Assembly: GCA_037032985.1 (NCBI GenBank)
Contig: JAZBLB010000027.1
Location: 4,295-68,294 of the forward strand
Reading direction: 5' to 3'
From: Bacteroidota bacterium
GTDB lineage: Bacteria > Bacteroidota > Bacteroidia > Sphingobacteriales > Sphingobacteriaceae
Length of the DNA: 64,000 nt
Below the pieces are notes generated by a model that saw only the letters and a program-made list of their open reading frames with translations, was not told the origin of the DNA and did not search any database. A program made the position numbers and the translations under genes. Of this stretch, positions 1 to 64,000 are shown piece after piece; position 1 is the first letter of the stretch, and every line of letters starts with the position of its first letter.

Positions 1-607
1 TGTATTCGATAATTGGGGTCGCATCAGATGCAATAAAATATTCACCTTTACCCACGCCAATAACCATCGGGCTACCTTTTCTTGCCGCAATTAAACGATC
101 TGGATGCTCCTTATCCATAATCACGATAGCATAAGCTCCACTAACCTCGTGTAGGGCCAGGCGCACCGCTTCAAGAAGGTCTAAATTCTCTATTTTCTGA
201 ATTTCCTCAATTAAATGAATGAGTACCTCGGTGTCCGTATCACTTTTAAATTCATGACCACGTCCCATTAGCTCCTCTTTCAAAGTTGCGTAATTCTCAA
301 TGATACCATTATGAATAATAGATAATTTTTCATTGTTAGAAGTATGTGGATGTGAGTTGCGGTCTGACGGTACACCGTGGGTTGCCCATCTGGTGTGTCC
401 CATTCCGATAGTACCAGAACGGTCCTGGCTTTCAGCAAACTCTTCTAAAACCGCTACTTTACCGGCTTTTTTATAAATACTTTGTCCGCTATCATTCATT
501 AGTGCTATACCGGCACTGTCGTAACCTCTATATTCTAACCTTTTAAGCCCTTTTAAAACGATTGGCCAAGCTTCTCTATAGCCGATGTAACCTACTATTC
601 CACACAT
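1..607 (-). CDS. glmS: glutamine--fructose-6-phosphate transaminase (5' part; runs off the window)
   Basis: Not in the ORF track. Manual translation from the ATG at 607 gives MCGIVGYIGYREAWPIVLKGLKRLEYRGYDSAG...GHTRWATHG, the GlmS N-terminal Ntn glutaminase domain with Cys2. Confidence 0.97.
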   Translation of the reverse strand, partial: MCGIVGYIGYREAWPIVLKGLKRLEYRGYDSAGIALMNDSGQSIYKKAGKVAVLEEFAESQDRSGTIGMGHTRWATHGVPSDRNSHPHTSNNEKLSIIHNGIIENYATLKEELMGRGHEFKSDTDTEVLIHLIEEIQKIENLDLLEAVRLALHEVSGAYAIVIMDKEHPDRLIAARKGSPMVIGVGKGEYFIASDATPIIEY

Positions 608-679
608 ATATTTGGGTATTTCTAAAGTCGACGAATATACTAAACAAAGATTGTTTAGCATGAAAAAAAGTTCAGGCAT

Positions 680-709
680 AAAAAAACCCCGGCATTTTCG
701 GCCGAGGTT
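680..709 (-). terminator. intrinsic terminator between the DUF4270 gene and glmS
   Basis: On the minus strand: AACCTCGGC-CGAAAAT-GCCGGGGTT followed by a T-run. Confidence 0.65.
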
Positions 710-729
710 GTTTGAAAGGATTGAATCGA

Positions 730-2109
730 TTAATTTATTTTGGTATAATAAATATTCAATTTTATTTTGTTTGTTGTATTTCCAAAAGATCCGATAACAG
801 TTCTTCCTGCAGAAGTACCGGATGGCGAAGTATCATATGAGGCAGTAGATGATGGTGCTAAGAAAGTTCCATAATCCGTAATGGTTTTATCAATAAGCCC
901 CTGTACATATGAGGTAACGTTAAACACATATCTATTATTTAATGATTGGTAAGCACCACCAAACAAACCCGTAGCACTAGAGGCTACCAGGGCATTGTAA
1001 TCCGGTAATGTAGTAGGTTGTTCTGCGATATCCCAGCGATACAATGCTAATCGCTCTGCAGGTACAAAAGGATTTGCAAATGAACCATTGCTCACATCAA
1101 CTACTAATTCAGCCTTGTTTACTACAACCTTACCATAATTATTTGTGAAATTAGCTAGATTTGGAAAAGAGAGCTTTGTTTTTAAACCAACCAGCCCTTG
1201 CAAATACGTTACATTATATTGTGTAGCATTATTGGTAAGTTGTGTTTGAACATCCGTACCGGTATAATCATGTTTAATATTTGCGGCAGCACCATTTGCT
1301 AACGAAATTGGAAAATTCACGCTTGTGGTATCAATGCCATTAGTGGTATTAGGTTTTTTATAAACCAATTGCACAAACGAACTAGTACCTGCAAGATCTA
1401 CAAAAGCTACTCCACCACCGGCAATGGTTGACGATGTTTTGTTCACTTCCGCATATAAGCCTTTAAAATAATCAATAAACCTTGCAGCTGTTGTAAAGGT
1501 AGCAGCAGGTTGCGCCAAAATGGTGCTCTGAATAAATGCCTTGTTTAATGGAATTCTGATCTGCGCTTTAACTGTTCTTAGCGTATCAGGCTTGCCAGCA
1601 ATAATGTCAAAGATTTTAATAGGTGTTTTAGGGAATATCTTGCTATTGAAATTACCTAATAAAGTACTGTTATGTGGCTGTACATCAGAACTCTTAAAGT
1701 TGGCTATTTTATTGGTAAGCTGATAAACATCAATACTATATTTTGAAGTGGTAGTATCTCCGTAAAACTGGGTACCTAAATTTAATACCAACACAGCCGA
1801 ATCTAATGTGGAATTAGTACCAAAATCTTGAGTAAGAGAAGTTGGTGGTGCTACAGTCATTGCTAGGCTAGCTTCTGTTTTTCCGAAAATCGGATCAACC
1901 ATATAACCTATCGGATGCTGAGTTAATCCACTGGTTGTGATATCACTTTCTTTTATCGTTTGTGATCTGATCTGCTCATTGTTTACCAATGTACCTTCGA
2001 TAGCTGTACCTGGATCAACATCTAAGCCAACAGCACCAGGGTTTTTACACGATGCAAAAAGAAAAAGACCTATCAACAGGGTTAATAAGTCTTGTTTTGT
2101 AAATTTCAT
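730..2109 (-). CDS. DUF4270-family lipoprotein
   Basis: Lipobox LFASC, beta-rich Thr/Asn-rich sequence, C-terminal 'IKLNIYYTK', and the typical Bacteroidota position next to glmS and the GT5-domain gene. Confidence 0.75.
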   Translation of the reverse strand: MKFTKQDLLTLLIGLFLFASCKNPGAVGLDVDPGTAIEGTLVNNEQIRSQTIKESDITTSGLTQHPIGYMVDPIFGKTEASLAMTVAPPTSLTQDFGTNSTLDSAVLVLNLGTQFYGDTTTSKYSIDVYQLTNKIANFKSSDVQPHNSTLLGNFNSKIFPKTPIKIFDIIAGKPDTLRTVKAQIRIPLNKAFIQSTILAQPAATFTTAARFIDYFKGLYAEVNKTSSTIAGGGVAFVDLAGTSSFVQLVYKKPNTTNGIDTTSVNFPISLANGAAANIKHDYTGTDVQTQLTNNATQYNVTYLQGLVGLKTKLSFPNLANFTNNYGKVVVNKAELVVDVSNGSFANPFVPAERLALYRWDIAEQPTTLPDYNALVASSATGLFGGAYQSLNNRYVFNVTSYVQGLIDKTITDYGTFLAPSSTASYDTSPSGTSAGRTVIGSFGNTTNKIKLNIYYTKIN

Positions 2110-2130
2110 ATTTAAAATAATAATACCTGA

Positions 2131-2961
2131 TTAAGCAACTGAAACCAATTCATCACTTGAAATTTCTTCGTAGAAAGTATAGAAGTTTTCAAAATTCTCG
2201 GTTAAGTTAAATGCTAATGTTGGTTTATTGGAATCTTTAACAAATTTTAACACAGCAGCATCTAGATTTTCATCTGCTAAAACTACTGCATCAGCGTGCG
2301 TAATCGCGCCAATATGCATGCTGCTGCAATCTGCAGGAACAAAAGCTTTAGTATCCTCTTCAGTCATGTTAGCCATTACTGCCTTGGATGCGAATTTATC
2401 ATTCAATTTTTCTGTGAAACCATCTTCATAAATTGAATAAACTACTTTTGAATTTTTGAAAGTAGGATCATTTTTATAAGTAGTTTTAATATAAGCAGGA
2501 ACTAAAGCGCTCATCCATCCATGACAGTGAACAATATCTGGAGCCCATCCTAATTTTTTGACCGTTTCTAAAGCACCTTTACAGAAGAAAATTGTACGCT
2601 CGTCATTGTCATCAAAGAATTTTCCGCTTGCGTCTCGAAAAACTTGTTTACGTTGAAAATACTCTTCGTTATCAAGGAAATAAACCTGCATGCGTGCAGC
2701 TGGGATGGATGCTACTTTAATAATTAAGGGATTATCATTGTCGTCGATAATGATGTTCATTCCAGACAAGCGGATTACTTCGTGTAAACGATTTCTTCTT
2801 TCGTTGATGTTGCCGAACTTAGGCATCAAGATGCGGATTTCAAATCCTTTTTCTTGCATAGCCTGTGGTAGTTGACGCGTGATTTCAGAAATTTTAGTAA
2901 GCTCGAGGAAAGGCGACATCTCGTGTGTAACAATCAGCAGCTTCGTTTTTGCCATCTCCAT
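2131..2961 (-). CDS. glycogen/starch synthase catalytic-domain (GT5 N-terminal only) protein; start may be 2955
   Basis: 'IRILMPKFG', 'VYFLDNEEYF' and 'PDIVHCHGWMSALVP' match Glyco_transf_5. At 276 aa it has no C-terminal GT-B domain. Confidence 0.8.
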   Translation of the reverse strand: MEMAKTKLLIVTHEMSPFLELTKISEITRQLPQAMQEKGFEIRILMPKFGNINERRNRLHEVIRLSGMNIIIDDNDNPLIIKVASIPAARMQVYFLDNEEYFQRKQVFRDASGKFFDDNDERTIFFCKGALETVKKLGWAPDIVHCHGWMSALVPAYIKTTYKNDPTFKNSKVVYSIYEDGFTEKLNDKFASKAVMANMTEEDTKAFVPADCSSMHIGAITHADAVVLADENLDAAVLKFVKDSNKPTLAFNLTENFENFYTFYEEISSDELVSVA

Positions 2962-3002
2962 ATTCTAAGAAAATATTAAGTTAAATAAAAGATAATGAGC
3001 TG

Positions 3003-3034
3003 CAAAGGTAAGCATAATAATACTATTTATCAAT
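3003..3034 (-). promoter_or_regulatory. Bacteroidota sigma-A-type promoter for the GT5/DUF4270 operon
   Basis: Minus strand ATTG-N20-TACCTTTG (-7 box at 3003-3010). Confidence 0.6.
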
Positions 3035-3104
3035 ATAGCAAGCATTTGTTTGGTTTCGTTTAGATTAATTTACACCTTTACGACTTTAATTTAGATAGAC
3101 CAAA

Positions 3105-3950
3105 TTGGAAATATTTAAAACCAAAGCATCGCTTAAGGCTTTCTTAAAACCGTTAAAAGAATCAGGTAAAAAAATAGCACTTGTACCTACAATGGGTGCC
3201 CTGCATAATGGCCATATTTCTCTAATTAAACTTGCCCAGCAAAATGCAGACATCATAATCTGTAGTATTTTTGTAAATCCTACACAGTTCACCGACCCGA
3301 AAGATCTGGAAAAATATCCCCGCCCCGTTGAACATGATTTATCTATGCTTGAAACTGCTGGCTGTACTGGGGTACTCATGCCAAACGTAGAAGAAATGTA
3401 TCCTTCAAAAGAAAATGAAAACTGGCACATTGATCTTGGAAAAGCAGAGTTTTTGCTTGAAGGGGAGTTTAGAAAAGGTCACTATCAAGGCGTAACTCAG
3501 ATTGTGAAAAAACTTTTCGATGCGGTGGAACCTGATGTTGCCATGTTTGGACAGAAAGATTTTCAACAAGTTTTGATGATCAAAAATATGGTCAAATATT
3601 TCGATCTACCAATTCAGATTATCACCTGCCCTATCATTAGAGAAGAAGACGGACTGGCGATGAGTAGCCGCAACATTCACTTATCTGCTGATGATAGACA
3701 ACATTCTTTAGTGTTAAACGAGTCCCTTCAGTTAGTGGTTAGACATTTTGATGAATATTCATTAGCAGAGCTTGAAAAAATGGCAAAAACGTTGTATAAA
3801 GATATCCAGGGAGTAGAACTCGACTATTTTACAATAGCCAATGGAAATACCTTGGAGCCAGCTACTTCCAAAGATGAAGATAATCTTGTCGCCTTAGTTG
3901 CAGCCAAAGTAGGTTCTACAAGGTTAATCGATAATATGATTATTAAGTAA
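3105..3950 (+). CDS. panC: pantoate--beta-alanine ligase
   Basis: VPTMGALHNGH (HIGH-like), FVNPTQF, FGQKDFQQ, REEDGLAMSSRN, RLIDN motifs; TTG start. Confidence 0.97.
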   Translation: MEIFKTKASLKAFLKPLKESGKKIALVPTMGALHNGHISLIKLAQQNADIIICSIFVNPTQFTDPKDLEKYPRPVEHDLSMLETAGCTGVLMPNVEEMYPSKENENWHIDLGKAEFLLEGEFRKGHYQGVTQIVKKLFDAVEPDVAMFGQKDFQQVLMIKNMVKYFDLPIQIITCPIIREEDGLAMSSRNIHLSADDRQHSLVLNESLQLVVRHFDEYSLAELEKMAKTLYKDIQGVELDYFTIANGNTLEPATSKDEDNLVALVAAKVGSTRLIDNMIIK

Positions 3951-3993
3951 CGTTGAGATTTGAGTATCTAAAATCAAGATTTACCGATTTGCG

Positions 3994-4035
3994 AAACTCC
4001 AAACTGATGACTGAAAACTCCAAACTGATTACTAA
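3994..4035 (+). repeat. six degenerate 7-bp tandem units (NNACTNN)
   Basis: AAACTCC AAACTGA TGACTGA AAACTCC AAACTGA TTACTAA read directly from the sequence. Confidence 0.7.
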
Positions 4036-4044
4036 CTTTGCCAA

Positions 4045-4395
4045 ATGGTTATTACAATATTAAAATCGAAAATACACCGTGTTAAAGTAACACAAGCTGA
4101 ACTTAATTATGTAGGCAGTATTACGATAGATGAAGATTTGATGGATGCGGCTAATATTATCGCAAACGAGAAGGTGCAAATTGTTAATAATAATAATGGT
4201 GCACGCTTCGAAACGTATGTAATTAAAGGTGAACGTGGTACCGGAACCATCTGTTTAAATGGCGCAACGGCACGTTTAGCACAGCTAGGCGATATCCTCA
4301 TCATCATGTCTTACGGAAGCCTGCCTATAGAAGAAGCAAAAAAGTACAGTCCCATACTTGTTTTTCCTGATGATAATAATCACTTACTAAAATAG
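4045..4395 (+). CDS. panD: aspartate 1-decarboxylase
   Basis: KSKIHR, the YVGSITID self-cleavage Gly-Ser site, RFETYVI, NGATAR. Confidence 0.98.
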
Positions 4396-4399
4396 CATT

Positions 4400-5392
4400 G
4401 TGACCTTCGATCTCAAAACGGCATTAAAATACCTCATCATGCTTTTGATAGGAGTAGGTATTTTATATCTGGCGTTTAGAGATCAGGATTTGGAAAGGAT
4501 TTGGTTGGAAGTTAAAACGGCCAACCTTTTTTATGTGATTAGCTCTGCTTTATCTGTTTTGATTGCCTATCTGTTAAGGGCATTGCGCTGGCAGATGCTT
4601 TATGAGTCTATTCATTATAAAGTTAGTTTCTGGAATGTCTATCACGGAGTGATCATTGGTTATTTATCCAATTTAGCTTTGCCGCGGTTTGGCGAGGTGG
4701 TTCGATGCTCGGTAATGCAAAGAACAGAAAAAGTGCCGATCTTTTCTTCTTTGGGTACGGTAATAACAGAAAGACTTTTCGATGTACTGATACTTCTCCT
4801 TACAGGCTTGGCAATGCTTATTTTTCAATACGACTTAGTATTTGACTTTCTTGATCAACACATCTATCACAGTGTTGCAAATCGCCTGAGCCAGGTTAAT
4901 TATATCTGGCTAATGGCATTTGGTATTTTAATCATGATGTTAAGCAGCGCATCATTCTACTTCTTGCGAAGTAGGGTAAGCAAAAAGTTTCTGAGGATTT
5001 TCGTGAGTTTAAGACAGGGATTCGGATCCTATAGCAAAATGAAAAACAAATGGAAATTTTTACTATTTACTTTCCTAATCTGGGGATTTTACCTCATTTC
5101 GATGTATCTCTGTTTTTCAGCGCTTCATGCTACCAGCAATTTGCATTTTAATGCCGGATTTACTGCGCTCGTTTTTTCTGGGTTTGCCATGGCTGCGCCC
5201 GTACAAGGTGGGATAGGGGTTTTTCATTGGATGGTAGGGCAGTCTTTAGTTTTATATTCCATATCCTTTAAAGATGGCTTAGCCTACGCCACAATTATTC
5301 ATTCCTCACAGGTTTTACTTATCCTCTTTTTAGGTTGTTTAAGCATTTTTTTAACGTTGGCAAAACCTGAAATCAAACCAATAAACCCATAG
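4400..5392 (+). CDS. lysylphosphatidylglycerol synthase TM / flippase-like (UPF0104) membrane protein
   Basis: Multi-TM protein with LRALRWQ, PRFGEVVR, ITERLFD and PVQGGIG motifs; GTG start. Confidence 0.8.
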   Translation: MTFDLKTALKYLIMLLIGVGILYLAFRDQDLERIWLEVKTANLFYVISSALSVLIAYLLRALRWQMLYESIHYKVSFWNVYHGVIIGYLSNLALPRFGEVVRCSVMQRTEKVPIFSSLGTVITERLFDVLILLLTGLAMLIFQYDLVFDFLDQHIYHSVANRLSQVNYIWLMAFGILIMMLSSASFYFLRSRVSKKFLRIFVSLRQGFGSYSKMKNKWKFLLFTFLIWGFYLISMYLCFSALHATSNLHFNAGFTALVFSGFAMAAPVQGGIGVFHWMVGQSLVLYSISFKDGLAYATIIHSSQVLLILFLGCLSIFLTLAKPEIKPINP

Positions 5393-5464
5393 AACCTCCT
5401 TCTGAATTGTTTGAGGCGTTTTCTTTTGACACAACGTCAAAACTTTTAGCATAAATATTTCAAT

Positions 5465-5490
5465 AAATTACTATGCAGCCATAGTAATTT
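5465..5490. promoter_or_regulatory. perfect 11-4-11 palindrome, candidate operator for the acyl-CoA dehydrogenase gene
   Basis: AAATTACTATG-CAGC-CATAGTAATTT, about 15 bp upstream of a TACATTTG -7 box (5505-5512). Confidence 0.55.
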
Positions 5491-5540
5491 TGAATTTGAA
5501 ATGCTACATTTGATTTACTAACCTTTTATATTTAAATGTT

Positions 5541-6680
5541 ATGCATTTCGAATTAAGTGAAGAGCAAATAATGATACAGCAGGCTGCAAGAGATTTTGCA
5601 GAGCAAGAGCTTAAGCCTGGTGTAATTGAACGTGATGAACATCAAAAATTTCCGGCTGAGCAGGTTAAAAAGTTGGGTGAACTTGGTTTTCTCGGCATGA
5701 TGGTGAGTGAAAAATATAACGGCAGTGGACTGGATGCTATTTCTTATGTTTTAGTAATGGAAGAGCTTTCTAAAATTGATGCATCTGCATCGGTTGTGGT
5801 TTCTGTAAATAATTCTTTGGTTTGCTACGGTCTGGAGGCATACGGTAATGAGGAGCAAAAAGAGAAGTATCTCAAACCTTTAGCATCCGGAGAGAAGATT
5901 GGGGCATTTTGTTTATCAGAGCCTGAAGCTGGATCCGACGCGACTTCACAACGAACTACTGCAGAAGATAAAGGAGATTATTACCTGTTGAATGGAACTA
6001 AAAACTGGATCACCAACGGTAGTTCAGCTTCCACATATTTAGTTATTGCGCAAACGCATCCAGAATTAAGACACAAAGGAATCAATGCCTTCATTGTTGA
6101 AAAAGGTATGGAAGGTTTCACTATTGGTCCGAAAGAGAATAAACTCGGTATTCGCGGGTCTGATACCCATTCTTTAATGTTTAACGATGTTAAAGTGCCT
6201 AAGGAAAACAGAATAGGGGAGGATGGATTTGGGTTCAAGTTTGCAATGAAAACACTAGAAGGTGGGCGGATTGGAATCGCAGCACAGGCCTTAGGAATTG
6301 CTCAAGGTGCTTTTGAGTTGGCTACCCGATATGCAAAAGAGCGAAAATCATTTGGAAAACCAATATCAGAACATCAGGCAATTGCCTTTAAGTTGGCTGA
6401 TATGGCGACACAAATAGAGGCAGCCAGGTTATTGGTTTATAAGGCTGCGTGGTTAAAGGATCAAGGATTGCCTTATACACAAGCTGGCTCCATGGCTAAA
6501 TTATTTGCCTCAAAAGTAGCAATGGATGTAACTATCGAAGCCGTTCAGGTACATGGAGGATATGGCTTTGTAAAAGAATATCACGTAGAACGATTGATGC
6601 GTGATGCGAAAATTACGCAGATTTATGAAGGAACTTCAGAGATTCAGAAAATGGTGATTTCGAGAGAAGTGATAAGGTAG
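5541..6680 (+). CDS. acyl-CoA dehydrogenase (short/branched-chain type)
   Basis: FCLSEPEAGSDA, LNGTKNWITNG, GRIGIAAQALG, QVHGGYGF, QIYEGTSEIQ. Confidence 0.95.
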   Translation: MHFELSEEQIMIQQAARDFAEQELKPGVIERDEHQKFPAEQVKKLGELGFLGMMVSEKYNGSGLDAISYVLVMEELSKIDASASVVVSVNNSLVCYGLEAYGNEEQKEKYLKPLASGEKIGAFCLSEPEAGSDATSQRTTAEDKGDYYLLNGTKNWITNGSSASTYLVIAQTHPELRHKGINAFIVEKGMEGFTIGPKENKLGIRGSDTHSLMFNDVKVPKENRIGEDGFGFKFAMKTLEGGRIGIAAQALGIAQGAFELATRYAKERKSFGKPISEHQAIAFKLADMATQIEAARLLVYKAAWLKDQGLPYTQAGSMAKLFASKVAMDVTIEAVQVHGGYGFVKEYHVERLMRDAKITQIYEGTSEIQKMVISREVIR

Positions 6681-6684
6681 GATC

Positions 6685-6783
6685 AAGTCTGAAGTCAAAA
6701 GTCTGTAGTATCAAGTCAGTTGGACTTCAGACTACAGACTGTTTTGTTTTATCGAAGAAATCTCTCGACTAAAGACTCCAAAC
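6685..6783. repeat. 7-bp-periodic direct and inverted repeat element between convergent genes
   Basis: AAGTCTG AAGTCAA AAGTCTG TAGTATC AAGTCAG, then the inverted units GACTTCA GACTACA GACTG and GACTAAA GACTCCA. Confidence 0.65.
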
Positions 6784-7127
6784 TATTCTTTCTCTCCAGC
6801 AACAGCACCGAAAATTGCTTTGATCAGTGCAACAATAATTGCTAAAAATGCAGCAGCAAAGAAGCCTGAGGTGTTAAAGGATGTCATCATGCTATCTACC
6901 AAAAGAATCATCAATACAGTAATTATAAATGATACCAGACCCAGTGTTAAAAAGTTGATTGGAAAAGTTAATAATCTTAAAATAAAACCAATAGTTGCAT
7001 TGGCCAGTGCAATTAACACGGCAGCACCCAGTGCACTCATAAATCCAGTTACCTCTACTCCAGGCACCAGTTTTGCGCCGATAAAAAAAGCCAGCCCCAT
7101 TAAAAGGACTTCAATAATTAATCTCAT
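6783..7127 (-). CDS. 'phage holin family' (YvlD/DUF360-like) 4-TM membrane protein
   Basis: 114 aa hydrophobic protein with 'LLTFPINFLTLGLVSFII' and 'GFFAAAFLAII'. Confidence 0.8.
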   Translation of the reverse strand: MRLIIEVLLMGLAFFIGAKLVPGVEVTGFMSALGAAVLIALANATIGFILRLLTFPINFLTLGLVSFIITVLMILLVDSMMTSFNTSGFFAAAFLAIIVALIKAIFGAVAGEKE

Positions 7128-7144
7128 AATGTTTAAATTTGTTA

Positions 7145-7576
7145 ATGTTTAATATCTTATATAAATTTTTAACAGTTGCAGTTATGGCAACAGCTGTAAT
7201 TTCTTGTTCTGGTACAAACAAAAAACCAGTAATTAAGTTTTCGGCGGATAGTACAACAATAGTGGTTAGTAATATTGATGAGGCGAGTTTGCTTCAGGTC
7301 AAAAATCATTTTCAGGCAAATGCAGATTCTATCGCGTTGATTTCTGTTTTAATAAAGCCCGGGGAGCAAGATAGTTTGCAGGATGATATCATGGTGGAAG
7401 GAAAAATTAACGTTGATGGCGATTCGGTAATTTTCTCTCCCGAACAACCTTTTAAAAAAAATAAAAATTACCTGGTAGAAAATTATATCGGAATCAAGTT
7501 TGCGGGCTTGAGTAACTTACTTAACGGTAGTGCAAGGCACAATTTGCAACCGCAGAAGCAACTACTTAAACGGTAA
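7145..7576 (+). CDS. hypothetical lipoprotein
   Basis: Signal peptide ending in the lipobox VISC; no family recognised. Confidence 0.6.
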   Translation: MFNILYKFLTVAVMATAVISCSGTNKKPVIKFSADSTTIVVSNIDEASLLQVKNHFQANADSIALISVLIKPGEQDSLQDDIMVEGKINVDGDSVIFSPEQPFKKNKNYLVENYIGIKFAGLSNLLNGSARHNLQPQKQLLKR

Positions 7577-7602
7577 TAATCAGCACAATAATGAGATAAG
7601 TA

Positions 7603-7633
7603 TTTGATTTTTCGCAAGAAAGTACTATATTTG
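7603..7633 (+). promoter_or_regulatory. consensus promoter of rimP-nusA-infB
   Basis: TTTG (7603-7606)-N19-TATATTTG (7626-7633), an exact Bacteroidota -33/-7 consensus. Confidence 0.8.
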
Positions 7634-7645
7634 CATCGTAATCGA

Positions 7646-7678
7646 AGAAAAGAGAAGGGGACAATGTCCCCTTTTTCT
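7646..7678 (+). terminator. leader terminator/attenuator upstream of rimP
   Basis: GGGGAC-AAT-GTCCCC plus TTTTTCT, lying between the promoter and the start codon. Confidence 0.7.
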
Positions 7679-7696
7679 ATGAAATCAGGTTAAAAT

Positions 7697-8161
7697 ATGC
7701 AGGTAGAAAAGAAAGTTGCGAGCCTCGTTGAGGAGAAAATTGCAGATCGGCCAGAGCTTTTTTTGGTTGAAGTGAAAATGTTGCCAAACAATAAGTTAAT
7801 TATTCATGTTGATGGCGACGAAGGTATTAGCATACAGGATTGTGTGGCCATTAGCAGGCATGTTGGTTTTCATTTAGAAGAGGAAAACGTAATTGAGCAG
7901 GCTTATAATTTAGAAGTTTCTTCTCCGGGCGTTGGTGAACCATTAAGATTAAATCGCCAATACGTAAAAAATATAGGTCGTACTTTAAGTATTAAGTTTA
8001 AAGATGGGCTTAAAAAGGAAGGGAAGCTTCTTGAAGTTACAGAAGACAATCTAGTTTTAGAAGAATCGGTTAAAGAAAAAGGGAAAAAAGCGGTAAATGT
8101 TAAAACAACGATACCGTTTAATGATATATTAGAAACAAGTGTGTTAATTTCATTTAAGTAA
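7697..8161 (+). CDS. rimP: ribosome maturation factor RimP
   Basis: 'DGDEGISIQDC', 'YNLEVSSPG', and position upstream of nusA. Confidence 0.95.
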   Translation: MQVEKKVASLVEEKIADRPELFLVEVKMLPNNKLIIHVDGDEGISIQDCVAISRHVGFHLEEENVIEQAYNLEVSSPGVGEPLRLNRQYVKNIGRTLSIKFKDGLKKEGKLLEVTEDNLVLEESVKEKGKKAVNVKTTIPFNDILETSVLISFK

Positions 8162-8163
8162 AA

Positions 8164-9408
8164 ATGAGTACTACAACAATTAATTTAATCGACTCTTTCC
8201 AAGAGTTTAAAGATTTCAAAAATATAGATCGCCCTACGGTGATTAGTGTGTTGGAAGAGGTTTTTAGAAGTATGTTGCGTAAAAAATACGGAACAGACGA
8301 AAACTGTGATGTGATTGTAAACCCTGATAACGGGGATTTAGAGATCTGGAGAACCAGAAAAGTAATGGAGGATGGTTTCTCTGAAGATGATGATTTAGAA
8401 ATTGAGTTAGCCGAAGTTTCTAAATTAGACAATACATTAGAAGTTGGAGACGATTATATTGAACAAATTACTTTAGAGAGTTTTGGTCGCAGAGCGATTT
8501 TAGCTGCACGCCAAACATTGGTTTCTAAAGTCTTGGAATTAGAGAAAGATGAAATTTTCAAGAAATATAAAGATCGCGTAGGTGAGATTATCACCGGCGA
8601 GGTTTATCAGGTTTGGAAAAAAGAAACTTTAGTTTTAGATGATGAGGGCAATGAGCTTTTAATGCCTAAAACAGAGCAAATTCCTGCAGATTATTTCAAA
8701 AAAGGCGATTCTGTGAGAGCAGTAATTTCTAAAGTTGAAATGATCAATGCAAACCCAAAAATTATTATCTCCAGAACAGCGCCTGAGTTTTTACAACGCT
8801 TGTTCGAATTGGAAGTTCCGGAAATTTTCGACGGTTTAATTACGGTTAAGAAAATTGTTCGTGAGCCAGGAGAACGTGCAAAAGTTGCTGTAGAATCTTA
8901 CGATGACCGTATTGATCCGGTAGGCGCTTGTGTTGGAATGAAAGGATCTCGTATCCACGGGATCGTTCGCGAATTGAAAAACGAAAATATTGATGTGATT
9001 AATTTCACAAATAATATCTCATTATATATCACACGTGCTTTGAGCCCGGCGAAAATCACATCTATTAAATTGGATGATGAAACCAAACATGCATCGGTTT
9101 ATTTAAAACCAGATCAGGTTTCATTAGCAATTGGACGTGGTGGACATAATATAAAACTAGCTGGTAAGTTAACTGGTTATGAAATTGATGTTTACCGTGA
9201 AGCTGGAGAAGAAAGTGATGAAGATGTGGATTTGGAAGAATTCTCAGATGAGATTGATAGCTGGATTATTGATGAATTAAAGGCTATCGGGTGCGATACT
9301 GCTAAGAGTGTTTTGGCACTTACAGTAGAAGATTTGGTAAAACGCACAGACTTAGAAGAAGAAACCATTAAAGAAGTGGTTCAGATTTTACAGTCAGAAT
9401 TTGAATAA
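8164..9408 (+). CDS. nusA: transcription termination/antitermination factor NusA
   Basis: S1 and KH domains; REPGERAKVAV, DPVGACVGMKGSRI, SLAIGRGGHNIKLAGKLTG. Confidence 0.98.
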   Translation: MSTTTINLIDSFQEFKDFKNIDRPTVISVLEEVFRSMLRKKYGTDENCDVIVNPDNGDLEIWRTRKVMEDGFSEDDDLEIELAEVSKLDNTLEVGDDYIEQITLESFGRRAILAARQTLVSKVLELEKDEIFKKYKDRVGEIITGEVYQVWKKETLVLDDEGNELLMPKTEQIPADYFKKGDSVRAVISKVEMINANPKIIISRTAPEFLQRLFELEVPEIFDGLITVKKIVREPGERAKVAVESYDDRIDPVGACVGMKGSRIHGIVRELKNENIDVINFTNNISLYITRALSPAKITSIKLDDETKHASVYLKPDQVSLAIGRGGHNIKLAGKLTGYEIDVYREAGEESDEDVDLEEFSDEIDSWIIDELKAIGCDTAKSVLALTVEDLVKRTDLEEETIKEVVQILQSEFE

Positions 9409-9468
9409 GTGGTGTAATTGCCAAATAAACACTACTTTTGTATTATATTAAAAAATAACAGGAGCTAA

Positions 9469-12400
9469 ATGTCAGACGACAAACCAATCATTTTAATTAA
9501 AGCTATTAAGGAACTTAATATAGGCATGGGTACGGCCGTTGAGTTTTTAAACAAAAAGGGCTTCTCTGCCGAGAAGAGTCCGATGTTTAAACTTACGGGA
9601 GACATGTATAGTGCCTTATTGAAAGAGTATCAGGGAGATAAGATCGTAAGAGAAGAAGCCAAGCAAATAGTGATTGGTAAGATACGTCGTGACGAGCCTG
9701 AGACTGAAAAGCCAGTAGAAGCACCGAAGAAGAATACCGATTTCGAGAAAAATGAAGAGGTTCTGATTAAGAATACTCAAACATCAACTCCTCCGGTAGA
9801 AAAACCTAAGGCAGTTGAAACCCCTAAGGTAGAAACTCCGGCACCTACTCCTGCGGCAGCAGCGCCAGTAGTACCTGCTAAGGCAGAAGATAAAGCGGAA
9901 GAAAGCGGATTGCCAGGCGTCAAGATTGTAGGTAAGATAGATTTAAATGATCTTAACTCCAAAACTAGGCCTGCCAAAAAAGAGGAAGCTCCGGCTACTC
10001 CAGCACCTACGCCTGCTCCAGCAGCAAATAAACCAGAGCCAGTGAAACCTGTAGAACAACCAAAGACTGAAGAAAAACCAGTAGAGGTTAAGAAAGAGGA
10101 AACTCCAGCTGCTCCGGCACCTACGCCTGCTCCAGTAGCAAAAGCACCAGAGCCAGTAAAGCCTGTGGAACAACCAAAAGCTGAAGAAAAACCAGCAGAG
10201 GCCAAACCTGCAGAAGTAAAACCGGCAACTAACGAGCCCGAAGTAATTAAAGCCCGTACAGTTAAATTAACTGGTCCGAATATTATTGGTAAAATTGTTT
10301 TACCAACTACACCGGATAGAAGAAATGGTCCTGTAGCATCCTCTAGTGATAGTGAAGCTGCCAAACGCAAGCGTAAACGTAAAAAAACTCCAGGAGCGCC
10401 GGGTCAACCAGGTCAACATGGTGGTCAAGGTCAGCAAGGACAAAATACTGGAGGTCCTGGTCAGCCGGGTGCATCAGGTACGCCACGTACTCCTTACCAA
10501 GGCAATAGACCGGGCGGTGGTACGCCATACCAAGGTAACCGCCCTGCTGGACAAGGTGGTACTCCCTACCAGGGAAATAGAAATAACAACAGACCAGGTT
10601 TCCAAAATAGAAATGCTACTCCAAGCGGACCTAAAGAAGAGCCTACTGAGAAAGAAATTCAAGATCAGATCAAAGCAACACTTGCTCGTTTGAGTGGTGC
10701 AGGGAAGTCTGGTAAATTTGCACAGCGTGCTAAATTGCGTCGTCAAAAACGTGATGATGTGGCTTATAATGCGGAAGAAGCCGCAAATGAACTTGAATCG
10801 CAATCCAGAATATTGAAGGTAACCGAATTCGTTACTGCTAATGAGTTAGCAAGCATGATGGATGTACAAGTAACCAAAATTATTGGTACATGTATGAGTC
10901 TAGGCATGTTTGTTTCCATTAATCAGCGTTTAGATGCCGAAACCTTAACCATTGTTGCGGATGAGTTTGGATACGAAATTCAATTCGTGAAACCAGATGA
11001 GGACGAAGAAAATGTAATTGAGGAAGAGGATAAAGAAGAAGATTTGATCGAAAGAGCTCCGGTCGTTACGATTATGGGACACGTCGATCACGGTAAAACT
11101 TCATTGCTGGATTATATCCGTAAAGCAAATGTAGTTGCCGGTGAGGCAGGTGGTATTACACAGCACATTGGTGCTTACATGGTAACTACACCGACAGGAA
11201 AAAAAGTAACCTTCTTAGATACACCTGGTCACGAGGCCTTTACGGCAATGCGTGCACGTGGAGCGAAAGTTGCCGATATCGCTATTATTGTTATTGCAGC
11301 GGATGATGCAGTGATGCCTCAAACAAAAGAAGCAATTAATCACGCCCAGGCAGCAGGTGTGCCATTGGTATTCGCTTTCACAAAAGTGGATAAACCAGGT
11401 GCTAATGCAGATAAGGTACGTGAGCAATTATCAGTAATGAATATTTTGGTTGAAGATTGGGGGGGTAAATATCAATCACAAGAAATCTCCAGCAAAAGCG
11501 GCTTAAACGTAGATTTACTTTTAGATAAAGTTTTATTGGAAGCAGAGTTATTGGAACTTAAAGCCAATCCAAATAAAAGAGCAACAGGTTCTGTAATTGA
11601 ATCTGCATTAGATAAAGGTCGTGGTATTGTGACAACGGTATTGGTTCAGGCCGGTACGTTGAGAGTTGGAGATCCCATTTTGGCAGGTAGTTTTAGTGGA
11701 CGTGTTAAAGCGTTAACTAACGAACGTGGTGCTAAAGTAGACTCAGCAGGTCCATCACAGCCCGTACAGGTTCTAGGTATGCAGGGTGCTCCTACAGCAG
11801 GTGACCGTTTCAATGCACTTGAAAGTGAAACCGAAGCACGTGATATCGCCAATAAACGGATGCAACTACAACGCGAGCAAGGTTTACGTACACAGAAACA
11901 CATTACCCTTGATGAGATCGGTCGTCGTTTGGCTATCGGTAACTTTAAAGAACTTAACATTATTGTTAAAGGTGATGTGGATGGTTCAATTGAAGCATTA
12001 GCCGATTCATTACTGAAACTTTCAACAGAACAAATCCAGATTAATGTTATCAGCAAAGGCGTTGGACAGATTTCAGAGTCTGATGTATTGTTAGCATCTG
12101 CATCTGATGCGATTATCATCGGCTTCCAGGTACGTCCATCAACAGGTGCACGTAAATTAGCTGAAGCAGAACAAATCGATATTCGTTTATATTCTATCAT
12201 CTACGATGCAATCAATGAGATTAAATCAGCGATGGAAGGTATGTTGGATCCAGAATTTGAAGAGAAAATTGTGGCTAACGTTGAAATTCGCGAGACTTTC
12301 AAAATCACCAAAGTTGGTACCATCGCAGGTTGTATGGTATTAGATGGTAAGATTACCCGTAATAGCAAAATCAGAATCGTTAGAGATGGGGTTGTGGTTT

Positions 12401-12558
12401 ACACAGGTGAATTAGCTTCACTGAAACGCTTTAAAGATGATGTGAAAGAAGTATTAAAGGGTTACGAATGTGGTCTGAATATCCAGAACTTTAACAACAT
12501 TGAGGTAGGTGATATCGTTGAAGCTTACGAACAAGTAGAGGTTGCAAGGAAATTGTAA
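9469..12558 (+). CDS. infB: translation initiation factor IF-2
   Basis: [48 protein letters not shown]; long low-complexity N-terminal region. Confidence 0.99.
9976..10203 (+). repeat. 114-bp (38-aa) imperfect tandem duplication inside infB
   Basis: [38 protein letters not shown] / [38 protein letters not shown]. Confidence 0.85.
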
Positions 12559-12582
12559 GATTAGCAATTAAATAAAATACCG

Positions 12583-12612
12583 GGGGCATCAATGATATTG
12601 ATGCCCTTTTTG
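12583..12612 (+). terminator. intrinsic terminator of the infB operon
   Basis: GGGCATCAAT-GAT-ATTGATGCCC followed by T6. Confidence 0.85.
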
Positions 12613-12730
12613 TTGTATTGGGATTATTTCGTGTTTATTAAATTTTGAATGTAGAAGGATTTGATGAATGGATGTTTCGTATAACTCTGCGATGCCAATT
12701 CTTGTGCAGTGTTATCTCCCGATTACAATT

Positions 12731-13065
12731 ATGAAAACAAAGTATTTTTTTTACCAAATTATTTAGTTTTCATTAGTCTAAAATCTAAAGCATCAGTAAG
12801 TCTGAGAAGTTTTACTGCGTCGAACAGCTTCGACGATAAAATATATTCACCTGACGGCATTAGTCTTACTGCAAGTTTTGACTATGTTAGAGCAGGTGAT
12901 GGATTTCTGATTACTGTTGAACTAATTTATGTTAAATCTAATATAGAAACTATTATAAGTACTGCCACGATTAGTAAATCTAGCTAGGGAACAGAAACCA
13001 TCAGGTCTTTTTCCATTCAAGGAACGCTAACCCCAACACAAACGAAAGGAAGTGTTTTTTAAAGT
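12731..13065 (+). pseudogene. probable frameshifted small exported-protein gene
   Basis: The ATG at 12731 frame stops after 11 codons. One extra T in the T8 run (12745-12752) would join it to the 12709..12987 ORF, giving the signal-peptide-like MKTKYFFLPNYLVFISLKSKA. A protein-like frame continues past the TAG at 12985. Confidence 0.4.
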
Positions 13066-13108
13066 ATACTATCTATGTTGGTTTAAGTAATGGTACTTAT
13101 CGTTCTGG

Positions 13109-14188
13109 TTAACGTCCTATCAACCATCTGGCCTTTGGTACCTTGTTAATCATTGAAACGATGAGGATTGAACCAGTATAGACAATAATGAATGTGGTTA
13201 ATTGAATACTTAATACATAATAGGCTGATTTATTTTCAAGGACTATGTGTAGTGGTCTAAAAATCAAAGGCATTAATCTAAAAACTAAAATTTGATGTAC
13301 AAGATATATCCCAAAAGTTAAGATGCTGGGGTTAAAGCGGTTGATTTGGATTTTAGAGCCAAGTTTATATAGAAAAACAAAGCTCAGTAAAGAATAAATT
13401 ATATTGGTTATCCTTAAAGTGTTAAAAGGATCGGTAGGTAACAGCTTAAGTAGGTAATAGCTTTCCAAACTTGCCATAGAAAAGAAGAAAATTAGTAATA
13501 TAAAAATCAAAGGAAATGAAACCTTTTCTACTATTGATTTAAACAGATCATAGTATTTATTAATCTGCACACCTAACCATAAATAAAATATAAATCCAAA
13601 CAATGCTGTCGTATGCGAAGTAGGAATAACATCAATATAAAGGTTAACAGAGTAAAGAAGTGACAATAATAAAAGTACAACGCCTAGTTTTATAGAATAT
13701 AAGTATTTCCTAAAAAGTAAAAGAATTGCTATGCAGAGTAGAAAATTCGGGATGAACCAATAACTGGTATTAAAAACAATATTTCCAAAGTCTGATATAA
13801 TTGTTTTAATGGTTATATTCAATAAGATATTATCCCCAGATTTAATATTCTTAACAAGAATATCCAGATAAGTTGTTAACAGAAGTATTATAACCCAAAA
13901 TAACCAAGGCTTTAATGTATTTTGTGCTCTCCGCTTAAGATATTCTTTTGTACTGTATTTTGTGAATCTATCACCTATCAAAAAACCTGCTAACAAGAAA
14001 AATATAATTGTTCCAAACTTGAATACTTGTAGGCTTAAAATTTGAACTATTTTTTCAGTTAACGTATTAAATTTAGCGACAAAAAAGAAAGAACTGTGTT
14101 CCATTACAATTCCTATCATTGAGATGAAGCGTAAAGAATCTATGAAGGTGTAATTTATTTTCGGGGTATGTATATTGGAATTGCTCAA
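13109..14188 (-). CDS. acyltransferase family 3 (polysaccharide O-acyltransferase)
   Basis: 'IDSLRFISMIGIVMEHS', 'FFLLAGFL', 'YWFIP', 'FGIYLVH'; about 10 TM segments. Confidence 0.85.
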   Translation of the reverse strand: MSNSNIHTPKINYTFIDSLRFISMIGIVMEHSSFFFVAKFNTLTEKIVQILSLQVFKFGTIIFFLLAGFLIGDRFTKYSTKEYLKRRAQNTLKPWLFWVIILLLTTYLDILVKNIKSGDNILLNITIKTIISDFGNIVFNTSYWFIPNFLLCIAILLLFRKYLYSIKLGVVLLLLSLLYSVNLYIDVIPTSHTTALFGFIFYLWLGVQINKYYDLFKSIVEKVSFPLIFILLIFFFSMASLESYYLLKLLPTDPFNTLRITNIIYSLLSFVFLYKLGSKIQINRFNPSILTFGIYLVHQILVFRLMPLIFRPLHIVLENKSAYYVLSIQLTTFIIVYTGSILIVSMINKVPKARWLIGR

Positions 14189-14190
14189 TT

Positions 14191-15198
14191 TTATTTTTTA
14201 TTAAATACATTTTTAACTGCATCATCGAAGTTTTCTTTTTCATCCATGATTTTTTCTCTATAACTACGGAATAGCTTAATTTTCTCATCAAAATTATTTA
14301 ACGTAAGTATAATTTGATTGACAACAGTTTCAGGCTGGTCTTTGGTTTCATCAAACTTAAACCCCACTGGTAACGGCACATCATCTTGAAATGCTGCTGA
14401 TCCTTGACTCCCGGTAATAACACAGCAAGACATCAATATAGCTTCTCGCGGCATTCTTTCCTGACCAGGGTGGTATCCAAAGTCAATATAAAGTTTGCTT
14501 TTGTTCATCCAATGTGCAACTTCCTCTGAAGAAATGTCAATAAGGGCTTTCCAGTGTAGATTTGGGCTTAACTCCTTAATCCGTTTTAGAAATTCGCCAT
14601 TCTTCTTAGGATTATATAACAAAATATCCTCTTTAGTTGGTTGATTGACTATTTTTTCATAAAATGAATCGCTCATATAGTCTGAAATTTTACCAACGAT
14701 GTCCATTTTATTGTTTTTCAAAAAATTAAGAGAAAAAAATGAATGAGCTAGATTTGAAACCTTTTTTCTTTTTAAAGCTGAAAGTGTAGGTAAAGGACTA
14801 TATCTTTTAGGATTAAAAAACGACTTAATACTATAAAATTTCTTGTGTTTTACTCGCTGTTTTGCTTGGTCGAGAATAATGTGATAATTAGTTACACTTA
14901 ACCACCAAATGATTTTCTTCGTTTCCGAAAATTCAGATTTGAATATCGGATCTAAATAGGTCTCTGGAAGAATCAGAAAGTTGTTTTTATTATTTATTAT
15001 CTTAACAGTAGATGGAACATCATATTTTACGTAATTTTCGTGAACAGGATTTACGTCTTTGGTAAAAATATAATGCATAAAGACATTGTGACCTAAGTTG
15101 TGGAGCCTATGTCCAAGTTGATGAAGCGCTTCTGGTCCTCCTGTTGCAAAATTTGCCGGGCAAAAGATATAAAGTATGGAATCGGAATTAATCTGCAT
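14191..15198 (-). CDS. GT-B-like putative glycosyltransferase
   Basis: 'TGGPEALHQL', 'LPE', 'KIIWWLSV', 'LYIDFGYHPGQERMPREA'; lies within the glycan locus. Confidence 0.6.
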   Translation of the reverse strand: MQINSDSILYIFCPANFATGGPEALHQLGHRLHNLGHNVFMHYIFTKDVNPVHENYVKYDVPSTVKIINNKNNFLILPETYLDPIFKSEFSETKKIIWWLSVTNYHIILDQAKQRVKHKKFYSIKSFFNPKRYSPLPTLSALKRKKVSNLAHSFFSLNFLKNNKMDIVGKISDYMSDSFYEKIVNQPTKEDILLYNPKKNGEFLKRIKELSPNLHWKALIDISSEEVAHWMNKSKLYIDFGYHPGQERMPREAILMSCCVITGSQGSAAFQDDVPLPVGFKFDETKDQPETVVNQIILTLNNFDEKIKLFRSYREKIMDEKENFDDAVKNVFNKK

Positions 15199-15445
15199 GA
15201 AAGTTCTATGTATAAATCAATATCAAAATTAATCAATTATGTAAGTTTCAAAAGATAATTCTTTGAAAGTCTATCACCATGATATTCATCACCTTTATGA
15301 TAATTCTGTACGATGAGTATTAGTCAGTTGGCGATGAAGAAAAGCTCACATTGACCGTGCTTTGCTTTATTAGCTAAGTCTTATAAATTCATAGCTAATT
15401 TGATTTTCCAAGTTAGTACAGATTTTTATTTTAATTTTGAGTAAG

Positions 15446-16315
15446 ATGATATCAATAATTATAGCTTCCGTAAATAAAAATCAGCTTAGTGATCTTAAAG
15501 AGAATATTGCCACAACGATAGGAACGGAACATGAAATTATCAGCTTTGACAATGCTGATGGAAAACGTGGATTATGTGAAATTTACAATGAAGGGGCACG
15601 GCGGGCCAAATACAAGCTACTTTGTTATATGCATGAGGATATCAGTATTAAAACTAAAGATTGGGGTATAATTGTTCAAGGTGTATTTAATGAAGATCAG
15701 AAAATTGGATTAATTGGTATAGCCGGAAACAGTTATAAAACCAAAGTTCCGTCAGGATGGTTTTGTAGTGCAGGTGAAAGAAAAATCAATTATATTAATA
15801 TTCTTCAACGCTATAAATTTAATGAAGAAAAAACGAAACACATTTCTCAAAACGTAAGAAATGAAAAATACTCAAGCGTAGTTGTTGTAGATGGAGTTTG
15901 GTTTTGTACCAAAAAAGAAATCGTTGAGATTAATAATTTTGATGAAGAAACCTTTAAAGAGTTTCATTGTTATGATCTGGATTTTTCACTTCAAGTACAA
16001 AAAACGCATCGTGTTGTTGTAACTTTTCAAGTATTATTAGAACACTTCTCCGAAGGAAATTATTCTAGAGCTTGGGTAGAGGAAACATTAAAGTTACATG
16101 AAAAATGGGCGTCAGATTTACCCATAGATCTAGAGGGGTTATCAAAAAAAGAACTTTTTTTTGCCGAAAAATATGCGTTCAAATTCTTTTTAAGGCAGAT
16201 GAAAATATCTGGATATAAGAAGCTGGAAATAGCTAGGATATTTTGGAGAAGCAAACTAAAAAGCAGCACCTTTTCTCTATTTTTAATGATAAATAAAGAA
16301 ATTTGGCGCAGTTAA
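15446..16315 (+). CDS. GT-A glycosyltransferase-like protein (Glyco_tranf_2_5 type)
   Basis: 'ISIIIAS', 'IYNEG', 'YMHEDI', 'VVVDGVWF', 'FHCYDLDFSL'. It is the only plus-strand gene in the island. Confidence 0.75.
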   Translation: MISIIIASVNKNQLSDLKENIATTIGTEHEIISFDNADGKRGLCEIYNEGARRAKYKLLCYMHEDISIKTKDWGIIVQGVFNEDQKIGLIGIAGNSYKTKVPSGWFCSAGERKINYINILQRYKFNEEKTKHISQNVRNEKYSSVVVVDGVWFCTKKEIVEINNFDEETFKEFHCYDLDFSLQVQKTHRVVVTFQVLLEHFSEGNYSRAWVEETLKLHEKWASDLPIDLEGLSKKELFFAEKYAFKFFLRQMKISGYKKLEIARIFWRSKLKSSTFSLFLMINKEIWRS

Positions 16316-17118
16316 ATGTGATAACCTTGTTCTTCAAAGTAAGGTTTCCAAAAGCGGATGTTTTTATCCCATGCGTGGCAACCAAAAGGCATGTTTCCTT
16401 TTAGTAATGTCATTGCAACTTGTGGAGCGGTTTCAATTGAAAAGTTTAATGCCTCTTTATAGTTAGGAATTTTTATTCTCTTCTTTTTTCGATTCGCTTC
16501 TATGGTCCAAAACATGTCTTCATTATAATCACTGCTGTTCCGCCCCTGGTAACTTTCTACGAGTTCTTTTTCTTTAATACAGATATTATAAAAAGATTTA
16601 ACCTTTCTCAACGAAAAGCCACCATTGCCGACATGGTTGTATAATTGTCGCTCAATATCAGGCCTGCCTTGTTTATCAAGTAGATTAAATTTTCTGTGCA
16701 GGTAAGATCTAACCCTTTCTTTATTTTTTTTAAATAAAGTTGGGAATTCTTGTTCCCTCAGCCATGGAGCACCTATATAATCGTAACCTAGGCTGCACCA
16801 ATAGTCTAATTCATTTTTAAATACGAAAGCATCTAATTGATAGATGAGTAGATAAGTGTAATTTAATAATTTCTCATAAAAGAGTTCCGAAAGCATAAGA
16901 TCGTTGTAACCAAATACGCTCTTAAAATAAAAACTTGGGAAGGATAACTCACTATAAGAAAATCCTATCTGCATATCAGATATTTTTAAATCTTCTGGCT
17001 TGAGTATTACAATATCGTAGTCAGACAATAACTTTCCACATTGAGTCAAAGCAATTTTTTCGTAAATTGAAAGCTCGGACTTATAAATTGGTATCACAAT
17101 TACGCAAGAACTCTTCAT
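16312..17118 (-). CDS. DUF5672-family glycosyltransferase-like protein
   Basis: 'LIYQLDAFVF', 'YDYIGAPW', 'VGNGGFSLR', 'NEDMFW', 'PFGCHAW'. Confidence 0.8.
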   Translation of the reverse strand: MKSSCVIVIPIYKSELSIYEKIALTQCGKLLSDYDIVILKPEDLKISDMQIGFSYSELSFPSFYFKSVFGYNDLMLSELFYEKLLNYTYLLIYQLDAFVFKNELDYWCSLGYDYIGAPWLREQEFPTLFKKNKERVRSYLHRKFNLLDKQGRPDIERQLYNHVGNGGFSLRKVKSFYNICIKEKELVESYQGRNSSDYNEDMFWTIEANRKKKRIKIPNYKEALNFSIETAPQVAMTLLKGNMPFGCHAWDKNIRFWKPYFEEQGYHI

Positions 17119-17119
17119 C

Positions 17120-17944
17120 TTAGTTTCGATTAAATTTTGGCAAAAATAAAAGTATAATATTCATAAAGCCTTTCAAAATCTTGTAGGCTATTGGATACTT
17201 TTTAATATGCATAAATTGTTCTGCCTTTTTAAATTTTATATCTCTTAAATAGTCATAGTCCTTAACAAATTCGGGAAAATATCTATTCAAAGAGGCATCT
17301 CTTTCTTTCTTTATTTCTGGATAATTGTTAGAATTTGACGACATTCCAGTTCCATCATAAGTTACAATTACATTATCTAAATGTCTATATGAAGCTTCCC
17401 GTCTACAAATAGCATAAGTAAAAAACTCCCAGTCGGAGACAATTTTAAAATTTTCACTATACAAAAAAATATCCTTAAACAGCTTTGCCTTAATAAAACT
17501 TGCTTGATGAGAAATGTTTTGTTCATAAAAAAAAGCGAAATTCAATTTTTTAGGGAAAGTGCGAACCTCTTGTTTTATTCCATCAATGTAGAGGATATCT
17601 CCGTAATAAATATCATATTCACCGTTCAATTCTCCTTGTAACTTTTCTAAAATATTATTATCGATTAAAGCGTCTCCACTATTTAAAAACATTAGATAGT
17701 CACCTTTCGAAACCTTAATACCTTTGTTCATTGCGTTATATACACCACTATCCGGTTCCGATACAGAATAGGTCAAAAACGAAGAATATGTATTAAGGAT
17801 GTCTTTACTTCCATCAAAACTATCTCCATCAATAATTATAAATTCAAAATCTTGCCAAGTTTGGCTTACCACGCTCTGCATTGTTTTTTGTAGCCCTGCC
17901 TTATTGTTATAATTGATAGTTATAATTGATAATTTTTTACCCAT
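17120..17944 (-). CDS. glycosyltransferase family 2 (WcaE/WfgS-like)
   Basis: 'SIITINYN', 'IIDGDSFDGS', 'SEPDSGVYNAMNKG', 'FLNSGD'. Confidence 0.9.
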   Translation of the reverse strand: MGKKLSIITINYNNKAGLQKTMQSVVSQTWQDFEFIIIDGDSFDGSKDILNTYSSFLTYSVSEPDSGVYNAMNKGIKVSKGDYLMFLNSGDALIDNNILEKLQGELNGEYDIYYGDILYIDGIKQEVRTFPKKLNFAFFYEQNISHQASFIKAKLFKDIFLYSENFKIVSDWEFFTYAICRREASYRHLDNVIVTYDGTGMSSNSNNYPEIKKERDASLNRYFPEFVKDYDYLRDIKFKKAEQFMHIKKYPIAYKILKGFMNIILLFLPKFNRN

Positions 17945-18149
17945 AATAATAATTTTAAAAAAAATTTACTTTTATCCACTACAATTGGATTCATGTTATT
18001 ACAATAATTTTGGCAGATAAATTCTACACAGGTTATGCTATTCCTGTGCAAATCGACTTCTTTAATTCATATCTCTGTTTAATTATCTTGGAAAAACTTT
18101 TATAATGACGTCAAAGCACATTTGTTATTAAATGCCCTCATTTTAATAA

Positions 18150-19319
18150 TTAAAAAATTGCACCAAAAATCTTGTCAAGTTTTTTATAGCACTCTTTCTT
18201 TTCGTAGTTGAGGTAAAAAGCAGCAGATGCATTTTCTGCTTGTTTTTTGTATTCCGACTTACTTGTCAATAGTTTGATGATATTGTTTCTAAATTCAGCT
18301 GGATCATCACTAACCAAACAACCGTTATTAGTTTTGTTAATCAACCCATCAACACCTCTGGTATTGCAAACTACTGGTAAACCATAAGATAGCGCCTCTA
18401 CTACTTTTATCTTAGTTCCTGTACCAGTGAGCATAGGGCAAAGCGCTACTCTAGCATTTTGATAATAAGTTGATAAATCTTCGGCGAAGTTTACTAAGGT
18501 GATATTAGCGTCCTTTATAGAAAGATGTTCGTTGATCTGTCCAATAATACATATTTTCAGGTTTGTGGGTAATAGAGGATACACCTCATTAAAAAACCAA
18601 TTAGCGGACTTTCGATTATGTATATTATCACTTGCTACATAAATCAGGTCGAACGACCTTTCTTCGATAGCATTAAGATTTTCAGGCTTATCCAGCATCA
18701 TCGGCGCTAAGACAACTCTATTCTTACAAAATTGACTAAAGACATATTGTTCTTCAACAGAAATGGCTAAAGCAATATCAAATAGGGAAATTCTCCTGAT
18801 TTCTTCTCTAAAAGATTGACCTATATCATTCTTTCTTTGATGTTGAGCAGTTATAAAATCATGTGTATCGATTACTTTAATTGCTCTTTTTGTAAAGGGG
18901 TTATTATCTACTAGTGAAGCCCAACTGGCATAGTTGATGAAGATATAATCATAATCCTTAGCTTTTAAAAGTTTGTTGAATGCCTTCTTAAATCTTAAAG
19001 TCACTAGTTCAGGGAATTGAAGTGGAAAGAACCAAGCTCTATTTTGATAAAAAAAGTTAGGTAGCTTATAAAAAAGCAAATAAAAAAGTATATTCTTTTT
19101 GGATGGCTTTTTTTTAATGACATAGGTATTGTTGGCCAGGCCTGCTTGCTCAAATGCTGTGATATCTGTTTCGTCCCAACGCCCGGTGAAATACTCGCTT
19201 ACAAAATCGATTTCGAAGTTTCTCGATCTAAAGTAACTTAACATGCTTAAAGCCCTTGTTCTATTACCTGCATTTTTTTTTAGCGGGTTGTCAGGCATAA
19301 AAAATAGTACTTTCCTCAT
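18150..19319 (-). CDS. glycosyltransferase family 4
   Basis: C-terminal 'CPMLTGTGTKIKVVEALSYGLPVV' (ExxxxGxPV motif). Confidence 0.85.
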   Translation of the reverse strand: MRKVLFFMPDNPLKKNAGNRTRALSMLSYFRSRNFEIDFVSEYFTGRWDETDITAFEQAGLANNTYVIKKKPSKKNILFYLLFYKLPNFFYQNRAWFFPLQFPELVTLRFKKAFNKLLKAKDYDYIFINYASWASLVDNNPFTKRAIKVIDTHDFITAQHQRKNDIGQSFREEIRRISLFDIALAISVEEQYVFSQFCKNRVVLAPMMLDKPENLNAIEERSFDLIYVASDNIHNRKSANWFFNEVYPLLPTNLKICIIGQINEHLSIKDANITLVNFAEDLSTYYQNARVALCPMLTGTGTKIKVVEALSYGLPVVCNTRGVDGLINKTNNGCLVSDDPAEFRNNIIKLLTSKSEYKKQAENASAAFYLNYEKKECYKKLDKIFGAIF

Positions 19320-19327
19320 CTATCTAT

Positions 19328-21163
19328 TTAGTCTGTAAAAGCCTGCATATCAATTAGTCTTCTATATAAACCGTTTTGCATTAATAATTCAGTATGACTT
19401 CCTTGCTCTACAACTTCACCCTTATCAATCACCACGATCTGATCAGCGTGTTGGATGGTACTTAAGCGATGAGCAATAACTACCGACGTGCGATTCTTCA
19501 TCAAATTATTTAAGGCGCCTTGCACTAATTTTTCCGATTCAGTATCAAGAGCTGAGGTGGCTTCATCCAATAGCATAATTGGCGGATTGGCCAATACTGC
19601 TCTTGCAATGCAGACACGCTGTCTTTGACCGCCAGATAATTTATTTCCACGGTCACCCACTGATGATTGATAACCATATTCAGTATTTAAAATAAATTCA
19701 TGCGCATTGGCAATTTTTGCTGCTGAAATTACTTCTTCTTCCGTAGCATAGGGCTTTGCAAACGCAATATTATTGAAAATGGTGTCATTAAATAAGAAAG
19801 ACTCTTGGTTCACTATTCCCATCTGAGCGCGAAGGTCTTCAATTTTTGCATCTTTATAATCTACGCCATCAATTTTTAAAGATCCTGATTTTGGATCGTG
19901 GAAACGTGGAATTAAATCCATTAATGTGCTTTTTCCTCCTCCAGAAGGACCAACTAATGCTATGGTTTTTCCTTTTTGGATATTGATATTGATGTCTCTT
20001 AGAATTTGTTTATCTCCATAATAGAACGACACATTTTCTAATGCCAAAGCGCTTTCAAATTTATCGATTGCCTCTGCATTTGGCTTATTCACTATTTCCG
20101 GCTTGGTATCAATTAGATCTAATACACGTTCTCCAGCTGCAATACCCGAATGAATACCGCTAAAGGAATCTGTTAAGGCTTTTGCTGGTCGCATTACTTG
20201 AGAAAATATTGCGATATAAGCTATAAAATCAGCAGCAGCTAATGCATTTTTATCATTATGAAGAATCAAACTTCCACCATACCAAACAATAATGGCGATC
20301 ATTAAAACCCCTAAGAATTCCGAAACCGGAGATCCTAATTGCTGTCTTCTGACCATTTTTCGGTTGATGTTAGAATAAAAAATATTTTCATTATTGAACT
20401 TATCTTTAGTTCTTTCGGTAGCGTTAAACGCTTTGATGATCTTTATGCCGCTTAATGCTTCATCTAAAAAGCCAATCATTTTTGCGAAAGACTCATGTGC
20501 TTCTTTTGCTTGTTGTTTCAACCTCTTCACAATTTTACTGATGATAAAAGCAGAAATTGGAATTACCAAAAGTGAAAACAGGGTTAGTTTTGCAGATATA
20601 TTAAATAGTAATACTACATAAACAATTAGCGTAACTGGTTCTTTGAAAACAACCTGTAGTGTATTTGTAACTGTGAATTGCACAACTTGAACATCAGACG
20701 CTACCTTAGAAATAATATCTCCTTTCCTTTCATTGCTAAAAAAACCAACATGAAGGTTCATCACGTTATCAAATACTCTTTTTCTAAAATTTAGCAGTGT
20801 ATGAACTCTCAAATCTTCCATATACCGTTGAGAAAAATACTTAAAAAGATTAGATAATAATACCGATATAACGATTACTACGCACACATAAAATAGTGTT
20901 TTTTCGATGGAATATTTAGCAATAGAGTCTGTAACCAATTCCCTAAGTTTTCCTAATAAACTAAAAGATTCAGCTGCTTTATCCGTAAGTGTAGGCGTTT
21001 TTGAAAGAGGCTTATTCGCATTTAGTAACGTTTCAAATAATGGTGAGAGTAGTGCCAAATTAAAAGTTCCAAATAGAATTGATAGTAGTGTAGCAATTAC
21101 ATAAGGAATAGCGAATTTCTCAATTGGTTTTGCAAAAGATAATAAACGAAAATAAGTTTTCAT
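19328..21163 (-). CDS. MsbA-like ABC transporter, fused permease/ATPase
   Basis: Walker A GPSGGGKST, signature LSGGQRQR, Walker B MLLDEATSALD, 6-TM N-terminal domain. Confidence 0.92.
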   Translation of the reverse strand: MKTYFRLLSFAKPIEKFAIPYVIATLLSILFGTFNLALLSPLFETLLNANKPLSKTPTLTDKAAESFSLLGKLRELVTDSIAKYSIEKTLFYVCVVIVISVLLSNLFKYFSQRYMEDLRVHTLLNFRKRVFDNVMNLHVGFFSNERKGDIISKVASDVQVVQFTVTNTLQVVFKEPVTLIVYVVLLFNISAKLTLFSLLVIPISAFIISKIVKRLKQQAKEAHESFAKMIGFLDEALSGIKIIKAFNATERTKDKFNNENIFYSNINRKMVRRQQLGSPVSEFLGVLMIAIIVWYGGSLILHNDKNALAAADFIAYIAIFSQVMRPAKALTDSFSGIHSGIAAGERVLDLIDTKPEIVNKPNAEAIDKFESALALENVSFYYGDKQILRDININIQKGKTIALVGPSGGGKSTLMDLIPRFHDPKSGSLKIDGVDYKDAKIEDLRAQMGIVNQESFLFNDTIFNNIAFAKPYATEEEVISAAKIANAHEFILNTEYGYQSSVGDRGNKLSGGQRQRVCIARAVLANPPIMLLDEATSALDTESEKLVQGALNNLMKNRTSVVIAHRLSTIQHADQIVVIDKGEVVEQGSHTELLMQNGLYRRLIDMQAFTD

Positions 21164-21412
21164 TAAGGATTTATAGATAACGGACTTTAGGTAAGTACCT
21201 GGCTGTAATAAATAACAAAGTAAATTATTGCAAATGTACGGTTTTTCATAGAGATCGATAAAATGAAAGAAAATCCTAAAGTTTGGAACTTATAACTCTT
21301 AATTTGATGAATGCTGTTTCCGTAATAATCGAATGTTGATATTTTAAGCTAGCAAAGAAAATTGCATTGCAATTTGAAGAAGATTATATAGGTTTAATTT
21401 GGAAAGAAAAAC

Positions 21413-22477
21413 TTATTTTTCATTTTCAAAGCATTCATGATAGAGATTTATATATTGCTTTGCCGCGATATCCCAGGAGAACTTCTCTGCTTGTGTAATC
21501 ATTTCCTGTTTACGATTTCTCTGAAGAAAATCGTCCATCCCGGTAATAAATACATTTTGCATGTGCTCGGGTTCAAAACTATCAAAATAATAGGCTGCAT
21601 CGCCTCCAACTTCTGGCAGTGAGGTAAATTTTGATAAAAATACTGGTTTGCCAAAGTGCATCGCCTCAATAATAGGAAGACCAAAGCCTTCGGCTACGGA
21701 TGGAAACAGGAAGGCGCTACAGTTTTTGTAGTACCATGCTTTATCATCGTCACTAATAGGTCCGGTAATATGTACTCTTTCCAGGCAATTATATTTTTTT
21801 GCCTCCTCTAAAATACGTTCCTTGTGCGATGTTTCTCTTCCGGATATTACAAGTTCGAAATTATTGTCTTTTAATAGTGCTGGCAACAAATGAAATCCTT
21901 TTTGAACCGATAGCAAGCCAATAGTAAACAAAAATTTACTTCTTGGTTTAAATGCCGGCTGATGATTATCATCTGCAATTAACTTATCTGCGCCATTGTA
22001 AATCACGCTTACTTTGTGTACTGCCTGGGGAAAATAGTGTTTCACATCATTTGCCACAAATTCTGAGATACAAACGATCTTGTCACATTGCGATATAAAC
22101 TTCCCAAGTTTTTCTAAATAAACTTTAATTCTGTGTGGGCGGCTAAATTTTAAATGAACCTTATTCATATCATGAATGGTCATTACTTTTTTAGCATTTA
22201 CTTTACTTGGTCTTAACCTACAGGTTTGATCAGAAAGGTGAACAATATCAAAGTTGTTTCTTTGCCTAAAAAATATGCGATCAAGTTTGGAAAGATATAT
22301 AATATCAACTAGGCCATTAAATAAGTATTGCGTTTGTTTAAATAAGTAGAATTTTAACTTGAACTCCCCTTTATTTTGTTTAATTAATGCATCGCCTAGT
22401 CCTTTACCAAAAGAGAAATAGCCGCAATTGGCATCTTTCATAGAATCGAAAGTAACAAGAACTGAAGGTTTTTTCAT
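21413..22477 (-). CDS. glycosyltransferase family 4
   Basis: 'FLFPSVAEGFGLPIIEAMHFGKPV', 'SLPEVGGDAAYYF'. Confidence 0.92.
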   Translation of the reverse strand: MKKPSVLVTFDSMKDANCGYFSFGKGLGDALIKQNKGEFKLKFYLFKQTQYLFNGLVDIIYLSKLDRIFFRQRNNFDIVHLSDQTCRLRPSKVNAKKVMTIHDMNKVHLKFSRPHRIKVYLEKLGKFISQCDKIVCISEFVANDVKHYFPQAVHKVSVIYNGADKLIADDNHQPAFKPRSKFLFTIGLLSVQKGFHLLPALLKDNNFELVISGRETSHKERILEEAKKYNCLERVHITGPISDDDKAWYYKNCSAFLFPSVAEGFGLPIIEAMHFGKPVFLSKFTSLPEVGGDAAYYFDSFEPEHMQNVFITGMDDFLQRNRKQEMITQAEKFSWDIAAKQYINLYHECFENEK

Positions 22478-22534
22478 TAGTAATAGACTTTCTGTTTAAA
22501 CAAGTGAGTAGATATAGTAAGCTGGCAGGTGCAT

Positions 22535-23413
22535 TTACTTTATAATTTTATAGTTGCGGTATTCGAACAAACGCAAACCGGTTAAATCTTCAATTTTTTG
22601 CAGCAACTTTCTTCTGAAATTCAATCTAGGAGTTTCTTTAGTTAAATCTTTTTCAAATTTCCAATTTGCTGTTGCTATTCTTTCTTCCATAACCTTTGGA
22701 TGCGTCCCTTTAAAGTGCACTAATCGATCGGCATTGTGCATATCAAACGTTTCCTGAACGGGAAAATTTTGCTCAATCCATTCTTCCGTTTGATAAAACT
22801 GATTGAAGTTCCGAACTTTGCCCTGCAAACCCTTAGGCGGCTTTACCCAGCCATAGTGATAGATATAGGCATCAATGAGTTTAACTTTTAGTTTGCGTCC
22901 GTCAATTCTGAAACCTTGCGCATCACGATAAGAATGGACACCTGGCAAGTTTTTCAAAATCCTAACTTCCCTGCGGTACCAGCGGCGTGATTCTGCAAGG
23001 TAATCGTATGAGGCATAAAAGTGTTTATATTTTAAAAGAAGCGCCTCAATACTTTTATCATCCATGGCAATTTCCATTTCTTTTTTAATCAAATGAAGAT
23101 AATCCTCATGAATGGCCTCATCGCCCTGAATGTAGATCATCCAGTCCGTATCCTTCGAAATGGCCGCAATCGCCTTATTTGTTTCATCTGCAAAAACGCG
23201 TCCGCCTTCGCGAATGGATTCATCCCAAATGGTATCTACGATCCTGATTTTTTTAGGATCTATACTTTTAATTAGCTCGGCAGTTTCGTCCGTAGAGTTT
23301 CCAAGGGCCACAACAAACTCATCACATAAGGGCAAAACAGAAAGGATCGCCTCCTTGGCAGGGTAGTCGTTGACAATTACATTTCGTAAAAAGGTAAACC
23401 CTGTGACTTTCAT
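22535..23413 (-). CDS. glycosyltransferase family 2-like protein
   Basis: 'SVLPLCDEFVVALGNSTD', 'YIQGDE', 'IYHYGWVK'. Confidence 0.8.
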   Translation of the reverse strand: MKVTGFTFLRNVIVNDYPAKEAILSVLPLCDEFVVALGNSTDETAELIKSIDPKKIRIVDTIWDESIREGGRVFADETNKAIAAISKDTDWMIYIQGDEAIHEDYLHLIKKEMEIAMDDKSIEALLLKYKHFYASYDYLAESRRWYRREVRILKNLPGVHSYRDAQGFRIDGRKLKVKLIDAYIYHYGWVKPPKGLQGKVRNFNQFYQTEEWIEQNFPVQETFDMHNADRLVHFKGTHPKVMEERIATANWKFEKDLTKETPRLNFRRKLLQKIEDLTGLRLFEYRNYKIIK

Positions 23414-23479
23414 TGACTTTATATTGTTTGCGCTTTACGGCTGATAATTTTGTTAATTTGTACAAAGATAGTTTTATTG

Positions 23480-24382
23480 ATGAATACCCCTCTATCCATT
23501 TTGAGTGAAGTTAAACAGGGTAATTTTAAGGCTTTAGCCAGAACGTTAACCCTGGTAGAAAATGATATTTCGCCTGCAGATACTATTCTAAAAAGCCTGG
23601 AGAGTCATTCGGTTACGCCTGTGATTGGTATCACTGGTCCGCCCGGAGCAGGGAAAAGTACGCTGGTAAATGCTATTACTAACTTTCTTGCCAATGAAAA
23701 TAAACGAATTGCTATTTTAGCGATAGACCCCACCTCGCCATTTAACTTTGGTTCTCTGCTCGGAGATAGAATAAGGATGGCGAGTCAATTTAATAATCCG
23801 AATGTTTTTATCCGTTCGCTGGCAACAAGGGGCGCCTTGGGTGGCATTTCTGTTAAAACAATAGAAATGGTTGATGTCTTGAAGGCCGCTAATTTTGATC
23901 TTATTTTTATAGAAACAGTTGGAGTAGGGCAGTCGGAGGTTGAAATTGCGGGACTGGCAGATAAAACGCTTGTTGTGTTAGTCCCCGAATCAGGAGATGA
24001 GGTTCAAAATATCAAGTCAGGGTTAATGGAGGTTGCAGACTGTTTTGTGGTGAATAAGGCAGATCGCGACGGGGCAGATGCTTTTGCAAATAATTTAAAA
24101 AAGGTTGTGCATCAGGGGGTAAAGACCATTCCGATTTTGAAAACGGTAGCTGATAAAAATATCGGTGTGGAAGCAGTTTGTAATTGGATTGCAGAGCCTT
24201 TAGTGTCAAGTAATGAAAAGAAGGAATTTCTCTTTGCAGAAAAAGCTTGGCGAATTATTCAGCATCATAAAATGCAGACGGTTGATAAAGATAAATTAAG
24301 GACAGCTATTCAGGTAGCTTTGGTAAAAAAGGATTTCAATGTCTATCGCTTCGTGCAGGAGTTTACTTCAAACCTAGCCTAA
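23480..24382 (+). CDS. meaB: methylmalonyl-CoA mutase-associated GTPase (MeaB/ArgK family)
   Basis: GITGPPGAGKST, AIDPTSPF, LLGDRIRM, ETVGVGQSE, NKAD. Start reassigned to the ATG at 23480. Confidence 0.9.
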   Translation: MNTPLSILSEVKQGNFKALARTLTLVENDISPADTILKSLESHSVTPVIGITGPPGAGKSTLVNAITNFLANENKRIAILAIDPTSPFNFGSLLGDRIRMASQFNNPNVFIRSLATRGALGGISVKTIEMVDVLKAANFDLIFIETVGVGQSEVEIAGLADKTLVVLVPESGDEVQNIKSGLMEVADCFVVNKADRDGADAFANNLKKVVHQGVKTIPILKTVADKNIGVEAVCNWIAEPLVSSNEKKEFLFAEKAWRIIQHHKMQTVDKDKLRTAIQVALVKKDFNVYRFVQEFTSNLA

Positions 24383-24607
24383 TCAAGGAGAAAAATAGCT
24401 GGGTTACAAACGAAACATTTAAAAGTGTGCGTCAAGAGTGCCTTATTCAGGGATAAAAATGACGTAAAATCTGCTCTGAGATCCTCATCAATGCTAAGAT
24501 TCTGAGTGATTTCAGCGAATGACGAAATTAATTTCAAGTTTAAATGTGACCTAACGGCCAGTTAGACAGTGTATTTAGGCTTCTTTTGATTTATTTTAAA
24601 TAAAAAA

Positions 24608-24638
24608 TTGATTTATAGGTATTTAACTGTTACCTTTG
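24608..24638 (+). promoter_or_regulatory. promoter of the cold-shock gene
   Basis: TTG-N20-TACCTTTG (24631-24638). Confidence 0.65.
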
Positions 24639-24660
24639 GTACAAATTAAAATACAATATA

Positions 24661-24852
24661 ATGCAACAAGGAACAGTAAAATTTTTTAATGAAACTAAAG
24701 GTTTCGGATTTATCACTCCATCTAATGGCGATGCCGAAATTTTTGTTCATGCTTCAGGCTTAATTGACAACATTCGCGAGAATGATACCGTAAACTACGA
24801 TGTAGAAGAAGGTAGAAAAGGCCTTAACGCGGTAAATGTAAAAGTAGCTTAA
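24661..24852 (+). CDS. cold-shock domain protein
   Basis: RNP1 KGFGFI and RNP2 IFVH; 63 aa. Confidence 0.97.
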   Translation: MQQGTVKFFNETKGFGFITPSNGDAEIFVHASGLIDNIRENDTVNYDVEEGRKGLNAVNVKVA

Positions 24853-24875
24853 GAAAACTCGAACACATAAATCGT

Positions 24876-24908
24876 AAAAAGTCCCGATAAAAATCGGGAC
24901 TTTTTTTT
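24876..24908 (+). terminator. intrinsic terminator
   Basis: AAAAAGTCCCGAT-AAAA-ATCGGGAC followed by T8. Confidence 0.88.
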
Positions 24909-25502
24909 GTGGTAAATTTTTTGGATGTTGGAAATTAATCCGGTGGGATTATAGTGTATTCGGTAACGAAACCTTTAGGGCATTGAGATCCTATTTTTCT
25001 GATAAGGCTTTTAGAAAGGCCGTATGGTGCATAGCTAAATTCCTGTAGATCGAGTCGTTGCTTAATAATTGTTCAGCCTTTTTTCAATCACTCAACAATC
25101 ACCTAACCACGCTCTAAGCCTAAGCTTGTCCTCAGTCTAGGATGGCCGATTTCAACGCTGACCATTGGTTTTTCACTTAATCACAACTCCGTTTAATTCC
25201 TGAGGTAGGCTAAGGTAAGGATCGTTGCTTTTAAGCTTTTTTTCTGGAACCTAGGGAAAGGAAGCTTGCCAAGATTTACCTTATCTTAGTCCATAAGAAC
25301 CTTGCGATATTTCTATAGTAAAGCATAGGGGATCGTCTAATGAATTTACTGGTACTGGAAAACCATTAAGTGATGCACTTAAAATGCTATGCAGACATCA
25401 CTAGTCAACAGCTACCTGCGGATTTGCGTCCCATCTGTTTAAATATTATCTCCAGCTGAACTTTCTATTACTCGCCAATTCTTTCAGTTTCTTTCGTTTC
25501 TG

Positions 25503-25521
25503 GCTTAGAATGTTTCTAAAT
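25503..25521. promoter_or_regulatory. candidate Fur box upstream of sdhC
   Basis: GCTTAGAATGTTTCTAAAT, with an inverted core TTAGAA-N3-TTCTAA. Confidence 0.5.
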
Positions 25522-25613
25522 AAATGTTTTATCGACCATTTGTCATAATCGTTTATAAATTAAACTCATAATTAGATACTTTTGCAAGAAATTTAGATAT
25601 AAATCCTAATCAA

Positions 25614-26294
25614 ATGAGTGGTTTCGGAAATGCTCTTTCTTCATCAATAGGAAAGAAATTCATTATGGGTATTACAGGTATATTCCTGATACTCTTTTTA
25701 ATTGTACACTGCGGTATCAACGCGTTAATTTTTATTAATGATGGTGGTTTAACCTTTAACGTTGGTGCTCACTTTATGGCATCCAACTGGATCATCCGAG
25801 CTGGTGAAATCGTGTTGTTTATCGGATTGTTAGCTCACATTTTTCAGGCGTTGAGGTTGACTTTGGAAAACCGTAAGGCAAGACCGGTGAGATATGCTGT
25901 TAACGACGGTCAAGCAAACAGTAAATGGTATAGCCGTTCTATGGGATTGCTAGGGACTTTACTGTTGATTTTCTTAGTGGTTCACTTGAAAGATTTTTGG
26001 GTAGTTTCACGTTTTACTGGAATTCCGACAGTTGATGCAAACGGACACGAAGATTTGTACGCAGTGATGAGAGAAAAATTTCAAGATCCAGTACGTGTAG
26101 TGGTTTACATTCTTGCTATGTTTTCTTTGTGCTATCACTTATTGCATGGTTTTGCTTCTGCTTTCCAAACAATGGGCTGGAATCACTCCAAATATAACGG
26201 CATCATCAAGGGAGCTAGTGTTTGGTATTCAATTATCATTTCGATTCTATTCGCATTGATGCCAATTGCAGTTTATACCGGTTTAATTAATTAG
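25614..26294 (+). CDS. sdhC: succinate dehydrogenase/fumarate reductase cytochrome b subunit
   Basis: 'SSIGKKFIMGITG', heme-ligand His residues, 'HLLHGFASAFQT'; upstream of the flavoprotein gene. Confidence 0.93.
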   Translation: MSGFGNALSSSIGKKFIMGITGIFLILFLIVHCGINALIFINDGGLTFNVGAHFMASNWIIRAGEIVLFIGLLAHIFQALRLTLENRKARPVRYAVNDGQANSKWYSRSMGLLGTLLLIFLVVHLKDFWVVSRFTGIPTVDANGHEDLYAVMREKFQDPVRVVVYILAMFSLCYHLLHGFASAFQTMGWNHSKYNGIIKGASVWYSIIISILFALMPIAVYTGLIN

Positions 26295-26313
26295 TTTTTA
26301 GCACAAAAGAGAT

Positions 26314-28293
26314 ATGTCAGATATTAATTCAAATATACCAGAAGGCGAATTAACCAGTAAATGGACAAAATTTAAGTCTTCTGTGCCGTTGGTTAATCCA
26401 TCGAACAAAAGAACTATTGAAATAATTATTGTTGGTTCAGGTTTAGCCGGCGCATCTGCTGCGGCTACTTTAGCCGAAATGGGTTACAAAGTTAAATGCT
26501 TTTGTTTCCAGGATTCGCCACGTAGAGCACACTCTATTGCTGCTCAAGGTGGAATCAATGCAGCAAAAAATTATCAGAATGATGGCGATAGTACTTATCG
26601 TTTATTCTATGATACCATAAAAGGTGGCGATTACCGTTCCCGCGAAGCCAATGTGCATCGTTTAGCTGAGGTAAGCGTTAACATTATCGATCAATGTGTG
26701 GCTCAGGGTGTTCCGTTAGCACGTGAATACGGTGGCTTGTTAGATAACCGTTCATTCGGTGGTACGCAAGTTCAACGTACCTTCTATGCAGCAGGTCAAA
26801 CTGGTCAGCAATTATTATTAGGTGCCTATTCTGCTTTAGAACGCCAGATTGGTATGGGTAAGGTAGAAATGTACACCCGCCATGAAATGCTTGAAGTGGT
26901 AAAAATCGACGGCAAGGCAAGAGGAATTATCGCACGTAACTTAATTACCGGCGAGATCGAACGTCATTTCGGTCATGCAGTGGTATTGGGAACAGGTGGT
27001 TATGGAAACGTATTCTATCTTTCTACCAATGCGATGGGAAGTAACGTTACGGCAGCCTGGAAAGCACACAAACAAGGAGCTTACTTTGCAAACCCTTGCT
27101 ATACTCAAATTCACCCTACCTGTATCCCTGTTTCGGGTGATCATCAGTCTAAGTTAACCCTGATGTCTGAATCGTTACGTAACGATGGACGGATTTGGGT
27201 GCCTAAAAAGAAAGGTGATGATCGTAAAGCTTCAGAAATCCCTGAAGATGAAAGAGATTACTATTTAGAGCGTCGTTATCCTGCTTTTGGTAATTTGGTT
27301 CCACGTGATGTTGCATCTCGTGCAGCTAAAGAACGTTGTGACGCAGGTTATGGGGTAGGTAATTCTAAGTTAGCAGTTTACCTTGACTTCAAAGCAAATA
27401 CTGAACGTTATGGTAAAATAGAGGCTTCGAAATCGGGCAATCATAATCCAGACAAAGAAACTTGTATGCGTTTGGGTACTGAAGTAGTTAAAGCAAAATA
27501 TGGAAACCTTTTCGATATGTATGCACAAATTACAGGAGAGAATCCTTACGAAACACCAATGCGTATTTATCCTGCGGTTCACTATACAATGGGTGGATTA
27601 TGGGTTGATTATAACCTAATGACAAGTGTTGAAGGTTTGTATTGTACAGGTGAAGCTAATTTTTCAGATCACGGTGCTAACCGTTTAGGTGCATCTGCTT
27701 TAATGCAAGGTTTGGCTGATGGTTACTTCGTTCTACCATACACTATTGGCGCTTATTTATCAAAAGAGATTTCTGTGAAAGCAATTTCTACCGATCACCC
27801 GGCATTTGTTGAGGCGGAAGAAAGAGCAAAAGGTATCTTAAATACTTTGGTAAATATTAAAGGAACAAAGTCTGTTGATCATTTCCACAAACGTTTAGGT
27901 CACATTATGTGGGAGAAATGTGGTATGGCCCGCAGTGAAAAAGGCTTGAATGAGGCTATCGCAGAAATCAGAGCATTACGTGCAGAATTCTGGAGCGATG
28001 TTCGTGTACCAGGATCTGCCGATGAATTAAATACCGAGCTTGAGAAAGCTGGTCGTGTAGCAGATTTTATCGAACTGGGCGAGTTGATGTGTATTGATGC
28101 ATTAAACCGTAATGAGAGTTGTGGTGGTCACTTCCGTGAAGAATATCAAACTGAAGAAGGTGAGGCTTTACGTGACGATGAGAACTATGCATACGTAGCA
28201 GCCTGGGAATTTAAAGAAGGTGTAAAATTTGAACTCCACAAAGAAGAGTTGAAGTTTGAAAACATTAAAGTAGCACAAAGAAGTTATAAATAG
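26314..28293 (+). CDS. sdhA: succinate dehydrogenase/fumarate reductase flavoprotein
   Basis: GSGLAG FAD motif, [10 protein letters not shown] (covalent-FAD His), HYTMGG, HGANRLG. Confidence 0.97.
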
Positions 28294-28359
28294 CAGAGCG
28301 CATAGTGCAGGGAGTATAAAAACTCAATGTACCATGCTCCCCGCCTAAATCTCAATATC

Positions 28360-29130
28360 ATGAGTACAGGAAATATGAACTTAACGCTAAAAGTTTGGCG
28401 TCAAAAAAATAACAAAACCAAAGGTGCTTTGGTAGATTATAAATTAGCCGGTATTTCTCCAGATATGTCTTTCCTGGAGATGTTCGATGTGTTAAATGAA
28501 GACTTGATTACTAAAGGTGAAGAGCCTGTAGTATTTGACCACGATTGTCGTGAAGGCATTTGTGGTATGTGTTCAATGTTCATCAACGGTCGTCCTCACG
28601 GACCAAAAGACCTGGTTACCACATGCCAGTTACACATGCGCTCTTTCAAAGATGGCGATACGATTGTTGTTGAACCGTGGAGAGCTGCTGCCTTTCCGGT
28701 AGTTAAGGATTTAACTGTAGATCGTTCTGCTTTCGATAGGGTAATTGCTTCCGGTGGTTTTATTTCGGTTAATACCGGTAATGCGCAAGATGCGAACAGC
28801 TTGCCTATTCCAAAAATGCAAGCAGATGCGGCTTTCGAAGCGGCAGCTTGTATCGGATGTGGTGCTTGTGTGGCAACCTGTAAAAATGCCTCGGCAATGT
28901 TATTTGTATCTGCGAAGATCTCACAATTGGCTCGTTTACCACAAGGACAACCAGAGCGTTACCGTCGTGTGCAAAGCATGGTAGCACAAATGGATGCCGA
29001 AGGTTTCGGTAATTGTACAAACACAGGAGCCTGCGAGGCGGAATGCCCGAAAGGAATTTCTCTAGAAAATATTGCCTTGATGAATCGTGATTTTGCAAGT
29101 GCAAAATTCATTTCAGAAGAATCGCTTTAA
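28360..29130 (+). CDS. sdhB: succinate dehydrogenase/fumarate reductase Fe-S subunit
   Basis: [16 protein letters not shown] and [12 protein letters not shown] cluster motifs; start reassigned to 28360. Confidence 0.96.
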
Positions 29131-29166
29131 GAATATACTGTGCATTCAGCTGCAAAGTTGAATCTT

Positions 29167-29195
29167 AAGCCTCAAACCTAGTTTGGGGCTTTTTT
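29167..29195 (+). terminator. terminator of the sdh operon
   Basis: AAGCCTCAAAC-CTA-GTTTGGGGCTT followed by a T-run. Confidence 0.8.
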
Positions 29196-29420
29196 AATTG
29201 TTCCAAACTAGGAGAAGGGTTAGCCGAATGACCTTTCTTTAACTTTAAAATCCATCATCATATCCCCTTAAGCTAGCAAGATTATTCCAAATTTAATTTT
29301 GTTGATCAGATCTTTTTATTATGTCTGCATATTAAAAATCTTTGTAGTAAAAAATTTTATACGTTTAAGCTTGTATATGCACTTAAAAAGTGATAAATTT
29401 ATTTCTCCGAGACAGGAGTG

Positions 29421-29464
29421 AAAACACAAAACCCCGGCTAGTTTAGCAGGGGTTTTGTGTTTTT
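29421..29464. terminator. long bidirectional terminator-type hairpin
   Basis: AAAACACAAAACCCC...GGGGTTTTGTGTTTT, a 15-bp inverted repeat. Confidence 0.8.
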
Positions 29465-29489
29465 AAGTTTGTTAATTTGTGGAATTAAT

Positions 29490-30209
29490 TTAGCTTAGAC
29501 TGAAATTGATAGCCATCTGATATTTTTTTATACCCGGATTTTCATTCCCTGAACGAATATTCCATTTTGGGGCGGATTTAATTACCCGCACTGCTTCTTC
29601 ATCTATCTCTTTCGTTAAGCCTTTAATCACCTCCACATCTGTTATTGCGCCATCTTCCTGAACGTTGAACGAAAGGTAAACCTTGCCCGCTATTCCCTCT
29701 CTTCTAGCTTTAATTGGATATTTTAAGTTTTGCGCTAAGAAGGCATGCATTTGAGTTTGTGCTACCGGGTAGTCAGGGAATTGGTGAAGTGATTGTTGAG
29801 TACTCGCTTTCCTGTCCTTGCTTTCATTATTGAGGTTAAAATTCACATTTAAATTATACCTCACCCTTACCGTCTTACCGTTTATCACTCCAGGTTCCCA
29901 ATTAGGAGACTTTCCTAAGGCCCTTTTCGCCTCAGCGTCGGTTTCTTTGCTTAAGCCACAGGTTATGGATACGTCAGTTAGTTTGCCGTTTTTTTCTACA
30001 ATGAACGAAAGAAATACCTTGCCTTCGGTTTTGGTTTTTATGGCTAGCTCAGGATACTTAAGCTCCCCAGCCAGGTACTTATAAAAATTTGCGATACCAC
30101 CAGGATAAATAGGTGGTTTTTCAACAGATGTAAAGTCATAGATCTTCTGTGCCTGTGCGGAGCTGTTAAGCATGGCGATGCCGATTAGGGCTATAAATAG
30201 CTTTCTCAT
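29490..30209 (-). CDS. exported protein with two TonB C-terminal domains
   Basis: Signal peptide (AQA), 'YPGG...KYP...GKVFLSFIVEKNG', and a second 'KYP...GKVYLSFNVQEDG'. Confidence 0.85.
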   Translation of the reverse strand: MRKLFIALIGIAMLNSSAQAQKIYDFTSVEKPPIYPGGIANFYKYLAGELKYPELAIKTKTEGKVFLSFIVEKNGKLTDVSITCGLSKETDAEAKRALGKSPNWEPGVINGKTVRVRYNLNVNFNLNNESKDRKASTQQSLHQFPDYPVAQTQMHAFLAQNLKYPIKARREGIAGKVYLSFNVQEDGAITDVEVIKGLTKEIDEEAVRVIKSAPKWNIRSGNENPGIKKYQMAINFSLS

Positions 30210-30250
30210 AATGGCGCTTTTTAAAATAGTAAGAATTAATTACCTGTGCT

Positions 30251-30868
30251 TCAGTGAGCAGGGATTTTTGCTTTAGTGGTAATGATGATTACGCCATTTT
30301 TGCCCTTGTCTTGATAGCTTGTCGTAGCACTCGCACCCTTAAGAACTGTTATGGATTCAATCGTATTTGGGGCGATGTCATCAATATCATTTTTTTCCAA
30401 GCCATTCACAATATATAACCGCTTAGCTTTTGGATCAGAATCCTTCTGAAGTAAATTCCTTTTAAAAATGGTTGGTTTCCCTGAATGCTTGAATTTTAAG
30501 CCAGTTATTCCATCATTAACGGTCAAGGAGGCGGTGTCAGTACTTTTATTCCAAAGGCTGGAGAGTCCGTTTTTGGTTTGGATCTCAATGACGCCGTTTG
30601 TACCATCTAAGCCATATTTATGGGTGGCTGATGCATCTTTAAGAACATTTACTGATGCAATATCACTAGGGCTTATGGAATTTGCTGCGCCCAGTCCTCT
30701 GATGTATTGTTTATTTCCATCAATTACAATCAGTGGTTCGATTGATCGCTGAGTAGCCGTCCGCTCGGTTATGGATGCAGATGTTTTCACGCTATCCATT
30801 TGCTGGGCGCTGCTTTGCAAGCCCAACAACATTATCAATGCCAGTCCTAATAATTTGTTGATAACCAT
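30251..30868 (-). CDS. exported protein with two TonB-receptor plug-like repeats and no barrel
   Basis: Signal peptide; 'PLIVIDG...ISPSDIASVNVLKDASA..YG..GTNGVIEI' and 'LYIVNG...IAPNTIESITVLKGASA..Y..GKNGVIIIT'. Confidence 0.75.
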   Translation of the reverse strand: MVINKLLGLALIMLLGLQSSAQQMDSVKTSASITERTATQRSIEPLIVIDGNKQYIRGLGAANSISPSDIASVNVLKDASATHKYGLDGTNGVIEIQTKNGLSSLWNKSTDTASLTVNDGITGLKFKHSGKPTIFKRNLLQKDSDPKAKRLYIVNGLEKNDIDDIAPNTIESITVLKGASATTSYQDKGKNGVIIITTKAKIPAH

Positions 30869-30880
30869 GTTTTTTTCGAT

Positions 30881-32887
30881 TTAGAATTTTGTGTGTAGAT
30901 AATCATATGCTGATTTTTTTTCGATAGTCAATTCTGCTTGTTGTGGCTTTCTAAACGCACTGCCTTTTACCATCTTTGTGGTAACCAGCAGTACCCCCTC
31001 TTTTGCAGTTAACCCGTAAAGACTGGTTGCAGCGTTATCTTTTAATACGGTAACCGATTCGATATCATTTGAATTAATTGCATTTAAAGCATTCTTATCT
31101 GTCTTGACCCCATCAATAATTAGAATGCCCTTAAACCCATCCAAGGTAGTTGCTACTCCTGATCCCATAGCAGGCACTTTAGTTTGTTGCATACCTGTTT
31201 TTACCTCTGGATCAGTTTTGGCCTTTTCCGAGGAGGGATTTAGCGTAAAATTCACATTGATGTTATACCTTACTCTTACAGTCTTACCTTGGGTAACTCC
31301 GGGGTTCCAGTTCGGTGAATCCCTAATTACCCTTAGCGCTTCTTCGTCTGTACCGCTACCTAACCCTCTTGTGATCTTAACATCAGAAAGCTTTCCATCC
31401 CTTTCAACAATGAAAGTCAAAAAGACCTTTCCGCTGACCTTGTTATTAACTGCCATTTTAGGATACTTAATGCTTTTACCAAGATATTCATAGAATTTGG
31501 CGATTCCTCCGGGGTATTCAGGTTGTTTGTCAATGGAAACAAAATCAAAAACCTTCTCACTGTTTTCCAAATTTAATTTTGGAACAGAATTACCGATCAC
31601 GGTAATGTCCGATAACCGCTGATAATTTGGAATGGATATAACTTTGGCGTTTTTAAGATTTAAAGGACTCTCTGAGCGTCTGAAGCCTACCTTAAACGTA
31701 TATTTTCCGTTCGGTAGATTTTTAAAGCCCTTATAGGATAACACTGCACGCATCACCTCCTCATCGCAACCCTCGCCTAATTCTCGCACAGTGGCCAGGC
31801 TTCTAATTTTATTGTTCTGAAGGATGAATTTAACCTGCGTATTGCCTTGTATATTGTTTCTCTGCGCTTCTGATGGATAGCTTATTGTTTTGGCTAGAAA
31901 GCGATAAAAGGAAGTCCAATCACCTTCCAATTTAGTGGTTGAAGGACCAATAAGGGTTTGAACGGCTAGGTGATTAGTTACATCAGTCTTCTTGACGAAT
32001 GCTTGTACCATCTCAAGGGGTTGCTCCAAGGGAATCTCATCCGATATAGCAATCAAATTTTCGTTTTTTCGGATAGTAGCTGAAGAAAAAACGATCAGAA
32101 TCGCAAATAAAGGGATGAATACACCATATTTAATGATCGCTGTTTTCTTAGATTTCTCTTTTTGCAGCATGAAAATTCGTTTCTTAATAAGTGATTTATC
32201 AAAGAAACCATTGGTCAAACTATTTGGAGAGATGCCCAAAGACTGGCTTAAAATCAGCATGGCATATTCCGCTTTATCGCCCTGATAGGCTGCAGCATGC
32301 TCATCGGCCAAATATTCATGAATATTTTTTATTGATTTTTTGTATAGATAGATAACCGGATTAATCCAGGTTAGAATGCCCAATACCTCAAAAAATAAAA
32401 TATCGGCTGTATGCCATTGTTTAACGTGAGCATCTTCGTGTACATCTATTACGGGGGCCAAAGGCAGGTCTGCATCGATTACTTTCTGTTGAAAAAATGA
32501 AAATGCTGAACCAGATTTGGCTGAACGAATTAGCTTCTTAACCGCAAATAAGTTAAATACCAACCTCCCCAAAAAAAATAAAATACCAGCACAGTAGATA
32601 AAAACAAAAGCATTCGCCCAGTTTAATCCAGATTGATCATCGCTAACGATTGTGGCTTGTTGTAAAACAGTATCCCAATTCACAGATGTATAGACTTTTT
32701 GAGCAGTCTCTTGTTGCGTAATCCACTCAAGACGGATAAATGGGATAGTGGTAGACAAGACACCCGCCGATACCAAATAAATGCGGTTGAGTATAAAATA
32801 GGTTTCTTTGTCTAACAGGAGTTTATAGCAAGCATAAAATACTATCAGATATAAATTTACCTGTAGGAGGTAGTGGGCAAAACTCAT
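30881..32887 (-). CDS. BlaR1-like M56 peptidase fused to TonB_C domains and a plug-like domain
   Basis: 'LLDKETYFILNRIYL', HEDAH (HExxH), 'WINPVIY...IHEYLAD', 'KKRIFML', two TonB_C-like repeats and a C-terminal plug motif. Confidence 0.88.
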   Translation of the reverse strand: MSFAHYLLQVNLYLIVFYACYKLLLDKETYFILNRIYLVSAGVLSTTIPFIRLEWITQQETAQKVYTSVNWDTVLQQATIVSDDQSGLNWANAFVFIYCAGILFFLGRLVFNLFAVKKLIRSAKSGSAFSFFQQKVIDADLPLAPVIDVHEDAHVKQWHTADILFFEVLGILTWINPVIYLYKKSIKNIHEYLADEHAAAYQGDKAEYAMLILSQSLGISPNSLTNGFFDKSLIKKRIFMLQKEKSKKTAIIKYGVFIPLFAILIVFSSATIRKNENLIAISDEIPLEQPLEMVQAFVKKTDVTNHLAVQTLIGPSTTKLEGDWTSFYRFLAKTISYPSEAQRNNIQGNTQVKFILQNNKIRSLATVRELGEGCDEEVMRAVLSYKGFKNLPNGKYTFKVGFRRSESPLNLKNAKVISIPNYQRLSDITVIGNSVPKLNLENSEKVFDFVSIDKQPEYPGGIAKFYEYLGKSIKYPKMAVNNKVSGKVFLTFIVERDGKLSDVKITRGLGSGTDEEALRVIRDSPNWNPGVTQGKTVRVRYNINVNFTLNPSSEKAKTDPEVKTGMQQTKVPAMGSGVATTLDGFKGILIIDGVKTDKNALNAINSNDIESVTVLKDNAATSLYGLTAKEGVLLVTTKMVKGSAFRKPQQAELTIEKKSAYDYLHTKF

Positions 32888-33261
32888 TTTGGATTCCGTT
32901 TAATGTTATTGATCATTTTTAAAATCTCGTCTACATCACTTAAATCCAGTTTTTCTTCTTTAACGAAGAAGGAGAACATGCTTTCTACTGAATTTTCGAA
33001 GTAGTTGCCTAGAAGCTTTTCGGTAGCATGGCGTTTATACTCTTCCCGGCTAATTAGCGGATAGTATTTGTGTGCCTTGCCAAAAGCTTCATGAGCTATA
33101 AAGCCTTTGGTTTCTAAAATACGGATAATGGTTGAAACAGTATTATAAGCAGGTTTTGGTATCGGTAACTCATCTATAACATCTTTAACGAATGCTTTTT
33201 CCAATTGCCAGAGTACCTGCATAATCTGTTCTTCGGCCTTGGTTAAATCTTTAATTTCCAT
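32884..33261 (-). CDS. BlaI/MecI/CopY family repressor
   Basis: 'LTKAEEQIMQVLW', 'AYNTVSTIIRILETKG'; overlaps the M56 gene by 4 bp; start reassigned to 33261. Confidence 0.92.
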   Translation of the reverse strand: MEIKDLTKAEEQIMQVLWQLEKAFVKDVIDELPIPKPAYNTVSTIIRILETKGFIAHEAFGKAHKYYPLISREEYKRHATEKLLGNYFENSVESMFSFFVKEEKLDLSDVDEILKMINNIKRNPK

Positions 33262-33313
33262 AACAATTTTAAAATAAGTATAACTCAACTCAGGTTGATA
33301 TCCTTAAAGTTAA

Positions 33314-33329
33314 AACTAATTATTTAGTT
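33314..33329. promoter_or_regulatory. candidate BlaI operator
   Basis: AACTAA-TTAT-TTAGTT palindrome about 55 bp upstream of the repressor start. Confidence 0.45.
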
Positions 33330-33371
33330 ATGCAAATTAAATGGAACTCATTCGATTAGAAACGGATGAAA

Positions 33372-34010
33372 CTAAATGGTAATCAGCTTAGTTCGGATGG
33401 CATATACAACCAATCCAGTGCGGGACTTAATGTTCAATTTAGCAAAAAGTGATTCCCGGTAGTTGTCTACAGTTCTCGGACTAACATTCATCAGGTCCGC
33501 GATTTCTCTATAGGTAAGTTCACTGCTGCAGTGTTGAAGAAACGTTAATTCTCTGGCACTAAACATGGGCTTTGTGTCTCCATCTTTAAGGGCGACCAAC
33601 AAACGGCCAGATACCAGATCATTTACATAAAATCCCTTATCTACCACAGTTTTAATTGCGGTAAGCAAATCATTTGGGGTAGATTCTTTTAGCATATAAC
33701 CGCCTGCTCCGGCTTTAAGCATTCCAATAATGGCTTTTTCATCTTCCAGCATGCTCAGGGCCAGTACGTTTACGTCCGGGTAATGTTCTTTTACCCATTT
33801 AGTTGCCGCAAATCCATCCATTATCGGCATGCTGATGTCCATTAATATTAATTGGACATCCGGATATTTTTTAATCTTTTGTTGGAGGTCCACTCCATTA
33901 ATTCCTTCAAAAACGACATCAATTTCATCAAATTCATCTAGTAGGCTTGCCAAACCGGAGCGGAAAAGTGTATGATCATCAACGATAGCAATAGAGATAG
34001 GAGCAGACAT
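33372..34010 (-). CDS. NarL/FixJ-family response regulator
   Basis: 'IVDDH', 'LMDISMP' (phospho-Asp), 'YMLKES', LuxR HTH 'REIADLMNVSPRTVDNYR'. Confidence 0.95.
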   Translation of the reverse strand: MSAPISIAIVDDHTLFRSGLASLLDEFDEIDVVFEGINGVDLQQKIKKYPDVQLILMDISMPIMDGFAATKWVKEHYPDVNVLALSMLEDEKAIIGMLKAGAGGYMLKESTPNDLLTAIKTVVDKGFYVNDLVSGRLLVALKDGDTKPMFSARELTFLQHCSSELTYREIADLMNVSPRTVDNYRESLFAKLNIKSRTGLVVYAIRTKLITI

Positions 34011-34012
34011 GA

Positions 34013-34804
34013 TTAAGGATAGGGTATTTCGATTAAAATTATAGTGCCAGTATTAGTCGACGAATTTAACGTTAATTTTCCATTGATCATTTCTATTCTT
34101 TTATAGATAGAATTTAATCCCATTCCTGATTTTTTTGCACTTGCCTTTTCCTGATCAAAGCCAATACCATTTTCTTTAATGTTAAGGTGAAGAATCTTAT
34201 TCGTGGAAAACGCGTCGAAGGATATGGTAGTAGCATTCGCGTGTTTAATAATATTGTTGATGATCTCCTGTAACAAGCGTAAAATAATAAGATCCTTGTC
34301 TGGAGATCTTTCCACAAGATCAATTAGCCTATTGTTTATTTCTATTTGATAGGCACCGGTTTTATTTAGCAGGTTAATCTCCTGTTCGATTGCGTAGCCG
34401 ATGCCATTTTCCACAATCTGTTCTCCATGCAATAACTTTGCTAGTTCTCTCAATTCTTTAATTGATTTAGTAATCAAGTTGAGAGAGCTTGAGATTTTTT
34501 TCTCCGCTTTTTCGGTCTGGCTTAAATCAACAGAGTTAAGAGTGAGGGTGGTCAGGCTAAGCAGTTGACCTACGTTATCGTGCAGTTCGGTAGCAATGGT
34601 TTGCATGGTTTGATCCTGAACTTCTATCCTGGCCTGTAGAATTTCTGATTCGAATTGTTGCTGCATTTGCTGTTTTTCTAACGCATGATTTTTTTTATGC
34701 CTGGTATAGGAACTCATGTATAGGATCAGAAAAAGTGGCATCAATAAGAATATTAATGTTGTTATCGCAATCAGGATTGCGATTTGCGTTGTATGGCTCT
34801 GCAT
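34013..34804 (-). CDS. HisKA_3 histidine kinase with one TM helix and no sensor domain
   Basis: 'ELHDNVGQLL' H-box, 'QEIINNIIKHA' N-box, 'ENGIGF', 'GMGL'; a single N-terminal hydrophobic helix. Confidence 0.9.
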   Translation of the reverse strand: MQSHTTQIAILIAITTLIFLLMPLFLILYMSSYTRHKKNHALEKQQMQQQFESEILQARIEVQDQTMQTIATELHDNVGQLLSLTTLTLNSVDLSQTEKAEKKISSSLNLITKSIKELRELAKLLHGEQIVENGIGYAIEQEINLLNKTGAYQIEINNRLIDLVERSPDKDLIILRLLQEIINNIIKHANATTISFDAFSTNKILHLNIKENGIGFDQEKASAKKSGMGLNSIYKRIEMINGKLTLNSSTNTGTIILIEIPYP

Positions 34805-35430
34805 ATGTAGCTGTAAATCCAGTTACTGTAAAGAATGATATTGATAATGTAATAAATAAATAAGTGGAGTGGGATGTGGTCGAATAATTTTATTTTGAAG
34901 AGTCCATAGGTGAGGTTCGTTGCCGTGCTGCCGAAATAAAAAAACAATACCCCGCTTACCCACCAGAACTCCGGATGATATTTAAGTTCCAGAGTTTCTT
35001 CATCATTCAAAAGCTTATAGTAGTAGTAAAGGCAATAAAGGACAAAGATAACTGACATTACATTAACAGTTTGATCATTGAAGACGTCGTTGTAAAAACT
35101 TAAGCCATTCCTCAGGGCGAAAATGGCGAAGACCAGATAACTGATTCCAAGGCCCGCAAAAACAATAGGCCTTGGATCAATATATTTTTTTAAGCAATAA
35201 TACATTCCATAGGAGATGAAGGCGATTTCAACTAATACGAAGGTGTTAAATAACCCAACGTTGTGCTGATGTCGGGCAGAAAGATATGCCCCTCGGGCTT
35301 CTGTAGCTGAGGCAATAAGCAGGTAGGCAATGTTGATTTTCCAAAACCATATTTTGTCTTTTACCACAAAACATAATGCCACAATCAGGCAAACGAGTTC
35401 TGCAATAACGATTGGGGAAAAGAAATCCAT
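34771..35430 (-). CDS. uncharacterised ~7-TM membrane protein
   Basis: Seven hydrophobic segments, including 'FWWVSGVLFFYFGS'; its 3' end overlaps the kinase start by 34 bp. Confidence 0.75.
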   Translation of the reverse strand: MDFFSPIVIAELVCLIVALCFVVKDKIWFWKINIAYLLIASATEARGAYLSARHQHNVGLFNTFVLVEIAFISYGMYYCLKKYIDPRPIVFAGLGISYLVFAIFALRNGLSFYNDVFNDQTVNVMSVIFVLYCLYYYYKLLNDEETLELKYHPEFWWVSGVLFFYFGSTATNLTYGLFKIKLFDHIPLHLFIYYIINIILYSNWIYSYICRAIQRKSQS

Positions 35431-35432
35431 AA

Positions 35433-35822
35433 TTACAATTCAACCCCGTCACATGAGGAAGGACAAAGGGAACCCCTGTTCTCAATATCTGTTAGATCAT
35501 CCTCATGTTCTTTTGTATCCCTACCAAGATGATTGGTATTTCCAGCTGCCAAAGTGGGCACGAGCAATACCGTATTTCGTCCTCTGTGTGATTCAGGCAG
35601 GTCACTCAGGGATCCCTCTACATATTTGGCAAAGTATATTCTCAGTCCATCATATTTGCTGTCTTTAATCTTTTCCGCCATTTCCAGGATTTGAGCTGCA
35701 GGAAACCATACTGCTTTCGTATAGGCCTGCGCATTTGAATCTTTTGCATCCAAACCGAAAGCTTCAACCATTTCGCGAGCAAGATCTGCATCAATAGGTT
35801 CATATTTGTTCATTTTTTCCAT
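35433..35822 (-). CDS. uncharacterised 129-aa protein with a C-terminal CPxxC tail
   Basis: 'KAVWFP', 'DGLRIYFAKY', 'RNTVLLVPT', 'ENRGSLCPSSC'; 2-bp gap to the next gene; no signal peptide. Confidence 0.75.
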   Translation of the reverse strand: MEKMNKYEPIDADLAREMVEAFGLDAKDSNAQAYTKAVWFPAAQILEMAEKIKDSKYDGLRIYFAKYVEGSLSDLPESHRGRNTVLLVPTLAAGNTNHLGRDTKEHEDDLTDIENRGSLCPSSCDGVEL

Positions 35823-35936
35823 ACTATATTGTTACGTCTTTTATTCCCCTAAAGTCGTGATTTTGATTTTTGCAGGCAAGGATGATCACATTTTTTACTA
35901 CCGTAAAAACACCTTTTTATTTAGGGTGAATTGTGC

Positions 35937-35968
35937 TACTCATAAATCAGTAGAGCGGCCTACATTTG
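35937..35968 (+). promoter_or_regulatory. NarL-type 7-2-7 inverted heptamer plus TACATTTG -7 box
   Basis: TACTCAT-AA-ATCAGTA (35937-35952), 8 bp upstream of TACATTTG (35961-35968). Confidence 0.5.
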
Positions 35969-36129
35969 AATTATAGAAACAAACAAAAACTAATTTGGAA
36001 TAAGATCAGCTCCTATCAAACACTTGCCCAAGGTTCGTTAAGTTAGGCAATCGTAAATAGTATTGATTCTATATTCCATTAAGATTTATCACCGGTTTAA
36101 TTAGCAATCGTATTATCTAAATTTAAAAG

Positions 36130-36357
36130 ATGAACAGTGTTTCAAGTCAGGAAAATTGCAATTCGATAACTGAACGCGAAATAGATATTGTACGTCTTCT
36201 ATCCCAAGGGTACAATAGTAAAGAAATTGGTGATATGCTTTTTATTAGTGAACACACTGTAAATACACATAGAAGAAATATGGTAAGAAAACTTGATTTG
36301 CGCAATTCTTATCAGCTCATTGTATGGGCCTTCAAACAAAGAATTTTGTCCTGCTAA
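36130..36357 (+). CDS. stand-alone LuxR/GerE-type HTH regulator
   Basis: 'ITEREIDIVRLLSQGYNSKEIGDMLFISEHTVNTHRRNMVRKL'; 75 aa with no receiver or ligand-binding domain. Confidence 0.88.
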   Translation: MNSVSSQENCNSITEREIDIVRLLSQGYNSKEIGDMLFISEHTVNTHRRNMVRKLDLRNSYQLIVWAFKQRILSC

Positions 36358-36401
36358 AGGAATAACGCTCTGTATTTGACGCTTCTCTCTCTCTAAACAG
36401 C

Positions 36402-36444
36402 AAAGCCTGCGTTTTGATAAGAAATTATCAAAAAAGCAGGCTTT
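36402..36444. terminator. bidirectional terminator between the LuxR solo and the ABC permease
   Basis: AAAGCCTGC-G-TTTTGATAA-GAAA-TTATCAAAA-AA-GCAGGCTTT. Confidence 0.8.
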
Positions 36445-36471
36445 TGTAGTTTCAGGTTTTCGTTAAGATAG

Positions 36472-37263
36472 TTACTTGATACTTTTCTTAAGCACTATAA
36501 AATAGCCTAAGATAAAAAGCACTGCGGCGTAAATTAAACTGGTGTATATTTCTTGTGTGAAGATTGGAAATGTGGATACATCTGTGGCTGATTTACTGCT
36601 GTGTAAAACCAAAGTAGGATGACTGTAAGGGATTAGGTAAGCGTATTTCCAGCCTACATTCGCTGTAATAATACCCATAATGGTACCGATGAAGCCTATT
36701 CCCATTGGCTTTAAGAAATCGCCCCAGAGTAAACTCAGTAGAAATTGAATCGATAAAATTCCAAGTGATGATAAGAAGAGTTTGGCGTAAAATTTAATTA
36801 ATATCGATGATGGATCATATTGATCAAAACTGTATTTCGGAATTAGGAGATGTAATAAGTGTCCGAATACAAAAGTAAGTCCGGCAAATAAAAATAGTGA
36901 TATCAATATCAGTAGCACTGCATAGATATATTTGGCCGCATAAATAGAAAATTTGTTCAGCGGCTGTGCAAATAGTGATTTCCAGGTGTCATTTTTATGT
37001 TCAATGTTGTTTACCGAGAAGGCCATAAAAATGACATAGAAAGGCAAGATTAAGATTCCCATTACGTTAAGCGCGGCACTGATGTAACGTAACCAAAGAA
37101 TCATTGGTGGTTGATGCAAGTTCAAGATTTTTTCTGAACTGCTGTAAAAACCAAAGGTAATCAGCCCGCAAATAATCAGGGGTAGTAAAATAGATGCCCA
37201 GAAAGCAAGGGTTTTTCTTGATTTATAGAATTCTGAGTAAATGGAGATGAATAAAGAGCGCAT
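36472..37263 (-). CDS. ABC-2 type permease (lantibiotic-immunity LanE/G-like)
   Basis: 'SEFYKSRKT', 'IEHKNDTWKSLFAQP', 'IYAAK', 'LIPYSHP'; 6 TM. Confidence 0.8.
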   Translation of the reverse strand: MRSLFISIYSEFYKSRKTLAFWASILLPLIICGLITFGFYSSSEKILNLHQPPMILWLRYISAALNVMGILILPFYVIFMAFSVNNIEHKNDTWKSLFAQPLNKFSIYAAKYIYAVLLILISLFLFAGLTFVFGHLLHLLIPKYSFDQYDPSSILIKFYAKLFLSSLGILSIQFLLSLLWGDFLKPMGIGFIGTIMGIITANVGWKYAYLIPYSHPTLVLHSSKSATDVSTFPIFTQEIYTSLIYAAVLFILGYFIVLKKSIK

Positions 37264-37265
37264 TT

Positions 37266-38174
37266 TTAAGCGGTTTTAGTGATGTCCAGGAAAAGGTTTT
37301 CGAGGTCTTTTCTCTGTTGTGAAAGGCTGCTTACGGTGAAGTTGTTTTGAATAAGCAAGGTGTTAATCGTTCCACTTTCTTGTCGAGAAACAAACGGAAT
37401 ACTAATCTTTGCATCTGTTTTGGCTACGATCTCATATCCTTTTGCCATAAGAAGGGTTGCAGCTTCGCCCGCATTATCCAATTCGATTTCTAATAAAGGC
37501 TTGTTAAGTAATTGAAGCTCCTGAATAGTTCCCTGAAAAAGTAACTGGCCCTTGTTGATGATGCCCACATGTGTAGCAGTTCTTTCTATTTCGGAAAGAA
37601 GGTGGCTCGACACGAGTATTGTTTTATTGTGTTTGGTGGTGAGTTCAATCATCAGGTTTCTAATCTCGATGATCCCGTTCGGGTCTAGGCCATTAGTGGG
37701 TTCATCTAGAAGCAGCAATTCAGGATCCGAAATCAAGGCAAGTGCAATACCTAGTCGTTGTTTCATTCCGAGCGAATACTTGCTTGATTTTTTGTCTGCG
37801 GCATCAGTTAATCCCACTAAGGTTAACATTTCATCAGCTTTGCTTTTTTTGATGCCGAGAAGTAAACAGCGGTTGATGAGGTTTTCTTTACCACTCAAGT
37901 GGCCATAAATGGCGGGTTGCTCTACAAGAGAACCGATTTGCTTAAGGATGGCGATTCGATTACTGTTGATTTCTTTCCCGAAGATGAAAACCTGATCTGC
38001 GGGAGATTTTAGCAGGTTTAGCAGGATTTTTATAGTGGTTGTTTTTCCAGCACCATTCGGACCGAGAAAGCCATAAATACTCCCATTGGGAACCTGCAAG
38101 GAGAGGTCTTTAACGATGGCCTGTTGCCCATAGTTGAAATTTAACCCAACGGTTTCTATTGTAAAGCTGCTCAT
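37266..38174 (-). CDS. ABC transporter ATP-binding protein (BcrA/LanF-like)
   Basis: GPNGAGKTT, YSLGMKQRLGIA, LLLDEPTNGLDP, VSSHLL. Confidence 0.92.
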   Translation of the reverse strand: MSSFTIETVGLNFNYGQQAIVKDLSLQVPNGSIYGFLGPNGAGKTTTIKILLNLLKSPADQVFIFGKEINSNRIAILKQIGSLVEQPAIYGHLSGKENLINRCLLLGIKKSKADEMLTLVGLTDAADKKSSKYSLGMKQRLGIALALISDPELLLLDEPTNGLDPNGIIEIRNLMIELTTKHNKTILVSSHLLSEIERTATHVGIINKGQLLFQGTIQELQLLNKPLLEIELDNAGEAATLLMAKGYEIVAKTDAKISIPFVSRQESGTINTLLIQNNFTVSSLSQQRKDLENLFLDITKTA

Positions 38175-38177
38175 TAG

Positions 38178-38435
38178 TTATTTGAAAATAGCTGTTGCCT
38201 GTTTTACAATACCCGAAGATGTTTTAGCCGGTTTTACGACAACCTCAGTTTCATTTTGATTTGTATTAACACTAAGCGTTAAAATGATCATCATAAAAAC
38301 GGGTAACAAGAGAAGTAAGAATGGCGAGGTATTGGCTAATTTTTTCATAAGAGTGAGTTTAATTTGAGCAGTTGTGAAAGCATCATCAGTAATTACTGTT
38401 TGTGTTGTGAAGTTGATTGCTGATGAATTTTTCAT
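38178..38435 (-). CDS. small single-TM protein upstream of the ABC genes
   Basis: Hydrophobic core 'SPFLLLLLPVFMMIILTLSV'; 3-bp gap to the ATPase start. The start is uncertain (38459, 38435 or the later Met of MKKLANT). Confidence 0.6.
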   Translation of the reverse strand: MKNSSAINFTTQTVITDDAFTTAQIKLTLMKKLANTSPFLLLLLPVFMMIILTLSVNTNQNETEVVVKPAKTSSGIVKQATAIFK

Positions 38436-38562
38436 GATTGTTTTGTTTTGTTGATTCAAAGAAACTCAAGAAAAGCAAGCTGGTAAAATCTATTATACCA
38501 AGTGTTCAAGATTCTAGATCAACGGGAGAATTTGGCGTTCGTCGATAAATTTTGGCCTTTGG

Positions 38563-38592
38563 ACCGTTCGTAGAAAAAAAAAGCCAGTTGGT
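38563..38592 (+). promoter_or_regulatory. LytTR-type direct repeat (9-12-9)
   Basis: ACCGTTCGT (38563) and CCAGTTGGT (38584), 21-bp periodicity, in the divergent gap next to a LytTR system. Confidence 0.65.
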
Positions 38593-38678
38593 AGATTGTG
38601 TTGGGTTAAAAAGGAAAGTTTATTTACTTTGGATGCACAAATCGAGAGATAGATACGATTTGCGATAAGCGAAACATA

Positions 38679-39710
38679 ATGACAAAAAGTAAAGGCCCGA
38701 TTATATTGCATGCGTTGTACTGGGCGGTTATAGTAATCATCATTACATTAAGTGTCTTTTTTGATTCTGATACAAAGAACATGAAGCACTTCCTGTTATC
38801 GCTCGTGTTATTTGGAATTATAAACGTTTCGCTTTTCTATATTAACTACCTCATCCTTATCCCCCAGTTCATAAAAAAGAAAAAAAAATACTTTTTATAT
38901 ATCTTCCTTTTCGTCATTCTTCTGGGCGCTACGGCATTTGTAAAAACAGCGGTTGCGGTGTTAAATCCAAAAGAGATGATGGAATACATGATGGAAGGTA
39001 AGCGAAAAACCATTACCGTAGACCAGTATTTCTTCGCACAATTATTTTTATGCGGCTTCTTCCTGGTTTCGAGTTGCCTCATCAAGATTGCAGCAGACTG
39101 GTTTGCAAATGAACGCATTCAACGCAACCTGGAAAGTGAACGCCGGGAAATGGAACTTCAATTTTTAAAGTCTCAGTTGAACCCGCATTTCCTTTTTAAC
39201 TCGTTAAATAATATTTACTCTCTTGCTTACCAGAAATCAGATAAAACCGCCGATGCCATTATGAAGCTTTCAGAAATTATGCGTTACATGATTTATGAGA
39301 GCAATACGCCCACAGTGGCTTTGAGTAAGGAAGTCGATTATCTCACCAATTATATTGAGCTGCAAAAAATCAGGTTTAAGGATGGTGCCTTTATTGAACT
39401 TACTTTGAACGGCGAAATTGATGATCAAAAAATTGTTCCCCTGATGTTAATTTCCTTTGTGGAGAATGCTTTTAAACATGGCGTCGTAAATGATCCGGAG
39501 CATCCGGTTAAAATCAATATCATCGCTAACCAGAAAATACTTCATTTCAGCGTGATTAATAAAAAGAATAACCAAAATAAAGATGCACAGGGTGGGGTGG
39601 GCTTAACCAATGTAGAAAGAAGATTACAGTTGGTTTATCCGGACAGATATAAATTAAATGTTGTAAATTCGGCTACTCATTACACCTGCGAACTGATGAT
39701 TGATATTTAA
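38679..39710 (+). CDS. LytS/YehU-type sensor histidine kinase
   Basis: 'LKSQLNPHFLFNSLNNIY', 'LSEIMRY', 'ISFVENAFKHG', 'GVGLTNVERRL'; about 4 N-terminal TMs. Confidence 0.93.
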   Translation: MTKSKGPIILHALYWAVIVIIITLSVFFDSDTKNMKHFLLSLVLFGIINVSLFYINYLILIPQFIKKKKKYFLYIFLFVILLGATAFVKTAVAVLNPKEMMEYMMEGKRKTITVDQYFFAQLFLCGFFLVSSCLIKIAADWFANERIQRNLESERREMELQFLKSQLNPHFLFNSLNNIYSLAYQKSDKTADAIMKLSEIMRYMIYESNTPTVALSKEVDYLTNYIELQKIRFKDGAFIELTLNGEIDDQKIVPLMLISFVENAFKHGVVNDPEHPVKINIIANQKILHFSVINKKNNQNKDAQGGVGLTNVERRLQLVYPDRYKLNVVNSATHYTCELMIDI

Positions 39711-39766
39711 TTCGGGAACCAAAACCAGCGAATTCGAGTAAAAATCATTTAATAAATTAACCTAAA

Positions 39767-40516
39767 ATGAACTTAAACTGTATTGTTGTTGATGATGAGC
39801 CTTTAGCGCTCGATATTCTACAAGATTATATCTCGAAAGTGCCTTTTTTAAACTTTGTGAAAAGGTGTGAAAACCCGATAGAGGCTTTACAAATTGTTCA
39901 GGCTGGTGGTGTTGACTTGGTATTTCTGGATATTCAGATGCCGGAGCTTACCGGGATTCAATTTCTGAAGATTGCAGGAAATAAGTGCCACTATATATTA
40001 ACTACCGCCTATCCGCAATATGCGCTGGAAAGTTATGACCTTAATGTTTCTGACTACCTTTTAAAGCCAATCGCATTTGATCGTTTTTACAAAGCAGTTG
40101 AAAAGGTTCATAATCAATTTAAGCCTGTTGAACAACCAGCAAGCGCAGCCCAGCCCATCATTACCCCAGCACCGTTTTCAGCTCCGGCAAACCCGGTTCA
40201 GGATTATATTTTTGTAAAAACCGAGCATAAAATTCAAAAAATTTACCTGCACGACATTCTCTTCATTGAAGGTTTAAAAGATTATATCTCCATTTTTACG
40301 AAAGCAGAACGTGTAATTACCCTTCAAAGTATGAAGAAAATGGAAGAAGCGTTACCGCAAAGTCAATTTATCCGGGTACATAAATCCTATATTGTAGCAG
40401 TAGATAAAATCGAAAGTATCGAACGTAGCCGGATCACCATTAATCAGAAAATTATTCCTGTTGGAGATACCTATCGGGATGAATTTTTCAGGGTGATTGG
40501 AAATAAAAATATCTAG
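39767..40516 (+). CDS. LytTR-family response regulator
   Basis: 'VDDEPLA', 'FLDIQMP', 'LLKP', LytTR 'FIRVHKSYIV'. Confidence 0.95.
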   Translation: MNLNCIVVDDEPLALDILQDYISKVPFLNFVKRCENPIEALQIVQAGGVDLVFLDIQMPELTGIQFLKIAGNKCHYILTTAYPQYALESYDLNVSDYLLKPIAFDRFYKAVEKVHNQFKPVEQPASAAQPIITPAPFSAPANPVQDYIFVKTEHKIQKIYLHDILFIEGLKDYISIFTKAERVITLQSMKKMEEALPQSQFIRVHKSYIVAVDKIESIERSRITINQKIIPVGDTYRDEFFRVIGNKNI

Positions 40517-40601
40517 TTTGCAGGGAGAGGTTCCTTTACTAGTACAAGTCTTAAGCGGATGTTCATCGTGCAGTTTGCTGGTGCACGCTAACCATCCAAT
40601 C

Positions 40602-41348
40602 TTAAATTTCCGTTTGCTGACCGAGTACTTTTCTGATTTCTGTCTCTACAGCTAATGTAATCTCGTTAGCCGTTTTATCGCCAGGCTCTATGGGTGGTAA
40701 TACTGTCCATTTTAGGGCATGACCAGTGGTGAGGGGATACATGCCAAAACGAACAATTTTCCAGGAGTTTTCGATAGCAATAGGTACGACCAATGCATTT
40801 GGAACAGCCTTTAATATCGTAGCAATACCACCGAACTGGAAGGTTTTCACCTTTCCGTCTTTTGCTCTGGTACCTTCAGGAAATATCACGGTACTCCAGT
40901 TATTTTCTTTCATCCGTCGGCCAAGCTTGATAATTTCCGAGATCGCCTGTTTATTGTCCTTTCTATTAATGTTTGCTCCACCCCCTAAACGTAAGTTAAT
41001 GGAGATCGAGGGAATTCCTTTGGTGAGCTCTATTTTAGAAATAAACTTTGCACTGTATTTTCTTAAAAACCAGATCAGGGATGGGATATCGTACATGCTC
41101 TGGTGATTGGCGGCGAAAATAATAGGCCGGTCTGTCGGTAGGTTAAAGTCATTTTTGAAAGTCACCGAATTCAGCAAAAATACCTGGCAATAAGTAAGAA
41201 AGAAATTTAAGATATCTACAGAAACCTTATGCGCTTTATAGCCAAAAAATCGGTAGCAAACCCACTGTATTGGGTGGAAAACGCAAAGTGTTAAAGCAAA
41301 GAAAAAATAAAAAACGGGAGTTAAAATATATCCGATAAGCTTGCTCAT
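40602..41348 (-). CDS. 1-acyl-sn-glycerol-3-phosphate acyltransferase family
   Basis: NHQSMYD (HxxxxD) and FPEGTR motifs. Confidence 0.92.
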   Translation of the reverse strand: MSKLIGYILTPVFYFFFALTLCVFHPIQWVCYRFFGYKAHKVSVDILNFFLTYCQVFLLNSVTFKNDFNLPTDRPIIFAANHQSMYDIPSLIWFLRKYSAKFISKIELTKGIPSISINLRLGGGANINRKDNKQAISEIIKLGRRMKENNWSTVIFPEGTRAKDGKVKTFQFGGIATILKAVPNALVVPIAIENSWKIVRFGMYPLTTGHALKWTVLPPIEPGDKTANEITLAVETEIRKVLGQQTEI

Positions 41349-41381
41349 TTGATTAAAAGATTGGTTCGGCAAAGGTAATGA

Positions 41382-41936
41382 TTAGATCTCGCCGTTTAAA
41401 ATCATCAGCTTTACTTTCAAAATGGCAGCCACACTAACTGAGTCTGTAATTTCACCATCTATCACCATTTGGTAGACCGTTTGGAAAGGAAGTTTTCTAA
41501 CCACGAGCTGTTCGGTTTCTTCTGGCATTGCAATGCCATGAATGAGGTCTGTAGCCAGGTAGATAATATTTAATTCATCACTTACCGAATTAGAAAGGTG
41601 CATCCGCTGAATTTCTTTCCAGTTCTTAGCACTCAAACCAGTCTCTTCTAAAAGTTCTCGTCTGGCGCTTTCAAGTGGTTGTTCATGAAACGGGCCACCG
41701 CCTTCCGGAATCTCCCAACTGTAGGCTTTTAAAGGGAAGCGGTACTGGCCAACTAACCAGGTATTCTGCTCTTCATCCAATGGTAAAATGCCAATAGCAA
41801 AATTTTTGAAATGAACTTCGCCGTAAATGCCCGTGCCACCAGATGGGTTTATTACCTGGTGCTCGGTTACCCGGATCCAATTGTTATCATATTTAACATC
41901 GCTTGCTAATGTTTTCCAGGGATTTTGTTCTTCCAT
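41382..41936 (-). CDS. NUDIX hydrolase (ADP-ribose pyrophosphatase-like)
   Basis: 'WEIPEGG...ARRELLEETG' Nudix box; start reassigned to 41936. Confidence 0.92.
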   Translation of the reverse strand: MEEQNPWKTLASDVKYDNNWIRVTEHQVINPSGGTGIYGEVHFKNFAIGILPLDEEQNTWLVGQYRFPLKAYSWEIPEGGGPFHEQPLESARRELLEETGLSAKNWKEIQRMHLSNSVSDELNIIYLATDLIHGIAMPEETEQLVVRKLPFQTVYQMVIDGEITDSVSVAAILKVKLMILNGEI

Positions 41937-42025
41937 GGCGCAAGATAGTAAATATCGGTTTTCGGGCAATAGGGAGATAAAAAAAAGGTATTCCGTTAAT
42001 TTGGAATACCTTTTTCTCAATGAAT

Positions 42026-44512
42026 TTAGAATGATCCTTCATCAGGGCGATTTTCCTGCTGATCTTCTTTTTTCTTTTTAGCGGCGGTGAAGGTTGTTTT
42101 TCCGAATCGGTAAGAGAAAGTCAGGTTACCCATTGTTCCCTGCATTTGGCGTTCGAAATCTACAATTGTAAATTTGTCTTCAGTGGTCATGCTCCATCTT
42201 CTGGTATTAAATACATCCCTTACGTTAAAACTTAAAGAAGCTTTTTTATTTGGGAAATCGTATTTCGCGCCACCGTCAATTCCATACATCGCATTGCGTT
42301 TACCTTGTGCCATCACCTCTGGTGCGCGATAATCTCCGCGTGCCTGGATGGATAAGTTTTTAACTACAGTTAGATTTGCAGTTAAGTTGGCATTCCAGCT
42401 AAAACCTTTACTATCGGGAATGTCAAATCTTGCATCGCCATCAAATTTTGCCTGGTAAAGGTTGACGTTTGTAGTGAAATTTAAAGCCTTTACTAAATCA
42501 AAACGGCCGATTAGTTCTAATCCACTGTTAATCTGACGGGACAAATTCTGAGGGGTTGAAGTGATAATACCATTAACTGGCGAACTTCTTACCCTTTGAA
42601 TGACGTCATTGGTTTGACGGAAATATAAACTTGATGTTAAGGTTATTTTTTTCCAGTATTTACTGTAACCCAATTCAAAAGAGTGCACATCCTCTGGCAA
42701 TAAATTTGGATTACCACCTCTATAGTTTAATGGATCTGAAACGTCAAGGAATGGGTTAGTGTCCCATGGACGTGGGCGGTTTACCCTGCGGGTATAGCTT
42801 AGTTGAACCTGATTATCACCTTTTAGTTTTTGCGTTAAAAATACACTTGGGTATAATCTTTTATAGTGAATGTTGCCTTCGCTGGTAGTTAATACATTGT
42901 TAGTATACCCTTCTAGGTGGGTGTCTAAACGGGCATCTTCAGCCCTCAAACCCAATTGATATCCGAAGTCTTTGATCTGGTTTTGGTAGTTTAAATAGAG
43001 TGCATGTACCTGATCCTTGCTATCAAAATTATTAATCAGCTTGTTATTTTCAATGTAAACATTGGTATTTGTTAAAATAGAATCGGCATACTGATTATTA
43101 TCGCCTAAACGGATCTGACTGCGGTATCCGGCTTCTACTTTTCCAGCCTTGCCAACTGGCAGGCTATAGTCGGTTTGGATGTTGTAATTGGAATTATTTC
43201 CTCTGTTAAATACCCTTACCAGACTCAAGTTTTCATTTAAAGCAATGTTATTTCTGTTGGTTACCGTGGTACTATAATTTTGATCGTTGTTATTATCCCC
43301 GTTTGAATAGCCAAAGTTAAAAGTCAATTCTTCTTTCGGTTTTTTAAACTTCTGAACGTAATCCAAATTCAAGTCGTAACTGCTGCCGTAGCTATCGTTT
43401 AAGTTGGTTCTGTTGCTTAATAAAACCGGCGTCTGCGCCCGGTTCAATTGCCTGATGTCCAGCAATTCGTTTCGCTCATTTTCCCTGGAATTGAAGCCAC
43501 CTGAGAAACTGATCACACTTTTAGGCGCCAGGTAATAATCTAACCCTGCCTTGGCGTTATGACCTTTTTCTAAAGATGTCGATCGCGTTACCTGGTTGGC
43601 AAAGGCTGTTCTGGAGGAGTCCGACTTATAAAAAATATCCTGATAGCCGCCACCAAGACGGTTTCCGTAACGGTAACTGTAATTTCCATAAAGGTTAACT
43701 TTGCTGTTCTGGAAACTTAAATTGGTGTTTGCATTGTAGTTATCACGGTTACCAGCAGTGATGGCAGCAGATCCATTGAACCCAAGTTTGGTGTTTTTCT
43801 TCAATACAATGTTAATGATTCCAGACTGTCCCTCTGCATCATACTTTGCCGATGGATTGGTAATCACTTCCACACTTTCAATAGAACTGGCGGGGATGGA
43901 TGCTAAAATCTGAGCTACGTTTCCTCCGGCAATTAATGAGGGCTTACCATCAATTAACACCCTAACGCCTGATGAACCGCGTAAACTTACGTTACCGTCC
44001 ATATCTGTAGAAACTGAAGGAACATTTTGCAATAAATCCGTTGCTGAACCGCCTTCACTAATTACACTTTGATCAACGGAGAAGATTTTCTTATCGATTC
44101 CCATCTGCATGCCTTGCTTTTGGCCTGTTACAGTGACCTCACTTAGGATATTTCCTTTTGCCGCATTCATTTTGATCTCGCCAAAGTTCATCGTGCCTGT
44201 TGCTGCGGTAATTGCGATGTTATCCCTTACCATGGTTTGGTAGCCAACGAAACTAATTTTAAAAGTGAAGTTTCCTTTTGGTAAATCGGCCATTACAAAC
44301 GCTCCGTTTAGATCTGTCTGGGCTATTTTAACATTTTTTGCTGTGGCTTTATCAATTAAAACTGCGGTTGCAAAGGGAATGGTTTCTTGTGTTTTTGCAT
44401 CTTTTAAGGTTCCGGTTATCTTAGCGGTTTTACCGGTTTGAGCAAAAAGATTAAAAGTTAAACTTAAGAGTAGGAGGGTTATGGGTAATGTTCGTAATTG
44501 TAAAAGTCTCAT
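42026..44512 (-). CDS. TonB-dependent receptor / outer-membrane beta-barrel protein
   Basis: Signal peptide, CarboxypepD-like N-domain, plug 'DLLQNVPSV...IPASSIESVEVITNPSAKYDAEG', C-terminal 'LTFSYRFG'. Confidence 0.88.
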   Translation of the reverse strand: MRLLQLRTLPITLLLLSLTFNLFAQTGKTAKITGTLKDAKTQETIPFATAVLIDKATAKNVKIAQTDLNGAFVMADLPKGNFTFKISFVGYQTMVRDNIAITAATGTMNFGEIKMNAAKGNILSEVTVTGQKQGMQMGIDKKIFSVDQSVISEGGSATDLLQNVPSVSTDMDGNVSLRGSSGVRVLIDGKPSLIAGGNVAQILASIPASSIESVEVITNPSAKYDAEGQSGIINIVLKKNTKLGFNGSAAITAGNRDNYNANTNLSFQNSKVNLYGNYSYRYGNRLGGGYQDIFYKSDSSRTAFANQVTRSTSLEKGHNAKAGLDYYLAPKSVISFSGGFNSRENERNELLDIRQLNRAQTPVLLSNRTNLNDSYGSSYDLNLDYVQKFKKPKEELTFNFGYSNGDNNNDQNYSTTVTNRNNIALNENLSLVRVFNRGNNSNYNIQTDYSLPVGKAGKVEAGYRSQIRLGDNNQYADSILTNTNVYIENNKLINNFDSKDQVHALYLNYQNQIKDFGYQLGLRAEDARLDTHLEGYTNNVLTTSEGNIHYKRLYPSVFLTQKLKGDNQVQLSYTRRVNRPRPWDTNPFLDVSDPLNYRGGNPNLLPEDVHSFELGYSKYWKKITLTSSLYFRQTNDVIQRVRSSPVNGIITSTPQNLSRQINSGLELIGRFDLVKALNFTTNVNLYQAKFDGDARFDIPDSKGFSWNANLTANLTVVKNLSIQARGDYRAPEVMAQGKRNAMYGIDGGAKYDFPNKKASLSFNVRDVFNTRRWSMTTEDKFTIVDFERQMQGTMGNLTFSYRFGKTTFTAAKKKKEDQQENRPDEGSF

Positions 44513-44819
44513 TAAAAAATAAAATTTGTGTGTGTATTGTAAAGGCAGACAAAGTAACGGCAACTTAGTTTAATTAGAGAGGCGTAACTATTTTATTACA
44601 GCGGTTTTAACGTAATATTCTTGTGGGCGTCAATCTTACCAAAGGTTTGAAATTATTACTGCTTTTAGCAGGTTAAGCATTTCTTTAAAATGTTACTTTT
44701 GTGCATCGCTTGGATCTCCTTAACCAAGGTAAATGGTAGAGGTAAAAGTGTGGCTGAAAACCGTTTCCTTGTTAACAATAACCAACTTAAGTATTGGGTT
44801 TAAAAAGAAAAAGTTACAG

Positions 44820-45743
44820 ATGAAAAAAATATTAATAGTTGACGATTTACATCCGATTTTTAAACAACGTGCTACTGAAATGGGCTACCAGGTGGATGAT
44901 GAGCCACAGATTACCCGTCAGCAGACGCTGGAGAGAATTAAAGACTATGTTGGCATTGCAGTACGAACAAAGTTTAGAATAGACGCGGAAATTTTTGCTG
45001 CTGCTCCAAATTTAAAGTTTGTAGCCAGGGCTGGTGCCGGCTTAGATAATATAGATGATAAAATCGCCTTTGAACGAAACATCGCATTAATCAATGCGCC
45101 TGAGGGAAACTGTGATGCTGTTGGTGAGCACGCCACCGGATTGTTATTATCGCTAATGAATAACTTTCGCAGGGCCGATCATCAAATTAGAAACGGGGTA
45201 TGGGATCGTGAAGGAAACCGCGGTTATGAATTAAAAGGTAAGAAAGTTGGGATTATTGGCTATGGTTTCATGGGACAAAGTTTTGCGAAAAAACTTGCAG
45301 GTTTTGAAGTAGATGTGATGGCTTATGATAAGTATAAAACAGGGTTTAGTGACGCCTTCGCCCGCGAGGTGAGTATGGAGGAGATTGTTAAACACAGTGA
45401 TGTGTTAAGTTTACATGTTCCTTTAACTACGGAAACAAAATTGATGGTGGATGATGAATATTTTTTTCACTTTAAAAAACCTATTTTCTTTATCAATACG
45501 GCGCGGGGAGAGATTGTGAGTATCCAGGCGGTGTTAACTGCTATTAGTTCAGGTAAAATTTTGGGGGCGGGATTGGATGTGCTGCAAGCAGAAAAATTTC
45601 CAGCTTTGGGCGAACAAAACTGGTATGAAGAGTTAAAAACCAATGATCAGGTTATCTTAACCCCACATGTTGGCGGCTGGACATTCGATTCTTACCGGAA
45701 GATTTCCGAGGTATTGGCAGATAAGTTAGCGCAGCTTTTGTAA
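44820..45743 (+). CDS. D-2-hydroxyacid dehydrogenase (SerA-like, no ACT domain)
   Basis: 'ARAGAGLDNID', 'GIIGYGFMG', 'INTARG', 'LTPHVGGWT'. Confidence 0.88.
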   Translation: MKKILIVDDLHPIFKQRATEMGYQVDDEPQITRQQTLERIKDYVGIAVRTKFRIDAEIFAAAPNLKFVARAGAGLDNIDDKIAFERNIALINAPEGNCDAVGEHATGLLLSLMNNFRRADHQIRNGVWDREGNRGYELKGKKVGIIGYGFMGQSFAKKLAGFEVDVMAYDKYKTGFSDAFAREVSMEEIVKHSDVLSLHVPLTTETKLMVDDEYFFHFKKPIFFINTARGEIVSIQAVLTAISSGKILGAGLDVLQAEKFPALGEQNWYEELKTNDQVILTPHVGGWTFDSYRKISEVLADKLAQLL

Positions 45744-45883
45744 GCTGAAAGCGATTGACTTTTGGTTTTACTCCGCGTTCCTTTTTTCCAATCTCATTCT
45801 AAATTAGAAACAGTTGTGCTTATGCGGATATTTCCCAGCTTTTTTTTGCTAAATTGGATTATACAATCTAACTAAACTATACC

Positions 45884-46360
45884 ATGCCGAAAGATCATTT
45901 GTATTCAACAACAATAACATGGACAGGCAATAAGGGCTCTGGGACAATGGATTATCGCTCTTATGATCGGGATTATTTAGTTTCCGTAACGGGTAAGGCC
46001 GATATTTCGGGGTCTTCAGATTCTGCATTTTTAGGTGATAAATCTAAATACAATCCCGAAGATTTATTATTGGCTTCGATTTCGAGTTGCCACATGCTCT
46101 GGTATTTGCACCTGTGTTCAAAAAATGAAATTGTAGTTATTGATTATAAAGATGAGGCTGTAGGAACCATGGAAGAATCGGCAGATGGAAGTGGTAGGTT
46201 TAGAGAAGTAACCTTACATCCTAAGGTATTAATCGCCGATAAGGCACATTTTGAACTTGCAGATGCCTTACATAAAGAAGCGAATAAAATGTGTTTCATT
46301 GCAAATTCGCTTAATTTTCCTGTTAAACACGAAGCCAGCTGTAAAGCGGAGAATGATTAG
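45884..46360 (+). CDS. OsmC/Ohr-like protein
   Basis: 'NPEDLLLASISSCHMLW' and 'CFIANS' Cys pair. Confidence 0.88.
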   Translation: MPKDHLYSTTITWTGNKGSGTMDYRSYDRDYLVSVTGKADISGSSDSAFLGDKSKYNPEDLLLASISSCHMLWYLHLCSKNEIVVIDYKDEAVGTMEESADGSGRFREVTLHPKVLIADKAHFELADALHKEANKMCFIANSLNFPVKHEASCKAEND

Positions 46361-46364
46361 TTTT

Positions 46365-46400
46365 CAGTTGGCGGTTCTTCGAATTGGAAACCGCCAACTG
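46365..46400. terminator. hairpin between the convergent OsmC and M1 peptidase genes
   Basis: CAGTTGGCGGTT...AACCGCCAACTG, a 12-bp stem. Confidence 0.75.
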
Positions 46401-46410
46401 TGAAAACCGT

Positions 46411-48291
46411 TTATTTTACTTCATAAACATTGTCTGATGGTGTAGCATCCATAAAAATGCCCCCATCCAGTTTAATCGATTTTATTTTACGGTTGGTGTT
46501 AACCGTCATTGTCATTTCCTTTTGATTGGTCTTCCAAACTGCGGGTGTTTTATGAATGGTTTCGGTTTTACCATCGGTATCAGTAACTAAAATGTCGAAA
46601 GGAATTGCAAAGCCTCCTTTATTTTTGATTACAAAAGTTGCCTTACCATTAGTGATTTGAGGTTTCGACATCGCTAAATCAATATAGTTATTGGTGAAGA
46701 ACCAGTTTTGAAAAAACCAGTTTAAATTCTGTCCCGAACCTGTGTTCATCGAATTAAAATAATCCCAAGGAATAGGATGTTTTCCATTCCAGGTATTCAT
46801 GTAATGGTGTAACGCTTTTTTGAAAGTCGCATCGCCCAGCATATCTTTTAAGGCCAGGTAAGATAGCGATGCTTTGCCGTACGAATTATTTCCATAACCT
46901 ACACCAGAAACCTGATCAGACATGGAAATTACAGGCTGGTCTTCTTCTGTAGCTTTATCATTGATGTAGCTTTGAACCCGAAATTTTTTATAAAAATCAT
47001 CTGCAGCTTTTTTACCATGCTCGGCTATTCCGATTAAATATTCAAATGTAGTTGCCCAACCTTCATCCATGTAGGCATATCGGGTCTCATTGATGCCCAT
47101 GTAGAAAGGAAAATAGGTGTGTGCCACCTCGTGATCCTGCACCAGCTGTGCGAAAACCGGATCGCCAAAGTTTGAATCGTTCACCATCATTGGATACTCC
47201 ATATCGGCAAAACCTTGGAAAGCAATGGTTTTTACATAAGGATAAGGGATACCAGGCCAGTTATTTGAAAACCAGGATAAAGCGTTGATATTGTATTTCA
47301 CAGAGTTAAGAAAATCCTTTCCGGTGTTTGCATCATAAGCCGCTTGCGCACTTGCCCTGCGGCCAGTTTTAGCATCTACCACCACACTTCCCCCATCCCA
47401 CACGTAATGATTACTTAAGGCAAAAGTAACATCAGTAATATGATCAACCTTAAATTTCCAAGTATTCCAGTCTTTTTGAGTAGTGACTTTTCCGTTCTTT
47501 AATTCATCTTCAGTAGCAATATGCACCACCTCATCGGTTAGTAAAGATTTTTTTAAACGAGCGACAATTTCTGGTTGCAGCACCTCTTCCGGATTTAAAA
47601 AATCTCCGGTAGCGTATACTACATAATCTTTTGGTGCGCTCACAGCAAAAACATAGTCGTTAAAATCATTGTAAAATTCCGCTCTGTCTGTATGCGGGAT
47701 ACGATCCCAGCCATTATAATCGTCGTAAACCGAAATGCGCGGATAACTATAGGCAACAAAAAACGAACTTGGATCAATTTGCCCTTCTCGCCCGCTTTGT
47801 TTAGAGAGTGGATAATCCCAATTAATTTTTACGGTAATTTTAGATTTCGGATTTAAGGGTTTTTTCAATCTCACATTCCCTACAGTTCCCCAATCCTTGC
47901 TGTCGATTTTGTAGCTATCCCCATCTACGATAAACGAGGAAATATGCAGACCACTGGAAAGAAAATCTTCCCCTACCGAGCCACTACGCGGTGAGGTCGG
48001 TTTATGTAGGTTATTGACAAACCGGATGACAAGGGTTTTTAAGGTATCCTGACTGTTATTACTGTAGAGGATTTCTTCCTGTCCGCTTACCGTTTTACTT
48101 TCGGCATCTACCTTGATATCCATGTTGTACTTACCATGGTTTTGCCAATAATTGGGGCCAGGTTGACCGTTCATTGATCGGGTTCCTTTAGTATAGGCCG
48201 CTTTGATGTTTCTGGGCATATAAAGCTCTTGGGCAGAAACAGCATAATTACCCAAACAGATGAGCAGGGCAATGGTCAATAACTTTTTCAT
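46411..48291 (-). CDS. secreted M1-family metallopeptidase
   Basis: Signal peptide; 'DMEYPM', HEVAH (HExxH), 'WATTFE' preceded by 'MDEG'. Confidence 0.9.
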   Translation of the reverse strand: MKKLLTIALLICLGNYAVSAQELYMPRNIKAAYTKGTRSMNGQPGPNYWQNHGKYNMDIKVDAESKTVSGQEEILYSNNSQDTLKTLVIRFVNNLHKPTSPRSGSVGEDFLSSGLHISSFIVDGDSYKIDSKDWGTVGNVRLKKPLNPKSKITVKINWDYPLSKQSGREGQIDPSSFFVAYSYPRISVYDDYNGWDRIPHTDRAEFYNDFNDYVFAVSAPKDYVVYATGDFLNPEEVLQPEIVARLKKSLLTDEVVHIATEDELKNGKVTTQKDWNTWKFKVDHITDVTFALSNHYVWDGGSVVVDAKTGRRASAQAAYDANTGKDFLNSVKYNINALSWFSNNWPGIPYPYVKTIAFQGFADMEYPMMVNDSNFGDPVFAQLVQDHEVAHTYFPFYMGINETRYAYMDEGWATTFEYLIGIAEHGKKAADDFYKKFRVQSYINDKATEEDQPVISMSDQVSGVGYGNNSYGKASLSYLALKDMLGDATFKKALHHYMNTWNGKHPIPWDYFNSMNTGSGQNLNWFFQNWFFTNNYIDLAMSKPQITNGKATFVIKNKGGFAIPFDILVTDTDGKTETIHKTPAVWKTNQKEMTMTVNTNRKIKSIKLDGGIFMDATPSDNVYEVK

Positions 48292-48472
48292 TTTTTTGAA
48301 TAATTTCGATAAAAATAAAAAGAAATAAGGATCAATTGCGCGGGCCTGTGCGCAAATAATTTCTTTAGGTTCACTTTAAAAGAATTAATTTTCTTATTTG
48401 GCAAGATTCATCCGCACGAGTATGCTGCAGCACGGGTTAAAGCTTCAAAATCCGGTAAATGTTAATCTTTTA

Positions 48473-48560
48473 TTTGCTTTTGTAATTTCCAGATTTTATC
48501 TTCGTTATAATTGAAGCAAGACTATGTAGGAACCAACTATGTAGTCTTGTTTGTTTTTTA
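48473..48560 (+). promoter_or_regulatory. greA promoter and leader terminator-like hairpin
   Basis: TTTG (48473)-N20-TATCTTCG (48497); 13-bp stem CAAGACTATGTAG/CTATGTAGTCTTG followed by TTTGTTTTTT. Confidence 0.6.
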
Positions 48561-48588
48561 TAGCGTTTGAACAAAAATTAATAGAGCA

Positions 48589-49062
48589 ATGACAGAGGTA
48601 ACGTACTATACACAAGAGGGATTAGATAAATTAAAAGAGGAAGTTCATTATCTAACCACCACAGGGCGTCAGCTAATATCTAAAGCAATTGCTGAGGCCA
48701 GAGATAAAGGTGATTTATCGGAAAATGCAGAATACGATGCGGCGAAAGAAGCGCAGGGCCTGCATGAGGCAAAAATCTCAAAACTTAAAAATACCTTGGC
48801 CAACGCCAGGCTAATTGATGAATCAAAAATGGATTTATCAAAAGTATTGGCATTGTCTATCGTGAAAATAAAAAATGTGAAGAACGGCGCTACCATGACT
48901 TACCAATTGGTTGCAGAAACCGAAGCAGACCTGAAGACTGGAAAAATTTCCGTAAAATCTCCAATTGCTCAAGGTTTATTAGGAAAATCTGTAGGCGAAT
49001 TCGCTGAAATCGAGGTGCCTGCAGGTAAAATGCAATTCGAAGTTTTAGAAATTTCCAGATAA
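48589..49062 (+). CDS. greA: transcription elongation factor GreA
   Basis: 'ARDKGDLSENAEYDAAKE', 'ISVKSPIAQGLLGK'. Confidence 0.97.
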   Translation: MTEVTYYTQEGLDKLKEEVHYLTTTGRQLISKAIAEARDKGDLSENAEYDAAKEAQGLHEAKISKLKNTLANARLIDESKMDLSKVLALSIVKIKNVKNGATMTYQLVAETEADLKTGKISVKSPIAQGLLGKSVGEFAEIEVPAGKMQFEVLEISR

Positions 49063-49137
49063 GGCAAAATGCGGAGGGTTGAGGCCAAGGTCTTCACTCC
49101 GCTATTCATCCCTTTCACCTTTTAACCATTACCAATT

Positions 49138-49536
49138 ATGACCATCTTTTCTAAAATTGTTGCAGGAGAAATCAGCGCACATGTGGTTGCTGAAACTGTA
49201 GAATATCTCGCGTTTTTAGATGTTCAGCCCTTAACCGCTGGTCACGTTTTAGTGATTCCAAAAATTGAAGTGGATTATATCTTCGACATGGATGAAGATT
49301 TATTCGTTGGGTTATGGATGTTCGCAAAAATTGTTTCCAAAGGGGTTAAAGCTGCCTTTCCCTGTAAAAAGGTGGGTGTAGCCGTTATTAGCCTGGAAGT
49401 TCCGCATGCACATATCCATTTAATCCCTATGAATACGGTAAATGATATGAACTTTAGTAAGGCAAAATTGAGTCCTACTCAGGAAGAACTGGCTGAGGCC
49501 GCGGAAAAGATAAGACAGGCATTGCTGGAAGATTAA
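49138..49536 (+). CDS. HIT family protein
   Basis: 'TIFSKIVAGEI' and 'VPHAHIHLIP' histidine triad. Confidence 0.95.
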   Translation: MTIFSKIVAGEISAHVVAETVEYLAFLDVQPLTAGHVLVIPKIEVDYIFDMDEDLFVGLWMFAKIVSKGVKAAFPCKKVGVAVISLEVPHAHIHLIPMNTVNDMNFSKAKLSPTQEELAEAAEKIRQALLED

Positions 49537-49650
49537 TCTATTCAGGATCAGTCTAGGTTTATCCAAAGGCATTATTATTCCTGGATATACCCAGACTATT
49601 TGACCCCTCGACGCATTGACCAGTCCGGCTCATTCTCCTCACACCTTAAA

Positions 49651-50541
49651 CTACTTTTTCAAATAAGGATTTTGATTTGGCAGCGGAACAAAATCGGTTT
49701 CTCCAGGAACTGGCTTGAATAACTGTTCCTGCCAATTTTTTTTTGCTGTTTCGATTAGTGCTTTATCAGAGGCAACAAAGTTCCAATAAATAAATCGTTC
49801 CTCAGGGAAGGGTTCGCCACCAAAAATATAAACGGTAGTGTTTTCCAACAGCGTAAATTCACACACTTTCGCCTCATCTGCAATTAAAATCAAGCGTGGT
49901 TTGAACAAATGTCCTTCGCTTTCAATGCCACCTTCCAGAATATAAAGGGCACTTTCGCCAAATAACGCATTGCCAATATTAATTTTTTGCCGAGTGGTAG
50001 TTTTAAGTTCGATGAAATAGAGTGGGCAATACACTGGAACAGGTGATTTTCTGCCAAACGCTTCGCCTGCAATTAGTTTTATTGCTATTCCATCCTGTTC
50101 CCAACTCGGAATATCATTTGCTTCCACATGGAAAAATTCAGGCTCCATCTGTTCCAGGGCTTTTGGCAGAGCTACCCAGATTTGCAGTCCGTGAATCTTT
50201 TTAGCGGTATGGCGTAAATGTGCTGGGGTTCGTTCTGAATGCACAATTCCACTCCCCGCGGTCATCCAGTTCACTTGCCCGGGTTTGATGATAATTGCGG
50301 TACCCAAACTGTCGCGATGTTCAATTTCACCTTCAAAAAGAAAGGTAAGGGTAGATAAGCCAATATGCGGATGAGGAGGAACATCTAAATTTTCATGATC
50401 GCTAATTGTGGCAGGCCCCATGTGATCAATAAAAGCAAAAGGACCAACCATTCTTTTCTCCCTAAATGGGAGCAACCGGCCAACCATAAAATTGCCGATG
50501 TTGGCAGCTCGTTCTTCTATGATGAGTGAGATGTTTGACAT
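49651..50541 (-). CDS. pirin family protein
   Basis: 'GPFAFIDHMG', 'PHPHIGL', 'HRDSLG', 'WMTAGSGIVHSE'. Confidence 0.95.
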   Translation of the reverse strand: MSNISLIIEERAANIGNFMVGRLLPFREKRMVGPFAFIDHMGPATISDHENLDVPPHPHIGLSTLTFLFEGEIEHRDSLGTAIIIKPGQVNWMTAGSGIVHSERTPAHLRHTAKKIHGLQIWVALPKALEQMEPEFFHVEANDIPSWEQDGIAIKLIAGEAFGRKSPVPVYCPLYFIELKTTTRQKINIGNALFGESALYILEGGIESEGHLFKPRLILIADEAKVCEFTLLENTTVYIFGGEPFPEERFIYWNFVASDKALIETAKKNWQEQLFKPVPGETDFVPLPNQNPYLKK

Positions 50542-50652
50542 AACTTGATTTTATGGGAGTGAAATTAAGGAATGTTTTAGTTAACCGCAAAGAATTGAAG
50601 GGAGTAGGTGTTGCACTTCAGTAACCACAACGATATCCCAGGCGGACTAAAG

Positions 50653-51417
50653 TTAAAATTGAGCGGAGTAGCTAAGGCCAACTAATTTGTTTTGGTAAGT
50701 AGGCATAAAGGCGGTATGGGGATGATTCAACGGTTTAAAGAGTTTCTTTAGTTGTGGATAGATTAAATAGGAGAGTTTTGTAGATACTATTCCGATTCCG
50801 GCGCCCGCAACCACATCGCTAAACCAATGTTTGTTATTATACATTCTCAAGGTTCCAGTCGCAATGGCAACCGTATATCCGGCATAGCCGTACCATGGCG
50901 AGATTTCCTTGTATTCTTGTTTCAAAAACTCTGCCGCGGCAAATGCAGTAGCGGTATGTCCTGATGGGAAAGAGTTAAAGGCTGAGCCATCCGGTCGTAG
51001 CCGATGCACGCTACCTTTCATCGTCGAGATTGTTCCGCCCATTACAGTGGTAGATATCGCGTAAATGAAACTGGCATCTTTCAGCGTATTTTTTCCTTTA
51101 ATGCCTGATAGATGTAATAAGAAGACGGCCGCCGCAGGTGCAAATTGGCTATAATTATCAACATGAGCGGCGAACCTAGGATGATCTTCCTGCAATTCTG
51201 CCCGCGTATCAAAGTCAAGGGTGTTAAAAGGGTTTTTGTCGAGGGCAATAATGCCATAAGTAAGAAATGCCGCTGGGATAATAAAAGCGGGGATTTGAGG
51301 CTTATAATGATAAATACTTTCAATACTGTCTGGTTGCTGGCCAAACGAATGAAGGCTAAACGAGATGAACAGAAGTGTAATAACACTTCTAAGGGGTTGA
51401 TTTTTGATGGCTTCCGT
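50653..51417 (-). CDS. PAP2-family phosphatase; reading frame open to an ACG at 51417
   Basis: 'RLRPDG', 'SFPSGHT' and 'RMYNNKHWFSDV' PAP2 motifs. 74 in-frame codons upstream of the TTG at 51195 encode a signal-peptide-like segment and a hydrophobic helix, with no ATG/GTG/TTG. Confidence 0.8.
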   Translation of the reverse strand, partial: TEAIKNQPLRSVITLLFISFSLHSFGQQPDSIESIYHYKPQIPAFIIPAAFLTYGIIALDKNPFNTLDFDTRAELQEDHPRFAAHVDNYSQFAPAAAVFLLHLSGIKGKNTLKDASFIYAISTTVMGGTISTMKGSVHRLRPDGSAFNSFPSGHTATAFAAAEFLKQEYKEISPWYGYAGYTVAIATGTLRMYNNKHWFSDVVAGAGIGIVSTKLSYLIYPQLKKLFKPLNHPHTAFMPTYQNKLVGLSYSAQF

Positions 51418-51494
51418 CTATTAGTTAAATAAGATAAGTATTATTCCGCAATAACAGTCAAATTCCGCTTATTGTTAACTGGACTTATACCAAA

Positions 51495-51516
51495 AAAGCA
51501 CCTCGAAAGGTGCTTT
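51495..51516 (-). terminator. terminator of the ArsR-oxidoreductase operon
   Basis: AAAGCACCT-CGAA-AGGTGCTTT with an A-run to the left (T-run on the minus strand). Confidence 0.75.
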
Positions 51517-51542
51517 CTAAACGATATAACTAGAAGACGCAA

Positions 51543-52643
51543 TTAAACGAGTTCCGCTAAAGCTTCTTTGCTGAAACCTTTCAACTCCTCTAGACGGTTG
51601 TTTTTAATTTTTTCCACCCACCTTGCATCAGATAATAACGGGCGGCCCACTGCGATTAAATCGAAATCACCACGATCCATTCTACGTACCAATTCATCTA
51701 ATGAACTCGGCTGAGAACTTTGTCCGGCGAATGCGCCAAAAAAATCACCATCTAAACCAACCGAGCCCACAGAGATCGTTGTCTTACCTGTAATTTTCTT
51801 CGCCCAGCCTGCGAAGTTTAAATCAGACCCCTCGAACTCTGGTTCCCAGAAACGACGTTGAGAACAATGCAAAATATCCACGCCTGCCTCTACCAATGGG
51901 GTTAACCATTGCTCCATTTCCACTTCATTTTTGGCCATTTTAAAGTCATATGCAGCAGGTTTGAATTGCGATAAACGAATAATTAGAGCGAAATCTTCAC
52001 CCACACGTTTACGGACTTCTTTGATTACCTCTACCGCAAAACGGGTACGTTCTGCCAAGGTTTTGCCACCATAAATGTCGGTGCGGGTATTGGTTGCATC
52101 CCAAAAAAACTGATCAATTAAATATTGGTGGGCACCATGAATTTCAACGGTATCATAACCTAATGCTTTTGCATCGGCTGCGGCCTGACCAAAGGCAGCA
52201 ATGGTATCTGCAATCGCAGAATCTGTCATCGGTACGCCGTTTTCAAAACCTGGTCTTTGCAAAGCAGATGGACCTTCGAAAGGAGTACTCGGCAACCAAC
52301 CCGAAGCATGATTGTCCATAACACCCTGATGCCAAATCTGTGGACCCATTTGCCCACCGGCAGCGTGAACATCATTAATCACTTTTTGCCATCCGGCCAA
52401 AGCCTGCTCCCCATAAAAGTGAGGAATATTTGGATCTGCAGAAGACGAGGGGCGGTTAATGACTGTTCCCTCAGATAAAATCAACCCTACCTCGCCTGCA
52501 GCTCTCTTGCTGTAATATTCCGCGACAGCATCAGTAGGGATACCATTTGGAGAGAAAGACCTGGTCATTGGGGCCATTACAATTCTGTTTTTGGTGTTTA
52601 ATGTTTTTAAGTTGAAAGGCTTAAATAAACTATCTGTGTTCAT
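51543..52643 (-). CDS. NADH:flavin oxidoreductase (Old Yellow Enzyme family)
   Basis: 'NRIVMAPMTR', 'QIWHQG', 'EIHGAHQYLIDQF', 'NTRTDIYGG', 'AVGRPLL'. Confidence 0.93.
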   Translation of the reverse strand: MNTDSLFKPFNLKTLNTKNRIVMAPMTRSFSPNGIPTDAVAEYYSKRAAGEVGLILSEGTVINRPSSSADPNIPHFYGEQALAGWQKVINDVHAAGGQMGPQIWHQGVMDNHASGWLPSTPFEGPSALQRPGFENGVPMTDSAIADTIAAFGQAAADAKALGYDTVEIHGAHQYLIDQFFWDATNTRTDIYGGKTLAERTRFAVEVIKEVRKRVGEDFALIIRLSQFKPAAYDFKMAKNEVEMEQWLTPLVEAGVDILHCSQRRFWEPEFEGSDLNFAGWAKKITGKTTISVGSVGLDGDFFGAFAGQSSQPSSLDELVRRMDRGDFDLIAVGRPLLSDARWVEKIKNNRLEELKGFSKEALAELV

Positions 52644-52655
52644 ATATTTCTGGTT

Positions 52656-52958
52656 TTATAATTCTTTACTAATGATTTCAGTCAACTGTTTCAATCCCTC
52701 TTCACTGCGTTTGTAATATGTCCACTGACCCACTCGGGTAGCTGAAACTAACTTCGCACGCTGCAAAATGGAAAGGTATTCAGATATGGTGCTTTGAGAT
52801 AAACCCGCTTTAATTTGAATCTGACCAACACAAACACCCACATTTTCAAAATCGGGATTAAGTTGATCAGGAAAATTTAGAGAAGGGTCTTTAAGCCAGC
52901 TTAAAATTTGCAAACGGGTTTTATTGGATAATGCTTTAAAGATTTCTACTTGATCCAT
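52656..52958 (-). CDS. ArsR/SmtB-family regulator
   Basis: 'FKALSNKTRLQIL', 'LSQSTISEYLSIL', 'RVGQWTYY'; start reassigned to 52958. Confidence 0.9.
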   Translation of the reverse strand: MDQVEIFKALSNKTRLQILSWLKDPSLNFPDQLNPDFENVGVCVGQIQIKAGLSQSTISEYLSILQRAKLVSATRVGQWTYYKRSEEGLKQLTEIISKEL

Positions 52959-52962
52959 GCAG

Positions 52963-52990
52963 CAAATATATATCGGCTTTTCCCGATATA
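52963..52990 (-). promoter_or_regulatory. -7 box overlapped by an 8-6-8 palindromic operator
   Basis: TATATTTG on the minus strand (52963-52970); TATATCGG-CTTTTC-CCGATATA (52969-52990). Confidence 0.65.
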
Positions 52991-53235
52991 CCAATTAATC
53001 TGTTCAAGTTTACATTCGTGTGTAAAACCTATTGGTTGAAAAATAAAAAGATCAGCAAATCAAGCTGGTTTTGAACTAGGGGAGGATAGGATTTCCGAGC
53101 AAAAGCGCCAGAAAAAATAGGTTAGAAAAAGAACGGGGATAAATCATACCGACCTATCCCCGTCATCTAAATTAACGCTCTCATATACATAAACAACCAA
53201 AAGGATGTTTTATTATATGAGGGTGAAAATATTTT

Positions 53236-53823
53236 TTACTTTTTTAAAGCAGGCTTTTTTGTAGCCGCTTTAGGCTTGGCAATTTCTGTTGCTTCAGCTG
53301 GTGTTTCAGTTTTCTTTTTTGCAGGCGCCCTCACTTTTTTTACTGCTAAAATGGGTTCTTCACCGCTTTCCGCCTTTTTCTTGGCTGGTACTTTTGGTTT
53401 TTTTATTTCCGCAGCAGCAGTTTCTCCAGTGTCCGCGTTCTTTTTAACAGGCGCTTTTACTTTCTTGGGTTCAGCAGCTTCTGCTTTGGTTGTCACCTCT
53501 TTTTTTGATGCTGCTTTTGGCTTCTCTAGTTCAATTTCAGGAGTCTTTACAGCTTCTTCTTCCACTTTGGCTGCCTTAGGGGTGTCAGCATTTTGAAGGT
53601 AGTTCGCTAAAACTTGTTTTAGGTAAATCTCGGGCTTTGGCATGTTGATGATAGAGCCCTGTTCTTTATCCTGAGACTGTTTAATGTAAGCAGATTTAAT
53701 CTTTCCCCAATCTTTTGAGTAAAGTCTGATAAACATTTCAACAAATTGTTCATCTGTATATTTTTTAGGCAACCTACCCAGCACTGCCTGAATTTTTTCT
53801 TCTTTTTTATGTAATACCGCCAT
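53236..53823 (-). CDS. hypothetical protein with an N-terminal helical domain and a Lys/Ala/Glu/Pro repeat tail
   Basis: About 75-aa N-terminal domain followed by ~21-aa KKxKAPAKK repeats. Confidence 0.75.
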   Translation of the reverse strand: MAVLHKKEEKIQAVLGRLPKKYTDEQFVEMFIRLYSKDWGKIKSAYIKQSQDKEQGSIINMPKPEIYLKQVLANYLQNADTPKAAKVEEEAVKTPEIELEKPKAASKKEVTTKAEAAEPKKVKAPVKKNADTGETAAAEIKKPKVPAKKKAESGEEPILAVKKVRAPAKKKTETPAEATEIAKPKAATKKPALKK

Positions 53824-53968
53824 CGAATTAATTTTGCGTAAAGATAGCCTAAAAATATGATTATCAGTTTTAACCTTTTTATGGTGAATTATTTACGGTT
53901 AAAACAAGGTTTGCCCTGAAAATGGGCTTAAATATTGTCTCCCGTTTGCAGCACGAAAAGCAACCGGT

Positions 53969-54187
53969 TTACTTTTTCCAACCTTTCTTCATTTTTTTGT
54001 ATGCCTTCTTGCTCACCTTCGATTTTTTCTTTGAGCGCGATTTACCTTTTTTCTTGCGGGCATTAATATTATTTACCAACGAATTCTTTACGCCGAGTTT
54101 ATTCTTCTTCGAACTTCCTTTTTTCTTTTTATCCTTCTTCTTGCCACCTTTTTTCTTAGTTGTTTTGTTCTTTTTCTCTTTTGCCAT
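53969..54187 (-). CDS. very basic 72-aa protein
   Basis: 34 Lys in 72 aa; less degenerate segment 'NSLVNNINARKKKGKSRSKKKSKVSKKAY'; A-rich upstream context. Confidence 0.6.
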   Translation of the reverse strand: MAKEKKNKTTKKKGGKKKDKKKKGSSKKNKLGVKNSLVNNINARKKKGKSRSKKKSKVSKKAYKKMKKGWKK

Positions 54188-54313
54188 GGTATCTATTGGG
54201 TTAGTATATGATCATAACCTAAACGCTGGTGAAATGTTCGCAAGTAAAGGTACCCGTTAGTGATTATCGAATAGAAGGAGAAAAATTAAGACTCAAAACA
54301 TTAGCAACGAAAA

Positions 54314-54351
54314 AAGCTGACCTTCAGCTCTTCAGCTCAAGGTCAGCTTCA
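54314..54351. terminator. hairpin downstream of the SusCD-phosphatase operon (approximate ends)
   Basis: AAGCTGACCTT...AAGGTCAGCTT, an 11-bp stem. Confidence 0.6.
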
Positions 54352-54366
54352 TCAGTATAGGAACAC

Positions 54367-55458
54367 CTACTTAAATACCGTCTTAATGGGATTTCCTACC
54401 TCGTGCCCGGCAGATGCTTTGAAATCGAAGCCCAGTAAGAGAGCGAGGGTTTGTGCTAATTGTTTATGGTAAATTGTTGTCGGGGTCTTTATTTCACCGC
54501 TTGGTGGTGTATCCGGACCTAAAATAGCAAACCAGGTGTTTTCAGCCCCTTTAATGGTTGAGCCGTGGTCACGCCACTCATCCAGCGGAACATCTCCCCG
54601 CCCATGGTCACAAGTAATAAGTAGGGTAGTGGAATCTTTGTAAAAAGGGTCGTTCTGAATGATTTCCCATAAGTTTTGGATGTATCCATCTTCTTGTTTG
54701 GCCCGGTCAAGGTAAAATTTGTAATTACCTGCGTGGGCCATATCATCGGTTTCATCAAAAGCCATGTAAAGCACCCTTGGGTGATGTTGTTTAAGGTATT
54801 CCTTACTAAATTCATAAGTGATGAAATCAAGCCGGGTAGAATCGCCTAAATAATGTGGTACCTGATGCTGGAGTTCGTTCAGGTATTTCAACCTTAAATT
54901 GCTGTCGGCGTTTTTTACATCTGCATAACCTGAGTACACCGGTAAAGCTGACCGACTCGTGTTTAAAATCTGTGGAAAACGCTCCCAGGATGAAAATGCG
55001 ACTACTTTGTCTTCCAATCCTTTTTGTTTATTTAGGAACTCCAGGACGTTCATGTTTGGATTGGCAACGGCATCATTGGTATTCATCCTGACATCTGGAA
55101 AACCAGTAAATATCTCATTATAACCCGGATAAGAAAACCGGTATGGATTGGATAATTCTTCTTTATTTCCTAGATCTCTATTGCCATAGATTTGTCCTTG
55201 TATGGCTAGGGTCTTCCAAAGAAAGGGGGAAAGCATCTGGCGCCTTTCAGTAACAGAAGGGGTCCAATATTTTTTCCGCACTTGGTCTTTATCTTCGGTG
55301 TATTTGGAATTGATAAGTGCAGAATCGGTGCCTCTGAATATTTCCTGCCAGCGTAAGCCGTCGAGGGTAACAATGATTATGTTTTTTGTTTTCCTGGCTT
55401 GGCTAAAGCATAAGGATGCAGCGGTGGTTAATGCTACAACCAGTATTAATTTTTTCAT
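54367..55458 (-). CDS. exported alkaline-phosphatase-superfamily metalloenzyme
   Basis: Signal peptide; 'IVTLDGLRW', 'SYPGY..IFTG', 'ETDDMAH' and 'TCDHGRG' metal-binding motifs. Confidence 0.8.
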   Translation of the reverse strand: MKKLILVVALTTAASLCFSQARKTKNIIIVTLDGLRWQEIFRGTDSALINSKYTEDKDQVRKKYWTPSVTERRQMLSPFLWKTLAIQGQIYGNRDLGNKEELSNPYRFSYPGYNEIFTGFPDVRMNTNDAVANPNMNVLEFLNKQKGLEDKVVAFSSWERFPQILNTSRSALPVYSGYADVKNADSNLRLKYLNELQHQVPHYLGDSTRLDFITYEFSKEYLKQHHPRVLYMAFDETDDMAHAGNYKFYLDRAKQEDGYIQNLWEIIQNDPFYKDSTTLLITCDHGRGDVPLDEWRDHGSTIKGAENTWFAILGPDTPPSGEIKTPTTIYHKQLAQTLALLLGFDFKASAGHEVGNPIKTVFK

Positions 55459-55550
55459 ATTTCAGCTAAATAAATAGGGTTCTTGATGAGCTGTCTTCAT
55501 CTCTTTAAAAAGGAATGAACAATGCCATGACGACACCTTCTTAACACGGG

Positions 55551-57149
55551 TTATTTTAAAATCCACATGATGCCGTTAATGTCATCATTGCCATTAAACT
55601 GACTGGCAAGTGCCCCTTGGTAATTTTTTGCATTGGCGGTACGCTCAGCAGTTGGATATTTGAACCGCTGGGCAATTCTGTTTCCATTGCCTGTTCCAGG
55701 TCCGGTGGTAAATGCCGGAATTCCAGTTCTGCGGTAGCTGAAGTAAGACTCTAAGCCGGAATGCCTGAATAGGGCCAGGTACTTCTGTTGCAGAATTTGC
55801 GTAATTCCCGTTGTCCCCGCCGTATACTTAACCGTGGGCTGGTTATAATAGCTATTGAAATCGATCGGAATAACAAAAGTATCATAGTTGGCGAGATTGG
55901 TGACATCCTGAGACCCCGGGCGGTAGAAATAAGCGGTGTAATTTCCATTTTCCGGAAGGCCGTAGGAGCCCATAGAGGCTTTAATGCCGGCCATGTAATA
56001 AGTTTCAGCATTTCCGGTAGCCCACCCCCTATTAAGTCCTTCGGCAATGTTTAGCATCAGCTCAGCATAACCAATCTGAATACTTGGCTCACCAGTGTAA
56101 GTCGAGTAAAAGCGCTTACGGTTGATAAAAGAGAACTTCTGCAAACCTGCATTATTATACATCATCCCTAAATCTAAACCGGCATCTGCACCAATAAAAG
56201 ATGCGAAATCTGTTGCGCTTTGCTTGACATTATCAACTAAATCTCTGGAAGGTTCGGCAGTGGCATAAACCCTTGGATCCTTCAGGCGCGTAAGCAGACC
56301 AATATAAGTTGCAGAGGAGTTTTTTCGGGATCCGCTTTGTCCGAAATTGTTCGGGTTTTGAGGGTAGTAGTTATTTGGCGCCACAAAAGTATATTGAAGG
56401 TTATCCGCTGGGCTTTCCATTAAAGGGTATTTTGCTGGATTGGCTAAGATGCTCGCAAACTGGGTAGCCACATTTAAGTCCGGATCTGTTACTTTCTTGC
56501 TCAATTGGAGCAACAGTCTGATCTTTAGGGTATTTACTGTTTTTTGCCATTTACGCAAGTCATTATTGAAATAGATATCGTTGCTCAACGTTGCCCCAAC
56601 ACCTGAACCAAAATTAGCCGGGTTTTTAATTAATTGATCCAGATCGCTATTGGCACTTTCAAGTAAGGCCAGGCATTGTTGCATAACCGTTTTTTGAGAG
56701 TCGTAGACTGGCTCGAGTGTGTCCAGGCCTTTTAAGGCCTGTGTCATTGGGATATCGCCCATTTCTAAACTCATTTTACTAAAAAAGTAGGCTCTGAAGA
56801 ATTTGCCCAGCGCCTCATATGGATTAATCGCAGCACCACCAGTCGCACCGGCACGTTTTTCCATTTCCACGACGTTTTTTAGCACCGTATAGTAGTCATC
56901 GCCAGCGCCAAGATCATAGCGATTATTGCCATAATAATCGTAGTTATTGAGGTAATACTGACTATAGGTTTCTTTTGAGCCATCCGGCAGATCTGCCAGA
57001 TTAACTAACACACCATTAAACAGAAGGGCTGCAGATACAGCATTTGGCTTATTGGTATTTTCAGCGAGCTCTTCAAAACTCTTTTTACAGCCGGTTGCCA
57101 GGATAATCACCACCAATGGCAACAGGGATATAGAAACTAATTTTTTCAT
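55551..57149 (-). CDS. SusD/RagB-family lipoprotein
   Basis: Lipobox ATGC, 'GDIPMTQAL', 'KWQKTVNTLKIRLLL', 'YAELMLNIAE', 'RRTGIP'; directly downstream of SusC. Confidence 0.92.
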   Translation of the reverse strand: MKKLVSISLLPLVVIILATGCKKSFEELAENTNKPNAVSAALLFNGVLVNLADLPDGSKETYSQYYLNNYDYYGNNRYDLGAGDDYYTVLKNVVEMEKRAGATGGAAINPYEALGKFFRAYFFSKMSLEMGDIPMTQALKGLDTLEPVYDSQKTVMQQCLALLESANSDLDQLIKNPANFGSGVGATLSNDIYFNNDLRKWQKTVNTLKIRLLLQLSKKVTDPDLNVATQFASILANPAKYPLMESPADNLQYTFVAPNNYYPQNPNNFGQSGSRKNSSATYIGLLTRLKDPRVYATAEPSRDLVDNVKQSATDFASFIGADAGLDLGMMYNNAGLQKFSFINRKRFYSTYTGEPSIQIGYAELMLNIAEGLNRGWATGNAETYYMAGIKASMGSYGLPENGNYTAYFYRPGSQDVTNLANYDTFVIPIDFNSYYNQPTVKYTAGTTGITQILQQKYLALFRHSGLESYFSYRRTGIPAFTTGPGTGNGNRIAQRFKYPTAERTANAKNYQGALASQFNGNDDINGIMWILK

Positions 57150-57169
57150 AATTTTCAGTGTATTCAAGA

Positions 57170-60100
57170 TTAGAAGGAAACGTTGAGGTTAATACCAAAA
57201 CTGCGAACTGTTGGCGATTGTAAACCGGTTGACGGTGTTGCATAATTATATTGATCCAGATCTACATCTTTGAAGCGTTTATCTTTATAGAAGTAAAGCA
57301 GGTTCCGGCCGTAAACTGACAGAGACGCCTTTCTGATGAAAGTTTTTTCTAGTAGTTCTTTAGAGAATTCATATCCCAGGGTAACCTCACGAAGTTTAGT
57401 AAAGGTTTTACTCATCAGGTTGGCCTCATCCACATTGTAATACTTACTTACATAATCCTGTACAAAGGCAACTTGGGTATTCGGTGCGTATTGCAAGGCT
57501 GAATAATTAAGGATTGCTCCGGTGTTCGAATCATAATTTATCGCTGCACCGTTGGAAATCACAACCCCCTCCCCAACGAAGCTCCCATTATAACCGGCCT
57601 TTCCAAAGTTCGACCAGTCCTGGTATCTTGCTGCACCTAAGGCGCCTTCTGCGGTTTGTGCATTAGCCCCCCCACGCATGGTTTTGTTGTGCATGTAATC
57701 GACGATTACCCCACCAACATTGCCGTCAAACTGTATACCTAGGCTCAGGTTTTTATATTGGAATTTATTGTAAATACTCCAGTTAAACCTGCCGATTTCA
57801 TTGCCTAGAAATTGTGCTGTTGGATTAATTAATGGCTTTCCTGCGGCATCATTGATGATTTTCCCTTCTGGTGTTTTTACAAACGCAGTTCCATATAATT
57901 TATCGGTTCGATCACCAGCCTTAAAAAAGGTCGCGTAAATGCTCTGCCCTTCAGGAAGCTCTTTATACACCTCTTTGTAGGTAGAAATATTCGTTAAAAT
58001 GTTCCAGCTGAAGCCATCAGCTTGTTTGAAAACGTCTCCGCTTAGCGATCCCTCATAACCCGTTTTTTTTGTTTTCAGTGCATTCAGGTATTCAATGGTG
58101 TAGCCTGTAGCTGTTGAAATGGCGTTTGGCAAAATCCTTGGACCATCAATATATTGGAAAGCCGTTCCACTGAAAGTTAACCTGTTTTTTAAAAATCTGA
58201 TGTCAAAGCCCTCTTCATAATTTACACGAGTAGATGTTTTGATCCCGTTCTGGTATAAATAATCAGATGCATAACCTGCAGTTTGACTATTGTAGGGTTT
58301 GCTGGTTGCATAAGATGTATTTAATGAATAATCAGGGCCGTTGTATGGTGAAGTGTAAGTGGTGCCATATCCCAATGGATTATTAAACAAAGAAGGACCA
58401 GTGCTCCCGCCAAGTGCGGTAATGGAGCTGAATGGGGCAGGGCCTATGGTTGTCGACGTGGCATCTGAGCGAATATTGGAATAAGATGCCCTTACTTTTA
58501 GAAAGCTAATCAACTCAGGCATCTTAATATAATCCGATAAGACTGAAGCGATGGATAAGCTCGGATAGAAATAGGTGGTAGGCACCTGGAATGCAGAAGA
58601 TTTATCCAGACGACCGGTGCTGGAAATGGTGGCGTATTTGCCTAAACCCAAATCCAATGAATAGTATGCACTTAGTACCCGCATTCCCGAATTGAAGCTG
58701 GTCGATTGGATTGGATTCTTTGAATTGCTGAAGGCGTAAACTTCCGGAACATTCAGGTAATCTGTAGAAGTCCAGCTGGAGTTGTAGGACATGTTACGCA
58801 TGTTTCCACCAATTAAACCTGAGATATTGAAGAACTTTTTAATGGTATAGTCATAATTCAACATCAGTTCTGTGTTGTTGTCGAACAGGTCACGGCGGTC
58901 TTCACGGTAATCTCCCTCATTTCCTTCCCGTCCGTAAGGATGAGCAGAAAACGGCATTTTTTCGGTGCGCAGAATGTTGTAAGTATCAATCTGAGAGCGG
59001 ATAGTTGCATTCAGATTTGTGTTAATTTTATAATTGGCCAGAAGGTAACCAGTCGTATTGGTTTTGCGGTGCCCTCTAGTCCATTCTTTCACCATAAACC
59101 AGGGATTATGATAACGGGTATATTCTGCAAACTGTTGCTGAATCCCTTCTTTTCCGGGCTGCCAGATGGCTTTAATATCCGGTGCGTTCACATCCCAATC
59201 CGCTCCGGTCCAAATGGCGAGGTTATAAATCAAACTGTTTGGTCCATATTGAACATCCGGAAAATTATCAGTGTTTTGACGGTTGAAATTAACATTACCT
59301 TCAAATTTCCATCGTGGACTTGGATTGAAGGAAGCATACATATTCACATTTGCAATATCAAGGTATTGTTCAGGAATATAGCTGTTCTGATGTTGCTGCG
59401 AGGCTGAAAACCGAATAGTATGGTTCTCCCCATTGGAGGTTAAGGCAATATTGTTATTGGTTTGAAAGCCAGTACGCAGAAAATTAGTTAAGTTGTTGGC
59501 TCCACGTGCGGTATAGGGGGTTGGCTGACGAACACCATTAATAATCGGACTATCGTATTGCGCAATCAACTGTCCGTTGAAGAAGGGTCCCCATACATCA
59601 TAATCTGCATCTACACCACCAGGTGCACCGCCTTTACCATCAACAAACTGGTAAAAAGTATTTTCACCCGCCCCGTAAGCTTTCTGTACACGTGGAAAAG
59701 CTAAAAAGCCCTTGTTGATTACTGTGCTACTATTGACATCAATAGTCAAACCCTTTTTGTTTTTGTTCCCTTTTTTTGTGGTGATTAAAATGGCGCCGAA
59801 AGAGGCCCTGTTACCATAGAGTGCAGCAGCCGCCGGACCTTTTAAGACGGTATAACTCTCAATATCATCTGGACTGATATTGTAGGTGTCAGTGTTGATT
59901 GGAAAGCCATCTACTACATATAGTGAAATGGTATTTCCTCGGATGGCTACATTGGGTGAGCCCAGCAATTCAGCTGAAGGACCAACGGATAATCCGGCTA
60001 CTTTACCGATTAAACCCGTCACCGGATTGGGATCGCGGGCAAGTGTCAGGTCTTCACCCTGGACTGTAGAAACCGCATAACCGATTTTACGGTTGTCTTT

Positions 60101-60451
60101 TTTTACGCCCAGGGCGGTTACAACCACCTCGTTAAGGGTTTGATCGTTTCCTTTTAAGGTAATGGTAATTGGATTGGTAGTGTCTCCCACCGTAACCTCT
60201 GTAGGGGTAAAGCCTAGAAACTGAAATTGCAGGATCTGCCCAGGGTTGGCGTTTAGGATAAAGCGACCATAATTATCCGTAGTGGTTCCGGCCTTGGAAT
60301 CCTTGATCATTACACTTACACCGGGTAGCGGCTGGTTAGCCTCATCATTCACGATGCCGGAGATTTTGGCTTGTGCCAGTAAGATTAAAGGAGAAAGGAA
60401 GCACATCGCCAGGAGTACAAGCCTTTTTAAATGAGGGTAAAAAGCATCCAT
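57170..60451 (-). CDS. SusC/RagA-family TonB-dependent transporter
   Basis: 'PLPGVSV', 'LNEVVVTALG', 'DIESYTVLKGPAAAALYGNRA', C-terminal 'GINLNVSF'; start reassigned to the ATG at 60451. Confidence 0.95.
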   Translation of the reverse strand: MDAFYPHLKRLVLLAMCFLSPLILLAQAKISGIVNDEANQPLPGVSVMIKDSKAGTTTDNYGRFILNANPGQILQFQFLGFTPTEVTVGDTTNPITITLKGNDQTLNEVVVTALGVKKDNRKIGYAVSTVQGEDLTLARDPNPVTGLIGKVAGLSVGPSAELLGSPNVAIRGNTISLYVVDGFPINTDTYNISPDDIESYTVLKGPAAAALYGNRASFGAILITTKKGNKNKKGLTIDVNSSTVINKGFLAFPRVQKAYGAGENTFYQFVDGKGGAPGGVDADYDVWGPFFNGQLIAQYDSPIINGVRQPTPYTARGANNLTNFLRTGFQTNNNIALTSNGENHTIRFSASQQHQNSYIPEQYLDIANVNMYASFNPSPRWKFEGNVNFNRQNTDNFPDVQYGPNSLIYNLAIWTGADWDVNAPDIKAIWQPGKEGIQQQFAEYTRYHNPWFMVKEWTRGHRKTNTTGYLLANYKINTNLNATIRSQIDTYNILRTEKMPFSAHPYGREGNEGDYREDRRDLFDNNTELMLNYDYTIKKFFNISGLIGGNMRNMSYNSSWTSTDYLNVPEVYAFSNSKNPIQSTSFNSGMRVLSAYYSLDLGLGKYATISSTGRLDKSSAFQVPTTYFYPSLSIASVLSDYIKMPELISFLKVRASYSNIRSDATSTTIGPAPFSSITALGGSTGPSLFNNPLGYGTTYTSPYNGPDYSLNTSYATSKPYNSQTAGYASDYLYQNGIKTSTRVNYEEGFDIRFLKNRLTFSGTAFQYIDGPRILPNAISTATGYTIEYLNALKTKKTGYEGSLSGDVFKQADGFSWNILTNISTYKEVYKELPEGQSIYATFFKAGDRTDKLYGTAFVKTPEGKIINDAAGKPLINPTAQFLGNEIGRFNWSIYNKFQYKNLSLGIQFDGNVGGVIVDYMHNKTMRGGANAQTAEGALGAARYQDWSNFGKAGYNGSFVGEGVVISNGAAINYDSNTGAILNYSALQYAPNTQVAFVQDYVSKYYNVDEANLMSKTFTKLREVTLGYEFSKELLEKTFIRKASLSVYGRNLLYFYKDKRFKDVDLDQYNYATPSTGLQSPTVRSFGINLNVSF

Positions 60452-60631
60452 AATTGCCAAATAATTTTGTTTAAGATTACTTGGCAATACTAAACTTTGT
60501 TTATTATTTGTAAACTTATTTTACGTTAAGGATAGCTTAAACATTTGTTCGCTTATTGTTAACAGACCAGGTTTTTGGTAATGAAATCAATACAATTCTG
60601 TTAAGATGAATTAACATTATGGCAATACTAT

Positions 60632-61210
60632 TTAGTCCTGATGCTGTAGATGCTGAAGGGCCAAATCCTTTAGCTCTTGTAAGTTATCTATTGGAATGTC
60701 AATTAATTTTGCTTCATCGTCCCAGAAACGCATGCGGAGAATAATTTGCAAATCAGGATCCTGCTCAAACAACAGGGCTTCGGTCGCATCCATTGGTCCG
60801 CCCTGGAAACCTAACGTTATCCTGCTCGCGGGAGACAGCTTTTCATAATATTGGGAATCTTTATATGTGAGGTAACGTTTGGCAGTTACATGTCCACTTA
60901 CCAGCTTAGCCAGACGGGCTGAGAAACCTCGTTCCAGTAAATAATCTGCACCGATTTGTTCATGATCGATATTGCCCATGCCATCCATACTTCCCGCCTC
61001 ATCCGTGGCTGCACATAAGTGTCCAATATCATGGAAAAAAGCAGCAAGCACCACCTCGTTATCATAGCCTTCCAATTGGGCCAGTTTTGCGGCCTGCGAC
61101 ATGTGCTCAAGCTGCGAAACGGGTTCGCCAATGTAATCTTCATTTCCATGCTTCGTGTATAAAGCAAAAACTTCGTTAACCACGACCTGAGCAGTTGATG
61201 ATTTTTTCAT
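60632..61210 (-). CDS. PhnZ-like HD-domain phosphonate oxygenase
   Basis: 'GEPVSQLEHMSQAA', 'FHDIGH', 'DHEQIGA', 'HVTAKRYL', 'LSPAS..TL..QGGPM', 'WDDEAK'. Confidence 0.85.
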   Translation of the reverse strand: MKKSSTAQVVVNEVFALYTKHGNEDYIGEPVSQLEHMSQAAKLAQLEGYDNEVVLAAFFHDIGHLCAATDEAGSMDGMGNIDHEQIGADYLLERGFSARLAKLVSGHVTAKRYLTYKDSQYYEKLSPASRITLGFQGGPMDATEALLFEQDPDLQIILRMRFWDDEAKLIDIPIDNLQELKDLALQHLQHQD

Positions 61211-61356
61211 GTTGCTATATTATAACCCGAATAAAAAGTTAATGTTATTTAGGAATTAAGCTTTTGTATTTCTCGAGCTAATCTTTCGAAATAATCTAAA
61301 AACTTTGTCTGCATTGAATTAATTATCTAATTTTCGCTCCAAACAAAATCAGATCA

Positions 61357-61935
61357 ATGGAAGATGACGTGCTGATTCAAATCAGTAACCGGATTAAAGA
61401 CAGGCGACGTGAAAAAAATATTACTGTGCAGGAACTAGCCATCAGGGCTAATGTGAGTAAGGGATTAATTTCTCAGATTGAAAATAGCCGTACAGTACCG
61501 TCTTTAATTGTGCTCATCGATATTATAAAAGCACTGGAGATTGATTTAAATGTATTTTTCAAAGACATTAAATATAACGAAAGGAATTTTCCATTGCTCA
61601 TCCGCAGAAAAGAGGAGTATGATCATTTTGAAAAAGAAGATGCTGCGGGTTTCAGTTACCACCGTATATTCACGCAAACAATTAAACAATCAACTGTAGA
61701 TGTTGTGATCCTTGAACTTGAGCCTAATGCACAAAGACCACAAATCCAGACCGAGGCTTTCGAATATAAATACATTATAACTGGTAGTGTTGACTATCAC
61801 TTTGGTGATGATGTCTACCAGTTGAAACAGGGTGATTCAATGCTATTCGACGGCCGGATGCCACATACACCAAAAAATCCAGGTAAAACGAAAGCCAGTA
61901 TGCTTGTCATTTATTTTTTTGAAGAAAACCGCTAA
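61357..61935 (+). CDS. XRE-family HTH plus cupin transcriptional regulator
   Basis: 'TVQELAIRANVSKGLISQIENSRTVPS' and cupin 'GDSMLFDGRMPH'. Confidence 0.92.
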   Translation: MEDDVLIQISNRIKDRRREKNITVQELAIRANVSKGLISQIENSRTVPSLIVLIDIIKALEIDLNVFFKDIKYNERNFPLLIRRKEEYDHFEKEDAAGFSYHRIFTQTIKQSTVDVVILELEPNAQRPQIQTEAFEYKYIITGSVDYHFGDDVYQLKQGDSMLFDGRMPHTPKNPGKTKASMLVIYFFEENR

Positions 61936-62013
61936 ACTTAAATGTATCTTAACATTAAGGTAGTTTTGTAATAATAAACTAAGTTTAATTTTGCTAAACA
62001 TTAAATTGTTAGC

Positions 62014-62697
62014 ATGTCCATTAAACTTGTAGTATTCGATATGGCCGGTACCACGGTCAGAGATGAAAATAAAGTAACGCAAACTTTCAGAAATGCTTTA
62101 CAGCATCACGGGTATGATGTTCCGGAGTATATCATTAATCCTTTAATGGGTTATAAAAAGATCGTGGCCATTACCAAAATGCTTCATTTTTATGAGCCTA
62201 ACCAGTTAAAAATCACCTCAGATCTCATTTCCAAGATCCATGAAAGTTTTGTTCGCCTGATGATTGATTATTATCAAAAGGCAGATTTTCTGGAAGCCCT
62301 TCCGAATGCAGAGTCGACCATGTTAGCACTCAAAAAATCAGGAATCCAAGTTGGAATAAATACGGGTTTTTCCCGCGATATAGCCGAAGTGATCATTGGT
62401 AGATTAGCCTGGAGGGAAAAAGGGCTGTTTGACTTTTTGGTCTGCTCGGATGAAGTAGCCGAAGGCCGACCTAATCCTGGAATGATTAATCGTTTAAGGC
62501 AACTTGGTGGAATCGCTGAGGCAGATGAAGTGGCAAAAGTTGGCGATACCGAAGTCGATATTCGTGAAGGACAAAATGCAGGATGTAAGTATGCAATTGC
62601 GGTCACTACCGGTGCTTTTTCCAGAGCTGAACTAGAGCCTTATCATCCCACGCATATCATTGATGACATTGCTGAAGTGCTCGACATCGTTTTATAG
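62014..62697 (+). CDS. phosphonatase-like HAD hydrolase (PhnX-like)
   Basis: 'VFDMAGTT' motif I, 'LMGYKK' cap Lys, 'NTGF', 'GRPNP', 'KVGDTEVDIREG'. Confidence 0.85.
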   Translation: MSIKLVVFDMAGTTVRDENKVTQTFRNALQHHGYDVPEYIINPLMGYKKIVAITKMLHFYEPNQLKITSDLISKIHESFVRLMIDYYQKADFLEALPNAESTMLALKKSGIQVGINTGFSRDIAEVIIGRLAWREKGLFDFLVCSDEVAEGRPNPGMINRLRQLGGIAEADEVAKVGDTEVDIREGQNAGCKYAIAVTTGAFSRAELEPYHPTHIIDDIAEVLDIVL

Positions 62698-62706
62698 ATA
62701 GCTGCG

Positions 62707-64000
62707 ATGAAACTGGTAGAAACAATCCGCTCAAAAACGGCTAAATGGCCTTATGCTATTACCGCTATAGTCTCGGCTTTGGCGGCCTTCGGCGCATATT
62801 CATCTATGTATGCTTTTCGTAAAGCCTTCGCCGCGGGCACCTATTCAGGCCAGGTGTACCTTCATGTAGATTTTAAGGTTTGGCTTGTTATTTTTCAGGT
62901 GGTTGGCTATACGCTGAGTAAATTTTATGGTATCCGCTTCATTGCAGAACTAAACGGGAAAAGCAGGGGGCTGACAATTTTGGTATTGGTGGGCATTTCC
63001 TGGCTCGCCTTGCTGGGCTTTGCGCTCGTTCCAGCGCCATTTAATATGGTCTTTCTTTTTATAAATGGTTTTCCGCTTGGTTTAATCTGGGGCTTGGTAT
63101 TTGGATACCTCGAAGGACGGCGTTCTACTGAATTTATGGCTGCGGTGTTATCTATTAGCCTGATTTTTGGTTCAGGTTTTGTGAAAACAGTCGGGCAAAC
63201 GCTTCTTTATACTTACCGGGTAAATGAATATATGATGCCTTTTCTCACTGGTGCCCTGTTTGTATTTCCCATCCTGTTTTTTGTGATTGTGCTCGAACTG
63301 ATGCCCGAACCGACCGAGAAGGATAAACTGCTGCGGACCGAACGAAAACCCATGAGTGCACTAGAAAGGAAACAATTCATCACCCGTTTCCTGCCAGGAA
63401 TTCTCTTAACGATAGTGATTTATGTATTGCTCACCGTGATGCGGGATGTCCGGGATAATTTTGAAGTGGAAATCTGGAATAGTCTCGGCATTACCGATAA
63501 GAACATTTATGCAAAGATTGATAGTCGGATCTCAATTGTCGTACTCATTGCAATGAGTACACTTTTTCTAATTAAGCGGAATCTAAAGGCTTTCGGCATC
63601 ATTCACTTTTTGATTATCGGAGGATGTATACTCATAGGCGCATCTACCTGGCTTTTCAGTTTACACCTCATTGGCCCGGTTACCTGGATGACCATGGCTG
63701 GATTAGGTCTTTATCTTGGATATGTGCCCTACAACGCCATCTTTTTTGAGCGAATGATTGCTACCTTTCATTATAAAAGTAATGTGGGTTTTGTGATGTA
63801 TATCGCAGATTCCCTTGGTTACCTGGCCAGTGTAAGTGTATTATTGATCAAAGAATTTGGGAAGCCGAATATCAGTTGGGGGAATTTTTTTAAAGAAGGT
63901 GTAGTTCTGGTTGCAGTCATCGGCAGCATTTTCGGGGCTTTGTCCTTCATCTATTTTTTCCTTTCTGCTCGAAAAATCAGCATTAGTAAGAAATCACCAT
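62707..64000 (+). CDS. DUF5690-family multi-TM (MFS-like) protein; stop codon lies outside the window
   Basis: Not in the ORF track. Manual translation from the ATG at 62707 gives MKLVETIRSK...YSSMYAFRKAF...GYTLSKFYGIRFIAE...YLEGRRSTE; I saw no in-frame stop before the window end. Confidence 0.8.
   Translation, partial: MKLVETIRSKTAKWPYAITAIVSALAAFGAYSSMYAFRKAFAAGTYSGQVYLHVDFKVWLVIFQVVGYTLSKFYGIRFIAELNGKSRGLTILVLVGISWLALLGFALVPAPFNMVFLFINGFPLGLIWGLVFGYLEGRRSTEFMAAVLSISLIFGSGFVKTVGQTLLYTYRVNEYMMPFLTGALFVFPILFFVIVLELMPEPTEKDKLLRTERKPMSALERKQFITRFLPGILLTIVIYVLLTVMRDVRDNFEVEIWNSLGITDKNIYAKIDSRISIVVLIAMSTLFLIKRNLKAFGIIHFLIIGGCILIGASTWLFSLHLIGPVTWMTMAGLGLYLGYVPYNAIFFERMIATFHYKSNVGFVMYIADSLGYLASVSVLLIKEFGKPNISWGNFFKEGVVLVAVIGSIFGALSFIYFFLSARKISISKKSP

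Follow-up and report, generated by a model that had tools for sequence, protein, structure and literature searches.

A small protein family with a conserved C-terminal tail is encoded at the head of a four-gene two-component signaling cassette in Bacteroidota

Two-component signaling in Bacteroidota is poorly understood, and the kinases involved often carry no recognizable sensor. A locus from a member of the Sphingobacteriaceae raises the question of what a small, uncatalogued protein with two cysteines near its C-terminus does when it is encoded directly ahead of a membrane protein, a kinase of this kind, and a response regulator. The window, i.e., the whole stretch of DNA analyzed here, comprises 64,000 nucleotides (positions 4,295 to 68,294 of the forward strand of contig JAZBLB010000027.1, assembly GCA_037032985.1). 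The protein in question, termed FAM in the following, and its most characteristic segment are located as follows:

35433..35822 (stop codon included), minus strand: small protein FAM, 129 aa, first gene of the cassette, member of an uncatalogued alpha/beta family
35445..35480, minus strand: tail motif N115-R-G117-S-L-C120-P121-S-S-C124-D-G126, a hallmark of the family as seen in alignments

The translation of FAM reads MEKMNKYEPIDADLAREMVEAFGLDAKDSNAQAYTKAVWFPAAQILEMAEKIKDSKYDGLRIYFAKYVEGSLSDLPESHRGRNTVLLVPTLAAGNTNHLGRDTKEHEDDLTDIENRGSLCPSSCDGVEL. A first-pass annotation made from the sequence alone had highlighted the segments AVWFP, GLRIYFAKY, NTVLLVPT, and ENRGSLCPSSC, all of which are present in the protein (residues 37-41, 59-67, 83-90, and 114-124, respectively). 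It had also described the protein as lacking a signal peptide, and this holds: the N-terminal region is hydrophilic, and a TAG lies in frame two codons 5' of the ATG, so that no N-terminal signal peptide can be added and its absence is no start-codon artefact. The interpretation that the annotation gave to these features is partly supported by the data below; the conserved four-gene signaling cassette was missed there.

The compact alpha/beta core proposed for FAM is recovered in an AlphaFold model (pLDDT 85.6), which combines helices at residues 12-26 and 42-53 with strands at residues 57-66 and 83-91. For the flexible linker that was thought to follow this core, the outcome is divided. Residues 92-105 are the most variable part of the family in both sequence and length, as would suit a linker, but the model assigns residues 91-120 a pLDDT of 84-92 and places short strands or bridges at positions 96, 102, 107-108, 113-114, and 118-119, and only the last nine residues are uncertain (pLDDT 56). 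A search for structural relatives of the model yielded no fold match, and the fold, possibly a new one, therefore gives no hint of a ligand pocket.

FAM is a real gene and belongs to a real family, far beyond chance expectation. A word-seeded search returned 75 homologues at E<=1e-18 (119-152 aa), nearly all from Pedobacter/Sphingobacteriaceae and all but one labeled 'hypothetical protein', the exception (1/75) being an isolated 'Rossmann-fold' label. Among 42 aligned Pedobacter-type homologues, the invariant residues comprise N115, G117, C120, P121, C124, G126, and L129 at the C-terminus together with K36, W39, F40, G59, R61, Y63, N83, T84, V88, P89, and T90 in the core. An exhaustive profile search extended the family to 663 clusters (50% identity) at E<=1e-3, including single-domain proteins of 115-200 aa, tandem two-domain proteins of ~290-350 aa, and a few TPR fusions; every name found for the remote clusters was again 'hypothetical protein'. 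Five columns are still invariant in 57 diverse single-domain relatives (R61, Y67, T90, C120, and C124), and W39, F40, G59, R61, Y63, Y67, T84, V88, and T90 are either invariant or conserved to at least 90% over the 42- and 57-member alignments. The core of the family is thus described by a WF after helix 1, a G-[LIV]-R-[IVF]-Y-F strand, and an N-T-x-x-x-V-x-T strand, each of which is found in the window protein. N-termini are diverse: 62 of 148 remote representatives have no hydrophobic segment, 43 carry a lipobox, and 43 another hydrophobic segment.

Comparison of FAM with Pfam, NCBIfam, and PHROGs gave no match at E<=1, a sequence profile search of the PDB none at E<=10, and ten remote relatives compared with Pfam matched no meaningful family. 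None of the representatives read was a fusion of the FAM domain to a 7TM protein or a kinase, the fusion search returning only tandem two-domain, TPR-fused, and lipoprotein forms. An apparent 531-aa kinase in locus L094 proved to be no 7TM fusion. Another architecture of the domain occurs in P0168 and P0218 (444 and 448 aa), in which an N-terminal helical, TPR-like region precedes two FAM domains; both proteins have neither a signal peptide nor the Cys pair.

In the window, three genes follow that of FAM on the same strand:

34771..35430, minus strand: polytopic membrane protein, termed MEMB, 219 aa, 6-7 predicted helices, probably N-out/C-in
34013..34804, minus strand: histidine kinase, 263 aa, with one N-terminal membrane helix, HisKA_3 and HATPase_c domains, and no input domain (Pfam)
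33372..34010, minus strand: NarL/FixJ-type response regulator, 212 aa, with Response_reg and GerE domains, last gene of the cassette

The spacing between FAM and MEMB is 2 nt, MEMB and the kinase overlap by 34 nt, and the kinase and the regulator are again separated by 2 nt. Within the kinase, HisKA_3 spans residues 69-126 and HATPase_c residues 174-262; as an input domain is lacking, input must come from partners. In an alignment of 24 MEMB proteins, only the start Met is invariant and only F155, part of an F-W motif, is conserved to at least 90%, and this lack of any invariant catalytic-type residue fits a transducer rather than an enzyme. None of the 24 proteins matched a meaningful Pfam family, LiaF-type domains included.

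The same arrangement recurs in other genomes. We compared 44 loci, i.e., the window, three distant Pedobacter-type loci, 20 loci from other genera, and 20 further matches including paralogues. A FAM member is located directly upstream of a MEMB gene (~215 aa, 6-7 helices) on the same strand in 44/44 loci, and a HisKA_3 kinase follows MEMB in 41/44, where one exception is due to a contig end and two loci lack a kinase within the stretch that was fetched. For the last two sets of 20 loci, these counts are 40/40 and 37/40. The kinase is in turn followed by a NarL-type regulator wherever the fetched stretch is long enough. In most of 64 cassettes, the gap between FAM and MEMB is under about 15 nt. 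The three Pedobacter-type loci keep the gene order with small proteins that are only 41-52% identical and with outer flanks that differ, an ABC-2 transporter being missing in two of them and a BlaI/BlaR1 pair in one. When all neighboring genes were clustered, the four cassette genes alone were recurrent, and the flanking genes differed.

This linkage extends to co-occurrence at the genome level. When 401 sampled Bacteroidota genomes were searched with profiles, FAM was detected in 37 genomes and 20 of 178 genera, all belonging to one class, and MEMB in 83 genomes and 52 of 178 genera, other classes among them. All 37 FAM-positive genomes are also MEMB-positive; the window's own genome has one FAM copy. 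In 20 MEMB loci without a match to the FAM profile, a small upstream ORF with a FAM-like tail is usually still there, and the tails found in such partner-only loci include PCPPFC, TPCPPVC, NHGQIYP, and GGLQP. A literature search found no description of the cassette. Two-component systems with accessory proteins are a known kind, and the parts of this one are new: FAM and MEMB, two of the four components, have no counterpart in Pfam, NCBIfam, or the PDB.

Individual components of the cassette can be duplicated. Two tandem MEMB copies are present in loci L052 (6399-8118), L068 (7068-8503), and L070 (4532-5960), and two tandem small-protein genes in L041, L057, L062, L074, and L075. L065 and L070 encode a small protein and MEMB with no HisKA_3 kinase detected in the ~3 kb fetched downstream, and here the pair may work with another output.

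The tail is the best-conserved segment of FAM. In the 57 relatives, the mean top-residue frequency is 0.70 for residues 115-126, compared with 0.63-0.64 for the two core strands. The common denominator in the 64 cassettes is an [N/D]-x-G-x-(L/I/G)-x-P(P) element close to the C-terminus that takes the form C-P-x(2-4)-C in many clades; the window protein fits this general element with N115, G117, L119, C120, P121, and C124. The first-pass annotation had named a lack of conservation of the tail cysteines as part of what would refute it; they are in fact kept in close and mid-range homologues, i.e., in the 42 aligned proteins and the 57 wider relatives, and the pair is found in 138 of the 148 remote representatives, whereas only about 40% of the 64 cassettes have it. 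Within the last 30 residues, the small proteins of these cassettes contain a pair in 24 cases, a single cysteine in six, at least one of which has its pair just upstream of this span, and none in 34. Tails that replace the cysteine-containing form read NHGNLIPP, NYGNIGRPP, or GGLQP. Mapped onto a MEMB tree, the Cys-pair trait is clustered and requires ~10 changes, of which at least three are forced by well-supported branches, and the window's clade of six is uniformly Cys-bearing.

Judged by this distribution, the cassette as such can do without the cysteines. Within the Pedobacter lineage, the C120/C124 pair may act as a tail staple or as a redox/metal latch. No third or fourth metal ligand is consistently conserved beside the pair, the closest candidate, H106, reaching 58% in the wider alignment. 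A Cys2-His-Asp metal site including H106 and D108 was also considered, but many Cys-bearing relatives have R, N, or K in place of H106, and the site was therefore rejected. Sister clades with and without the pair represent a natural experiment that can distinguish a redox/metal switch from a mere docking element.

On balance, FAM is probably an accessory subunit, providing input or modulation, of a sensor cassette that is split between the 7TM protein and the kinase. The sensor-less kinase would obtain its input through two partners, the 7TM protein, which is co-translated, and a small protein that is either soluble or anchored. FAM would bind the 7TM protein, the kinase, or both and thereby set the kinase/phosphatase balance, and the NarL-type regulator would in turn act on DNA targets, the promoter of the cassette itself probably among them. 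The C-terminal [N/D]-x-G-x-L-x-P element (here N-R-G-S-L-C-P-S-S-C-D-G) would serve as contact or switch. In the Pedobacter lineage, the two tail cysteines would close a five-residue loop by a disulfide or a shared metal, and such a loop could let the subunit respond to thiol oxidation or metal. Whereas the gene, its family, the conservation of the tail, the obligate neighborhood, and the lack of catalogued relatives are shown directly, we infer the binding of FAM to MEMB or the kinase, the direction of regulation, and any role of the cysteines. Several lines of evidence favor an accessory subunit: FAM adjoins MEMB in every locus compared and the kinase gene follows in 41 of the 44, the four genes are tightly coupled, each FAM-positive genome carries MEMB, the kinase lacks an input domain, MEMB has no invariant residue of a catalytic type, the tail is the best-conserved segment and is modeled as part of the fold up to C120, and the saePQRS system offers a precedent.

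In that system, the lipoprotein SaeP and the membrane protein SaeQ assemble with a sensor-less kinase into a ternary complex and thereby activate the phosphatase function of the kinase (PMC5083920), and neither SaeP nor SaeQ had homology to proteins of known function (PMC5083920; PMC3748130). Both systems consist of four genes that encode a small non-enzymatic protein (~130-150 aa), a polytopic membrane protein that is likewise small, a kinase lacking an extracytoplasmic sensor domain, and a regulator. The likeness is architectural only: comparison with Pfam and NCBIfam gave no family match of any kind, and no relationship in sequence or fold was detected. SaeP is a lipoprotein, whereas the window FAM has no signal peptide, although many FAM members have one; SaeQ has four helices compared with 6-7 in MEMB. 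The gene order differs as well (P-Q-R-S in saePQRS versus small protein, membrane protein, kinase, regulator in the cassette), and so does the taxonomic range, with saePQRS found in Firmicutes (Staphylococcus aureus) and the cassette in Bacteroidota. SaeS and SaeR, finally, are of the HisKA/OmpR class, in contrast to the HisKA_3/NarL pair of the cassette.

In the latter respect, the cassette is closer to LiaFSR and VraTSR, three-component envelope stress systems of Firmicutes, which pair a HisKA_3 intramembrane-type kinase with a NarL-type regulator and in which both depend on a separately encoded membrane protein (LiaF in LiaFSR). The cassette likewise combines a HisKA_3 kinase that has no extracytoplasmic sensor with a regulator of the NarL type. 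MEMB differs from LiaF, however, in that none of the 24 proteins has a LiaF-type Pfam match and that a LiaF-like soluble C-terminal domain is lacking, and no counterpart of the small Cys-tailed protein is known from LiaFSR or VraTSR. Further small modulators, LiaX among them, are reportedly known for LiaFSR-type systems (PMC10269926).

A more specific mechanism can be envisaged for the accessory subunit, in which the cassette would be a bacterial receptor whose agonist is borne by a protein: the G-x-L-(C)-P-P tail of FAM would insert into the seven-helix bundle of MEMB in the manner of a tethered ligand and so gate the attached kinase. Presentation of the tail would be controlled by the folded core and, in Pedobacter, by the C120-C124 loop as a redox or metal latch. 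We regard this version as quite improbable. If true, it would represent a new input principle for two-component systems, realized by two families without catalogued relatives and possibly by a new fold. Independently of that version, learning how FAM and MEMB feed the kinase would add a new type of accessory-protein-dependent sensor. It would also supply hundreds of 'hypothetical proteins' of Bacteroidota from soil, plant-associated, and aquatic habitats with names and with a function that can be put to the test.

Some observations argue against an accessory subunit. No fusion of FAM to MEMB or the kinase turned up among the representatives read, the fold offers no hint of a ligand pocket, and a consistent third or fourth ligand beside the cysteines is lacking. 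The main weakness concerns the membrane: across the 64 cassettes, 37 FAM N-termini are without any signal and 27 carry a lipobox or a hydrophobic segment, and with members thus occurring on both sides, a single docking site tied to one membrane face is difficult to envisage. Moreover, gene order taken by itself fits FAM as the output of the system equally well. This chief rival explanation would make FAM the main effector induced by the two-component system, for example a stress-protective protein or one that buffers the envelope or the redox state, encoded first in an autoregulated operon, like liaIH for LiaFSR. The DNA upstream of FAM bears on this explanation:

35890..35929, 68-107 nt upstream of the FAM start: conserved ~32-nt block, candidate operator, from comparison of four Pedobacter lineages
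36130..36357, plus strand, divergent from the cassette: GerE/LuxR-type HTH-only protein, 75 aa (GerE, E=1e-18)

Read on the minus strand, the block is CACCCTAAATAAAAAGGTGTTTTTACGGTAGT and contains two symmetric elements, CCCT-N7/8-AGGG and TTTTTAC-N4-GTAAAAA. No other part of the intergenic region is well conserved across the four Pedobacter lineages, and the block is a candidate site for the NarL-type regulator or for the 75-aa LuxR-type solo protein. The gene of the latter lies beside the cassette in L001, L003, L005, and L057, which are all Pedobacter-type loci, and is absent from distant cassettes. A scan for sigma-70 promoters and terminators was uninformative; the sigma-70 consensus differs from Bacteroidota promoters. 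In soil metatranscriptomes, contigs with 99% identity cover positions 35596-35794 in two runs, and one contig covers the LuxR-type gene; the two short contigs represent weak evidence that FAM is expressed and are uninformative at the level of the operon.

An effector at the head of its own operon would agree with the conserved candidate operator upstream of FAM and with the fact that the low-depth metatranscriptome contigs show no part of the cassette other than FAM. The coexistence of cytoplasmic and exported forms also poses fewer difficulties if the protein works on its own than if it docks as a subunit. However, the near-obligate adjacency to MEMB, with translation-coupled spacing and without exception in the 44 loci from at least 20 genera, is typical of complex subunits, whereas the effector genes of two-component systems commonly differ from one lineage to another. 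In addition, no FAM copy was found away from the cassette in the genomes and loci examined. We therefore hold an output function possible though rather unlikely and continue to favor the accessory subunit.

Redox sensing through the cysteine pair, which the first-pass annotation had listed as an alternative, would turn the relation around: C120 and C124 would themselves be the sensing site, either as a disulfide or by binding Cu, Zn, or Fe, and the cassette would be a sensor of redox or metal stress. All members of the Pedobacter-type clade have the pair, which is also nearly universal among the remote representatives, and the AlphaFold model places it at the junction of the ordered fold and the mobile C-terminus. 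There is also a precedent in PrrC/SenC, a Sco-type CxxxC protein that is encoded in prrBCA and regBA loci and considered to pass a redox or copper signal on to the kinase/regulator pair. Like PrrC/SenC, FAM is a small protein with a C-x3-C motif whose gene lies beside a kinase/regulator pair. Sco proteins, however, consist of a thioredoxin fold with a membrane anchor, and searches of Pfam and NCBIfam as well as the fold search revealed no thioredoxin or Sco match for FAM. A sensing site would also be difficult to reconcile with its absence from about 60% of the cassettes and with at least three, probably about 10, gains or losses on the MEMB tree. The spacing between the two cysteines varies from 3 to 5 residues across FAM relatives, and a conserved third or fourth ligand is lacking. 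As the primary function of FAM, thiol or metal sensing is thus clearly unlikely.

The suggestion that the tail is released as a peptide signal or forms a thiolactone is unlikely. Worked out by analogy to agr, FAM would be a precursor whose tail is cut, cyclized or oxidized, exported, and finally sensed by the kinase, with MEMB as processing or export factor; we give this elaborated form very little credence. The cassette does resemble agrBDCA in the order of a small protein, a membrane protein, a kinase, and a regulator, and its first product likewise carries a cysteine close to the C-terminal end. It may also be noted in its favor that the 'x' positions in and around the Cys loop differ between species and that an ABC-2 transporter is located nearby in the window. 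The components themselves are dissimilar. AgrD is an unfolded peptide of ~46 aa, and AgrB has catalytic His and Cys residues; in contrast, FAM is a folded 129-aa domain, confidently modeled as described above, and not one His, Cys, Ser, or Glu is invariant in MEMB. AgrC senses through a polytopic domain of its own and AgrA belongs to the LytTR regulators, while the cassette kinase is of the HisKA_3 type with one helix and the regulator of the NarL type (GerE). Neither a protease nor a cyclase nor an exporter is conserved beside the gene, the ABC transporter being missing from L003, L005, and all distant loci. The putative leader would be a conserved, folded domain of ~110 aa that is duplicated in the tandem forms, and many FAM members are lipoproteins or membrane-anchored. 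The tail, which would have to be the signal, is the most conserved and not the most variable part of the family, packs onto the fold up to C120 in the AlphaFold model, and has its cysteines replaced in ~60% of orthologous cassettes. Among the RiPP-precursor families in Pfam and NCBIfam, there is no match to FAM. A RiPP precursor with a large leader of the NHLP or Nif11 type was rejected, with no Pfam or NCBIfam match at E<=1 and no maturase or export gene conserved among loci in which the four cassette genes alone recur.

Beyond the cassette, the window contains several further genes of possible regulatory interest. At 38679-40516 on the plus strand, upstream of the cassette, are genes for a kinase of the LytS type (His_kinase, 343 aa) and for a 249-aa LytTR regulator. 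The pair is present at the same relative position in all three distant Pedobacter-type loci (L001, L003, and L005) and not in other genera, and it could engage in cross-talk or share a regulon with the cassette, as its position suggests. Between the cassette and this pair, at 36472-38459 on the minus strand, lie genes for an ABC-2 permease (ABC2_membrane_4) and an ABC ATPase as well as a 93-aa ORF that contains a single hydrophobic segment, which together look like a bacteriocin- or lantibiotic-immunity-type transporter. This block is found in the window and L001; as it is missing from L003 and L005, it is considered to lie outside the cassette. On the other side, at 29490-33288 on the minus strand, a 134-aa repressor of the BlaI type is encoded first. 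Next comes a BlaR1-like M56 peptidase of 668 aa, to which TonB_C and a Plug-like segment are fused, and then two more Plug/TonB_C proteins. This unusual BlaI/BlaR1-like signal-transducing architecture is kept in L001 and L005.

Follow-up and report, generated by a model that had tools for sequence, protein, structure and literature searches.

The closest described counterpart of the locus considered here is the phosphate utilisation system (PUS) of Flavobacterium johnsoniae, in which PusCD1/2 import glycerophosphoinositol for phosphorus (10.64898/2026.09.03.749221). The cargo of these transporters is glycerophosphoinositol or inositol phosphate, and their induction is by low phosphate. Pairs resembling PusCD co-localise with (amino)phosphonate-degrading genes, as reported by Lidbury et al. 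2020 (PMC8115612) and stated also in the preprint of Connolly et al. 2026 (10.64898/2026.09.03.749221). Because the same group had noted this neighbourhood in both 2020 and 2026, the concept explored here is not new.

The relevant intracellular chemistry has also been described. PbfD2 and PhnX constitute a validated pathway for AEP and N-methyl-AEP that dispenses with PhnW, and this PhnW-less route is already published (Zangelmi et al. 2023, PMC10590968): the oxidase generates phosphonoacetaldehyde, from which the hydrolase releases phosphate. A second, oxidative AEP pathway employs PhnY* and PhnZ (4MLM/4MLN). PhnZ and the lyase PbfA both act on (R)-HAEP. Uptake of 2AEP can be mediated by AepP, a GlpT-related permease (Murphy et al. 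2021, PMC8316502). GlpT, UhpT and G6PT are themselves members of the OPA family.

The locus lies in a plant-associated Pedobacter, at one end of the 64,000-nucleotide stretch of DNA that was analysed (the window). A sequence-only reading had placed seven genes here in two divergent arms, and open reading frames and family profiles confirm that placement throughout. It had also seen neither a CAZyme nor a PhnCDE ABC system, and the locus and its flanks contain no gene for a CAZyme or for any ABC transporter. The Pedobacter locus and the F. johnsoniae PUS share a SusC/SusD pair with exported phosphoesterases, inner-membrane organophosphorus transporters, an absence of CAZymes, and residence in plant-associated Bacteroidota. 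In contrast to the PUS, the Pedobacter locus carries C-P cleaving enzymes, DUF5690, an enzyme of the alkaline phosphatase (AP) superfamily and, as local regulator, an XRE-cupin protein that has its own predicted operator.

The SusC/SusD pair is encoded on the minus strand. The SusC/RagA TonB-dependent transporter (57170..60451; open reading frame to 60487) probably starts at the ATG at 60451, scores 442.8 bits against TIGR04056 (cut-off 368 bits), and carries the TIGR04057 signature together with CarboxypepD_reg and Plug domains. The SusD-like surface lipoprotein (55551..57149; open reading frame to 57167) has its likely start at ATG 57149, followed by a lipoprotein signal with the lipobox LATGC. 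It belongs to the SusD-like_2 type (PF12771, 7.5e-62), whereas PusD1/2 carry PF07980 and PF14322. Its orthologues, at 43–89% identity, were used to examine 79 loci in Pedobacter, Mucilaginibacter, Hymenobacter, and Chitinophagaceae, 59 of which were informative, the flank on each side reaching 3 kb or more.

Both C-P cleavage chemistries claimed for the locus find support in intact catalytic residues. The PhnZ-type diiron HD oxygenase (60632..61210, minus strand), encoded by a single-copy gene upstream of the susC operator, matches PhnZ 4MLM at 1.1e-44. Aligned to that structure, it conserves the iron-ligand positions H36, H60, D61, H83, H107, and D164, as well as the amine-binding Y26 and E29, while its TIGR03276 score of 203.3 bits falls just under the NCBIfam curated cut-off of 214.6. 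It is predicted from these features to convert (R)-1-hydroxy-2-aminoethylphosphonate into glycine and phosphate. Unlike the PhnY*/PhnZ pathway, the locus has no PhnY* hydroxylase, nor is there a convincing one in the genome, so the enzyme must take pre-formed (R)-1-hydroxy-AEP, which must originate outside the cell. In relatives, the HAEP lyase PbfA (NF049939, 685.8 bits) replaces PhnZ. The two alternate and never occur together, whether loci are centred on SusD or on DUF5690, which points to 1-hydroxy-AEP as a conserved substrate.

The other arm encodes a PhnX-like HAD hydrolase (TIGR03351; 62014..62697, plus strand) that aligns to PhnX 2IOF/1RQL at 1e-14. It retains the DxAGT motif with D9 and A11, and its K48 corresponds to the Schiff-base lysine K53. 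It lacks the His56 segment of PhnX and scores 183.8 bits, below the NCBIfam cut-off of 218.9; a role as phosphonoacetaldehyde hydrolase is predicted. The sequence-only reading had proposed looking beyond the window for an FAD-dependent oxidoreductase, and one is indeed the next gene on the contig (window-equivalent 64017-65147), overlapping the DUF5690 gene by 4 bases. It is a PbfD-type FAD amine oxidase of TIGR03364 (424.9 bits; cut-off 285.1). As in the PbfD2 and PhnX system, for which the comparison neighbourhood is TIGR03364/TIGR03351/TIGR03276, a TIGR03364 oxidase accompanies a PhnX-type hydrolase, and the genome lacks PhnW. The Pedobacter pair differs in its setting, among genes for a SusCD importer, DUF5690, PhnZ, and an exported esterase, and in having the TIGR03351 form of the hydrolase, without the His56 segment. 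A genome-wide search recovered neither PhnW nor the C-P lyase PhnJ, leaving PbfD with the PhnX-like enzyme, and PhnZ, as the sole recognisable phosphonate routes.

The DUF5690 protein (437 aa; 62707..64000, plus strand, with its true end at 64020 past the window; PF18943, 526 bits) had been read as a membrane protein and proposed as importer of the freed phosphonate. Its AF2 model (pLDDT 87) has a 12-helix MFS fold, and the best Foldseek matches are the organophosphate:Pi antiporters G6PT1/SLC37A4 and SLC37A2, so that it resembles both AepP and the OPA family in predicted fold. By sequence, it matches no known transporter, neither Pfam MFS_1 nor any transporter in the PDB. In Hymenobacter loci, the position of DUF5690 is taken by a true OPA-family MFS (GlpT/PgtP family). 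In contrast to AepP and the OPA proteins, DUF5690 constitutes a separate family, some members of which occur away from phn genes; in 7 of 20 Bacteroidota loci the context is unrelated. We predict that DUF5690 is an inner-membrane importer of aminophosphonates.

Both arms appear to be under common control. PuuR of E. coli, a putrescine-responsive repressor combining XRE-HTH and cupin domains, offers an earlier example of amine sensing coupled to repression at operators that overlap promoters. The Pedobacter regulator (61357..61935, plus strand; HTH_3 13-66, Cupin_2 119-186) has the same two-domain architecture, and PuuR is its best NCBIfam match, although at 35.7 bits it lies far under the 211-bit equivalog cut-off. 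An operator-like palindrome, TAAACTTTGTTTA (60491..60503), occupies the proximal position in the susC promoter, where its last TA opens a -7-like box, TAGTATTG (60485-60492, minus strand). A second copy with one mismatch (60511..60523) lies 20 bp away, and paired sites at this spacing recur in many relatives. Before the phnX-like gene, the palindrome TAAACTAAGTTTA (61975..61987) ends in a TA that opens the perfect -7 box TAATTTTG (61986-61993).

The consensus, TAAAC-N3-GTTTA, overlaps the -7 box in the same register in both promoters, and this overlap is conserved. The 150 bp upstream of susC contain a perfect palindrome in all 41 loci whose regulator is of this XRE-cupin type, and in none of the 25 loci with other regulators. 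The second-arm palindrome is perfect in 35 of the 41 and has at most one mismatch in every one, preceding DUF5690 instead where a phnX-like gene is absent. Across the genome, the palindrome occurs 23 times against 14.8 expected, so the sequence alone is not specific. Judged from its conserved placement, the two arms are probably co-regulated, with the XRE-cupin protein as their presumed repressor.

The exported enzyme of the AP superfamily (363 aa; 54367..55458, minus strand) is a candidate periplasmic hydrolase of phosphonate monoesters or of phosphodiesters. It has an N-terminal signal peptide, a marginal PF01663 match (23.4 bits; Pfam cut-off 23 bits), and an AF2 model of pLDDT 92.5. Its two-metal site is NPP/iPGM-like, with a serine nucleophile within FSYPGY. 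Across 54 orthologues, residues D33, S109, D238, H242, D284, H285, and H298 do not vary, and there is a weak profile match to the metal motifs of iPGM and Xac NPP. The gene is kept in 44 of the 59 informative loci; its absence from about a quarter of otherwise complete loci indicates that the enzyme is not obligatory.

This last observation bears on an unlikely alternative in which SusCD imports free AEP, N-methyl-AEP, and HAEP at low concentration, with the AP enzyme as a periplasmic phosphatase or diesterase of general function, scavenging phosphate alongside but contributing no step to the phosphonate route. Most of the approximately 15 informative loci that keep SusCD without the enzyme do have phn genes, small solutes are a possible cargo of TonB-dependent transporters, and Foldseek assigns the model a general AP-superfamily fold only (TM 0.5-0.58). 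Against this, relatives that lack the enzyme, or have it in addition, place other esterases by SusCD: GDPD (17 loci), a second NPP (16), and PLC/AcpA-type proteins (8), all phosphoesterases with signal peptides and none of them a CAZyme. These exported esterases beside the same SusCD lend the phosphonate-ester idea indirect support. Moreover, the AP gene accompanies phnZ and DUF5690 at loci where tblastn recovered no SusCD nearby. The usual ligands of a SusD lid exceed a 125-Da zwitterion in size, and a glycerophosphodiester is the cargo of PusCD1, which has been characterised (10.64898/2026.09.03.749221).

Less probable still, SusCD and the esterase might serve common phosphodiesters, for instance the glycerophosphoethanolamine derived from phospholipids, and the phn genes might be a separate phosphorus-scavenging module that shares only the regulator and the neighbourhood. 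A few orthologous SusCD pairs do lack phn neighbours: Chitinophaga has SusCD with GDPD only, Thermoflavifilum has SusCD with AP only, and the P. cryoconitis pair adjoins an integrase. On general chemical grounds, AEP and phosphoethanolamine esters are also near-isosteric. Yet phn genes stand beside this SusCD clade in 53 of the 59 informative loci, in at least four bacterial families, bearing out the synteny on which the sequence-only reading had depended. They do so even where gene order is rearranged into a single operon, as in Hydrotalea and a related MAG, where XRE-SusC-SusD-AP-(PhnZ)-PhnX-DUF5690-FAD are co-directional. In addition, the common operator ties both arms to one signal, and the local regulator is of a substrate-responsive type (XRE-cupin) rather than a Pho two-component system. 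A merely fortuitous adjacency is very improbable, given synteny that holds from 89% down to 43% SusD identity despite shuffled gene order, and one conserved operator in both promoters. On this comparative evidence, the susCD-phn linkage is not due to chance, and the locus is real and conserved.

Alongside the observed gene identities, catalytic residues, synteny, shared palindrome, and predicted folds, we infer substrates, transport direction, repression, and inducer as follows. The SusD-like lipoprotein and SusC would capture a small aminophosphonate compound and bring it into the periplasm, with an ester slightly favoured over the free acid; a deacylated phosphonolipid head group, such as glycero-AEP or a related ester of AEP, N-methyl-AEP, or 1-hydroxy-AEP, is the leading candidate. 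The AP-superfamily enzyme has about an even chance of being what cuts the P-O-C ester in the periplasm to free the aminophosphonate. To our knowledge, a classical GDPD cannot cut the head-group side of a phosphonate, where the bond is P-C. DUF5690, with its antiporter-like fold, is then the likely permease that would carry the released aminophosphonate through the inner membrane. Inside the cell, AEP or N-methyl-AEP is very probably converted by the PbfD-type oxidase to phosphonoacetaldehyde, which the PhnX-like enzyme would split into acetaldehyde and phosphate; PhnZ would separately oxidise (R)-1-hydroxy-AEP. On balance, the XRE-cupin protein may well bind the TAAAC-N3-GTTTA palindromes and repress both arms until an amine or phosphonate ligand of the cupin relieves repression. 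The sequence-only interpretation is supported in every element that could be checked computationally, and there is good reason to think that this Pedobacter has a dedicated aminophosphonate utilisation locus, PUL-like in build and aimed at organophosphonates.

The gene calls of the sequence-only reading, which took this region for a complete route of phosphonate uptake and cleavage, were reproduced by the ORF list together with Pfam and NCBIfam scans. On the minus strand lie genes for a PhnZ-like HD protein (60632-61210), a SusC/RagA transporter (57170-60487, with the likely ATG at 60451; TIGR04056, 442.8 bits), a SusD-like lipoprotein (55551-57167, with an ATG at 57149 followed by a lipobox; PF12771, 7.5e-62), and a 363-aa protein of the alkaline phosphatase (AP) superfamily with a signal peptide (54367-55458), which gave a marginal match to type I phosphodiesterase (PF01663). 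The divergent plus-strand arm encodes an XRE-HTH and cupin regulator (61357-61935), a PhnX-like HAD hydrolase (62014-62697; TIGR03351), and a 437-aa DUF5690 protein, whose gene runs from 62707 to window-equivalent position 64020, past the end of the window. An FAD-dependent oxidoreductase, which had been sought beyond the window, is indeed the next gene on this strand. It follows DUF5690 directly with a 4-base overlap and scores 424.9 bits against TIGR03364 (cut-off 285.1).

The genome comprises 5.19 Mb in 66 contigs; the window spans positions 4295-68294 of contig C27, which extends 7.6 kb farther. The FAD gene is followed by a 91-aa ORF that could not be annotated and then by a convergent acyltransferase, a LytTR regulator, and a HipA toxin-antitoxin pair, neighbours that mark the FAD gene as the last of the second arm. 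The HipA pair, at positions 73840-75149 of the contig, is of the split type, with an N-terminal 109-aa ORF and a C-terminal kinase ORF of 327 aa, which share a 4-base overlap. Genes for GreA, HIT, pirin, and PAP2 occupy the left flank, together with an ArsR and old-yellow-enzyme pair and a 195-aa protein rich in Lys, Ala, and Pro (53236-53823, minus strand). This last protein has no family match and is separated from the AP gene by a 540-bp gap. The sole ORF in that gap (53922-54260, plus strand) translates into a low-complexity sequence rich in Phe and is unlikely to be a gene; Rfam gave no match over 52500-64000, the gap included. As had been claimed, neither a CAZyme nor an ABC transporter is encoded within the locus or next to it. 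CAZy glycoside hydrolases, lyases, and esterases are likewise absent from the annotated neighbours of the relatives' loci, which places the locus outside the classical definition of a polysaccharide utilisation locus. The PhnZ-like gene is present in a single copy in the genome, where neither PhnJ nor PhnW was found.

If the two arms form a functional unit, susCD and the phn genes should be syntenic in other genomes, and this synteny was found. The eight proteins of the locus served as queries against 79 loci that encode SusD orthologues of 43-89% identity, taken with up to 10 kb of flanking sequence, depending on the contig. Of these, 59 are informative, having at least 3 kb on either side of susCD, and 53 of the 59 contain one or more phn genes. 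The complete eight-gene divergent layout is kept in Pedobacter and Mucilaginibacter. Hymenobacter keeps phnZ-susC-susD-AP, with more distant XRE, PhnX-like (TIGR03351), and TIGR03364 genes about 3 kb downstream. In Hydrotalea flava and a related MAG, the genes form a single co-directional array, XRE-SusC-SusD-(GDPD)-AP-(PhnZ)-PhnX-DUF5690-FAD. Linkage that survives rearrangement of gene order across four families is strong evidence for a functional unit.

The two arms also share a putative operator. Perfect copies of the palindrome TAAAC-N3-GTTTA lie upstream of susC (60491-60503) and upstream of the phnX-like gene (61975-61987), and a further copy with one mismatch lies at 60511-60523. Among the 41 loci whose XRE protein is at least 55% identical to that of the window, a perfect palindrome occurs within 150 bp upstream of susC in every case. 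Upstream of the gene that opens the second arm, it is perfect in 35 of these loci and has at most one mismatch in all 41; where the phnX-like gene is missing, the gene in that position is DUF5690. The palindrome was found in none of the 25 loci that have other regulators or no such regulator. In both promoters, a TAnn(A/T)TTG box starts at the final TA of the palindrome, most frequently TAGTATTG at susC and TAATTTTG upstream of the window's phnX-like gene. The -7 element of Bacteroidota is TAnnTTTG, and we take this box to be its counterpart. A scan for sigma-70 promoters performed no better than on shuffled sequences, the sigma-70 model being inapplicable to Bacteroidota promoters.

Perfect palindromes are not rare in this genome (23 observed and 14.8 expected), so the evidence lies in conserved position and not in the sequence itself. 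For the same reason, the palindrome was dropped as a genome-wide probe for the regulon, being too unspecific alone. One site on another contig of the genome, C29:27911 (TAAACAATGTTTA), has an A/T-only spacer, as at the locus, and a similar second half-site 12 bp downstream; it may be a further member of the regulon. The simplest reading of this architecture is that a repressor would occlude the -7 box of both arms, and the adjacent XRE-cupin protein would be the obvious candidate. Its best NCBIfam family match, far below threshold, is PuuR, an amine-responsive repressor. The presence of a local regulator of this kind suggests induction by substrate rather than by phosphate depletion.

The loci that depart from the general linkage are instructive. 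Thermoflavifilum retains SusCD-AP, adjoining an amino-acid permease, and Chitinophaga retains SusCD-GDPD behind a FecR anti-sigma gene. In Pedobacter cryoconitis and relatives (L022, L026, L027, and L040), susCD carries the operator palindrome with no phn gene within 10 kb; in P. cryoconitis a two-component system lies upstream, and in L022 a tyrosine integrase gene immediately follows susD. Such loci, with SusCD and no phn genes, might be read as speaking against the linkage. This was rejected: the retained susC operator and the integrase give them the appearance of secondary rearrangements, which suggests that the regulon has been split.

Of the cytoplasmic enzymes, the PhnZ-like protein matches PhnZ (4MLM) at 1.1e-44. 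In this alignment it keeps the residues that correspond to the six iron ligands (H36, H60, D61, H83, H107, and D164), as well as Y26 and E29, aligned with the Tyr and Glu by which the amino group of the substrate is bound; these roles are those reportedly assigned in the description of the PhnZ structure. It scores 203.3 bits against NCBIfam TIGR03276, below the cut-off of 214.6, which the Hymenobacter orthologue passes (228.9 bits). Judged by these residues, it is expected to yield glycine and phosphate by oxidation of (R)-1-hydroxy-2-aminoethylphosphonate (HAEP). The locus contains no PhnY*, the 2-oxoglutarate dioxygenase that makes 1-hydroxy-AEP, and the genome as a whole offers two weak PhyH-family matches elsewhere, one of which was scanned and had no NCBIfam match. 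The PhnZ-like enzyme therefore presumably acts on imported HAEP. Three SusD-centred loci (L065, L068, and L074) lack phnZ and have a class III aminotransferase-like gene; that of L074 was scanned and identified as PbfA, the ammonia-lyase acting on (R)-HAEP (NF049939, 685.8 bits; cut-off 525). Similarly, a PbfA-like gene is present and phnZ absent in seven DUF5690-centred loci (L109, L112-L114, L116, L119, and L121). PhnZ and PbfA co-occur in none of the 99 loci examined and look like alternative solutions for (R)-1-hydroxy-AEP. The alternation of two unrelated enzymes for one substrate, in a conserved context, argues that HAEP is a genuine target.

The PhnX-like protein matches phosphonoacetaldehyde hydrolase (2IOF/1RQL) at 1e-14. 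Its DxAGT motif, with the Asp nucleophile and Ala in place of the second Asp, is kept (FDMAGTT aligned to FDWAGTT), as is the Schiff-base Lys (MGYKKI aligned to MGLLKI of 2IOF/1RQL). The short segment of PhnX that bears His56 ('dhv') is a gap in the PhnX-like protein, so its mechanism or substrate may differ slightly from that of the canonical phosphonatase. Its scores fall below the curated cut-offs (183.8 against 218.9 for TIGR03351 and 110 against 220 for TIGR01422). The FAD enzyme, a TIGR03364 member of the PbfD group, shares the operon of the PhnX-like gene and has the genomic context of the PbfD2 type. According to Zangelmi et al. (PMC10590968), N-methyl-AEP is oxidised to phosphonoacetaldehyde by PbfD enzymes, with PbfD2 accepting plain 2-aminoethylphosphonate (AEP) as well, and PbfD2 with PhnX constitutes a pathway that dispenses with PhnW. 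The absence of PhnW from this genome fits such a pathway, with AEP-type compounds as the predicted substrates of the FAD enzyme.

For transport across the inner membrane, the DUF5690 protein is the candidate. Its AlphaFold (AF2) model (pLDDT 87.3) has a 12-helix MFS fold, whose top Foldseek neighbours in the PDB are the glucose-6-phosphate:phosphate antiporters G6PT1/SLC37A4 and SLC37A2 (TM 0.60-0.72, 19% identity). These two proteins and GlpT belong to the organophosphate:phosphate antiporter (OPA) family. At the level of sequence, no match to MFS was found in Pfam MFS_1 (PF07690), NCBIfam (where TIGR00881 was sought), or the PDB. Two arginines, R38 at the end of TM1 and R246 in TM7, are invariant and might be counterparts of R45 and R269, the paired phosphate-binding arginines of GlpT. 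The published AEP permease AepP is likewise a member of the OPA family (PMC8316502). That DUF5690 is AepP itself was considered and rejected, as its sequence matches neither MFS_1 nor the OPA family. In Hymenobacter, loci lack DUF5690, and an MFS gene of the GlpT/PgtP/UhpC family lies just upstream of phnZ in 12 of them. This non-orthologous replacement supports the transport role proposed from the modelled fold. The XRE, PhnX-like, and FAD genes of Hymenobacter are about 30% identical to those of the window, and the TAAAC-N3-GTTTA palindrome is absent there.

DUF5690 was detected in 22 of 301 sampled Bacteroidota genomes and was also matched in the Caulobacter vibrioides control; the list of homologues used here comprised close relatives only, none outside the phylum. 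Of the 20 DUF5690 loci fetched, 13 adjoin phn genes (six with recognisable SusCD as well) and seven lie in unrelated contexts. Seven loci (L107, L108, L110, L119, L120, L122, and L125) carry paralogues with 43-47% identity, away from the phn genes searched. L119 among these has a PbfA-like gene, one paralogue comes from another Pedobacter genome, and in the four that were annotated the neighbours include an M20 peptidase, an alpha/beta hydrolase, a PfkB kinase, and an ABC ATPase. The DUF5690 family may thus not be restricted to phosphonates.

Across 54 orthologues, the periplasmic AP enzyme has an invariant set of residues, D33, S109 (in FSYPGY), D238, H242, D284, H285, and H298. By alignment, this set corresponds to the metal ligands (D, D..H, DH, and H) and the Ser/Thr nucleophile of the AP superfamily. 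Its model (pLDDT 92.5) recovered in Foldseek the generic core of the superfamily alone (sulfatases, YejM, LtaS, and Xanthomonas NPP; TM 0.5-0.58). A PDB search with the single sequence found nothing significant, and a profile search gave marginal matches, in which the D-x3-H and DH motifs align weakly to cofactor-independent phosphoglycerate mutase (iPGM) and Xac NPP. The public names are generic and contradictory, and include 'alkaline phosphatase family', 'phosphoglyceromutase', and 'LTA synthase'. Alignment and model together place the enzyme in an uncharacterised clade with a predicted NPP-like two-metal site and serine nucleophile.

Of the 59 informative loci, 44 encode this enzyme. In relatives, other esterases with signal peptides stand beside the same SusCD. 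GDPD is found at 17 loci and a second NPP-type enzyme at 16; eight have a phosphoesterase of the PLC/AcpA type, frequently with a beta-propeller fused to it. No CAZyme has been added beside SusCD in any of them. This esterase complement suggests that the outer membrane is crossed by an ester rather than by the free acid. The second NPP-type esterase is found in the Hymenobacter versions (L029, L042, L043, L046, L047, L051, L054, L055, L059, and L062, among others); some loci of that genus add a PLC-type esterase, and L029 alone has a phytase-like lipoprotein. In a head group of the glycero-AEP type, the 'alcohol' side would be the P-C bond, so a classical GDPD could not release AEP. AEP would be freed solely by cleavage of the glycerol-O-P bond, which an NPP-like phosphonate-monoester hydrolase could perform, and this would explain why the AP clade travels with phn genes.

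The locus resembles the SusCD-like phosphate utilisation systems (PUS) of Flavobacterium johnsoniae, whose low-phosphate-induced 'PusCD' complexes were defined by Lidbury et al. (PMC8115612). Growth on phosphatidylinositol and glycerophosphoinositol requires PusCD1/2, according to a 2026 preprint by the same group (10.64898/2026.09.03.749221). In common with these systems, the locus pairs a SusC-type TBDT with a SusD-type lipoprotein and combines an exported phosphoesterase, the AP enzyme, with a predicted organophosphorus transporter, DUF5690, in the absence of CAZymes. PusD1 and PusD2 (Fjoh_4168 and Fjoh_3250) carry PF07980 and PF14322 (Table 1, PMC8115612), whereas the SusD of the locus carries only PF12771 and PF12741 (the SusD-like_2 type), which places it on a different branch, as distinguished by the listed Pfam domains and not by a tree. 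We regard the locus as a new and clearly bounded member of the PusCD/PUS kind, in combination with the PbfD-PhnX(-PhnZ) cluster already published for aminophosphonates.

The novelty is modest. The headline idea of SusCD serving phosphonates is already in print as a genomic remark, made by this group in both publications, on pusCD-like pairs that co-localise with genes for (amino)phosphonate degradation; the literature search found no paper that joins PhnZ with SusD or names DUF5690 in this context, and no characterised member of this locus type. What is added here is a conserved operator and promoter architecture that appears to tie both arms to the XRE-cupin regulator, the alternation of PhnZ and PbfA, which suggests HAEP as a substrate, the modelled G6PT-like fold of DUF5690 and the finding that an OPA-family MFS takes its place in Hymenobacter, and an uncharacterised clade of the AP superfamily, delineated as a candidate phosphonate-ester hydrolase.

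The nearest SusD orthologues (88-89% identity) belong to Pedobacter isolates, among them CFBP9032, N23S346, P. psychrotolerans, AJM, and R20-19. Near-identical DNA was found in sequencing runs of isolates and in metagenomes from plants, seeds, roots, and air. The runs that matched the locus were of DNA or undetermined type, apart from one doubtful RNA-type run with 13% of the words.

All computational tests that were run supported the sequence-only interpretation, from which we infer the substrates, transport, and regulation. A bolder reading, tentative and rather unlikely, is that the AP protein founds a family of periplasmic phosphonate-monoester hydrolases, that DUF5690 represents a new family of aminophosphonate importers of the MFS, that this SusD is the first lipoprotein of the outer membrane with specificity for phosphonate esters, and that an aminophosphonate-sensing XRE-cupin repressor controls all three. 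The AP hydrolase would then release head groups of the AEP type from their esters with glycerol, ceramide, or sugars, and the DUF5690 importers would possibly exchange phosphate. We know of no dedicated enzyme that frees AEP-type head groups from such esters.

Phosphonates, chiefly AEP-type head groups of lipids and glycans, are a sizeable pool of organic phosphorus in soil and on plants, and Bacteroidota are prominent mobilisers of phosphorus in the rhizosphere. To our knowledge, no route by which Bacteroidota obtain phosphonates has been described. The locus provides, from a culturable genus, a complete and testable list of predicted parts, comprising an outer-membrane importer, a periplasmic esterase, an inner-membrane permease, two C-P cleavage routes, and a regulator with its operator. 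It would extend the PusCD concept from phosphate esters to phosphonates and would give functions to three uncharacterised families: the AP clade, DUF5690, and the XRE-cupin regulator.
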